Shown piece after piece: positions 1-47,876 of a stretch of 47,876 nucleotides of DNA. The position numbers and the translations under genes were made by a program. This DNA is from Candidatus Moraniibacteriota bacterium (GTDB lineage Bacteria > Patescibacteriota > Minisyncoccia > Moranbacterales > UBA9337). Under the pieces are notes generated by a model that made no database searches, was not told the origin of the DNA, and saw only the letters and a program-made list of their open reading frames with translations. Position 1 is the first letter of the stretch, and every line of letters begins with the position of its first letter. Where the stretch lies: positions 1 to 47,876 of the forward strand of contig JAZHDF010000076.1 of NCBI GenBank assembly GCA_036584565.1. The letters run 5' to 3'.

Positions 1-52
1 AGATTTAATTAGAATTTTACATAAATATTAATTAGTTTGATGGTCTAGAGCC
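1..52. repeat. Left arm of the 52-bp inverted repeat that terminates both ends of the window
   Basis: nt 1-52 (agatttaattagaattttacataaatattaattagtttgatggtctagagcc) is the exact reverse complement of 47823-47874. It lies 20 nt upstream of the first start codon. Confidence 0.95.
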
Positions 53-72
53 TTTTTAAAATTTAAAAAGCA

Positions 73-777
73 ATGCCAAAAGAAGAATTTATCGTTTTAT
101 CTCTGGGAGGATCACTAATCGTTCCGGACGAAATCGATACCGATTTTATTTCAAGGTTTAAAAAAACTATTCTTGAAAAAATAGCCGAGGGCTACAGATT
201 TATCATTGTTACCGGCGGAGGAAAAATTGCCCGTAAATATATCCAAGCGGCCGAAGCGGTGGATGAAACCGATGACGAAGAAAAGGATTGGCTGGGAGTA
301 CACGCCACTCGAATGAACGCTCATTTTATCAAAACAGTCTTTAAAGAATATGCTCATCCACGCATCAATAAAAACCCTCGCACCAAAGAAGATTTATTGG
401 AGCATTTTGCCAAAGGTGAAAAAATAATGGTGGCGGCCGGGTGGCGGCCGGGTTGGTCGACTGATTATGTGGCCACTATTTTAGCAGAAAGATTTGCCGC
501 CAAAAAATTGATAAATTTATCCAATATCGACTATCTTTGTGACAAGGATCCTAATAAATTTGACGACGCTCAAAAAATAAAAGCGATCTCTTGGAATGAT
601 TTTCGCAAGATGGTGGGGGACAAGTGGACTCCCGGTATGAACGCCCCTTTTGATCCGATCGCCTCGCAATTAGCCCAAAAAAATAATTTGGAAGTGGCTA
701 TTATCGGAGGTAAAAACTTGAATAATCTGAAAAGTTATCTTGAAGGAGAAGAGTTTGAAGGAAGTATTATAAAATAG
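73..777 (+). CDS. pyrH: UMP (uridylate) kinase, archaeal-type amino-acid-kinase fold
   Basis: 234 aa. Motifs LSLGGSLIV, VTGGGKIARKY and GWRPGWSTDY are typical of archaeal-type PyrH. A hairpin terminator follows. Confidence 0.75.
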   Translation: MPKEEFIVLSLGGSLIVPDEIDTDFISRFKKTILEKIAEGYRFIIVTGGGKIARKYIQAAEAVDETDDEEKDWLGVHATRMNAHFIKTVFKEYAHPRINKNPRTKEDLLEHFAKGEKIMVAAGWRPGWSTDYVATILAERFAAKKLINLSNIDYLCDKDPNKFDDAQKIKAISWNDFRKMVGDKWTPGMNAPFDPIASQLAQKNNLEVAIIGGKNLNNLKSYLEGEEFEGSIIK

Positions 778-790
778 AAACGATTATAAA

Positions 791-816
791 AACCGCTTAG
801 CGCATAAGCGGTTTTT
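791..816 (+). terminator. Rho-independent terminator after pyrH
   Basis: Stem aaccgctta / taagcggtt with loop gcgca, followed by a T-run. Confidence 0.7.
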
Positions 817-817
817 G

Positions 818-826
818 TGTTATAAT
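818..826 (+). promoter_or_regulatory. Candidate extended -10 promoter (TGtTATAAT) for the secreted-protein pair
   Basis: tgttataat lies 25 nt upstream of the ATG at 852. No clear -35 element. Confidence 0.35.
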
Positions 827-851
827 TTAAAAAAATAAAAACCTCAAAAAA

Positions 852-1679
852 ATGAATAAAAAAATATCTATATTCATAACAATTGTTTTTATTCTTTCAT
901 CTCTACAAAAGGCTCAAGCTATCGGAGATGAAAAGATAATATTTCTTCATCATTCAACGGGGAGTGGGGTTTATTCCGGAGGAGGAGTGCCTGGTTGGTT
1001 TTCTTCTTATAATTCAAACAATCTCACTCAATATCAAATAAGCGAACGCTCCTACCCAACTACGCCCTATCCCTGGAACAACTACCCTTATGATTATTGG
1101 AATCTCTGGATAAACGGCGCTTGTAATTCCAGCGATCCGGATATTGAATGCATGAATACTTTGACTCAAGACTACGATGTTATTATTTACAAACATTGTT
1201 TTCCGGGAGCGGCTGTTTTGGCCGATACCGGCAGTCCTTCAATAAGTTCGAGCAGGAAATCATTGGAAAATTATAAGCTTCAATATCGCGCCTTGCGAGA
1301 TATGATGGATGATTATCCCGATAATATTTTTATCCTTTGGACTTTGGCCCCATTGCATCGATTAGCCTCCAATGACAACGATGCGGCCAGAGCCAAACAA
1401 TTTGTAGATTGGGTAAAGGGGGATTTCTTAACCGAGGATAGTCAGCCTCATTCCAATATTTATATTTTTGATTTTTGGGGCAATGCCGCCGGAACGGATA
1501 ATTATCTAAAATATGAATATGAGATTAGTCATTCTAGCAGTGACTCGCACCCCAATACTTTAGCCAATCAAACTATCGGCTCTGTTTTTGCTCAATTTAT
1601 AGTAGATGCAATCGAAGATTTTAGTGGAGAAGAAGATATAAATCCACCCAACAGTCCTCAGGGATTAAGCATATTATAA
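852..1679 (+). CDS. Secreted hypothetical protein, possibly an SGNH/GDSL-like hydrolase
   Basis: 275 aa. Signal peptide MNKKISIFITIVFILSSLQKAQA. HHSTGSG near the N-terminus and SDSHPN near the C-terminus resemble SGNH blocks I and V. The C-terminal tail PNSPQGLSIL is shared with the next ORF. Confidence 0.55.
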   Translation: MNKKISIFITIVFILSSLQKAQAIGDEKIIFLHHSTGSGVYSGGGVPGWFSSYNSNNLTQYQISERSYPTTPYPWNNYPYDYWNLWINGACNSSDPDIECMNTLTQDYDVIIYKHCFPGAAVLADTGSPSISSSRKSLENYKLQYRALRDMMDDYPDNIFILWTLAPLHRLASNDNDAARAKQFVDWVKGDFLTEDSQPHSNIYIFDFWGNAAGTDNYLKYEYEISHSSSDSHPNTLANQTIGSVFAQFIVDAIEDFSGEEDINPPNSPQGLSIL

Positions 1680-1682
1680 AAC

Positions 1683-2765
1683 ATGAAAAAAATAAAAATA
1701 TTCTTCTTTTTAATAATGTTATTTTTAACCAATAGACTATGGGCAGCTACACCCGAAGTTTTTTCTGTTTCAGAAAATCCAATCGATGGTCAAACTTTAA
1801 CCATATCGGGATCCAATATGGTCGATCATAATACCGCAAATTGGAATATGAACGGCACCGATTGGAATTTCGAAGGCGCTGGCTATATAGTGGACGGTTA
1901 TGATGTTCCGACCGAAGATAATATGGGGCTTTGTGCCGAACCAGCCTATGCGGGGATAAGTTACGACAGTTCAGTTAAATTAATGGGTGCAAAAAGCATA
2001 AGATTTCATCAGCAAGGAGCTTTTTCCGGTCCCGGAGTGGGAGGTTGTTACGTTTATGCTACACCTTCCCCGGTAGTTGGCGATGATATTTATGTTAGCG
2101 GCTATGTGAGATATGACTCTTCGGCCGGGGGTGATGAATGGCCGGATAATTATCTAAAATTATTTTTAGCCTTAGGGGGTCCGACAGAAAATCTATTATA
2201 CTTTCAACCCGATTCCCGCCTTGATGGCGGGGGTCCGGCTTCTCGTTTTTTGATGTATGAAAACAATACTTCCACCTATGGGGATATTCCCGGCGGACCG
2301 ATTAAAAATAATCGCTGGTACTATATTGAGGCTTACTATAAAAATTCTTCTCCCAAAAGATACCAAGCTTGGATTGACGGAGTACAAATCGGAGATTGGG
2401 TTCCGACGGGCAATATTAATTCTCCTTGGTACTTCGATCTTGGCATGATTAATATGTCGGAAACATCCCCTACTTTTGATATGAAATTAAATATTGACAG
2501 ATTTGTAGTGGCCTCTTCCCGAATCTATCCGGCCTCAACTATAGAAATAGGCAACCATCCGAATTACGAGGAAGGCGTTATTAGATACCAAGAGCCTGTT
2601 TTTTTGAGTGATAATTCTATTCAAATAAAAGTCAACCTGGAAGGCTTGGGGGAGGGACCTTATTATTTATGGATTACAAACAACAAACAAGAAAGATCCG
2701 CATATTATTTTTTAGGTACCGAAGATAACTACCCAAACGCTCCGACTGGCTTAAATATTTTGTAA
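1683..2765 (+). CDS. Secreted hypothetical protein (beta-rich, possibly a ConA/LamG-like jelly roll)
   Basis: 360 aa. It starts 4 nt after the previous stop. Signal peptide MKKIKIFFFLIMLFLTNRLWA. The tail PNAPTGLNIL matches that of the upstream ORF. A terminator follows. Confidence 0.55.
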   Translation: MKKIKIFFFLIMLFLTNRLWAATPEVFSVSENPIDGQTLTISGSNMVDHNTANWNMNGTDWNFEGAGYIVDGYDVPTEDNMGLCAEPAYAGISYDSSVKLMGAKSIRFHQQGAFSGPGVGGCYVYATPSPVVGDDIYVSGYVRYDSSAGGDEWPDNYLKLFLALGGPTENLLYFQPDSRLDGGGPASRFLMYENNTSTYGDIPGGPIKNNRWYYIEAYYKNSSPKRYQAWIDGVQIGDWVPTGNINSPWYFDLGMINMSETSPTFDMKLNIDRFVVASSRIYPASTIEIGNHPNYEEGVIRYQEPVFLSDNSIQIKVNLEGLGEGPYYLWITNNKQERSAYYFLGTEDNYPNAPTGLNIL

Positions 2766-2790
2766 TTTACCGTCAACTTAAATTTTTAAA

Positions 2791-2819
2791 AACCCTCTCG
2801 GAATTTATCCGAGAGGGTT
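2791..2819. terminator. Bidirectional hairpin terminator shared by convergent genes
   Basis: Stem aaccctctcgga / tccgagagggtt (12 bp) with T-runs on both strands. Confidence 0.75.
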
Positions 2820-2990
2820 TTGAGAATCTCTTTTTTCATCAATTCTAAGTCTCAGTCCAAATATAAAAAGAAAAAAATAAAGACCGAAACAGAAACCACT
2901 CAAAAGATCAAAACCAAAGAGATAAACCAACCAAGCCTGCAGTGAGGAAAAAACTCCCGCAAAAATAAAAATCAGAGAAGATAAATTCAT
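2805..2990 (-). CDS. Small two-TM membrane protein
   Basis: 61 aa and hydrophobic. A GGAG Shine-Dalgarno lies 8 nt upstream (ttaaaaggagtttccgATG). It starts 12 nt after the nuclease stop, so the two are likely co-transcribed. Confidence 0.6.
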   Translation of the reverse strand: MNLSSLIFIFAGVFSSLQAWLVYLFGFDLLSGFCFGLYFFLFIFGLRLRIDEKRDSQNPLG

Positions 2991-3002
2991 CGGAAACTCC
3001 TT

Positions 3003-4118
3003 TTAAATTTGTTTCTTGACACTAAAACCGAAAGATTCTCGGTCTAGTTCTTTGGTTTCCTCCAGCATTTTTTTCGTTTGAGGCGATAGAGCGGGCAAAA
3101 TATTTTTTAGCGCGGTGGCGCTTACTTTGTTTACCTCCTCCCATTTACCTAAAGGGGAGAGAATTTCTCTTAGTTTAGCCTCGTTATATTTATAAGTCTT
3201 TTTTAATGTTCTGGCAATAACTCCTTCTTCCGAGAAAACTCTTTCCACTCCTTCTTGGTCCATATATTGAGAAACAATTTCTTGCAATTCGGCAATTTTG
3301 ACTCGGAGATGTTTGGCCTCATCCTTGGCCGCGATATAATCGACTATGGCTTTATTTATTTCTTCGGTGTCGATTTTTCTTTTTTCTTTGAATTTATGTC
3401 GCCACATCGGACAAAGATGTTGAAAATCGCACCAATCGCAAAGAGGGGTGATGGTCGGAGAAAAATCGCTTTCGTTTATTTTTTCAATTACTTCCAAAAA
3501 AGTCTTTTCGACATTTTTTAAATCCTCCTCGGTCCGAGTGGAGCTCAATTTGGCTCCGTGTTTGACAAAGTACAAACTCACTTTAATTTTATCCAAATTT
3601 TTTCTTTCTTCCGGATAACGATTCAAGAAAGCTTGCAAATAAATGGTCAACTGAATGTCGTTATCGACTTTTTCTTGCGAAGGCATTTTTCGGGCGGTTT
3701 TATAATCGATTATTTCATAACCGTCTTCGGTGCGATCGATCCTATCAATTATCCCACTGACCGTATGATCACCAAGTTTTATCTGAAAAGAGCTTTCCAA
3801 AGCGACAATATTAACTCGAGCAATATCATTATCATTGTAATAACGACGGATGATCTCCACTCCTTGAGAAAAAGCGGCGCGTTCTTCTAATTCGTTTTCC
3901 CAGACATCGCTGTTCCAGTTTTTGGAAAAATGATCCAAGGCCTGCTCCATGGAAGGGGAGAGGATGCCCGGAGTATGGATAAAATTCAAGGTGGAGTGAA
4001 CCAAAGTTCCAAAAACCGCCTCCTTGGATTTGGGAGTTTTTATTCTATCGATATATTGAAATTTATATTTTAGGGGACAATTTTGATAGGCGTTGAGAGC
4101 CGAATAAGATATGCGCAT
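3003..4118 (-). CDS. PD-(D/E)XK nuclease, Cas4/AddB-like, with Fe-S cysteines
   Basis: Motif GIIDRIDRTEDGYEIIDYKT (D...ExK), an N-terminal Cys in AYQNCPLKYKF, and a C-terminal CDWCDFQHLC cluster. The likely start is the ATG at 4118 (MRISYSAL), not the track start at 4265. Confidence 0.8.
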   Translation of the reverse strand: MRISYSALNAYQNCPLKYKFQYIDRIKTPKSKEAVFGTLVHSTLNFIHTPGILSPSMEQALDHFSKNWNSDVWENELEERAAFSQGVEIIRRYYNDNDIARVNIVALESSFQIKLGDHTVSGIIDRIDRTEDGYEIIDYKTARKMPSQEKVDNDIQLTIYLQAFLNRYPEERKNLDKIKVSLYFVKHGAKLSSTRTEEDLKNVEKTFLEVIEKINESDFSPTITPLCDWCDFQHLCPMWRHKFKEKRKIDTEEINKAIVDYIAAKDEAKHLRVKIAELQEIVSQYMDQEGVERVFSEEGVIARTLKKTYKYNEAKLREILSPLGKWEEVNKVSATALKNILPALSPQTKKMLEETKELDRESFGFSVKKQI

Positions 4119-4217
4119 ATTTTTGACTGATAAGACAAAAGCTTGATTTTTAAAAAAATAAAAACTAAGATATAAATAAGTTCTTCCGATAAAAAATAAG
4201 AAAAAAGGAGAATCGCA

Positions 4218-4403
4218 ATGAGTCTGCACACCGATCCGAAAATTACGATAAATCAGATTAAGCAAGGTAAAATAACCGGGGTAAGAGCTATAACCGAGGT
4301 AAACAATTTAATCGCCGAATTCACCTCGGGAATTTTTACCCTAAAGCAAGTGGGTCTTCGGAACTTTAAAGAATTGGAAAGATTGAAGAAAAGAGGTTCA
4401 TGA
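4218..4403 (+). CDS. Hypothetical small protein (first gene of an ATGA-coupled pair)
   Basis: 61 aa. AAGGAG-type SD 8 nt upstream (aaaaaaggagaatcgcaATG). Confidence 0.5.
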   Translation: MSLHTDPKITINQIKQGKITGVRAITEVNNLIAEFTSGIFTLKQVGLRNFKELERLKKRGS

Positions 4404-4600
4404 AAAAATATTTTGTCTTTGAAAAACTTGGGCACTGGGAAACTTTCCGGTGTCCTTTTGAATTTAACAAAAAAGCTCTCAATGCAGGACAGGAACGACT
4501 GAATCCCTTGAAAAATATTGTCGGAAAAATAAATTTTTCCCTGTTTTCCAGGTGGGTTTCAATTTTACGTTCATCCGTTCTGAAAGCTTTTTCAATTTAA
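4400..4600 (+). CDS. Hypothetical small protein (second gene of the pair)
   Basis: 66 aa. Its start overlaps the upstream stop (ATGA). An agagg SD-like element lies 5 nt upstream. Confidence 0.4.
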   Translation: MKKYFVFEKLGHWETFRCPFEFNKKALNAGQERLNPLKNIVGKINFSLFSRWVSILRSSVLKAFSI

Positions 4601-4689
4601 TCTTACACCACTTTTGTCTTTTCGACAAATCCGAAAAGCTTGAAAAAAATAGGTTTATAAATTATCATAAAATCAAATAAAATCAGTTT

Positions 4690-5196
4690 ATGAAAAAAAT
4701 AATCACCGTCAACGACAAAATGCAGAAAGGTTATCGTTATGAATTGGTCGAACCGACGGGTAAAAATTTTCATCCCGATTTTAAGACCGAATTGACCCCT
4801 CGGCAAATGTTGGCATTGGGGATTTTTGGTGGCAAATACATGACCGATTGCCAAAAAGAATTTCCGCCGGAATGGTTTAAAAAAGCCAAATTGTGCAGCA
4901 AAAAACATGATCCGGAGTTAAATTATTTCGGAGTAAACGCCTCTCAGCCTCTTTCGGTTTGGAGAAAAAAAGGTTGGATCTACAAAGATGATCCGCGAGG
5001 CTGGTTTCAATGGTATTGTCGTTATTATCTGGGCAGACGCATTCCCGCCGAAGATTACCGCCAGATCAAAAGATGGAAAGCCATCGCCAGACATATCGGA
5101 GCCCTAAAAAGAAATTGTCATCCCGGCGATTTAAGTTGTCGCCCTCGACAACGCCAAGCTCTCTTGCATTGGGCCTATGATTCGCGTAAGATGTAA
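4690..5196 (+). CDS. Conserved hypothetical protein
   Basis: 168 aa with non-repetitive composition (KGYRYELVEPTGKNFHPDF..., WFQWYCRYYLGRR). It is tightly followed by rlmN. Confidence 0.65.
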   Translation: MKKIITVNDKMQKGYRYELVEPTGKNFHPDFKTELTPRQMLALGIFGGKYMTDCQKEFPPEWFKKAKLCSKKHDPELNYFGVNASQPLSVWRKKGWIYKDDPRGWFQWYCRYYLGRRIPAEDYRQIKRWKAIARHIGALKRNCHPGDLSCRPRQRQALLHWAYDSRKM

Positions 5197-5200
5197 TGAT

Positions 5201-6232
5201 ATGAATATCACAAAATTGGAAGAAATTCTGCAAAAGAAAAATACTCCCGATTATCGCAAGAAACAAATAATTAGGGCTGTTTTTGACGAGGCGGCGCCTT
5301 CCTTTTTGGATATAACCAACTTACCGCTTGATTTGAGAATTTATCTTAACGATGAACTCAAAATATTACCCTTCGAGGTTCCGAAAGTTCTCGTTTCAGA
5401 AGACAAAAGAGCGATAAAAGCTCTTTTAATTTTGGCAGACAAAAGAATGATTGAAACTGTCTTGATTTCCCCCAAGCCGGGAACTTGGTCAGCCTGCATT
5501 TCCTCCCAAGTCGGTTGCTCCTTGGGTTGTCTTTTCTGCGCCACCGGCCGAGGAGGTTTTAAGAGGGATTTGACGGCGGAAGAAATAACCGGGCAAGTCT
5601 TATTCTGGCGACAATATATGAAGAAAAATAAAATAAAGGGCAAATTTGACAATGTGGTTTATATGGGAATGGGAGAGCCTTTTTTAAACTGGGAAAACGT
5701 CAAAAAGAGCATCCAAGAATTGACTGACAAGAACTTATTCGGATTCAAGAATCGAGGCATCTCGGTTTCCACCGCCGGAATTCCGGATAAAATGGAAAAA
5801 TTTTCTTCCGAATTTCCGCAAGCCAATCTGGCTCTTTCCTTGCATTTTGCCGACGATATCAAACGGAGTCATTTTATGAAAATAAATCGCCAATACAACT
5901 TGGGCAAGCTCAGCGAGGTCTTAAAAAAATATCTGACAAAAAACAAGCGCAAAATCTTTATCGAATATATCTTGCTAAAAAATATCAACGATACTCCCGA
6001 AGACGCTCGCAATCTGGTCAAATTTTTGCGTCGCGTGGGTAATCAAAAACTTCTACATATCAACCTTATCCGCTACAATGCGGTGGATTTCGGTTTGAGC
6101 GCTTCTTCTCGGGAAACCACGCGTCATTTCAAATTCCTCTTGGAAAAAGAACGGGTTTCTTGCACTATCCGCAAAAGTCTGGGCGAAGATATCGAGGGCG
6201 CTTGCGGTCAATTGGCCGGAAATCGCGAATAA
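5201..6232 (+). CDS. rlmN: Radical-SAM 23S rRNA/tRNA adenine C2 methyltransferase
   Basis: CxxxCxxC motif VGCSLGCLFCATG, plus GMGEP and a C-terminal GEDIEGACGQL. The likely start is the ATG at 5201 (MNITKLEEIL). Confidence 0.85.
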   Translation: MNITKLEEILQKKNTPDYRKKQIIRAVFDEAAPSFLDITNLPLDLRIYLNDELKILPFEVPKVLVSEDKRAIKALLILADKRMIETVLISPKPGTWSACISSQVGCSLGCLFCATGRGGFKRDLTAEEITGQVLFWRQYMKKNKIKGKFDNVVYMGMGEPFLNWENVKKSIQELTDKNLFGFKNRGISVSTAGIPDKMEKFSSEFPQANLALSLHFADDIKRSHFMKINRQYNLGKLSEVLKKYLTKNKRKIFIEYILLKNINDTPEDARNLVKFLRRVGNQKLLHINLIRYNAVDFGLSASSRETTRHFKFLLEKERVSCTIRKSLGEDIEGACGQLAGNRE

Positions 6233-6246
6233 CTCTCCTTTAACTA

Positions 6247-6274
6247 TTGCATAAATTCAAAAAAGAATTATAAT
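6247..6274 (+). promoter_or_regulatory. Sigma70-like promoter TTGCAT-16-TATAAT
   Basis: ttgcat (6247-6252), 16-nt spacer, tataat (6269-6274). An AAGGAG SD lies upstream of the ATG at 6324. Confidence 0.5.
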
Positions 6275-6323
6275 TCATTTTGATTCTTTGAAAACCAAAA
6301 AACAACCATAAGGAGCAAAAAAG

Positions 6324-6746
6324 ATGTTTTCTTTGGTCGATGCGCTTGAGATGAGCAGAGTCTTTCCAATGGAAAGGAAAGAAGAAGTCATTGTTTTTTT
6401 GGCCGGGATTCCCGAGGAGAAATTCGGTTCTCTGGATTATCTGTGCAAAAACATTTTGCCAAATTATAATACTTATGACAAAAAATTCCAGCCGGAAAGG
6501 ACTCTTATGACTTCTTACGTAACAAATTTGGTCGGAAAAGGCTTCATCTCAAAAAGAGAGCCGCCTTTTGATCCGACCGAACGTGAAGAATTCTCCAAAA
6601 AGGTGGTGGGTGAAATTATCAATAAAGGACCCAGGAAAACCAAATCGGTTTTTGCTTTGACCAAAAGCGGGCGAGAGGAATTTGAAAAAATAAAGAAAAA
6701 ATATTCCGGAGGCTTGAAAGATGAAAAAAAATCCGAAGAAGGCTAA
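6324..6746 (+). CDS. Hypothetical winged-helix-like protein (paralog A)
   Basis: 140 aa. The pattern NLVGKGFISK ... FALTKSGREEF resembles a wHTH with a long wing insertion. Strong SD. Confidence 0.55.
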   Translation: MFSLVDALEMSRVFPMERKEEVIVFLAGIPEEKFGSLDYLCKNILPNYNTYDKKFQPERTLMTSYVTNLVGKGFISKREPPFDPTEREEFSKKVVGEIINKGPRKTKSVFALTKSGREEFEKIKKKYSGGLKDEKKSEEG

Positions 6747-7185
6747 AGATAAAAAAGAAAACCCAACACTGGTGGGAATAGTCGGATTTATTTTAGAAAA
6801 AAATCTCTTCAAGAAAAACAAAAGGAGAGCCTTTTTTCTCTTGCTGAGTTTGGCTCCCTGTGGAAAATATGTCTCTAAGTTTTTTATCCGAGACAAAATC
6901 GAGGAGGCCATCCTATTCGGATTTTTGAGCGAAGAAATTTATCCGATTTTGGGGGATCATTATTATGAAAATATTCACACTTATTTCCACCCACTGGTAG
7001 AAAAAGGCCTCATCGAAAAAATCGACCTCAGTCAGAGCAATTCCCTGGCTTTCTGTCGAAATTGCGCAAAAAATGTCCGGGGTTCTTATATTCCTTGTCC
7101 CAAAAACAGAACCCAGATTTTTTACCGAATCGCCAAGGGCCGAGGTGAAAGAAAATTGCTTGAAATTCTCGAAGGAAAAGTTTGA
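6721..7185 (+). CDS. Hypothetical winged-helix-like protein (paralog B)
   Basis: 154 aa. The pattern PLVEKGLIEKI ... FYRIAKGRGERKL parallels the upstream ORF. It is in the +1 frame, overlaps by 26 nt, and its ATG is immediately followed by an A8 run. Confidence 0.5.
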   Translation: MKKNPKKAKDKKENPTLVGIVGFILEKNLFKKNKRRAFFLLLSLAPCGKYVSKFFIRDKIEEAILFGFLSEEIYPILGDHYYENIHTYFHPLVEKGLIEKIDLSQSNSLAFCRNCAKNVRGSYIPCPKNRTQIFYRIAKGRGERKLLEILEGKV

Positions 7186-7199
7186 GGAGCTTTTTTAGG

Positions 7200-7236
7200 G
7201 CCGGAACTTCAAAAGAAGTTTCGGCTCTTATTTTTT
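7200..7236 (+). terminator. Rho-independent terminator
   Basis: Stem gccggaacttc / gaagtttcggc (one G-U pair) with loop aaaa, followed by tcttatttttt. Confidence 0.7.
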
Positions 7237-7241
7237 GCAAT

Positions 7242-7270
7242 TTGACAAAAATAAAAGATTCAGCTATATT
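7242..7270 (+). promoter_or_regulatory. Sigma70-like promoter TTGACA-17-TATATT for the Rrf2-desulfurase operon
   Basis: ttgaca 7242-7247, 17-nt spacer, tatatt 7265-7270. Confidence 0.55.
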
Positions 7271-7275
7271 TAAAG

Positions 7276-7292
7276 CATACTAAAATAGTATG
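7276..7292. promoter_or_regulatory. Palindromic operator candidate (catacta-aaa-tagtatg)
   Basis: Perfect 7-bp inverted arms between the -10 element and the Rrf2 start codon. Confidence 0.45.
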
Positions 7293-7303
7293 ATTTAAAT
7301 AAT

Positions 7304-7690
7304 ATGAAGTTTTCCACCAAAGCCGAATACGGCTTGCGCGCTACCGTTTATCTGGCCAAAAATTACCCTTATTTGCGCAGCATCAATGAAATATCTTTGG
7401 AAGAAAAAATTTCCGCCAAATATTTGGAGCAAATTTTTAATTCTTTGCGTCGAGACGGAATAGTCCTGAGTCAAAAAGGTAAGAGCGGGGGATACACCTT
7501 GGCCCGAGATCCTCAAGAAATAAAAGTGGGAGAAATAATTGAAACACTGGAGGGGAAAATAGAACCCTCTAAGTGTAATAGCCCGGCTTGTAAAAATTCC
7601 ACTTGCACCGCCAAGAGAGTTTGGATTAAATTAAGCCGAGAAATTAAGAAAACCTTGGATAATATCAAATTAAGCGATTTAATTAAATAA
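7304..7690 (+). CDS. Rrf2-family transcriptional regulator (IscR-like)
   Basis: 128 aa. N-terminal MKFSTKAEYGLRATVYLAKN is classic Rrf2. It has a Cys triad KCNSPACKNSTC. Confidence 0.85.
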   Translation: MKFSTKAEYGLRATVYLAKNYPYLRSINEISLEEKISAKYLEQIFNSLRRDGIVLSQKGKSGGYTLARDPQEIKVGEIIETLEGKIEPSKCNSPACKNSTCTAKRVWIKLSREIKKTLDNIKLSDLIK

Positions 7691-7709
7691 CCGATTAAAC
7701 TAAAATATT

Positions 7710-8912
7710 ATGCCGAAAAAAATATATTTTGATTATGCCGCCACTACGCCTTTGGATTCTGAGGTTTTTGAAAAAATGAAACCTTTCTTCGAAGATGAAT
7801 TCGGCAATCCGAGCTCGGTCCATTCTTTGGGGCAATCAGCCGAAAAAGCCGTCTCTGAAGTCCGCAAAAACGTATCCGATTTCCTCAATTCCGACCAAAG
7901 CGAAGTTATTTTTACCTCTGGAGCTACAGAAAGCAATAATTTAGCCCTTCGAGGCGTTTTGAGCCATTATTACGCTCAAAATGGAAAAAACGCTCCTACG
8001 CCTCATTTTTTGGCCTCCAGCATCGAGCATCACTGTGTCCTGGAAACAGTTGAGGAATTAGAAAAATCCGGACTAATCGAGGCTACTTTTTTGCAAGTTA
8101 ACAAAGACGGTTTAGTTGATTTAGAAGATTTAAAAAAGAACATCCGAGAAAACACTCTCTTGGTTTCAACAATGTATGTCAATAATGAAATCGGTACCGT
8201 CCAGCCAATAGAGGAGATTGGAAACTTTATCAAAGACTTAAATCAAACAAGAAAAAATAAAATAATTTTTCATACCGATGCCGTTCAGGCGGTCAATTAT
8301 TTCGATTGCGATGTCAAAAAACTCGGAGCGGATTTGCTTTCTTTTTCGGGGCATAAGTTTTACGGCCCCAAAGGAGTGGGAGTCTTGTATATCAAAAGAG
8401 GTACGCCGATAAAAAGAATTCAAACCGGCGGAGCTCAGGAATTCGGCTTGCGCGCCGGAACGCACAATGTGCCGGCTATCGTCGGCTTGGGAGAGGCGAT
8501 AAAGAAAATAAAAAATCAAGATACTGGAAAAATTGAAAAACTAAGAGATTATTTAATTCAAGAAGTTTTAACCAAAGTTCCGAATTCTTATCTAAACGGA
8601 CATCCCCAAAAAAGATCCCCCAATAACACCAACTTCCGTTTTGATAATGTCGAAGGAGAAAGTTTATTAATGCTTTTGGATATGGACGGCATCTGCGCAT
8701 CCACCGGTTCGGCTTGCTCCTCCGGCTCGCTGGAGCCCTCCCATGTCCTCTTGGCATTGGGACTGAAACATGAACAAGCCCACGGTAGCCTACGTCTTAC
8801 TATTGGTAAACATACCACCCGAGAAGAAATTGATTTTACGGTGAAAAAGATAAAAGAAGCGTTGGAAAAATTAAGGAATATTTCCGGCAATATCTTAAGT
8901 GAATTTAAGTAA
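7710..8912 (+). CDS. iscS: Cysteine desulfurase (IscS/NifS family, PLP-dependent)
   Basis: 400 aa. PLP-lysine motif SGHKFYGPKGVG and active-site loop GSACSSGSLEPSHVL. Confidence 0.9.
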   Translation: MPKKIYFDYAATTPLDSEVFEKMKPFFEDEFGNPSSVHSLGQSAEKAVSEVRKNVSDFLNSDQSEVIFTSGATESNNLALRGVLSHYYAQNGKNAPTPHFLASSIEHHCVLETVEELEKSGLIEATFLQVNKDGLVDLEDLKKNIRENTLLVSTMYVNNEIGTVQPIEEIGNFIKDLNQTRKNKIIFHTDAVQAVNYFDCDVKKLGADLLSFSGHKFYGPKGVGVLYIKRGTPIKRIQTGGAQEFGLRAGTHNVPAIVGLGEAIKKIKNQDTGKIEKLRDYLIQEVLTKVPNSYLNGHPQKRSPNNTNFRFDNVEGESLLMLLDMDGICASTGSACSSGSLEPSHVLLALGLKHEQAHGSLRLTIGKHTTREEIDFTVKKIKEALEKLRNISGNILSEFK

Positions 8913-8913
8913 A

Positions 8914-9076
8914 TCTCTGCGAAGTACGAATTTTACAAATTTATAAAAAATATTATTATGAAAAAATTAAAATAAGTACTATTTTAGAAAAAAGTATAAA
9001 ATAAAAAGATAAACATAGTCACAACTATTAATTTCTTATGGGTTCGTATTTTTTAAAAATTCGTACTTCGTAGAGA
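8914..9076. repeat. 21-bp long-range inverted repeat enclosing a 121-nt AT-rich spacer between the desulfurase and iscU
   Basis: tctctgcgaagtacgaatttt (8914-8934) versus aaaattcgtacttcgtagaga (9056-9076). The single mismatch would be a G-U pair in RNA. Confidence 0.85.
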
Positions 9077-9081
9077 AAAAC

Positions 9082-9462
9082 ATGCAATATTCAAAAAAAG
9101 TTTTAGATTATTTTATAAAACCGCGTAATTTGGGAGAAATTCCCGAGCCTGATGGAGAGTCTATTGTAGGTAATCCCAAGTGCGGAGATATTATGAAAAT
9201 TTATCTGAAGGTGGATAAAAATAAGGAGGGAGAAGAAATAATCAAGAATGTTAAATTTCAAACTCTGGGCTGTGGAGCGGCGATCGCCACCAGTTCGATG
9301 GCTACCGAAATGGTCAAGGGAAAAACCCTGAATGAAGCTTATAAAATAACCAATCAAAAAGTGGCTGATGAATTGGGCGGTCTTCCGGCGGTTAAAATGC
9401 ATTGCAGCAATTTGGCGGCGGATGCGATTAGAAAAGCGATTGAAAATTACAGAAAAAAATAA
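9082..9462 (+). CDS. iscU: Fe-S cluster scaffold protein (IscU/NifU N-terminal type)
   Basis: 126 aa. The three conserved Cys contexts are GNPKCGD, LGCGAAIA and MHCSNLA. Confidence 0.88.
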   Translation: MQYSKKVLDYFIKPRNLGEIPEPDGESIVGNPKCGDIMKIYLKVDKNKEGEEIIKNVKFQTLGCGAAIATSSMATEMVKGKTLNEAYKITNQKVADELGGLPAVKMHCSNLAADAIRKAIENYRKK

Positions 9463-9476
9463 ACCTATCTTTATGT

Positions 9477-9512
9477 CCGGATTATAAATTATGGACAATC
9501 CTGGTTTTTTTT
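9477..9512 (+). terminator. Probable terminator after iscU
   Basis: 7-bp bulged stem ccggatt / aatcc(t)gg followed by T8. Confidence 0.45.
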
Positions 9513-9563
9513 GATAGGCTTTTACTATGTCAACAAGTTCTTTTAAGCGAATAAATAATTTAA

Positions 9564-9806
9564 ATGGGGAAGAGCGCTATGGGAATAAAAATAAAAAGGA
9601 TAATAGAACTGGAAGATCCTATCGGAAAGCTGGTTCACTTAACGTTTAGGCCAAAAATAAACGCCTCGGTAAAAAACGGAGAAAAGTTTAGCGGAGTAAT
9701 TTTGGCCATAAAAGAAGGTGCGCAACAAAAAAACTTTATTCTAATAAATCTTTACAATGAAGAAGATTTGAGATCAATAGGCGAGGGGACTCGCTTAATT
9801 CGATAA
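9564..9806 (+). CDS. Hypothetical small protein
   Basis: 80 aa. No recognisable motif. The start is uncertain. Confidence 0.4.
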   Translation: MGKSAMGIKIKRIIELEDPIGKLVHLTFRPKINASVKNGEKFSGVILAIKEGAQQKNFILINLYNEEDLRSIGEGTRLIR

Positions 9807-9831
9807 TTTTTTTCAAAAAAGGAGGTTTGCG

Positions 9832-10443
9832 ATGGACCTGGAAAAATATAAGGAGAATATTTCCTGTTATATTTGCCGGGGTAATTTATACTATTTCCCT
9901 GATAAAAATCAGTTAAAGTTATTTTGTCCGAATTGCGACAATCTTTATCTGCAGATAGACCCAAATAATGATTCATGGATTGAAGAAAATAATTATTTTT
10001 TAAAAGAATCATTGGAAAACGGGGTCTTTTTTTCAAAAATACTGCGGTGCCCCTTTATTTTCGAATGCCCGAGAAAGGTGAAATATTGCGATGAGGTCTG
10101 CACCGTATCAATCGGTATTTGCTCCGGAAATGTAGTTTTCTCCAAACCGCACTCATTTCCCGACGGTAAAATTTGTCCTCTGAAAAAATATTTTTTGGAC
10201 GCTTATTCGGAAAAGGTGGAAACGCTTCTAAATTCGGGAGATATATCTTATTTATTGGGCAAAAAAATAACCGTTCGAGAACTTATTGGTGAGGACTCGG
10301 AATATTCTTTTGGTCTTTTTGGGGAAATTATTGATATGGAAAAAAGGGGTCTAATCATAAAAGATAAGACCGGCAAGATCTTTACTCTAGGAGGCGAAGA
10401 GGTGGTGATAATTATTCCACATGCCGACAGACCGCTTATCTGA
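9832..10443 (+). CDS. Hypothetical Cys-rich protein with an N-terminal zinc ribbon
   Basis: 203 aa. Strong SD (aaaggaggtttgcgATG). CYICRG...CPNC ribbon plus a further Cys cluster. A terminator follows. Confidence 0.65.
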   Translation: MDLEKYKENISCYICRGNLYYFPDKNQLKLFCPNCDNLYLQIDPNNDSWIEENNYFLKESLENGVFFSKILRCPFIFECPRKVKYCDEVCTVSIGICSGNVVFSKPHSFPDGKICPLKKYFLDAYSEKVETLLNSGDISYLLGKKITVRELIGEDSEYSFGLFGEIIDMEKRGLIIKDKTGKIFTLGGEEVVIIIPHADRPLI

Positions 10444-10470
10444 AAAGATAAGCGGTTTATTCTTTATATT
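10431..10470 (+). terminator. Rho-independent terminator
   Basis: Stem accgcttatc / gataagcggt (10 bp) with loop tgaaaa and a T-rich tail. Confidence 0.8.
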
Positions 10471-10474
10471 TTAT

Positions 10475-10503
10475 ATGTCGCACAATCTATATTTTACGAC
10501 ATT
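10475..10503 (+). other. attL: dif-like recombinase core site (11-6-11) containing the 13-bp att repeat
   Basis: atgtcgcacaa-tctata-ttttacgacat. The arms match in 9 of 11 positions as inverted repeats. The 13-mer attttacgacatt (10491-10503) recurs at 39906-39918. Confidence 0.6.
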
Positions 10504-10693
10504 CTCAGGCTTTCAAAATTAAGTTTTAAGCTAGGTTTAATCCTTTTCGGTACATCTATGCTTGTTTTGTTGTTTTTTCTGTTTTTAGCTCAATTTTTGA
10601 AGCCGTTTTTTGACCCGATGAATACAAAATACAAGAAACAATTGCTAATTTATATTTTTTTGATAAATTTCAATGTTCTAACTCAAGTATATA

Positions 10694-10891
10694 TTATTTT
10701 TTACTCTTTGTCAAGACCCTTGAATTATTCAGTATAATCAATCTGACCGCCTCCCTTGTTAAACCAAAAAATATCCCTATTTCATTGAGGGTTTTTCCTT
10801 TTTCTCTCATTTCCAATATTTCCCGATTTCTTTCAATCTTAATATCGTTCAATTCTTTTTCCAGTTTTTTAATTTTTTGATTGTAGTCCAT
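10694..10891 (-). CDS. Small HTH protein (excisionase or regulator candidate)
   Basis: 65 aa. Coiled-coil N-terminus, then the sigma-70 region-4/LuxR-like HTH TLNEIGIFFGLTREAVRLII. It lies downstream of int. Confidence 0.5.
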   Translation of the reverse strand: MDYNQKIKKLEKELNDIKIERNREILEMREKGKTLNEIGIFFGLTREAVRLIILNNSRVLTKSKK

Positions 10892-10959
10892 ACCCTATCT
10901 ATAACACAAAAAAAGCCTTATTGCAATAATAGCCGGGCCACTTTGCAAAACTTTGCAAA

Positions 10960-11841
10960 CTATTTTAAAAATAATTTTGCTCTTTTCTCAAATTCCTTAT
11001 CGTTCCACTGCATATAAGTAAATGACGAACTCGGATCACAATGGCCCAAAATCGCCTGTACATCTTTAGGATTTCCCTCTAGATCCAAAATCCGGTGCGC
11101 TTTACCATGTCGGAAGCTATGCGGAGTTATCTTTTTTTCGATTCCGGCTTTTTGACATAGATCTTTAATAATTCTTTGGACACTTCGAGTAGTTAATCTT
11201 ATTGTTGGCTTACCTCTCCCCTTTCGACCAATAAAAAGTGATGGGGTGGAGTTAATTTTTTGTCTTTGAATTAAAAATTCTCTTAACATAACATGAGTTT
11301 CCACGCTCCAAAAAATAGTCCTCATCCTTATAGTTTTCTTGGTTCTGATTGTCGCGCTCATCCTTAACGGATCAATATCTGAAATGTTAATGTCGCACAA
11401 TTCGGAGACTCTTATTCCTGTCTCAAATAATAATCTGACGATTATCAATTTTTGAAAGTCCCAAAAATCATCAATTGTAATTCCAGCCATCAACAAACAA
11501 TATTCCTCAAAATTTATCGGCTGATAAGAGTTTGCTATCGTTTTTTTAATTCGGATCAATTCCGGTGATAAACATTTTTTTCCCTGCAATCGCCAAAACT
11601 TGAAATAATTTTTTAAAATAGTCATTGATAATTCAATCGACTTCGGTTGATAGTTGTTATCCTCAAGCCAGTTTTTAAATCCGACTATATCCCCCACTCC
11701 GGCATCATCAATTTTCTTACCGGAAAATTTTTCAAACTTTAAAAGCCAATTCCCATAATTTTGATAAGCGCGCCTTGTATATGTCGCTTTCCATTCAAGA
11801 TATAATTTGATATTTTTTCCCATACGAACAAAACCACTCAC
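10960..11841 (-). CDS. int: Tyrosine recombinase / phage integrase, XerC/D-like
   Basis: ETGIRVSEL (Arg), HSFRHGKAH (HxxR) and LGHCDPSSSFTY (His...Tyr), plus an N-terminal SAM-like domain. The track start at 11841 is GTG; the ATG at 11823 (MGKNIK) is more likely. Confidence 0.9.
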   Translation of the reverse strand: MSGFVRMGKNIKLYLEWKATYTRRAYQNYGNWLLKFEKFSGKKIDDAGVGDIVGFKNWLEDNNYQPKSIELSMTILKNYFKFWRLQGKKCLSPELIRIKKTIANSYQPINFEEYCLLMAGITIDDFWDFQKLIIVRLLFETGIRVSELCDINISDIDPLRMSATIRTKKTIRMRTIFWSVETHVMLREFLIQRQKINSTPSLFIGRKGRGKPTIRLTTRSVQRIIKDLCQKAGIEKKITPHSFRHGKAHRILDLEGNPKDVQAILGHCDPSSSFTYMQWNDKEFEKRAKLFLK

Positions 11842-11892
11842 CTAATCCCTTGGCTTGCCGGCACAAGGTTTCAATGAGCGGTTCAATCGTTG

Positions 11893-11933
11893 CAAAACAA
11901 TTTAAAGAATTGTTTTGTAATTTAATTATAACA
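11893..11933 (-). promoter_or_regulatory. Candidate int promoter (extended -10 TGtTATAAT) with a downstream 10-bp-arm palindrome
   Basis: On the - strand, tgttataat (11925-11933) is followed by caaaacaatt-ctta-aattgttttg (11893-11917). Confidence 0.4.
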
Positions 11934-12086
11934 CACAAATTCAAAAACCAGAACTTGTCCGGCAAGCATCTCCTATGAGACGGTTCATTTAAGAACACAA
12001 GCTAAAAGATGAAATTTTTTAAAAACTAATAACATTGGATAATAGACTCTATCTGATTTTAAGTCAAATTTAACTGTGGATAAGTT

Positions 12087-12263
12087 TTATTTAAAATAAA
12101 TCTCTTGAGTTGTCTTGATTCTCAATAATAAGTTTCCAATAACCGCCACAATTGACAAAAACTCCGCCGATATTGGTACAATTTGCGCCAATTCGTTAAT
12201 CGTAGCCACCGCTAACATTGCTACATTAAACCACACTGTCCAGCTTTGATACCATTTTTTCAT
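12087..12263 (-). CDS. Small two-TM membrane protein (holin/antiholin-like, lysis cassette)
   Basis: 58 aa (MKKWYQSWTVWFNVAMLAVATINE...), below the track cutoff. It starts 1 nt after the endolysin stop. Confidence 0.45.
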   Translation of the reverse strand: MKKWYQSWTVWFNVAMLAVATINELAQIVPISAEFLSIVAVIGNLLLRIKTTQEIYFK

Positions 12264-12264
12264 A

Positions 12265-12987
12265 CTATTTTTTATTAAAAAATTTATTAAATAAAGCTAA
12301 AAATCGATCAATTAAAAATTTAAGATCCACCGCTATCGCCTGACAATTATTTATCAATTCAACATCATCCGTTATTTTTTCCTCTTTCGGTTCCTGTTTG
12401 ACTTCTTCAATAATCGGCGCGACTTCTTCCTTTTTCTCCGGTTCCTTGATTTCCTCCTTTTTTTCTTCCGGTTTTTTTACTTCTTCTTTTTTGATTTCCT
12501 CGATTTCCTTAATTACGATCAATTTTCCCCAGCCTGAATTTTTTCCGGTTCCGTTATAAATATAAACCACTTCACCATCACAAGCCGAATATATTGGATC
12601 ATTAAGATCCGCATTTCCGCTCCCTTTGCCATTGAGGTCAAGTCCGGGATGATAACATGGGCTTTTTGCTCCGGTGGTTTTTTTGCTTTGTGTAGCATAA
12701 TCCCAATATTCCAACCAACCCAAACCGAGATGATCAAATGTCGGCATTACTATTTTTTCCAATCCTCGTGGATCCGAATAATGATCACTTACCCAATTTT
12801 TACTTTTCCCTATGCAATATTCCGTATAGACTCCCGGCTTGATTTTAAAAATATCAAAATGACAATGCGCATACCATTGACCATTTCCGGTCCCATTTTT
12901 AGCAATTTGCTGACCTCTTTTTACTTTTTGGCCAACCTTAACCATTATCCCCTCAATATGGCCGTATCTATAATATTTTTCACTCAT
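12265..12987 (-). CDS. M23 (LytM-type) metallopeptidase endolysin with permuted motif order and a Lys/Glu-rich tail
   Basis: 240 aa. The HxH half (VKVGQKVKRGQQIA...YAHCHFDI) is at the N-terminus. The HxxxD half (CYHPGLDLNG...ACDGEVVYI...GWGKLIVI) follows it. Confidence 0.7.
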   Translation of the reverse strand: MSEKYYRYGHIEGIMVKVGQKVKRGQQIAKNGTGNGQWYAHCHFDIFKIKPGVYTEYCIGKSKNWVSDHYSDPRGLEKIVMPTFDHLGLGWLEYWDYATQSKKTTGAKSPCYHPGLDLNGKGSGNADLNDPIYSACDGEVVYIYNGTGKNSGWGKLIVIKEIEEIKKEEVKKPEEKKEEIKEPEKKEEVAPIIEEVKQEPKEEKITDDVELINNCQAIAVDLKFLIDRFLALFNKFFNKK

Positions 12988-13146
12988 TTATTTTTTATTA
13001 TAATAATTATATTGCTTTTCAATCTTTTTTATTTCCGGATATTTTGTGTCGGGATTGCTTGATTTTTTGAGTAAATACAAAACACCAAAAAACATGATTG
13101 ATCCCATCGTGCAAACTATAAATATAAGCGCTAATAATTGTTCCAA
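12988..13146 (-). CDS. Possible single-TM mini-protein between the holin and endolysin
   Basis: 52 codons from the TTG at 13146 (39 from the ATG at 13107). TM helix LLALIFIVCTMGSIMFFGVLYLL. The stop abuts the endolysin ATG. No SD. Confidence 0.3.
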   Translation of the reverse strand: MEQLLALIFIVCTMGSIMFFGVLYLLKKSSNPDTKYPEIKKIEKQYNYYNKK

Positions 13147-13179
13147 AGTTTTTTTACTAATATATTTAGTGGTTAATAG

Positions 13180-13638
13180 TTAATCGATTTTTGTTCTTTC
13201 TAAAATGTTTAATATAGTTTTTCTAATTTTAGCCAAAATTGAGCTAACCACATCAATTTCCGGCAATCTTTTCCCAGTCCTAAAAGAATTGATATTTCCG
13301 GCCACCGAATAAAACTCCGCCAATATAAGCATTGAGAGAAAACCCCGGCTGTATATATCCATATTGAGTCCGATCCCTTTACCAACCACGGCAAAAAGAA
13401 AAGGGATAAGCAAGATCATCGCTTTAGCGACGACTCCGGCGGTCATTTTTCGGCTTGTGATTGATTTTGCTCCGTCAATTTTGACGGATGCGAATATTCC
13501 GGTGATAACATCCACGATCATCAAAATGGTCAATGCGGTTATGCTCCAAGCCGTTTGGTTTGGAAACCCCACGGCGATCAAAAAGGCCGGCACATAAAGC
13601 CAATTTTTAAGCCAAAGTATTGTAATACAATTTTCCAT
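13180..13638 (-). CDS. Holin (phage_holin_4-like, multi-TM)
   Basis: 152 aa with 3-4 TM segments. The DVITGIFASVKIDGAKSITSRKMTAGVVAKA motif resembles the TcdE/holin-4 family. It lies upstream of the endolysin. Confidence 0.65.
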   Translation of the reverse strand: MENCITILWLKNWLYVPAFLIAVGFPNQTAWSITALTILMIVDVITGIFASVKIDGAKSITSRKMTAGVVAKAMILLIPFLFAVVGKGIGLNMDIYSRGFLSMLILAEFYSVAGNINSFRTGKRLPEIDVVSSILAKIRKTILNILERTKID

Positions 13639-13661
13639 TTTTTTATTTTTAATATTATTAT

Positions 13662-14780
13662 TTAAATGTTAAGAAGAGTAACTTCCATTCGTGGCGTATC
13701 TGTTACCGTAAAAGTTCCTCCGTCTGTTGTATCTCCCAAAACAAACCCCTCGATATAATCTCCTTTAGATAAAACAATGGTCAAATCGCAAATAACCGAA
13801 AAAATTGACATCGCATTGCCAGTATGAGGGAGTGAGCCTCTCTGTATTTGTGCCACATTATTTTTTCTAACATAACCAACAACCATCGCAAGTTTAGCCT
13901 CTGCGTCATAACACACAAAAGATAATACAACTCTATAATAGCCTGATATCGGTGCGACATATCGATTTAAAGAAGTATTAAAATTGGAGTTTGGGTCATA
14001 ATAAATTGCATTAAAAGCTATTTTGGTTTGGGTGTTGTCAGCTATTGTTTGTGTCCCTCCTATAACTCCTGCTCTATAATAATTTTCCGCTTTTTTAAAC
14101 CCTTGCGGATTATCTATTTTCGAAAAAAACGGAAGCGTAATTGCCCCTGCTACCAAATCAACCTCGCCAGCAACATCAAAAGTCGTATCGGTCGAAAAAA
14201 CGGGTGCGGTCGAGACATAATAATATTTAACTGTTCCATCGTTGGTTAATTTTAACTTATCCCCTCTTTGTATTACGCCCGTTAAATCATATCCTGCAAC
14301 TGATATCGTGTTTAAATCTGTGGCGCTAAAGACCAAATCAACTCCGCTATTTTTTGGGAATTTACTCCAACCGTCCCAATTTATAATTTCCGGTTCTTCA
14401 ACTGTCATTCCATTTTTATGCGTTCCGTCCGGATTGTGTTCTACTTGAATACCGTCCACCATTTCCCCCCATTGATGAGAAGTCAATCGCACCTCAAAAA
14501 CCGCCCCCGGCTGATGGGATTGTGCCGTTCCCTCTACGCCTCGTACTGCATTTATTATTCTGTTGCTGTCCACTATTCCTTTGATAACCTCCTCTTTGTC
14601 CGGCGTTAAATTGCCGTTGCTGTCCACTCGGTCAACTGTTATTTCAACCGGCGTATCGGTCGGCAATCCGGATGCGCTTGATAACCCAAAATTATCAACT
14701 GTTCCATTGATAATACCGGATGAATCAATCGTTCCGGCTAGTTTTCTCGCTCCCTTGATAAATTTATCTGTTACATTCAT
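13662..14780 (-). CDS. Tail fibre / receptor-binding protein with a C1q/TNF-like C-terminal domain
   Basis: 372 aa. N-terminal RGVEGTAQSHQPGAVFE fibre-type motif. The C-terminal YVAPISGYYRVVLSF...LSKGDYIEGFV pattern is typical of a C1q jelly roll. Confidence 0.6.
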   Translation of the reverse strand: MNVTDKFIKGARKLAGTIDSSGIINGTVDNFGLSSASGLPTDTPVEITVDRVDSNGNLTPDKEEVIKGIVDSNRIINAVRGVEGTAQSHQPGAVFEVRLTSHQWGEMVDGIQVEHNPDGTHKNGMTVEEPEIINWDGWSKFPKNSGVDLVFSATDLNTISVAGYDLTGVIQRGDKLKLTNDGTVKYYYVSTAPVFSTDTTFDVAGEVDLVAGAITLPFFSKIDNPQGFKKAENYYRAGVIGGTQTIADNTQTKIAFNAIYYDPNSNFNTSLNRYVAPISGYYRVVLSFVCYDAEAKLAMVVGYVRKNNVAQIQRGSLPHTGNAMSIFSVICDLTIVLSKGDYIEGFVLGDTTDGGTFTVTDTPRMEVTLLNI

Positions 14781-14804
14781 ATTTTTTTATATTATTTTAA
14801 TTAT
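14775..14804 (-). repeat. 30-nt conserved leader, family B, copy 1
   Basis: attcatatttttttatattattttaattat is identical to 36261-36290 and spans the start codon and the 5' leader of the tail-fibre gene. Confidence 0.9.
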
Positions 14805-16753
14805 TTAAAAAATTTAGATGGTGTTTTAAGTTTTTTGATTAGTCCTTTGGCTTGAACTTTTAATATTGTGAAATCCGTTTCCGCCGTGCCTGAATAAATA
14901 TGGAATTGAATTGCCCTCATTTTTTTATTTATTCTTTGAGCCTTTGGCACTGATGCTTGAGAATATGTTTTTGGCGTTTGATCATCTTCTCCAAACATAT
15001 ATTCCCCCCATAGACCATTGGTAAAATCAATATTTGAGACTGAATCGGTTATTTTTCTTGAGCCGAGAGATACAAAACCTTTTTTCTCATCAAGCCCCAA
15101 AACCTCAAAATATATCGTTCCGGTCGGTCGTCCCAATTCGACAAGCGCCTCTTGTACATTAGCAAAAACTCCCGAATCTTCCGAAACCGGAATCAATCCG
15201 CTTAACCAAGATTGATGAAAAGGCTGTCCGAGATCTCCTTTGATATTGGCCGATATTTCAATCAATTTATCCCCATTGTTCGGTATTCCGAGAAGTTTTG
15301 TTTTTCCGGTGCTTTCGGTTATTTCCAAGAATTTTTTAAAACCAACAGTCCATTTATAAAACCATTCGTTTTGCTCCGTATCTAGTCCGAAAATAATATC
15401 ATTTCCATTTCCTCCCTCTGATGCGGTAAATAAAATTTTTGAATCATACCAAATCCCGGCGATATTCTCGATATCTTGCAAATTTCTAAAAGATGGTCGT
15501 ATGTTTCCCGATAATTCTCCGGTGGATAATATATTGGTTACATTGGCTTTATTATTGAGCGAAAAAATTCCCCTACTGTTTGGGATATACAAAGAGTCAT
15601 TGGCATCCACTACGCCAAGCATGGCCACTGTTCCTATCGGCCCGGGAAGTCTTGTCGGTACCGGTATTACAATAGTCATATCGCCAATACTGGTTATTTC
15701 AAGCGGCACTTGCCAAATCCCACCAATTCCGGCTTTATTTCTCGTCAAAACTGTTGCCACGCTGTCCCCTTTTCCACTGCGAAAATGTCCGATCCATTCC
15801 AATTGTTCCCCCGTTCCCTCGATAAGTGGCTGATAACCTCCGCCGTAAAACTCCGAAAAAACCCCCATGTAAGTCCCTACCCCGCTCCAATAAATCATTT
15901 CATCGGTTATCCCCCATAATCTCGATCCGCTGTCCGCTACCATCTTAAAAATAGGCGCGCCGGTGGTGTTTCCCTCCGGGCAAGAATAATAAGGATTTTG
16001 TACTGTGGATCCGTCATCTTTAAAACTCGTCCCAGTCGTGGAAGTTTCCGCAAGCAACAATTCTTTGCCTGTCTCGTCTGCATAATATATCTGGTATCTT
16101 GTCGCTCCGCTGACTGCCACCCATGTCAAAGTTAAATATTCATTTGAGCCGGGTAACCATTGATTCCTCGGTTTATTAGTTGTTAATCCCACCTCCGCGC
16201 TCCCCTGTGTTTCTCCTACCTCGTTAAGCGCCGTTACTTTGTAATAATTATTATAAGCGCCAGCAGTCAAAACATTCCGTGCTAAAGCCGGGCCGGTTGG
16301 TGCCGTTAATTGCGTATATCTCAATAAATTAGTTCCGTCATATCTCGTCAATCTGTCTTTGCCGTTGCAAATATACAATTTATTGACTGACTGCTCAAAA
16401 CTGTATTTTGTCGCCGTTATGTCAAAAGTTGCTCCGGTGATTTCCGTCCAAGACCCTTGATCGACACTTTTATACGCCTTTCCATCCGTTCCGATTGCAA
16501 TCTTTTCCTCGACTTTCCCGGCTGTAATATAAACCCCACAATCTACAAAATCGCAAGGCAATTGACTGCCATAATAAGCCGTCCCCCATCTTGTTTTCCA
16601 TCGTCCATCTTGCACCAAAATCAAGTTTAGGGCCTCCTTTGCAAACTTGCTCCCCAAAATGACATCATCAAGCAAAGAGGCTAACCCCTTAAAAGTATCA
16701 ACGACTATTTTCCATGGTTGCTTTCCTCTTCTGACTGTTCTTATTATTTTCAT
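14801..16753 (-). CDS. Large tail protein (tail tubular B / nozzle-like candidate) with an FN3-like insert
   Basis: 650 aa. LTLTWVAVSGATRYQIYYA is an FN3 signature. Otherwise beta-rich. It lies between the adaptor-size ORF and the fibre. Confidence 0.45.
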   Translation of the reverse strand: MKIIRTVRRGKQPWKIVVDTFKGLASLLDDVILGSKFAKEALNLILVQDGRWKTRWGTAYYGSQLPCDFVDCGVYITAGKVEEKIAIGTDGKAYKSVDQGSWTEITGATFDITATKYSFEQSVNKLYICNGKDRLTRYDGTNLLRYTQLTAPTGPALARNVLTAGAYNNYYKVTALNEVGETQGSAEVGLTTNKPRNQWLPGSNEYLTLTWVAVSGATRYQIYYADETGKELLLAETSTTGTSFKDDGSTVQNPYYSCPEGNTTGAPIFKMVADSGSRLWGITDEMIYWSGVGTYMGVFSEFYGGGYQPLIEGTGEQLEWIGHFRSGKGDSVATVLTRNKAGIGGIWQVPLEITSIGDMTIVIPVPTRLPGPIGTVAMLGVVDANDSLYIPNSRGIFSLNNKANVTNILSTGELSGNIRPSFRNLQDIENIAGIWYDSKILFTASEGGNGNDIIFGLDTEQNEWFYKWTVGFKKFLEITESTGKTKLLGIPNNGDKLIEISANIKGDLGQPFHQSWLSGLIPVSEDSGVFANVQEALVELGRPTGTIYFEVLGLDEKKGFVSLGSRKITDSVSNIDFTNGLWGEYMFGEDDQTPKTYSQASVPKAQRINKKMRAIQFHIYSGTAETDFTILKVQAKGLIKKLKTPSKFFK

Positions 16754-16759
16754 AATTTT

Positions 16760-17383
16760 TTAGTTATTTAAACTCTTGTATTTCATTTGTTTTAATCTTT
16801 CTCCGGCTTGTGTCATATACGATTGATAAAGCACATCATCTTCATTATCCAAAAATAATTTTGCCAAGGCATAATCCTTGATAAACATCGGATTGGCCAT
16901 TTCCGGCTCCGCTGTTTCCTCTCCGGTGCTGTATCGGGTATGTTTTTTGATATAAGGAAGATCCATCGTTGCATTGGCCCCCGGCAAAGTCATCACTTTT
17001 CCGCCCTCCACCCAAAAAACAAAACTTGTGTTGTCCCCTTGTTGTTTTCTGGTTATCCCCTCATTGGCTCCGACTTCTTCGTATATTGCACCGCCGATTT
17101 CAATCGTGGGCCGACAAGATCCCAATTCTCGACTAAACCTCCCCATAAAAGACAAAAAATCACTCGGCAAATTATCCTCCCCGGTTCCGCCAAAGACAAA
17201 ATCAGTTTCAACTGTTTTTAGTTCCGGCCAAAAATAACCCTCTCTTACGCAATTTTCGTATTCCTCTATTGCATCGTTTATGTGATCAACTATAACAAGT
17301 AATTCCTCACTGCTTTTTTCGGGATAAGTTACATCTTTTGAAAATTGTCTATGAATTGTTTTAATCAAATTCTCTATCAACAT
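16760..17383 (-). CDS. Virion structural protein (adaptor / tail tubular A-size)
   Basis: 207 aa. The call rests on position and size only. Confidence 0.35.
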   Translation of the reverse strand: MLIENLIKTIHRQFSKDVTYPEKSSEELLVIVDHINDAIEEYENCVREGYFWPELKTVETDFVFGGTGEDNLPSDFLSFMGRFSRELGSCRPTIEIGGAIYEEVGANEGITRKQQGDNTSFVFWVEGGKVMTLPGANATMDLPYIKKHTRYSTGEETAEPEMANPMFIKDYALAKLFLDNEDDVLYQSYMTQAGERLKQMKYKSLNN

Positions 17384-17409
17384 ATTTTTTTAATTTAATT
17401 TATTATTTT
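17380..17409 (-). repeat. 30-nt conserved leader, family A, copy 1
   Basis: acatatttttttaatttaatttattatttt is identical to 26050-26079. A degenerate third copy lies at 31584-31606. Confidence 0.9.
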
Positions 17410-20400
17410 CTCCGGCTTACTTTGGTTATTCTTTTTTTCGGGATAAAAAATGTTCTCTGTCCTCCGACTTGTCGCTTAAAGTTTAGTCTGCTCAATCTGT
17501 CCTTAATTTTCATAAAATCCTTATTGATCAACGGATATTTAAATTTATCCTCTAGCGCTTTCGCTACTTTCGGTTTGGTAAATCCTCCGTAACCTTGATA
17601 TTTTTGGTATTCCGATAAAAGAGTTTCCATCTTGCCTTGAATCTCGACTTTTTCGAGTTCGTCAATATTAGGATCCGATAATGAATTATTAAGCGCCTCG
17701 ATCTGCTTTTCCGCTACACCCAACCAATTATTGATATCCTTGCTTTTTTTAAACAAACTTAATTGTGCCGTGTAAGGCATCGAATTAAATTTATTTTTGC
17801 TTATCTCACTAACTGTTCCATCTTCCGATTTTCTCAAGACTGTATCACCAAGATCAACAAAGTTTTGATCCGAGTTTTTAAACTCATCTTTGATCAATTC
17901 TTTTTGCGCTTTTTCTTGTGTTGGAAAATCTTTATCAAGAGACTTTACATAATATTTTCCGTTGGATAATTGATAGATATCATCATCAATCCGCCCTCCT
18001 TTAGCGACATTTTTATTTTTTCTTAAATCTTCCTTTTCTTTGTTTGCCTCTCTGTCCGTCTTGATTGAGTTAAAATAATCTCTATCATTTCCCATCATCT
18101 TAAATTTTTCCCCTTGCAAGTCGCTCAATGGCTTTTGTTCGTTATTGTAATAATCCCTTACTTCTCCCATCGCATTTTTACCAAACATCAAACCTTGCAT
18201 AATATTTGTAATATCTCTATCAACCGGAGTCATTATTTGACCGGATCCGCTTTCGGCATATCCGTCCTTGAGAGTCTTTGCTCCGCTGATTGTTTTTTCA
18301 ATTTGTTTTCCACCAAACGGAGTCCCCAAAGTTGTCAAAATATTCTGCGGATTTTTAAAAGCTGAAAACATCGGCAATCCTCCGGTACCGAATCTTGTCG
18401 GATCTCCCTCGCCAAAAAGCTCTTTTCTCGGAATTTTTTTTCTTTCTCCGGTGGCCTCATCTTTGGCCCCAATTTTCCAACCATATTCCGGATATATCGC
18501 CGCCAAACTCTGCCCTCCGGGAACATTGGAAACAACCTCTCCAACCATTCTGCCCCCGACTTTGATTGCTCCGGTGGTTTTATCCTCCTCCTCTTTGTAT
18601 TCGTTCATAGCCTCAATCATCGCATTAAAAGGATCAAAAGAAACATCCGATCCTCTGACTTCTTTGACTATTCTATTCATCACAAAACTAGCCACTGTAA
18701 ATTCCATCATTTTTTTGGCTAGGGTTAATTTTTGCGGATTGTCTCCGGCGATATCCTTGAGCGCATACCACATATTGGCCACTTCCAATTGAAAAGGCAT
18801 CGTCATTTGAATAATTTTTGCTTTTTGGTCAAGCGGTACCTCTCCGATCCCTCTCCCGGCAACCATTTTTCTTGTCCAATCATCCGCATATTTTATCGGA
18901 TTGTCGATTCCCTCATTTAAAGCCTTGTTATAATGAGCGTTCCAAATAAATTTTGTTCCTATTTTATCGCCTATTCCGGTAATCCAAGATGCCATATTTC
19001 TCGTATTAGCCAATAATCCCTCGTCAAAATCATCATATCCCCTAAAATACCTTTCCTTGATAAAAGTTGATTTGTTTATCGGGCTTTTTTTGTTGAAAAC
19101 ATCCGCCAAAGTCATTCCAACTCCCTTGATTGAATTTCTCGCTCCGGCGCTTGTTACTCCCTGCGGAAGATTGAAAAACTGCGCCAAAGAACTTGATAAG
19201 TTACCCAAAACGGCATTTGCTTTAAACCTTTTATTGGCAAAATCGGCAACACTCAAAATTTTTCTTCCAACTCTATTTTGTAGCCACCTATCCGCCGACT
19301 TTGTTTTTCCGGCAAGATCATTTGCATATTCATCGACAAACTTCAAAAAGTTATTAAGTTTATTTTCCGACACATCCGCGCTTGCCTTAAACCCCATATT
19401 TTCCAAAATATTCTGCTTATTTTTAGCGGTTTTATTTTGAATAAATTTTTTAACTTCTTGATAATCATCTAATTTCAATAATTCTTTAGCCATCCAGTCC
19501 GCCTGACTCTCACTCACTTTACTGGCTGTTAAAATTTCCTTGATTTTGTTAATATCTCCGGTTTCGACTATTTTTTGAATCGGATCCATTTTCTTTGATA
19601 ATTCCTCCGCTAATCCGATTGTTTCATGCATATAAGCGCCGTTTCCCAATTCTTTTTTTGCTTCGGTATCGACACCCCTGAATTTTTGGATATATGGATC
19701 AATATTTTTGGCGTAAGCGTATTTTCTCAAATAATCCAAATATCCCTCTACCGCTCCGAGATCATTGGCGTTTCCCTCTCTTCTTTGGCCAAAAGATAAC
19801 CATTTTGTTTTTGGTTTCGTAAATTCAGAAGATAAAGCCAAAGACGGATCAATATTTGATGAATTTTCAAACATATTCATCAAGCCCTCAAAACCCTCCA
19901 TATTTTGTCCGTGTCGATAATAATCCTTTCGCTCCGGGATTATTTTTGTACTTTCCGGATATAGCGGATGCGTTGGAAAAAATGCCTCCCTAGTCATGTT
20001 TAAATCGCCCAATAATTTTGAGTATTGAGTCCTAAACCATTTGTCCGCCTCTACGATATTTTTCCAATCTTTCGGAAATTTAAGTTTTAATTCCTCCAGT
20101 CCTATTTTTCCCTCGCCAAAATCAACAATCGCTTTATCCGCTTTGCTCCCCTTGGTTATTCCGAATCTTTGAACAATGTTTTTGTTTAAATCATCTAAAA
20201 GAGTTTTTTGCTCATCGATATATCGCCCCTTTGCATTGTCAAAAGGATCAAGTAATCTTTCCTTTATTTTCGGATAATCTTTGCCAAAAACCACCTCAAA
20301 ATTACGAGTTGCATCTCTCCATCCGGTCATTAAAGGGTTTATGTCTTTGAGATTTTGTGGATCTATGTCCCTCAAAAAGTTAGTATTGAGTGCGTTTTTG

Positions 20401-23400
20401 CGCTCATAATAGTCCTTGAGGCTTGTCCATGGTACTTCCTTATTGATAATTAAATCCATCCGCTCAAAGTCCATTTTATCGATCTCCGCTTTCGGATAAC
20501 CGAGTTTGCTCAATTTTTCAATCCTTTTTATCTCATCGATTCCCTTTTTATTTATTTCATTTTTTCTATAACCGATCCTCAACAATTCATTGCCTCGATT
20601 AAGTACTTCCCCGATTTTTTTAATTCTGTCCCCTTTAGCTTGATAAGCCCTTTGTTGGTATTGGTTAAATCCGCCCTCCGGGATAAAAGGGTTTTTACTA
20701 AACTCATCACCGATAAACGGCACATCCTCCACTCTCGACACTTTCGGCTCCGCCGGCATTTCCGCTTTCATTTTTACCGCCAAAGGTTTAAGCCTCTCTA
20801 TTTCCCTCTCAAGTTCGAGATATGCCGGATCTTTCAACAATTCCTTGCGTGCGATACTTCTCGGAGATATCAATATTTGATTATTTTCTCCGGCTTGTAT
20901 TATGTGATTTAAATAGTCTTCCCCACGATCAAAACCTGACGCGCTGGCCAAAGAGTCAATCTCAATTTTTCTTTTCCATCCTTGCCCCTCGTATTCTCTT
21001 GATTTTTTGGCATCCGCTACTATAAACCGTCCGTCTTTTTCAAGTAAAAATCCCTCGCCCATATCATCATATATCTGCCTTTCCTTGCGATAAATAGGAT
21101 TGTTTCTTATTCCGCTCAATATATCTTTATTGATTGGATCTTGCATTTCCGCTTTAACTTCCATTTCCGCTATTTTTTTATAGCCCTCCTCGCTTTTTAA
21201 GAAAGTGTCAATCGTTTCCTTTTTATACTTTTGATATTCTGACAATTTTTCGATCGGATTTTCTTCTACTTTCGGCTTTATTGTCGGCGTTGGCTCGATA
21301 ACCGGAGATACCTCTTTAACCGGAGGCATACCGGAGTTTTTAGCTTTTTTAGGGTCTAAAAAGGGATTTCCTGTGGTTTTATTAGCCTCTATATCACTCT
21401 TTAATTTCAATAAGTCATTTTTACTTGAATTTAAATCGACATCTACACCATTTTTTCTTAGATATCTCTTTAATTGGACTATTTCCCTTAAATCGTCTTG
21501 AGAATTTATCCCTCTCAATTTATCATTTTTATTTTGAATAATACTTGCTAACTCTTGTAATCTGCTTTGCTCATTCGGAGTTAAAAATGATGTTTCGGTA
21601 TTATTTTCTTGTGTTGCTTGTTGTGTCGGATTTTTTTTCCAAAAATCTTTATGTAATTTTTCGGCTTTTTGTGATAAATTTTCAAATTCGGCTTCCGGTG
21701 TCTTTTTTGGTTGGATAAATGGATTTGTTTTTTGAGATTTTATGAAATCCGCATATTCCGCTTGCTTTCTCCTTGCATCAACTTCTCTTTGGCTTTCATA
21801 TTTTTTTATAAAATCTCCTTTTGCATCCCTTATAATTTCATCACTCTCATCTTTAAAATTGCCTCTTATATCTTGTTTGGCATGCTGTATCTCGTGGACA
21901 ATTGTTCCTCTTAGTTTTTCCGGATCTTTTTCATATAATTTAGAATTGATAAAAATAGTATCTCCCTTGCGCATTCCCCTTTTTTCGTTAGTATGAAAAT
22001 CTGCAAAAACAACATTTATATTTTTTAATGTTGGATATTTTTCATATAATATAGGATCATCCAATACCTTATCCAAAGAATAAATACCTTTAAAATCTTT
22101 TCCAATATCCACTCCCTTATGTCCATATTTTTTTAAAGAAAAATTAAGATCTTTCATTTTATCTACTGTAAAATATGAGATCCCATAAATATCCGCTTTA
22201 TTTCGCATAAATTGATCTGTTGTGGCGGACATAAAAGGATTTTCATTTTTCCCCGACAAATCAAGATTGGTAAATTTGCCAAACTTCGCTTTTGGTTTTA
22301 CTTCTGATATTATCGCTTTATTTTCTACATTGACGGCTGGTTTTGATTTATTTGCCAATTCTGATTTAAACTTATCGACTACTCTTTTCATTGTGTTAAT
22401 ACCTTCCAATTCCGATTTTTTGACTTTTATTCCTCTTTTCTCTTTTAATTCAATCCTCTTTTTTGCTGTTTCTATTGCATACTCATACAATTTAATATTT
22501 GAGTTTAGCTCATCATCTTCGGTTTTATAAATTGATTTTCTTTCGGCGGTTCCGGCTGTTCTCTTCGGCTGTTTTTCGAGATATTTTTGTTTGGCAATAT
22601 AATTGTTTCTGCTCAAACTATTTTTAAATTTCATTTCCGGCGCTTTTACATCCTTTGGCGATACAAAACCCTCCTCCGTTTTATTGAGGTTTAATTTTTG
22701 GTTTATTTTTTGATTATTTACTGTTTCCTGCGCTTTTTTGTTTTTTAAAGCTATCTTTTTATCAAAATCCATTACCCCGGATGATTTTTTAACCGGTTTT
22801 GATGATATTATTTTAGGTTTGGTACTATTTACATCCAAGACATTGAGTCCGGGCCTGATAGTCAATATTTTTCCGGTGATACTTTGCGGTTTAAAAGGAT
22901 CTTTGATTGTTTGAATATATCTTTTGCCGGTTGGTACGCTCATTGTTACATTTTGGCCGTCCACTATTGCGCCATTCGGCACCTCTTTAGTTTCATTGAC
23001 AATCCTTTTTTTGTATGGATTTTTTAACCGGTGTATATCATCGGCGATATTCATCGCCTCTTTTTTAACTCCGTCCTTTGTTTTTCTTGCCACCACTCCT
23101 GATCCGGCCCCCAATCCTCCCAATACCATCCCTCCTGTTGCCCCTATTACTGTTCCGCTTACTCCGCCCTTACCGGCGTTTTTAAACTGTTCTTTCAAAT
23201 TGTCGCCTTGCTGGACTCCGTGCAATGATCCGGAAACTCCACCATAAATTGCTCCCTCTTTGGCTCCTCTTTTGGCTCCGGTTTTGACAACATCCATTAT
23301 CCCGGTTTTAGCTCCGGTTTTAGTTAATGTTTTAAAGCCTTTAACCGCCAAATCTTTGGTTAATTTTCCACCACCAAGCATCGACCCGATATCTACCCCG

Positions 23401-23756
23401 ATATTGGCCGCCTCGGCTCCTCTTTTAAGCGCATAGGATGGAGTCGCTTTTACTTTTCCATAATCTTTAAGTGATCCGCTGACTGTACTTGATGGAATAT
23501 TCATTACAAATTGCGGAATTTCCGCCGCAAAACGACCCACCGGATTTTTTATTTTTTCCGCAAAATTAAATTTTGGAAAATTTTCCGCTTTCTGGGAAAA
23601 GTTGGTTAAGCCCTGATCTGCTTTTTTAAGCCAATCGGGGGCTTGATTCGCTCTCTTGAGGGTGTTTTTTACCTCTCCGGCAAGATTGCCCAAGCTGGTT
23701 TTGGCTCCATCCGTCAATGCTTTTTTCTTTTTTCTAAAAAAATCTACAAGCGACAT
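17403..23756 (-). CDS. Giant virion-associated multidomain ('polyvalent'/ejection-type) protein with a zincin HExxH motif
   Basis: 2117 aa uninterrupted. Gly-rich hydrophobic N-terminus (GGMVLGGLGAGSGVV). HEIQH at aa 621-625 (nt 21882-21896) in the context RGTIVHEIQHAKQD. The rest is long and helical. Confidence 0.6.
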   Translation of the reverse strand: MSLVDFFRKKKKALTDGAKTSLGNLAGEVKNTLKRANQAPDWLKKADQGLTNFSQKAENFPKFNFAEKIKNPVGRFAAEIPQFVMNIPSSTVSGSLKDYGKVKATPSYALKRGAEAANIGVDIGSMLGGGKLTKDLAVKGFKTLTKTGAKTGIMDVVKTGAKRGAKEGAIYGGVSGSLHGVQQGDNLKEQFKNAGKGGVSGTVIGATGGMVLGGLGAGSGVVARKTKDGVKKEAMNIADDIHRLKNPYKKRIVNETKEVPNGAIVDGQNVTMSVPTGKRYIQTIKDPFKPQSITGKILTIRPGLNVLDVNSTKPKIISSKPVKKSSGVMDFDKKIALKNKKAQETVNNQKINQKLNLNKTEEGFVSPKDVKAPEMKFKNSLSRNNYIAKQKYLEKQPKRTAGTAERKSIYKTEDDELNSNIKLYEYAIETAKKRIELKEKRGIKVKKSELEGINTMKRVVDKFKSELANKSKPAVNVENKAIISEVKPKAKFGKFTNLDLSGKNENPFMSATTDQFMRNKADIYGISYFTVDKMKDLNFSLKKYGHKGVDIGKDFKGIYSLDKVLDDPILYEKYPTLKNINVVFADFHTNEKRGMRKGDTIFINSKLYEKDPEKLRGTIVHEIQHAKQDIRGNFKDESDEIIRDAKGDFIKKYESQREVDARRKQAEYADFIKSQKTNPFIQPKKTPEAEFENLSQKAEKLHKDFWKKNPTQQATQENNTETSFLTPNEQSRLQELASIIQNKNDKLRGINSQDDLREIVQLKRYLRKNGVDVDLNSSKNDLLKLKSDIEANKTTGNPFLDPKKAKNSGMPPVKEVSPVIEPTPTIKPKVEENPIEKLSEYQKYKKETIDTFLKSEEGYKKIAEMEVKAEMQDPINKDILSGIRNNPIYRKERQIYDDMGEGFLLEKDGRFIVADAKKSREYEGQGWKRKIEIDSLASASGFDRGEDYLNHIIQAGENNQILISPRSIARKELLKDPAYLELEREIERLKPLAVKMKAEMPAEPKVSRVEDVPFIGDEFSKNPFIPEGGFNQYQQRAYQAKGDRIKKIGEVLNRGNELLRIGYRKNEINKKGIDEIKRIEKLSKLGYPKAEIDKMDFERMDLIINKEVPWTSLKDYYERKNALNTNFLRDIDPQNLKDINPLMTGWRDATRNFEVVFGKDYPKIKERLLDPFDNAKGRYIDEQKTLLDDLNKNIVQRFGITKGSKADKAIVDFGEGKIGLEELKLKFPKDWKNIVEADKWFRTQYSKLLGDLNMTREAFFPTHPLYPESTKIIPERKDYYRHGQNMEGFEGLMNMFENSSNIDPSLALSSEFTKPKTKWLSFGQRREGNANDLGAVEGYLDYLRKYAYAKNIDPYIQKFRGVDTEAKKELGNGAYMHETIGLAEELSKKMDPIQKIVETGDINKIKEILTASKVSESQADWMAKELLKLDDYQEVKKFIQNKTAKNKQNILENMGFKASADVSENKLNNFLKFVDEYANDLAGKTKSADRWLQNRVGRKILSVADFANKRFKANAVLGNLSSSLAQFFNLPQGVTSAGARNSIKGVGMTLADVFNKKSPINKSTFIKERYFRGYDDFDEGLLANTRNMASWITGIGDKIGTKFIWNAHYNKALNEGIDNPIKYADDWTRKMVAGRGIGEVPLDQKAKIIQMTMPFQLEVANMWYALKDIAGDNPQKLTLAKKMMEFTVASFVMNRIVKEVRGSDVSFDPFNAMIEAMNEYKEEEDKTTGAIKVGGRMVGEVVSNVPGGQSLAAIYPEYGWKIGAKDEATGERKKIPRKELFGEGDPTRFGTGGLPMFSAFKNPQNILTTLGTPFGGKQIEKTISGAKTLKDGYAESGSGQIMTPVDRDITNIMQGLMFGKNAMGEVRDYYNNEQKPLSDLQGEKFKMMGNDRDYFNSIKTDREANKEKEDLRKNKNVAKGGRIDDDIYQLSNGKYYVKSLDKDFPTQEKAQKELIKDEFKNSDQNFVDLGDTVLRKSEDGTVSEISKNKFNSMPYTAQLSLFKKSKDINNWLGVAEKQIEALNNSLSDPNIDELEKVEIQGKMETLLSEYQKYQGYGGFTKPKVAKALEDKFKYPLINKDFMKIKDRLSRLNFKRQVGGQRTFFIPKKRITKVSRRK

Positions 23757-23775
23757 TTTTTTTATTTTTTAATTT

Positions 23776-24978
23776 TTACGCCATCAATTCTTCCTCATCC
23801 TCATAAATAGGATTTCCCAAAACATCATATCCCTTAACAATTCTTTTTTTGCCCTTATTATTCGGATCATACCAATCCTCGGCGTTTTCCGGATTTTCGA
23901 GATCTATATTCTCGTTAAATTCGGGAGTGTCTAATTCTGCCGGTGCGCTTATATCGATTGAGGCCACATTGAGGGCATCCGCACTACCTCCGAACTCTTT
24001 CATTTTGTTTTCCAATCCGGCTCTGAAATTGCTGGCGCTATCTTTTATGTAAGAAATTGACGACATCAAGCCTTGCAAGTTTTCAGTTGATTTTGCTTCA
24101 ATATCTTCCTTTTCCCATCCGCCTTTTTTCTTCTTAAGTCTATCGAGTGCTTTTTTCTGCTCGTTGTAGTCTTCCCAAGCCTGCTTAAGCGCTTCTTCTT
24201 CCCATGTATCGGCTTGAGCGGAAAGAGTGTTATATTCTTCGCTGGCCTTTGTAGCATTTTGATTTTGCTCGCTTATTTGATCGCCAAATCCTCGCAATAG
24301 TCCGGCTCTTTGTTTTCCGGCGCTCTTTGCAATCGCTCGAGATGCCATTTTGCTTGCGCTTCCGCCACTGGCGCCTTTGATGCCAAGCATTATGTTTGTA
24401 TTATCGACATTTTGTCTCAAATCTCCGGCGAGATCGTCAAGCGCTCCCTTTTGGTTTTTTTGAATCAATTCTTTGTTTCCGGAAATAGCGGAATCGGTTT
24501 TTCCCTTATAATTATTGAGGGCGTTAATATATTGTTTTTTAACTTCTCCTAGATTGGATATATAGTTTTTTGATTTATTGACCCAGTTTTCCGCATCTTT
24601 TAACTCATCTCCGGCATCGTCCCATCCCTTGCCTATTTGAGATATAATTTTACTATCGTTATTATTAGCCGATCCGCCTCCGCTTGAGCTTCCGCCATAA
24701 GAACTATTTGATGATTTATTGTCATTTATCGCCGGAAACTGACTGATTGGAGTCATATATTGAGATGAATTATTTGACCCGGTTTTTTTGGCTTGACTCT
24801 CTTGCCATTCCCTAATACTTGAGTCGTTCATATCAATATCACTATCATCCGCCATTGCTGTCGGCCACAATAAACCGACGGCCGTCCCTACTCCGGGAAT
24901 AGCCTTTGTGCCTATTTTTGATCCAACTTTGGCCGCGCCTGACTTTATTGCATTTGCTATTGTTCCTAAACTTGCCAT
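23776..24978 (-). CDS. Virion/internal protein candidate (Gly/Ser-rich, coiled-coil)
   Basis: 400 aa. Hydrophobic Gly-rich N-terminus, low-complexity SSGGG region and an acidic C-terminus. It lies immediately upstream of the giant gene. Confidence 0.4.
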   Translation of the reverse strand: MASLGTIANAIKSGAAKVGSKIGTKAIPGVGTAVGLLWPTAMADDSDIDMNDSSIREWQESQAKKTGSNNSSQYMTPISQFPAINDNKSSNSSYGGSSSGGGSANNNDSKIISQIGKGWDDAGDELKDAENWVNKSKNYISNLGEVKKQYINALNNYKGKTDSAISGNKELIQKNQKGALDDLAGDLRQNVDNTNIMLGIKGASGGSASKMASRAIAKSAGKQRAGLLRGFGDQISEQNQNATKASEEYNTLSAQADTWEEEALKQAWEDYNEQKKALDRLKKKKGGWEKEDIEAKSTENLQGLMSSISYIKDSASNFRAGLENKMKEFGGSADALNVASIDISAPAELDTPEFNENIDLENPENAEDWYDPNNKGKKRIVKGYDVLGNPIYEDEEELMA

Positions 24979-24993
24979 ATTTTTATTTGGTTA

Positions 24994-25030
24994 TTGACAA
25001 TATTGCGATTTTACGCAATAATGCTATAAT
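24994..25030 (+). promoter_or_regulatory. Promoter(s) plus palindromic operator for the + strand moron
   Basis: TTGACA (24994-24999)-17-AATAAT and TTGCGA (25003-25008)-16-TATAAT (25025-25030). The palindrome attgcg-N6-cgcaat (25002-25019) overlaps both. Confidence 0.5.
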
Positions 25031-25059
25031 TTAATTACTTAATTTATTACTTCTTATAT

Positions 25060-25419
25060 ATGAAAAATTTATTTAAAAATTTGCTTGTTTTTGTTTATGC
25101 TATATTTGGGCTTTCCTTGCCTCTCCTTTTCGTTGGAGAAAATACCGATCTGTCTTCTAAATTGATTTATTCTTCGCTTTACATTTTGTCCGGTTTCTTG
25201 TTTATATATTTTGGTCAATTATTCGCCACCGACAAGAAAAAAACAGTTTATATTTTGACAAAAATCGGTGTTTATTTTTTCGGATTTATTCTTTTATTCG
25301 GTGTTTTAATGTCCCTTATATTTTTTGATAAATTTTCAAAAATAGCATGGGAATCGGCATTTACATTTGCAATTTTATCCGGCGTAATAACCGCCAATCA
25401 ATTATTGTTAAAAAAATAA
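25060..25419 (+). CDS. Four-TM membrane protein (moron; superinfection-exclusion candidate)
   Basis: 119 aa with four hydrophobic helices. It is on the strand opposite to all other phage genes. Confidence 0.6.
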   Translation: MKNLFKNLLVFVYAIFGLSLPLLFVGENTDLSSKLIYSSLYILSGFLFIYFGQLFATDKKKTVYILTKIGVYFFGFILLFGVLMSLIFFDKFSKIAWESAFTFAILSGVITANQLLLKK

Positions 25420-25422
25420 ACT

Positions 25423-25749
25423 ATGGAAAAATACGGATGGGTATTTATTATATTTATAGCAATAATCATATATACAACCGGCCGTAGCAATGGTTCAGAG
25501 AACGGATATAATGATGGATATCGTGATGGATATTCTGACTCGGAAAATGAATTTTCAGATAAACTTGAAGAGGCCGAAAATTGCATAAATTTATATGATC
25601 AACAATTGTATGATATAGAAAGTCAAATAAATAGCATCTCATCAGATTTGGAATTTTCTTTAGACGGTAATTATTATGATTTAAACTATTCCGTTGATAG
25701 TGCCTATTCAGGTTTAAATTCAATATGGTTTGATAGCCCTTGTCGATAA
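25423..25749 (+). CDS. N-terminally anchored small acidic protein (moron)
   Basis: 108 aa. TM anchor WVFIIFIAIIIYT followed by a polar/acidic domain. It starts 4 nt after the previous stop. Confidence 0.55.
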   Translation: MEKYGWVFIIFIAIIIYTTGRSNGSENGYNDGYRDGYSDSENEFSDKLEEAENCINLYDQQLYDIESQINSISSDLEFSLDGNYYDLNYSVDSAYSGLNSIWFDSPCR

Positions 25750-25781
25750 TTTAAAATAACTTTCCCTTACTTTCTCCTACA

Positions 25782-25808
25782 AGCCTCACTTAATAAGTGG
25801 GGCTTTTT
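25782..25808 (+). terminator. Rho-independent terminator of the moron
   Basis: Stem agcctcac / gtggggct (one G-U pair) with loop ttaataa and a T-run on the + strand only. Confidence 0.7.
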
Positions 25809-25822
25809 AGCAAAAAATAAGT

Positions 25823-26053
25823 TTATTTTTTTCTTCTTCCTGGCTTTCTTTTTTCCTCTTTGATTTCCTCCGCTTTTTCAACTGCAAAGACTCCGGCAAA
25901 AACTTCCTCCTCAACTGCCGTTATGTATGATCTCCTTGCTCTCAAGATTCCCTTTTCTTGATTTGATAGCTTTTCCGGACTCTTTAGCAAAATATCCTCG
26001 ATAAGTTTTTTATCTTGATGAGATAACTCGCTCCTGCTTTTTTTGTCTGACAT
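25823..26053 (-). CDS. Small charged hypothetical protein (head-associated position)
   Basis: 76 aa and Lys/Glu-rich. It carries family A leader copy 2. Confidence 0.45.
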   Translation of the reverse strand: MSDKKSRSELSHQDKKLIEDILLKSPEKLSNQEKGILRARRSYITAVEEEVFAGVFAVEKAEEIKEEKRKPGRRKK

Positions 26054-26079
26054 ATTTTTTTAATTTAATTTATTATTTT
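26050..26079 (-). repeat. 30-nt conserved leader, family A, copy 2
   Basis: Identical to 17380-17409. Confidence 0.9.
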
Positions 26080-26136
26080 TTGATTATTATTTCCTCGCCG
26101 ATATTATCGGCAAGGATAAATAATCACAAAAGATTA

Positions 26137-27294
26137 TTAAGAGGCAATCGCAAAGGTTGCAAAAAGACAAACTCCCGATTTTCTTCTTTCATCGGCAACT
26201 TTTTCGCCATGACCGAACAAGCCCTTGATAAGGTCGCTATGTCCGTTTGGATTTTGTTCTGCTTGGATAACAGACAAGTTTTCAATATAACCGAAAGCTC
26301 CGGTAATAAATGATTTATGTCCACCCACACAATAAAATCCGGTTGTATTGTCTCCGGTAAACCAATCATCAGGCAAGAAATAAAGATCAAACCCGGATGC
26401 CTTGGCAACTTTTCCTTTGGCCACGGTCTCATCAAATACTTCTTTAATGCTTGGATTCAATTCGGTAGCTTTAAGCAACACCGGTTTGGCTGCCATTTCA
26501 GGCAAGGCTAACCATCTCTTTCCATCATTTGGTACTTTTCGACTGGATAGCATACTGGAAAGAACATCCAAATAATATTTGAAATTAGCATCGGTTATTG
26601 CCAACTTGGTATTAGCTTGAATCTCATAGGTAGCGCCGGCGGAAATTGCTCCTCCGTCATAAGCGCTAGTTAGATCATCACTATCATTTTCGATCACAAT
26701 ATGAGTGGTGTCGGTAAAGGTTTTAACTCTGTACCACTTTGTATGTCCGGCGGCCTTAAAAGGCTTTCCCACCATACCGGCGGCAAAAGTTGTACCAACT
26801 CCGACAACTGCTCCGGTTGTTACGGTTACCGTTACGCTTCCGGTTGTATAACTGGTTCCTAGCCAATTTCCGCTGGCTGCGTCGGCATAAAAGTCTAGCA
26901 AGGATTGGTCCATTTCCTCATACAAGGCTTGCGCGGCTTGATCGATAATATCGCTGTTAGGATCTTCGACTGAACTGGCGAAAGAGGCAACAGAATCGAT
27001 TTCATCGGCAATTTCCAAAAAGGTATTGACGATAAGTCTCGAGATAACCTCGGTAACCTTGGTATAAATAATGGTTCCGGTTCCGGCTGTGGATTTCCAT
27101 CCGCCTCCGGTTAATGTAGTAACCACAAATTCCTTAAACTTCTTATCTACTTTCTTTTTCATTTTGGGGTCGCTAACATTCTGCGCCTCAAAATTATCAT
27201 TGACGACATCCACATACATAGATCGCAAAAAGAATTTTTGCAATGCTTTTGTTTGGTACTTGACGGCTGTCGTGGTTGTTCCAAAATTAGGCAT
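26137..27294 (-). CDS. Major capsid protein candidate
   Basis: 385 aa. It lies directly downstream of the acidic scaffold-like ORF. Composition and size fit an HK97-fold capsid protein. The call is positional. Confidence 0.6.
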   Translation of the reverse strand: MPNFGTTTTAVKYQTKALQKFFLRSMYVDVVNDNFEAQNVSDPKMKKKVDKKFKEFVVTTLTGGGWKSTAGTGTIIYTKVTEVISRLIVNTFLEIADEIDSVASFASSVEDPNSDIIDQAAQALYEEMDQSLLDFYADAASGNWLGTSYTTGSVTVTVTTGAVVGVGTTFAAGMVGKPFKAAGHTKWYRVKTFTDTTHIVIENDSDDLTSAYDGGAISAGATYEIQANTKLAITDANFKYYLDVLSSMLSSRKVPNDGKRWLALPEMAAKPVLLKATELNPSIKEVFDETVAKGKVAKASGFDLYFLPDDWFTGDNTTGFYCVGGHKSFITGAFGYIENLSVIQAEQNPNGHSDLIKGLFGHGEKVADERRKSGVCLFATFAIAS

Positions 27295-27330
27295 ATTATT
27301 TATATTTATTTTTGACTGATCAAAAATAAA

Positions 27331-28287
27331 TTAGATTAAATTTTTAAATTTACCCTCGGCAAGCATTTTTCTGTATAATTGCGGATTTTCCTCGCTTAAT
27401 GTTTGTACTTCCTCCCAAGACATATCGTCTTTGATTGTTGTACTCTCACCGCTTCCGGATAAAATTCCGCTCAAGGCTCTGCTCTTTTCTTTCTTTTCAT
27501 TAGCGATTTTCTCCTCTTTAACCTTTTCAATCTTTGACATTACGGTTTGAAATGCCTTGTTTATCGGCATCCCTCCCCTAAATAGTGTTTCGACTGCATC
27601 GGCCAAAGTTGGATCATAATCTTTTGTGTTCTCATCAAGTTCCGGATGCTTTTCCATAAAATCGACAAAATTTTCTGCCTCTCTTACGGTTTGCTCCTCT
27701 TGAATTATTTCTCGGCGTATTTCTTCACGCTCGGCATCCTTTATGGCTTCGTTATCTTCTTCTTCCAAAACATTATCGGGGGTTTGCCCTCTTAATTGTT
27801 TTTCAAGTGATAAATAATGCATTAAAGCGCTTATTTTATCATCTTTAGAATAACTTTTTAGGTCGCTCAATATTTGCTCCTCACTCGGGACATTTTCCTC
27901 CCCTTGTAAGGTTAAAACTCTCACAAACCTATTAGCCAAACGCCGATCAAGACGAGACGGCCGATAATTGTTTTGATTTTGTAAAAAATCATTTTTATTA
28001 TCCGGCGCATTTTCTTGATTTGCTTCCCGGTCTTCACCGGTTTTTTTCTCCTCCGGTTCGGATTTTTCTTCTTCGTCTATGTTTCCATCCGGACTTTCAT
28101 AAACTTTTTGAATATTATCCTCACCAACTATCTCGACAATCCTCGGATCAATGTCCTCTTTTATTTTTTCCGCCTCTTTTTCTTTCGGCTCATCATTGGA
28201 TGGGCTTTGATCAGTGGGCGCTACTGACGGATTATCGTTTTGCGGGGTTTCTACGCTATCCCCGACTAAAGCGGTTTCTTTTTCCAT
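27331..28287 (-). CDS. Scaffolding protein candidate
   Basis: 318 aa, highly acidic and helical (EEKSEPEEKKTGEDRE...). It lies between the portal and capsid genes. Confidence 0.55.
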   Translation of the reverse strand: MEKETALVGDSVETPQNDNPSVAPTDQSPSNDEPKEKEAEKIKEDIDPRIVEIVGEDNIQKVYESPDGNIDEEEKSEPEEKKTGEDREANQENAPDNKNDFLQNQNNYRPSRLDRRLANRFVRVLTLQGEENVPSEEQILSDLKSYSKDDKISALMHYLSLEKQLRGQTPDNVLEEEDNEAIKDAEREEIRREIIQEEQTVREAENFVDFMEKHPELDENTKDYDPTLADAVETLFRGGMPINKAFQTVMSKIEKVKEEKIANEKKEKSRALSGILSGSGESTTIKDDMSWEEVQTLSEENPQLYRKMLAEGKFKNLI

Positions 28288-28376
28288 TTTTTTATTATTA
28301 TTTACCAGTTATCGTTCGGTAACCACGATTGCAATCAGGCCTCTCTTTCGAGAATTTCCCGAAAAGTGTCGCAAAT

Positions 28377-28715
28377 TTATTGCGCCACCGATTCGGAAGA
28401 TCCTTGTCGTCTTTCCATCTCATCTCTGGCTGTTCTTATTGATTCGACTTCGTTTATCAGCTGTCTTATTCCGTTTATTTTCTCGCTTCTTGATATTGCT
28501 ATTGCTCCGACTGTCTCAAGATTTGTTTCGGAAGTGATTGACCCTATATGCACCGGCTCGAGTAAATCGACTATCATTCTGTTGGCCTTGGCTTTAAAAA
28601 CTTTCCATCCCTCGCTTTGAGACATTGTATAAAGCGCATTTTCTTCATCCCCGATATCCGCCCTTTTATACTCATTGACTTCATCTTTGATTTTTTTAAT
28701 TTCTTCTTTTTTCAT
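28377..28715 (-). CDS. Hypothetical head-module protein
   Basis: 112 aa. It starts 6 nt after the portal stop. Confidence 0.45.
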   Translation of the reverse strand: MKKEEIKKIKDEVNEYKRADIGDEENALYTMSQSEGWKVFKAKANRMIVDLLEPVHIGSITSETNLETVGAIAISRSEKINGIRQLINEVESIRTARDEMERRQGSSESVAQ

Positions 28716-28720
28716 ATTTT

Positions 28721-30454
28721 TTAATATAATTCTTGGATATTAGGATTACTCGGCGTTACTTGCTCCGGCATCTGTTCCGTTGGCATAACCGTTGATCCCT
28801 CATCCCCGATTCCCTCAATTGAGTTAGGCTCCTCCACACTGACAACTATTCGATCCCAGTCTTGAACTCCGTTTTCAATCGCCATCCGCTTAATTGCTTC
28901 CCCCCAATTTATTTTTTTTCCGCTTTCGGCAATGCTGGCTTGTATTTCCTTACTTTTGCTGATCATATTGAGTAAATTCATCATCTTTTCCGCGGCATCG
29001 CCTCTTTTTGTACTACTGCCCGGATCCACTTGATATCTAATTGATAAATCTTTCAAAAAATCCTCTCTCACAATTCCGTTACTGAAAACATTTAAATCAC
29101 TTTCCGGATAAGCATTTTTTACATTTTCAAGCGCCTCTTGAATTGATGGTATTGTTATATCCCCCATTCCTCGCTTGCTGGCCACCTCCATCATCATGTC
29201 CGCCACCCTTTCAAAAAACTTCTCTTGCATGTATCTGTCCCAACTATCGCGCGCACCCTCTCTTTCCCCTTGCATTTTTAGCGCTTGCGGTGTTCTACCA
29301 AACCCGACATCAACACTTGAGGAAACAGAAGTATCCGTTGACGCTCCCAAAGACAACAAATTAGCTTTCATTATGTTGTAAGTGCTTTGAAATGTTGATA
29401 ATCCTTGAGGAGAATTTTCCAAAATTCGGACTTTATCAATATTTCCATCCTTGGCAAACCAAAACTTATTATCCACATTGACACTACTCATCACCATCAT
29501 TTCCGGATCTATTATCGTTGTTGGATCAATGCTTTTATCCAAAGAGGCAAAATATTTTCTGGCCAAAGTGTCAATTGATTTTTGAGGGGTTTCCCCTCTC
29601 TCCATATCCGACAAGCACCAAAACCGATCCAATACCGGAATCGTCAATTTTTCCACCATTGGAATACCGGGCCAATAATCTTTTTCCGACACTAAAACTT
29701 TTTTACTATTCGGCTCATATATGATCCAATCCCCTTTTGAATTAAAATAATTTCTTAAAACTATTTGATTATGATTTTTTAATTGATTTTTTTCTTCGCT
29801 CGTCAATGAGGTTTGCTCGACTTGAGACGGCTTGATTTCCTCCAATAGGCTCTTATCCCAAACATCGGGATTTCTTTCGCATCTCTCCTCTAGCCATTTT
29901 TCACTTACGAAAGTATCGACAAAAATATAATCCATATCCCTTATGGAATATTTGCCCGGTTGCGGATAGCATCTTCTTGGATGGATCATTACCATATCCG
30001 GCCCGGTGTATTTGTCGCCCACTTTATAATCAATAAAAACCGGCATTGTCCCATATATCTTTGAATAAACATTGACTTGCCTCATTTTTGTAAAAAAATC
30101 CCCTCCGGTGTTAGCATTCGGCAAAATATACTCATGAAAAACAAGATTGGCGGCGATAACCTTGGATAAATCATTATCCTTAAAAGTTGTAAATTTACCG
30201 GTTGGCATTTGTGCCATTATCCGGCAAGCGCTATCCAAAATTAGGCTGGTCAATTCTCCGGTTGAATAGTAAGACTCCGGCTCTTTATTCGGTTTTTCAC
30301 TCTTGGAACTATTCACATATCGGCCGTAAAACATTGCTTCCCGATCATCCCACTTAAAACCGGAAGACATTACATCCTTTTTCACTTTTTCCGCCTCGTC
30401 AAAATTGGCGATAATATCGCTTGAAATCTCCCCTGATTTTTGTAATTCTTCCAT
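28721..30454 (-). CDS. Portal protein candidate
   Basis: 577 aa. It is the first gene of the structural block, upstream of scaffold and capsid. The call rests on size and position. Confidence 0.6.
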   Translation of the reverse strand: MEELQKSGEISSDIIANFDEAEKVKKDVMSSGFKWDDREAMFYGRYVNSSKSEKPNKEPESYYSTGELTSLILDSACRIMAQMPTGKFTTFKDNDLSKVIAANLVFHEYILPNANTGGDFFTKMRQVNVYSKIYGTMPVFIDYKVGDKYTGPDMVMIHPRRCYPQPGKYSIRDMDYIFVDTFVSEKWLEERCERNPDVWDKSLLEEIKPSQVEQTSLTSEEKNQLKNHNQIVLRNYFNSKGDWIIYEPNSKKVLVSEKDYWPGIPMVEKLTIPVLDRFWCLSDMERGETPQKSIDTLARKYFASLDKSIDPTTIIDPEMMVMSSVNVDNKFWFAKDGNIDKVRILENSPQGLSTFQSTYNIMKANLLSLGASTDTSVSSSVDVGFGRTPQALKMQGEREGARDSWDRYMQEKFFERVADMMMEVASKRGMGDITIPSIQEALENVKNAYPESDLNVFSNGIVREDFLKDLSIRYQVDPGSSTKRGDAAEKMMNLLNMISKSKEIQASIAESGKKINWGEAIKRMAIENGVQDWDRIVVSVEEPNSIEGIGDEGSTVMPTEQMPEQVTPSNPNIQELY

Positions 30455-30530
30455 AATTTTTTATGCTTTTAAGCAAGCATAAACTTGCTTTTGGTTTGTT
30501 TAAAAAACAATTCCCTTTTTACTGACTTAA

Positions 30531-30566
30531 AAAAATAAAAAAAACTCTTATTTAACATAAGAGTTT
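30531..30566 (-). terminator. Second of two tandem rho-independent terminators (- strand)
   Basis: Stem aaactcttat / ataagagttt (10 bp) with loop ttaac. The - strand reads the stem and then tttttatttttt. Confidence 0.7.
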
Positions 30567-30590
30567 AAAAAAACAACCTCTGAAAGGTTG
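30567..30590 (-). terminator. First of two tandem rho-independent terminators (- strand)
   Basis: Stem caacct / aggttg followed by T7 on the - strand. Confidence 0.65.
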
Positions 30591-30742
30591 CATGATCGTT
30601 TATTCAATTTTAGACAAAAACAAAACTCCTATGCCTTGATTTGATTGCTCACCTGTTTGGCGCAAAATCAAGAAAATAGAAGTCCGCTATTATTCGTTTT
30701 TGGGTTTTCTCTCCCACTCGTCAATAATTAGCAATGTTCTAC
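30567..30742 (-). ncRNA. Candidate untranslated late-leader transcript of about 175 nt
   Basis: It is bounded by a near-consensus promoter (30749-30776) and terminator T1. It has no ORF longer than 3 codons from an ATG. It contains the internal hairpin cttgattt...aaatcaag. Confidence 0.35.
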
Positions 30743-30748
30743 AATTTC

Positions 30749-30776
30749 ATAATATCACAAATAAATTATTTGTCAA
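30749..30776 (-). promoter_or_regulatory. Near-consensus sigma70 promoter TTGACA-16-(TGa)TATTAT
   Basis: The - strand reads atatTTGACAaataatttatttgTGaTATTATgaaatt. The -35 element overlaps the TGA stop of the upstream ORF. Confidence 0.6.
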
Positions 30777-31051
30777 ATATTATTTGCAAAGACTCTCACA
30801 ATGTGTATTCCATCCTTGTCTCTGTTCAGACTACCCACACCGCATTTATTTAAATAAAAATAAGCCTCTGTGCAATCTCTCATTTCCCCACAAGTTCTTT
30901 TTCCGGCGCAAGTTCCTGTGTTGGAAGTAACCTCTTTTTGTGATGTTATCACCGGTATTGTTTCCTTTGGTTTTTCTATTTCAGTTTTTGTCAATTCTCC
31001 ATTACAAGAGTTTTCCGACCACAACCCAATCTTTTTTTCTTGATTTTCCAT
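30773..31051 (-). CDS. Cys-rich small protein with an Excalibur-like motif
   Basis: 92 aa. CGEMRDCTEAYFYLNKCGVGSLNRDKDGI resembles the Excalibur Ca-binding domain (C..C.eA...LDRDGDG). Confidence 0.4.
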   Translation of the reverse strand: MENQEKKIGLWSENSCNGELTKTEIEKPKETIPVITSQKEVTSNTGTCAGKRTCGEMRDCTEAYFYLNKCGVGSLNRDKDGIHIVRVFANNI

Positions 31052-31078
31052 ATTTTTAAATTTATTATTATAATTGTA

Positions 31079-31282
31079 TTATAACAAAAAATTGTTTAAA
31101 TCTCTAACCGGTTTATTTTTATACACCATAACCGGCTTTATTTCAAGTCTTCCGGTAAATATCACTTTGACCACCATAAGATCACAACCGCCTCCCCATT
31201 GATTATCTTCCAAGGCATCGTGTATTTCCTGCAAAATTCGGTCTTTTTGTTTTTCTTCTTCTTTTTGTGTTGGTGATAACAT
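31079..31282 (-). CDS. Hypothetical protein
   Basis: 67 aa, tightly packed in the operon. Confidence 0.4.
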   Translation of the reverse strand: MLSPTQKEEEKQKDRILQEIHDALEDNQWGGGCDLMVVKVIFTGRLEIKPVMVYKNKPVRDLNNFLL

Positions 31283-31286
31283 AAAA

Positions 31287-31586
31287 TTATTTAATTTTAA
31301 ATAGTTTTTTGATTTTTCTAACTATTTTTTTAATTTTCTTTGCCACATCTCTTTTAAAGTCTATCCACTTAATCGCAAGCATAAATTTGAGCTGTTTAAT
31401 CAATGCTTTTCTTTCCGCCTTGAGTTCATTTTTTCTCTTTGTTTTTTGACTCAATTCTTCGCTTATTCTCTTAATTTCCCTTATTAAATCCTGAAACTCA
31501 TCACTGTCAAAAGCTGTAACTATGTGCTTACCTCGATACAACTCCATTTTGTTGATATTATAATCAAACTTTAATTTAATGTTCAT
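31287..31586 (-). CDS. Hypothetical basic coiled-coil protein
   Basis: 99 aa. It carries a degenerate family A leader. Confidence 0.45.
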   Translation of the reverse strand: MNIKLKFDYNINKMELYRGKHIVTAFDSDEFQDLIREIKRISEELSQKTKRKNELKAERKALIKQLKFMLAIKWIDFKRDVAKKIKKIVRKIKKLFKIK

Positions 31587-31611
31587 TTTTTTAAATTTAA
31601 TTTATTAGCTT

Positions 31612-32283
31612 TTATTTCAAAAATCCCCTATTATCGTATATTTGAGGCTGTTTATAATTCTCATATCTCGAATAATCCGCTCTTATTTTCCTTTCCGGCT
31701 CGCATTTTTGATACATTTGCCATGCAATCGCTAGGGCCATCACAAGATCATCATGCGCTTTTTTTTCGGCTTGTGCTTTCCAACTGCTTGAGGTTTTAAC
31801 CACGACAAAAGACAACATTTCATTTATTGTTTGCTTATCATAAATTTTAAATAATTGCTTTTCCACTGCATCCTTTAACGCCGAGATCATTACCGGCCTT
31901 GTCGCGCTGTTGGTGTTCCATCCTAACAAATTCGGTTCGTTATTATCCACATTGCCAAACTTCGGCATTTCAAAAACAATATATTTTCCATTGAGATTGA
32001 GTCCGGCCACCCTATCCATCAAAAAGGCTCCGCCATTATTCCTTTCCAGTGCGATCACCGGCTTTGTTTTGGTCATATCAAATACCGCCTCCAATACCCT
32101 CACCAATTCCGGGATAAAATCGGATGTTGTAATACCGCTTTGATACACAAGCGGACAATCTATCTTATTTTTGGATAATACTTGTATGGTGGTATTGTCT
32201 CCGCCTCCGCTTGCCGTGTCTCCGGCAAAGAGTAAAAACTCACCCTGTTCAATTGTTCGATATTGTCGCCACATAATGATCAT
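31612..32283 (-). CDS. terL: Terminase large subunit, nuclease (RNaseH-like) domain only
   Basis: 223 aa. FAGDTASGGGDNTTIQV, IALERNNGG, GWNTNSATRP and AHDDLVMALAIAW match the Terminase_6 C-terminal domain. Confidence 0.8.
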   Translation of the reverse strand: MIIMWRQYRTIEQGEFLLFAGDTASGGGDNTTIQVLSKNKIDCPLVYQSGITTSDFIPELVRVLEAVFDMTKTKPVIALERNNGGAFLMDRVAGLNLNGKYIVFEMPKFGNVDNNEPNLLGWNTNSATRPVMISALKDAVEKQLFKIYDKQTINEMLSFVVVKTSSSWKAQAEKKAHDDLVMALAIAWQMYQKCEPERKIRADYSRYENYKQPQIYDNRGFLK

Positions 32284-32309
32284 TTTTTAATAATTTATCC
32301 AATTTTCTA

Positions 32310-32726
32310 TTAAATATTTATTTTATTAGTTTTAACTGCAAAAAGCCAACATTCTATCTCTTCCTTTGTTAATATTTTTTTAGGGTTTGTTATTCTTTCT
32401 TCATCCAGCCATCGCTTTATCATTCCTATTTTTTTATATAAATCTTCTTTCATTTCTTGTCTCGCTTGCTCTTTGATACATTCATTTTCAATAGTTCCTT
32501 CTGCGAAAAAACTACAACCTTCTTGATAACTTTTCTCTTTTTCTTTTTCTATTATTTGGCGGATAGTAACTTTTATCCAATCCCTATTTACATATTGGTC
32601 TGAAAAGTGTGGTGGCATATTATTTTTGCAATTGCACGCAGGATATTCTTTATCAAATTCTTCCTCCCAATCTTCTTTTTCTAAGTTTTCATCATTTGTC
32701 AAATCTTCAATCATTGATTTTTTCAT
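32310..32726 (-). CDS. Hypothetical protein (island ORF, paralogous segment with the 94-aa ORF)
   Basis: 138 aa. It shares IEKEKEK and ARQEMKEDL segments with ORF 32723-33007, plus a 20-nt identical stretch. Confidence 0.45.
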   Translation of the reverse strand: MKKSMIEDLTNDENLEKEDWEEEFDKEYPACNCKNNMPPHFSDQYVNRDWIKVTIRQIIEKEKEKSYQEGCSFFAEGTIENECIKEQARQEMKEDLYKKIGMIKRWLDEERITNPKKILTKEEIECWLFAVKTNKINI

Positions 32727-33007
32727 AAACCTTTTTCTTTAATTATTTTAATAACAATATCTTTTAAAAATTCCATAACTCCATTATCGTCTATGGCTCT
32801 TATATTTTTAATATCTGCAATCAACTCCTCTTTTAATTCTTGGCGAGCTTTCTCTTTTTCTTTTTCTATGGTTTCAACTAATTTATCGGAAATTTTAATA
32901 GCTCTTTCACTAACAAATACACCCTTGGGAGTTTCAGTCCAACACATTGAGGCTTCTCCGATTGCTTCGTTGACTATTGTTTTATAATTTTCTTTGATGT
33001 TTTTCAT
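32723..33007 (-). CDS. Hypothetical protein (island ORF)
   Basis: 94 aa. 4-nt overlap with the next ORF. Confidence 0.45.
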   Translation of the reverse strand: MKNIKENYKTIVNEAIGEASMCWTETPKGVFVSERAIKISDKLVETIEKEKEKARQELKEELIADIKNIRAIDDNGVMEFLKDIVIKIIKEKGL

Positions 33008-33023
33008 ATTTTTTCAATTTCTA

Positions 33024-33545
33024 TTATTTTAAATTTATATTATTTTTTACTTCGTTTCCCCAGACATCCCAACCCTCTGTTTTTTCTCTTGCAAACATTT
33101 CCAGTTTTGTACATTTAGGAAATTGTCGGCTTATCAATTTCCTAAAATAAGATGGTTTTTTTGAGTGTTTAGATTTTTTTTCCCGATAAACGGAACTTTC
33201 TCTTAATGGTGGTATTGGCGGAGAAAATTTGCCCCTAACACCAACTAATAAAATCTCATGTTGTCCTCTAAACCAATAGCCCATACCAACCCAAGTTTTA
33301 TCCCATACCGCTTGAGTCTTATACTTAAAGCCCCACGCTTTCATAACCTCTAGCGCCTCCAGTAATTTTGGTGCAGTGGCCCAAAGATATAAAACCGAAT
33401 TATCATCCACCGGAACTTTAATATTGCATATATCTGCATTTGTCATTGTTGGATAGTGATTTTCTATTTTATCCGCGTTATCCTTACAAAAATCATATCT
33501 CCAAGGTGGGTCTGCATATATTATTTGATATTTTTTTAGGTTCAT
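33024..33545 (-). CDS. MT-A70-family N6-adenine DNA methyltransferase
   Basis: 173 aa. IIYADPPWRY (DPPW catalytic motif), YLWATAP and AWGFKYKTQAVWDK. Confidence 0.85.
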   Translation of the reverse strand: MNLKKYQIIYADPPWRYDFCKDNADKIENHYPTMTNADICNIKVPVDDNSVLYLWATAPKLLEALEVMKAWGFKYKTQAVWDKTWVGMGYWFRGQHEILLVGVRGKFSPPIPPLRESSVYREKKSKHSKKPSYFRKLISRQFPKCTKLEMFAREKTEGWDVWGNEVKNNINLK

Positions 33546-33546
33546 T

Positions 33547-33681
33547 TTATTTATTATCTTTATTATTTTTTATCCCTGTTTTTTTCTTCGTATCGATTAA
33601 AGCGTAAATATAAATATTATAAGGTTTTTTTGTTTTGTTATTATATCCTTTGGCATAAAGGATTTTTACTTTTATTTTCAT
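33547..33681 (-). CDS. Possible 44-aa basic mini-ORF
   Basis: Its ATG overlaps the TerL-ATPase TGA (ATGA). Its stop is 1 nt before the methylase ATG. It is below the track cutoff. Confidence 0.3.
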   Translation of the reverse strand: MKIKVKILYAKGYNNKTKKPYNIYIYALIDTKKKTGIKNNKDNK

Positions 33682-40410: not shown

Positions 40411-40872
40411 TTAAATCTCGGAAATTTTTTTAATTTCTTCCAATACTCGAGCAAAGCCCGGCATCAGCTTATATTTTGAGGCCTCTTTTATATCTATCCA
40501 TTTAAAACCTTGCGCCTCCCAGTCAAGCCTTATTTTATCGGTTTTTACCCGCACCAAGATAGGATGCACTATCCAAATTTTGTCATATTTCGGGGCGCTT
40601 TGATGAAAAATCCTTCCCAATTCGATTGATTTGATTGCGGAGGCTTTTAGTCCCAATTCTTCTTCAATCTCTTTTTTTACTTTTTCTTTTAGTGTTTTAT
40701 TGTCATCCAAAAACCCGGAAATTCCATTATAATAATTCGGGTAAAAATTTAATTTTTTGCTTCTTTGAACAATTAAAAATTTTCCCTTAAATTCCAAAAC
40801 GCAATTTATAACCGGCACCCAAGTAATCTGAGTATAATCGGTTTGACCTTCGGCCGGTTTAAATTTTTTCAT
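40411..40872 (-). CDS. NUDIX-family hydrolase
   Basis: 153 aa. Nudix-box-like GFLDDNKTLKEKVKKEIEEELGL (the REUxEExGU part is conserved as KEIEEELGL). Confidence 0.7.
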   Translation of the reverse strand: MKKFKPAEGQTDYTQITWVPVINCVLEFKGKFLIVQRSKKLNFYPNYYNGISGFLDDNKTLKEKVKKEIEEELGLKASAIKSIELGRIFHQSAPKYDKIWIVHPILVRVKTDKIRLDWEAQGFKWIDIKEASKYKLMPGFARVLEEIKKISEI

Positions 40873-40927
40873 AAAATTTTATTTTTATTATTATCACCTA
40901 CCCCCCCCTAGCCCACCATTTTTAAAA

Positions 40928-40944
40928 ATAGATTGTGCGACATA
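40928..40944 (-). repeat. Inverted third copy of the attL left arm plus central region (half dif-like site)
   Basis: The reverse complement tatgtcgcacaatctat is identical (17 of 17) to 10474-10490. It lies about 55-70 nt upstream of the NUDIX start. Confidence 0.85.
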
Positions 40945-41104
40945 GGAGATATGTTTACAAAAAGGTAATCGAAAAAAATCTTGTTATCGAGTCATCGGTC
41001 AACTGTCATCGGGAAAGATTTTGTCATTGCAAGGAGGTACTCCGACACGGCAATCTCGTCCGAAACTATTTCTCCGCATCAATAAAAGTGCCCTTCCCCA
41101 TTCT

Positions 41105-42439
41105 CTATTTATAAATTATCATCTGATTTATTGATTTTTTTGAGATCGAAACTTTGTAAAGTTTTGAAAGAAGTTCAATGCTGGAATCAAGATAAATATT
41201 GGCCCCCCAATAAGGATCATGGACGACATATTTGTCTTTATCGGTCTTATGATGAATAACGACATAGTGTCCCGCTCCGTTTCGGGCGTTGATAAAAATA
41301 ATAACCGGATTTCCTGCCGATAATTCCCTGTCCACAGTAGACCAATTCACTCCGCTGTGGGCCGTACTACTAGCCAAACGCAAATCATTCCAAGAAGTCG
41401 GCCAATTGATTAAATCCCAAGAATAAATCGGCCTGTCGGATAATTGTTTGGGATTTATCCTCTCGCCTTGATAAGTAAAGACCATCGCTACAGAACTTAC
41501 GGCGCAACCGAAATCTTTCATTTTTGATTTTGAGTTTCCGATTGTTTCATCGCCCCAACGCGGATCTTTTTGCGAGTAATACCAAGATGTCTCCGCCAAA
41601 CCGGAAGTTGGTCTTTCCAGACCCGAAGCAAAAGCCGAAATTTCGGCAAAATTAGCGTTATACAATTCATCAATGTCCCCCAAGAGCTCCTGTTTTTGTT
41701 TTTCTATTTTATCCAATTTTTCCTGATACTTTGCCTCATCCCCTTCTGTTTGAATTAAGAGGGTATTTTTTTGGCTACGAGTGGAGGCTAATCGGGTATT
41801 TTTTTCTTCTAAATCCTGGCGCGCTCGGACAACCTCGTCTCTTTTTTTAATAATTTCCGCTTGCTCTTGGGCAATTTTTTTCTGAAGATTTTTGAGGTCA
41901 ACCGTTATCTCAACAATCCTGTCTCCGGTCTGAGAGATGTGATCATTTTTAGTGGAAATGGAAGAAAAAGTTTCAATGCCGAAAACTATCTTGCTGATCG
42001 CATCATCATTATCTTCTTGATAATTTCGAATCATATCGGCCAAAATATTTTTTTGAGTCTCGATTAATATTTCATTTTTGGCCAAATCTATTCTCAAATC
42101 GTCAATCTCGGCGTTCAAGCTGTCTATTTTCTCGGCATTAGTTTTAATTTCATCTTTCAGGGTGCTTATCTCAGTGTTGAGACTTTGAATCTGACTCCCG
42201 AGCAAATTTTTTTGTTTCTGTTTGAGCAGGAGCATTTTCTCGTAAGTTTCAGCCTTTTCCTCAAGCTTTTGAATTTCTTCATTTTTCTTCTCTATTTTTT
42301 TCTGCTCCTCTTCGTTTAAATCAAGACTTGTCGAATCTTCGGCCAAGCCACTTTGCGAGCAAACCCAAAAAAATCCTAAGAAAATAAGGATGAAAAATAA
42401 AATATTTTTTTTGTTCTGAAAAGATTTCTTTGCTTTCAT
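41105..42439 (-). CDS. Secreted/anchored coiled-coil protein with a C-terminal C39/CHAP-like cysteine peptidase domain
   Basis: 444 aa. N-terminal anchor, a coiled coil of about 250 aa, then DFGCAVSSVAMVF (Cys) and GAGHYVVIHH (His). Confidence 0.6.
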   Translation of the reverse strand: MKAKKSFQNKKNILFFILIFLGFFWVCSQSGLAEDSTSLDLNEEEQKKIEKKNEEIQKLEEKAETYEKMLLLKQKQKNLLGSQIQSLNTEISTLKDEIKTNAEKIDSLNAEIDDLRIDLAKNEILIETQKNILADMIRNYQEDNDDAISKIVFGIETFSSISTKNDHISQTGDRIVEITVDLKNLQKKIAQEQAEIIKKRDEVVRARQDLEEKNTRLASTRSQKNTLLIQTEGDEAKYQEKLDKIEKQKQELLGDIDELYNANFAEISAFASGLERPTSGLAETSWYYSQKDPRWGDETIGNSKSKMKDFGCAVSSVAMVFTYQGERINPKQLSDRPIYSWDLINWPTSWNDLRLASSTAHSGVNWSTVDRELSAGNPVIIFINARNGAGHYVVIHHKTDKDKYVVHDPYWGANIYLDSSIELLSKLYKVSISKKSINQMIIYK

Positions 42440-42514
42440 TTTTTGTTTTAAGTAATTCGAAAAAGGCTCTTTTTTATTTTACAATAAAATCCGCTAAATA
42501 GAAAATGATTTTTT

Positions 42515-44083
42515 CTATAGTTGCTCCAATGCTTTACCTATTCTTTTTATCGCCTCTTGTTTGCCTAAAACCCAAGCCACTTGAAAAGGCGAAGGAGACC
42601 TCTTCTCTCCGGTCAGCGCCGCTCGCAAAGGAAAAAGTAAATCCCCGCGCTTATCGCCGGCACTCTCCAATAATAATTTTTCAATATTTTGAAGATTCCA
42701 ATTTTCCTCGGAAATGCTTTCTAAAACCTCTTTGGCTTTGTTTAAATTATTTGCGGTGTCTTGATTCGAATTTTCTTTCCAGCGCATTTCGTCCGGACTT
42801 ATCGAGATATCCTTACCTTCGACAAAGAAAAATTTATTTTCTTCTCCGACATCCGAAAGTTTGACCAATCTTTCTTGCTCTACAGCCAATATTTTTTTTA
42901 AATATTCTTCTTTCTCGATATTGTTCCAATCTTTATTTTTTATATCCCAGTCTTTATAAAAATCTTTTCTTTCCAAAAAAGGCAATGCTTTGGCAAACAA
43001 TTCATCCAAAGAAAGCTTCTTGATATATTGAGCATTGAGCCAATCCAATTTCTTCAGGTCAAAAACCGCTCCGGCTTTATGCACCTTATTTATCTCAAAT
43101 TTATCAACCAATTCTTCAAGTGAAAAAATTTCTTGAGTTTCTCCCTCTCCGGGATTCCAACCCAAAAGAGCCACGAAATTTATAATAGCCTCTTTTAGAT
43201 ATCCGTTCTTGATATAATCTTCCACTGCCACATCCCCCATTCTTTTGGATAATTTTTTCTTATCCGTGCTCAAAAGAAGCGGTAAATGAGCAAATTCCGG
43301 AGCGGTCCAGCCGAAAGCTTCATACAATAAAATATGTTTCGGAGTGCTGGGTAACCATTCCTCTCCTCTGATCACATGCGTAATTTGCATTTCATGATCA
43401 TCGATTATATTCGCCAAATGGTAGGTCGGAAAACCGTCGGACTTCATCAAAACTTGGTCGTCTATGGTATTGGTATTTATCGAAATTTTTCCTCGCACAA
43501 TATCGCTAAATTCAATCAGTCTGTCTTTAGGAACTTTTAATCTGATAACATAGGGCTCGTTGTTTTTTAATTTTTCCATTATCTCTTTATCGGACAGCTT
43601 ATTCAGACAGTGGCGATCATACATGGGAGGTTTTTTTTGAGAAATTTGCTCTTCGCGCATTTTTTCCAAACGCTCCGAACCGCAAAAACAATAATAAGCC
43701 AATCCTTTTTCCACCAACTGCTCTACATATTTTTTATAAATTTCTAATTTCTCCGATTGGATATAAGGACCGAATTTCCCGACTTCCAAGACACCCGGGT
43801 AATTCTCCGAACTTATAACAATTTCCGAATCATCCTTGACTTCCACGCTTTGGAAAACGCCCTCATCCCGCTTAAGCCCCATCCAATCCAATGATCCGAT
43901 AAGACTCTCAACCGCCCCCTCGACAAATCTTTTTCTGTCCGTATCTTCGATTTTCAAAATAAAAACACCCTTATTTTTTCTGGCAAACAAATAATTATAA
44001 AGAGCGCTCCTTAAGCTCCCGACATGCAGATAGCCGGTCGGACTGGGAGCAAATCTGACTCTGATTTTTGTATCGGTATTCAT
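42515..44083 (-). CDS. gltX: Glutamyl-tRNA synthetase
   Basis: RFAPSPTGYLHVGS (HIGH) and KLSKRMG (KMSKS). The likely start is the ATG at 44083 (MNTDTKIRVRF), not 44140. Confidence 0.9.
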   Translation of the reverse strand: MNTDTKIRVRFAPSPTGYLHVGSLRSALYNYLFARKNKGVFILKIEDTDRKRFVEGAVESLIGSLDWMGLKRDEGVFQSVEVKDDSEIVISSENYPGVLEVGKFGPYIQSEKLEIYKKYVEQLVEKGLAYYCFCGSERLEKMREEQISQKKPPMYDRHCLNKLSDKEIMEKLKNNEPYVIRLKVPKDRLIEFSDIVRGKISINTNTIDDQVLMKSDGFPTYHLANIIDDHEMQITHVIRGEEWLPSTPKHILLYEAFGWTAPEFAHLPLLLSTDKKKLSKRMGDVAVEDYIKNGYLKEAIINFVALLGWNPGEGETQEIFSLEELVDKFEINKVHKAGAVFDLKKLDWLNAQYIKKLSLDELFAKALPFLERKDFYKDWDIKNKDWNNIEKEEYLKKILAVEQERLVKLSDVGEENKFFFVEGKDISISPDEMRWKENSNQDTANNLNKAKEVLESISEENWNLQNIEKLLLESAGDKRGDLLFPLRAALTGEKRSPSPFQVAWVLGKQEAIKRIGKALEQL

Positions 44084-44169
44084 AAATTTATCTCTAAAAA
44101 GCCTTTGGCAAATCACTGAGACCCCCCGATGGAAGGCCAAGTCCTGCTTAATCCTTATTTATGTATTAA

Positions 44170-45453
44170 TTAAAAAACAAAAATATTTTTTCCTGACAAC
44201 ATCAGAACTCCTATAATTATAAGCAAAATTCCCCCGATTAACAAGGCCAGATTAGAATATTTGGCCCCGAACTGATAAAATTTTCGGTAACCGAAAATTG
44301 CCAAACCGAAAACAATAAAATCATCCACCATATAAAATAAAGTGTAAATTCCGATATAAAATTGTTGCATCCAAAAACTGACACTATTAATCTCCAAGAT
44401 TTTGGTAAAAGACTGAGCCAAACCGATCGAGCAAGCAAACTCTATAATATTAACCGAAAAAGCCAAGCCGATAATAACAAAAGTGACGAGAATGCTGAGC
44501 GGATTGGTGGCGATATCCTTTATTCGAGTGGTTGTTTTTCTTTGGTGTTCGATACTGGTGACATCGCAAACTAACTGACCTTTATTTTTTCTAAATTTAT
44601 AAAGAAAATAAATTCCCGCCCCCAAGCTCAATAAACCTATCAACGGTAAAACCAATTTATCCAATTTGATAAAGTCCCAGGTCAAATACCAAACATTCAA
44701 TATCAAAAAATACATTACCGCTTCGGCCACAATAAATATTCCGGCCACAAAAATCATCTTGGATTGACTGCCGACCTGAGAAAGCGCGATCAAAAAAGCC
44801 ACCAAAACCCACATAGCGCAAGGATTAAACCCGTCTATGAAGCCCAAGATAGTCGCCAAAGAAAAAAGTGAAAAATCCTTGGTTTCAGTTACTCCCCAAA
44901 AAGGTATTTTTATTTTTTCCAAGGTGTCTTTTTGAATTTCATCCTGACTGCAGGCCTCCGCTCCGGTTACGGCGCAAAAACCGGAAGAGTCGGAATCGGT
45001 CGACTCAAATTTCTCATTTTGGTTAAGATATTTTTCCAAACTGTTATATTTTGAATCGGCAATAGAAAGAATTTCTTGTCCGGTCGACTCAGCCGAATCA
45101 AAGCCTATCAGAGCCTTTCCGCCAGCCAAAGTAATCGGAGTAACTTTTGTCAACTCATATTTCTCAACGACGGCCAAAAATTTTTGATAATTCTCCCCCT
45201 CTCCAATGTCTAAAAATTCCGGTTTAACATTTTTATTTTTTATCTTTGACAAAAAGGCTTCCTCTTTTGCGCAAGCGCCGCACCCTTCTCGAACAAAAAC
45301 AATAATATGTTTTTCTCCTTCAATTTGGATATCTTCCGTTTCCCCTCCCCTATCTTGATTGAAAATGAAGAAAGTTAGCGTGGCCGATATAGCTATAAGA
45401 AGAAAAAATAAAATCTTGTTTTGAATATTTTTATTTTTTTTCAGAAAAAACAT
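44170..45453 (-). CDS. Thioredoxin/glutaredoxin-like domain fused to a DsbD/CcdA-like membrane thiol-disulfide transporter
   Basis: 427 aa. REGCGACAKEE (CxxC) in the N-terminal soluble domain, FIDGFNPCAMWVL in the first helix of the TM domain, and multiple TM helices. Confidence 0.6.
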   Translation of the reverse strand: MFFLKKNKNIQNKILFFLLIAISATLTFFIFNQDRGGETEDIQIEGEKHIIVFVREGCGACAKEEAFLSKIKNKNVKPEFLDIGEGENYQKFLAVVEKYELTKVTPITLAGGKALIGFDSAESTGQEILSIADSKYNSLEKYLNQNEKFESTDSDSSGFCAVTGAEACSQDEIQKDTLEKIKIPFWGVTETKDFSLFSLATILGFIDGFNPCAMWVLVAFLIALSQVGSQSKMIFVAGIFIVAEAVMYFLILNVWYLTWDFIKLDKLVLPLIGLLSLGAGIYFLYKFRKNKGQLVCDVTSIEHQRKTTTRIKDIATNPLSILVTFVIIGLAFSVNIIEFACSIGLAQSFTKILEINSVSFWMQQFYIGIYTLFYMVDDFIVFGLAIFGYRKFYQFGAKYSNLALLIGGILLIIIGVLMLSGKNIFVF

Positions 45454-45500
45454 TTTTTATTTTCTTTTAATTAATAAAAATTTGTCACTTGACTTATTAT

Positions 45501-45550
45501 ACAAAACAAAAACGCCTTCGTCCATAGTGATATGAATAGAAGGCGTTTTT
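45501..45550 (-). terminator. Rho-independent terminator after the 750-aa gene
   Basis: Stem aacgccttc / gaaggcgtt. On the - strand it is followed by tttttgttttg. Confidence 0.65.
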
Positions 45551-45560
45551 TAAGCAAAGA

Positions 45561-47813
45561 TTATCTAACTCTAACCAGCACAACTTTATCCTCTTTATTA
45601 CCGGATTTGTCATAAGTTCTGATCAAGAGCGTATGCGTTCCTTTGGGGGTTCCGGCCGGGACATCGAAGAATCCGTCTTTGGTTTTTACTTTTTCTCCGT
45701 TAAAATAGTATTTATAATATCTGATCTTGTAATCATCGGTGGCATTCCACCAAATCTTACTCCCCACTTGTTTATTGATAATCGGAGGAATGCTGTCAAA
45801 TTCGGGATCTTTGGTGTCAAGTTTCACTCTGTAACTACTCGATTTATCCAATAAATCTCCCGAACTATTAAGATAATGAAGTTTTAAGCTGTATGTTCCG
45901 TCTTCTTTAAATCTAACCTTAACCTTCCAATTACCCTCGCTATCCGCTTCAATTTCCTCTTTCATTTTTCCATCTACATAAACTTGAACTTTTCCGTTTC
46001 TCAAGTATTCCGATTTGCCCTTGAAGGTGGTTTTTTCTTTTTTAATATAAATTCTTTTATCTTTATCAATTTTTTCAAACTCATCCCCGAGATTGACCGA
46101 AGGCTTGGATATTTTAATTTCGCTTTCCGGATTTGGTATTTCAACCTCATCATCTTCGGAAACCGGAATCTCTTCTCCCTCCGCTTCTACACTAAAGGAG
46201 ATATTAAATGAATCTCCGTTGGCGTTTCCGCTTCCGTCGATACATTTAATGTAGTAAGTATAAGCCGTTCCATTGCTCAAGCCGGTCAAACTGGTTGAGT
46301 GCGCGGTCGATCCGGTAGTGGAAAAATCTCCGCTCATTAGAGAATACCCAACATTTTCGTTTGAATATTTACAAGTGGCGTTTTCACTAGTCGTTACTTG
46401 CATTTCGATGGTCTGAGTATCCAGAGGCAATACTCCCGAAGGAGCTCCTCCCGACAAAGTCGGAGGGGTGGTATCCGGCAGGGTAATCACCACACCATCG
46501 CTGGAGCTAACCGAAATATTTCCGACCGCATCTCTTACCCAAGCGTACAAAGTCTTGCTACCGGCCGAAGAAAAAAGATAGGTAGTTGGCGCTGTAGCAC
46601 TCCAACCGGAAGCTCCCAAAGAGGGAGTCGCCGAGGTCTCGGTCAATAAATAAGCGGTTACTTCGATATTATCGGTCGCCTCAAAAGTTGTTATCGCCAC
46701 ATTTAAAGATTCGGCTGTAGCGGGAATAACAAAAGAAGAAATCGTCGGTCGACTGGAGTCAATATTAACCGAGTCGTTCAAACTTGCAGAAATGTTTCCG
46801 ACTGCATCTTTGGCCCAAGCATACAAAGTCTTGATCCCATCGCTGCTAAAAACATAGTTGGCGGGAGCAGAAACCGACCAAGCGGGATCGTCCACAGACG
46901 GAGTATCGGAGGTTTCCGTTAACAGATAGCCGGTAACCGACAGATTATCGGTCGCCGTAAAAGTAGTGATTGGCACGGTTTGAGAAGTCGAATTGGCCGG
47001 AATGACAAAATTTGTCACCACCGGAATAGCGTTTACGGAAACTGCATCATTGAGACTAAGCGAAACATTGCCATCCGCATCTCTGGCCCAAGCATATAGG
47101 GTCTTGCTACCTTCCGTATCAAAAGTATAATTTGTCGGAGCGGTTGCCGACCAGCCGGCGGATTCGGGAGTTGGTGCCACATCCGTTTCGGTAATTTTAT
47201 AACCCACTACCCCGACATTGTCGGTCGCCGTAAAAGTGGTAATCGGGACTGTTAAAGATGTTGAGGTTTCGGGAATAGTAAATTCTGTCACCACCGGTGC
47301 CTCGGCATCCAGTCCGCTGGAAGCGATTGTCACTGCGGAATTTGTCCTGGTAGCGACAACAAATCCGCCCAAAGCGGAAGCGTCGGAAGTAACGGCAAAA
47401 GAAACCGGAGAATCGGTGGCGGTGGCCAAAGCTGTAAAAGAAAAAGTGGCCACATCGGAGGTGGTGGTAATATAAGTAGGAGGATTAGTTAATAAACCTA
47501 CATCAATAGAGCCCGTACCACTACCGATTGTAGGCCCGGCTAAGGTTATATTAAAAGCATCCGATCTGGTAATGCTATCCAATCTAAGCGCAACCGGATC
47601 ATAAGTTACATCCAATTCCACTCCTCCAACCGTGTTGGTTCCCGGATCTACTTGAGCGATCAAATCGAATGTTTGACCAACCGTAGTTGCAACAGTGGCC
47701 TGGTTAAAAAGAAGCTCGGCGTCCACCGCCGCCTGAGAGTTGCCCGCTCCCAAAAAAGTAACTCCGAGTAGAGATATACCCGACAGCAAGATAATTTTTT
47801 TTATCTTTCTCAT
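45561..47813 (-). CDS. Secreted repeat-rich surface protein (cohesin-like N-domain plus Ig-like repeats)
   Basis: 750 aa. Signal peptide. The GQTFDLIAQVDPGTNTVGGVELDVTYDPVALRL segment is cohesin-like. Three tandem units of about 91 aa and further Ig/FN3-like modules follow. Confidence 0.65.
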   Translation of the reverse strand: MRKIKKIILLSGISLLGVTFLGAGNSQAAVDAELLFNQATVATTVGQTFDLIAQVDPGTNTVGGVELDVTYDPVALRLDSITRSDAFNITLAGPTIGSGTGSIDVGLLTNPPTYITTTSDVATFSFTALATATDSPVSFAVTSDASALGGFVVATRTNSAVTIASSGLDAEAPVVTEFTIPETSTSLTVPITTFTATDNVGVVGYKITETDVAPTPESAGWSATAPTNYTFDTEGSKTLYAWARDADGNVSLSLNDAVSVNAIPVVTNFVIPANSTSQTVPITTFTATDNLSVTGYLLTETSDTPSVDDPAWSVSAPANYVFSSDGIKTLYAWAKDAVGNISASLNDSVNIDSSRPTISSFVIPATAESLNVAITTFEATDNIEVTAYLLTETSATPSLGASGWSATAPTTYLFSSAGSKTLYAWVRDAVGNISVSSSDGVVITLPDTTPPTLSGGAPSGVLPLDTQTIEMQVTTSENATCKYSNENVGYSLMSGDFSTTGSTAHSTSLTGLSNGTAYTYYIKCIDGSGNANGDSFNISFSVEAEGEEIPVSEDDEVEIPNPESEIKISKPSVNLGDEFEKIDKDKRIYIKKEKTTFKGKSEYLRNGKVQVYVDGKMKEEIEADSEGNWKVKVRFKEDGTYSLKLHYLNSSGDLLDKSSSYRVKLDTKDPEFDSIPPIINKQVGSKIWWNATDDYKIRYYKYYFNGEKVKTKDGFFDVPAGTPKGTHTLLIRTYDKSGNKEDKVVLVRVR
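46479..47300 (-). repeat. Three tandem coding repeats of about 273-276 nt (about 91 aa each)
   Basis: Units begin APVVTEFTIPE, IPVVTNFVIPA and RPTISSFVIPA. Each contains ITTF(T/E)ATDN..V.(G/A)Y and KTLYAW(A/V)(R/K)DA.GN. Confidence 0.8.
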
Positions 47814-47822
47814 ATTTATTAT

Positions 47823-47874
47823 GGCTCTAGACCATCAAACTAATTAATATTTATGTAAAATTCTAATTAAATCT
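47823..47874. repeat. Right arm of the 52-bp terminal inverted repeat
   Basis: Exact reverse complement of nt 1-52. It lies 9 nt upstream of the start codon (47813, - strand) of the last gene. Confidence 0.95.
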
Positions 47875-47876
47875 TT

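Follow-up and report, generated by a model that had tools for sequence, protein, structure and literature searches.

Background

The mobile elements that most closely resemble the one described here are the IMEX elements, which integrate at dif by way of an attP that mimics this site, with identity in one arm and the adjoining bases of the centre, and which regenerate dif at one of the two junctions (PMC5357621, PMC12715192). These dif-integrating elements have been described as being without a recombinase of their own (PMC5357621, PMC12715192). Those with which we compare the present locus are CTX-phi, VGJ-phi and TLC-phi of Vibrio, the gonococcal genetic island, and the dif-type double jelly-roll phages with their 17-bp one-armed attP. 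On the side of the host, the closest counterparts are the single-recombinase Xer systems, namely XerS/difSL, XerH/difH and the archaeal XerA/dif, in the first of which the xerS gene is genetically linked to difSL (PMC1914069).

The prophage considered here resembles the IMEX elements in that it appears to have integrated at dif through a dif-like attP. It departs from them in that the phage and its relatives encode an Xer-like integrase next to attP, in that it is a 29-kb dsDNA phage with terminase and tail-like genes, and in that it resides in a CPR host that apparently uses a single XerA-like Xer. Based on the comparisons presented below we consider it likely that the locus represents a dif at the replication terminus into which a 29.4-kb temperate phage was integrated by its own Xer-like recombinase via a dif-like attP. 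The association of an integrase-bearing phage clade with the dif of CPR bacteria, as suggested by these genomes, is what is new here; in searching the literature we came across no paper that connects dif with Patescibacteria.

The insertion and its attachment sites

The window analysed is the entire 47,876-nucleotide contig C76 of genome G000 (1.15 Mb in 97 contigs, 37.6% GC). Its left flank carries host genes for a kinase, a PD-(D/E)XK nuclease, a radical SAM protein, IscS and IscU, and its right flank genes for a NUDIX hydrolase, a C39-like peptidase and GltX. Between them lies the prophage body (10503-39889), nearly all genes of which are on the minus strand and are co-oriented with replication towards dif; these include an M23 lysin, a holin, tail-like proteins, a 2117-aa protein, pieces of a terminase and a replication initiator.

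At the left junction, a preliminary description of this DNA had placed an 11-6-11 site with 9/11 dyad symmetry between its arms within 10474-10503. This site is real and occupies 10475-10502 on the plus strand, where attL reads ATGTCGCACAA-TCTATA-TTTTACGACAT, with the left arm at 10475-10485, the centre at 10486-10491 and the right arm at 10492-10502. The right junction, attR (39890-39917, plus strand), is a hybrid in which a phage left arm, CAGTCGGACAA, and a phage centre, GTCGGA, precede the common right arm TTTTACGACAT; as had been described, its right arm is identical to that of attL, its left arm agrees in 8/11 positions and its centre differs, save for the last base. Consequently, the two junctions share a 13-bp direct repeat, ATTTTACGACATT, in which the right arm is preceded by the final centre base and followed by one further base. 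It is present in exactly two copies in the window (10491-10503 and 39906-39918, both on the plus strand), and the crossover must have been confined to it (10491-10503 at the left junction). The insertion amounts to 29,415 bp, comprising 10503-39889 plus the duplicated right arm, and host sequence restarts directly after the right arm at attR.

The resemblance of attL to the E. coli dif core, which had also been pointed out earlier, amounts to 14/17 positions and is the top match in the window on both strands. The dyad symmetry, on the other hand, is uninformative as evidence for dif: 26 sites of 11-6-11 form with at least 9/11 symmetry are found in the window, versus about 9 in shuffled sequence. 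The significance of the site accordingly stems from its conservation rather than from its symmetry. A 10/11 copy of the attR left arm (CAGTCGGATAA, 39796-39806, plus strand), 94 bp inside the phage, is likewise present as previously described. As a candidate accessory or arm site it is of doubtful significance, not being kept in the related phage of genome G004. An RNA gene as the integration target was also considered and rejected, as no tRNA genes, tmRNA genes or Rfam families were found at or near the attachment sites or elsewhere in the window.

The prophage-free state of the locus is preserved in a congener, G002 (10 contigs, 100% completeness). Its contig JBAZSW010000007.1 (C7) runs collinear to the window on either flank and is missing the prophage body; it carries dif, followed by a spacer of about 630 bp and then the NUDIX gene. 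The insertion thus lies exactly at dif and has left dif intact at attL. The earlier proposal that a phage with an Xer-like recombinase targets the host dif and keeps its sequence whole is borne out by this exact empty site together with the complete 28-mer at attL, and the dif at attL is presumably still functional.

Conservation of the 28-mer and its position at the terminus

We searched for the 28-mer with up to 3 mismatches in 61 genomes (60 relatives and G000 itself), with the reversed pattern as a control. It was matched in 16/61 genomes, the reversed control in 0. Among the congeners, 7/8 have it as a single copy at this threshold, and it also occurs in 8 genomes belonging to other families of the order (f5, f6, f8, f12) or to another genus of the host family. 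One copy was found in 15 of the 16 matching genomes, and the exception, G003, has two, on contigs that resemble two strains; each of 5 complete or near-complete records likewise has one copy. It is mostly the centre and right arm that carry the mismatches to the 28-mer. Among the relatives, several read ATGTCGCACAA-TGTATA-TTATRCGACAT, i.e. with the E. coli-type centre TGTATA, and the centre TCTATA of G000 contrasts with a genus consensus of TGTAGA. The preliminary description had named a search for the 28-mer in related genomes as a check, and far from being missing from prophage-free relatives it is found there in single copy, and no other conserved dif candidate was needed.

The site is also recoverable well beyond this order. 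The pattern ATGTCGCACAA-N6-TTNTNCGACAT is present in at least 119 GTDB species genomes, which are labelled Saccharibacteria, Paceibacteria, Nomurabacteria, Moraniibacteria, Magasanikbacteria, Shapirobacteria, Levyibacteria and others, with TATATC and TATACC as the most frequent centres across the CPR motif.

Gene orientation converges on the site, in keeping with the earlier description: long ORFs left of attL total 2539 aa on the plus strand versus 592 aa on the minus strand, and those right of attR 119 aa on the plus strand versus 2296 aa on the minus strand. GC skew within the window turns from positive to negative at about 10.4 kb. The same switch is found at the site in 10/10 relatives with long contigs, whichever strand carries the site, with spans of 20 kb to the left and 3.1-20 kb to the right depending on the available sequence; gene-strand bias is a confounder of such local skew. 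In 8/10 of these relatives' contigs the long ORFs point towards the site, no clear bias being apparent in G032 or on the right flank of G052, which is short. In 7/11 cases, G000 being counted, the cumulative skew maximum lies within about 210 bp of the site, and in the others it is on a plateau 2-9 kb off.

Chromosome-wide data point in the same direction. In the complete record OZ244141.1 (511,782 bp; 78% sampled), the stretch from about 150 kb to 352 kb has positive skew and the remainder negative skew, and the skew maximum at 349,233 (about 349.2 kb) practically coincides with the site at 349,787. The GC-skew check that had been suggested earlier therefore places the switch at the site both locally, in 10/10 relatives, and across this whole chromosome. 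In 4/5 of the complete or near-complete records the site lies at 41-45% of the chromosome from dnaA, the remaining one, BOKX01000001.1, having it at 19%. KOPS-like polar words in OZ244141.1 give no more than a hint, AGAAGGG at 64:8, in a ranking that is dominated by coding-strand composition. Taken together, the site is very probably at the replication terminus of the host; as G000 is in 97 contigs, its own terminus is deduced from this contig and from the relatives.

The host Xer and FtsK

A dif site would be expected to be served by the host recombination machinery, and the G000 genome encodes an FtsK with a recognisable gamma domain, along with an Xer on contig C27 that passes the NCBIfam cut-off for XerA (243 bits against 220) and scores 250 bits with XerC and 246 bits with XerD. 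Querying the genomes with the phage integrase mostly recovered one Xer-type gene of about 30% identity, in 49/61 genomes, the C27 Xer of G000 being among the matches. A second recombinase, on contig C1, has a patchy distribution (30/61 genomes) and is probably accessory. We propose that dif is served by a single XerA-like host Xer plus FtsK. In its form, copy number and terminus position, and in the company of Xer and FtsK, the 28-mer agrees with everything that can be computed for a dif site, and we regard it as highly likely that 10475-10502 is the chromosomal dif of this Parcubacteria-group (Patescibacteria/CPR) bacterium and that the phage targets dif.

In several respects this predicted arrangement recalls the single-recombinase Xer systems. 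As in those, there is one conserved host Xer and the arms of the site are nearly palindromic; as in archaea, XerA is the best-scoring comparison for both host Xer and phage integrase; and as with xerS and difSL, the xer gene is linked to the site in a subset of lineages, lying 0.4-2.1 kb from it in 22/119 CPR loci. However, the CPR site, a 28-mer, has the classical 11-6-11 format and a centre resembling TGTATA or TATATC, and is in this closer to the dif of XerCD than to difSL. Furthermore, unlike in archaea, an FtsK with a gamma domain is present in the G000 host, and, unlike xerS, the xer gene of G000 is unlinked to dif.

The phage integrase and related prophages at dif

The integrase gene (10960-11841, minus strand) codes for a 293-aa Xer-like tyrosine recombinase, and its 3' end lies 460 bp from dif. 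The protein has just two domains, an N-terminal one of SAM-like type and the catalytic one (Pfam PF00589, 91 bits), and a domain search found no arm-type DNA-binding domain in it. Against the NCBIfam models it scores below every cut-off (XerA 155 against 220, XerC 107 against 335, XerD 105 against 330, XerS 60 against 267), its best PDB matches are the XerA structures 5HXY and 4A8E, and it is 31% identical to the host Xer. By these HMM and PDB scores, on which its placement is based, the integrase is Xer-like yet outside the XerA, XerC, XerD and XerS equivalogs. Between it and attL lies a 65-aa HTH ORF (10694-10891, minus strand), a candidate directionality or regulatory factor.

A search for homologues of the integrase recovered 229 at E <=1e-20. 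Six of the related prophages are situated at dif, with integrase identities of 86% (G001), 74% (G004), 66% (L182), 64% (L183), 58% (L185) and 52% (L187, GCA_041596615.1), L182, L183 and L185 being metagenomic contigs. In all 7 prophages, that of G000 included, the 28-mer lies 250-460 bp downstream of the integrase gene with its right arm towards that gene, and in L182, L183 and L185 a gene for an HTH, Sigma70_r4 or Mor-like protein (58-63 aa) lies between the integrase and dif, as in G000. The integrase clade is one linked to dif. In the more distant homologues L193 and L194 (41-45% identical) no dif-like site was found nearby, and the L192 locus has only the left arm plus centre of such a site. 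The right arm of the G001 site carries a T/C difference, and the attR of the G001 prophage is missing from the assembly.

Both ends are known for three phages, those of G000, G004 and G066. In G004, attL reads ATGTCGCACAA-TATAGA-TTTTACGACAT and attR GAGTCGCGCAA-GTCGGA-TTTTACGACAT; in G066, attL reads ACGTCGCACAA-TGTATA-TTATGCGACGT and attR AGCGCTGACAA-TAGATA-TTATGCGACGT. The identity between attL and attR is in each case limited to the right arm, 1-3 adjoining bases of the centre (only 1 base in G000) and 1-3 bases outside. These three phage lineages hence agree in having an attP with a weak left arm (matching the host arm in only 6/11 positions in the G066 phage), a non-homologous centre and a perfect right arm, the host centre being found at attL and that of the phage at attR. 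The attL centres of 7/7 lysogens differ from the phage centre GTCGGA, although these are not all independent since the same-genus prophages of G000, G001 and G004 may stem from one integration. In G001, L182, L183 and L185 the attL centre is that of the genus or the CPR consensus, and in the other lysogens it is close to consensus.

A search of viral contigs for a free phage attP returned only the G004 prophage itself. When the reconstructed attP sites of the G000 and G004 phages (about 70% identical overall) are compared, they form an island of conservation (25/28) in otherwise unalignable DNA, which sets in precisely with the left arm and extends over the centre GTCGGA. This suggests that the whole 11-6-11 attP unit is constrained. 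About 12 bp past the right arm (CAGGCTTT) are also conserved among the phages.

As in modules of the lambda type, the integrase gene is next to attP and adjoined by a small HTH gene, and attL and attR each carry a copy of a short common core. Unlike the lambda-type integrase, however, that of the phage is without an arm-type DNA-binding domain, and the sole candidate arm copy (39796-39806) is unconserved. Moreover, the common core covers one arm of a recombination site belonging to the host, and not a central overlap, and the centres of the phage attP and of dif are heterologous.

Proposed mechanism of integration

Tyrosine recombinase protomers each cleave at the junction of their own arm with the centre, and the 2-3 bases that are swapped must pair with the partner. 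As attP and dif share only the right arm and 1-3 adjacent centre bases, we propose that integration would proceed by site-specific recombination between dif and the dif-like attP CAGTCGGACAA-GTCGGA-TTTTACGACAT, situated 460 bp downstream of the integrase gene, with the right-arm protomers cleaving and swapping a strand at the boundary of the centre and the right arm. The centres would not be exchanged, such that attL would keep the left arm and centre of the host and attR those of the phage. Homology is found only beside the right arm, and the junctions as observed match what the exchange of one strand pair by the right-arm protomers would be expected to produce. Given the heterologous centres, the resulting Holliday junction would most likely be resolved by replication, in the manner of the CTX-type IMEX elements. 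The phage integrase would supply FtsK-independent catalysis at the right arms while the host Xer may occupy the left arm of dif, the assignment of proteins to arms being drawn from the same layout. That only one strand pair is exchanged, by a single-strand-exchange mechanism, is to our minds nearly an even proposition.

A different and rather unlikely account is a conventional integrase reaction, in which a 6-8-bp overlap inside a common core of 13-17 bp, i.e. the right arm of dif, supports two strand exchanges with full homology. The integrase would then have its own core sites on both sides, dif would merely be a conserved safe target and the 11-6-11 look of attP would be incidental. The lambda-like layout is in line with this, with the integrase gene adjoining attP and common cores of 13, 14 and 17 bp, and so are the catalytic completeness of the phage recombinase and the conservation of CAGGCTTT past the right arm. 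However, the integrase is of the two-domain Xer type without an arm-binding domain, and inspection by eye found no inverted repeat around the common core. Furthermore, the conservation between the G000 and G004 attP sites starts at the left arm and takes in GTCGGA, which would be unexpected if only the right arm mattered.

It is less probable still that the phage is a true IMEX element which the host Xer alone integrates, with the phage integrase serving for excision, for multimer resolution or for the FtsK-free activation of the host Xer. One perfect arm followed by a heterologous centre is indeed the layout of an IMEX attP (PMC5357621, PMC12715192), but the recurrence of an Xer-like integrase gene 250-460 bp from a dif-like site in 7 prophages, down to 52% identity, has the appearance of a classical int-attP module, and IMEX elements are by definition without a recombinase of their own. 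We did not file the prophage among them on account of its intact 293-aa integrase 460 bp from attL; we rather favor single-strand exchange by the phage's own enzyme.

Half-sites beside dif and upstream of xer genes

An isolated, inverted copy of the dif left arm with 5 bases of the centre, ATGTCGCACAATCTAT, is found at 40928-40943 on the minus strand, 61 bp upstream of the start codon of the NUDIX hydrolase gene (40411-40872, minus strand; Pfam PF00293), a host gene that lies between dif and this half-site and is collinear in G002, G003 and G005. The copy had previously been reported as 17/17 at 40928-40944, and this has to be corrected to 16/16 at 40928-40943, the 17th base being mismatched; a repeat search extended it to 29 nt at 86%. 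The half-site did not arise as a by-product of the present insertion. An inverted (A/G)TGTCGCACAA is also present 0.9-1.2 kb past the right arm in G002, G003 (on two contigs), G005, G006 and G008. Where the NUDIX gene is present the half-site lies 51-61 bp upstream of its start, and it persists where the gene is degraded or absent. A promoter at the G000 half-site, TTGTAA-17-CACAAT, was considered and found to be a weak candidate, being uncalled by a promoter scan and unconserved in G002.

The earlier suggestion that this half-site is a scar or a substrate for inversion, which we take to mean a remnant of a previous integration or the partner of dif in an Xer-mediated inversion of the NUDIX segment, is improbable in our estimation. 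While the identity in G000 runs 5 bases into the centre (TCTAT), which is a G000-specific centre, and the two left arms point away from each other, as would the ends of a segment capable of inversion, the half-site occupies the same position in the same orientation in the prophage-free G002, G003, G005, G006 and G008, and no inverted arrangement of the NUDIX segment was seen in the genus. It also has no right arm, and by our own derivation two left arms are not what a simple integration or inversion would leave behind.

Such half-sites are instead a recurrent feature of CPR genomes. The exact left-arm 11-mer has 63 occurrences in the 61 genomes versus 8 for the reversed control, and clusters in pairs. 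Within 1.5 kb of CPR dif sites, half-sites with up to 1 mismatch number 23 on the side of the right arm and 6 on that of the left, about 3 per side being expected. These copies consist of the left arm, often followed by the first centre bases, and have no right arm. In at least 6 lineages a half-site is found 17-66 bp upstream of the start codon of xer, where it coincides in part with a CAnAAT resembling a -10 element, often preceded by TTGACA at a distance of 17 bp, and in G002, whose xer gene is unlinked, a half-site is found at the start of that gene. We speculate that the half-sites are putative Xer-binding sites with a regulatory or terminus-organising role. Work by Karaboja et al. from 2021 reportedly found that XerD-binding sites unload SMC in the terminus of Bacillus subtilis (cited in PMC12322038). 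This offers a loose precedent, in that isolated putative Xer half-sites occur outside dif in the terminus region in both cases; unlike the B. subtilis sites, those of CPR are found no more than 1.5 kb from dif, on the side of its right arm, and in several lineages 17-66 bp upstream of the xer start codon.

Combining these observations, we tentatively suggest, at somewhat less than even likelihood, that the phage clade has made an Xer-derived recombinase into a dedicated dif integrase, acting in a one-sided, IMEX-like and FtsK-independent manner with a heterologous centre, and that the host Xer of CPR bacteria additionally acts as a site-specific regulator on left-arm half-sites beside dif and in its own promoter. 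If so, this would constitute a third use of dif, beside dimer resolution by the host and integration of recombinase-less IMEX elements. As an integration hot spot in CPR bacteria, dif is used also by phages with their own Xer-like integrase, and the line between integrase-dependent phages and Xer-exploiting elements is blurred by this. These phages could also provide a natural system for studying how a simple tyrosine recombinase handles heterologous centres and escapes the control of FtsK.

A proposed dif consensus for Patescibacteria

Based on the above sites we propose ATGTCGCACAA-(TATATC/TGTATA)-TT(T/A)T(A/G)CGACAT as a dif consensus for Patescibacteria, which provides a simple marker of the terminus to orient and close CPR genomes. 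The motif is present in many Saccharibacteria MAGs, and, some Saccharibacteria being culturable, the predictions made here are open to experiment. It is scarcely credible that the 28-mer instead serves only as the core for phage attachment, or that it belongs to the isc operon as a regulatory palindrome or a terminator, for although 9/11 dyad symmetry is frequent by chance (26 sites in the window) and iscU lies left of the site in the host genus and several lysogens, the 28-mer is single-copy in prophage-free genomes across the phylum, is positioned at the skew maximum and has the host xer linked to it in 22/119 loci, and the isc-operon reading in particular is ruled out by the adjacency of IscU in only 4/119. 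This independence from flanking genes was checked at the IscU side of the site.

Sequence and gene orientation towards dif

On the complete 511,782-bp chromosome OZ244141.1 (loci L162-L181), we observed that the word AGAAGGG is strongly polarized towards dif (64 occurrences versus 8), as is AGGGAAG (54 versus 9). Both resemble the recognition words of Firmicutes SpoIIIE/FtsK, and are candidate KOPS-like words for the Patescibacteria (CPR). In the prophage (window 10503-39889) the - strand holds almost all genes, with long ORFs totalling 8011 aa against 474 aa, and the GC skew is -0.215. As the polarity of dif and attP is fixed, the whole phage is co-oriented with the replication fork heading to dif, and the prophage of the lysogenic congener G004 likewise follows the fork moving towards dif.

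Isolated half-sites and dif-like units

Of the 119 patescibacterial dif loci, 22 have the host xer gene on the right-arm side, at a distance of 0.4-2.1 kb and read away from dif. At least six of these 22 loci have an isolated half-site, ATGTCGCAnAA, 17-66 bp 5' of the xer start (example CPR dif loci, from the range L045-L156, are L134, L131, L122, L141, L117 and L118). This half-site overlaps a -10-like element, CAnAAT, often with TTGACA 17 bp upstream, an arrangement through which Xer could regulate its own expression. L109 (OZ241963.1) has an array in which three tandemly spaced dif-like units lie 13, 152 and 250 bp right of dif, their spacers being 11 nt rather than 6 nt (for example, ATGTCGCAAAA-GGTCTCGTAGA-TTATGCGACAA), and are followed by a fourth, isolated left arm at +336.

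The dif centre of the window's genome (10486-10491) reads TCTATA, that of the prophage-free congeners and lysogen G001 TGTAGA, and that of lysogen G004 TATAGA. The five bases adjoining the isolated half-site are TCTAT in the window (40928-40932) and TCTGT in the prophage-free G005; gene conversion between dif and this half-site is conceivable, if unproven. The 500-bp non-coding gap from attR to the NUDIX gene also contains an imperfect 51-nt inverted repeat (40110-40222; 76% complementary, 11-nt loop), for which no Rfam family scored above threshold.

The left-arm 11-mer and a second recombinase

All three related phages carry the 11-mer of the dif left arm, ATGTCGCA(C/T)AA, within their integrase gene (window 11390-11400; G001:C71:2571-2581; G004:C10:51985-51995), where it encodes the ELCDI stretch after the box I arginine. 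This may reflect chance plus amino-acid conservation, or an intragenic binding site for the integrase or Xer.

Contig C1 of the window's genome encodes a second recombinase, XerA/integron-integrase-like and 273 aa long (24496-25314). The gene is patchy, as no more than 30 of 61 relatives have it. Its homologues nevertheless share 55-84% identity between families, suggesting that it is mobile or has spread horizontally. The same contig bears the fourth exact genomic copy of the 11-mer (33318-33328, - strand). After this copy come about 150 nt that look structured and are GC-rich, although the genome is otherwise AT-rich; they might be an RNA gene.
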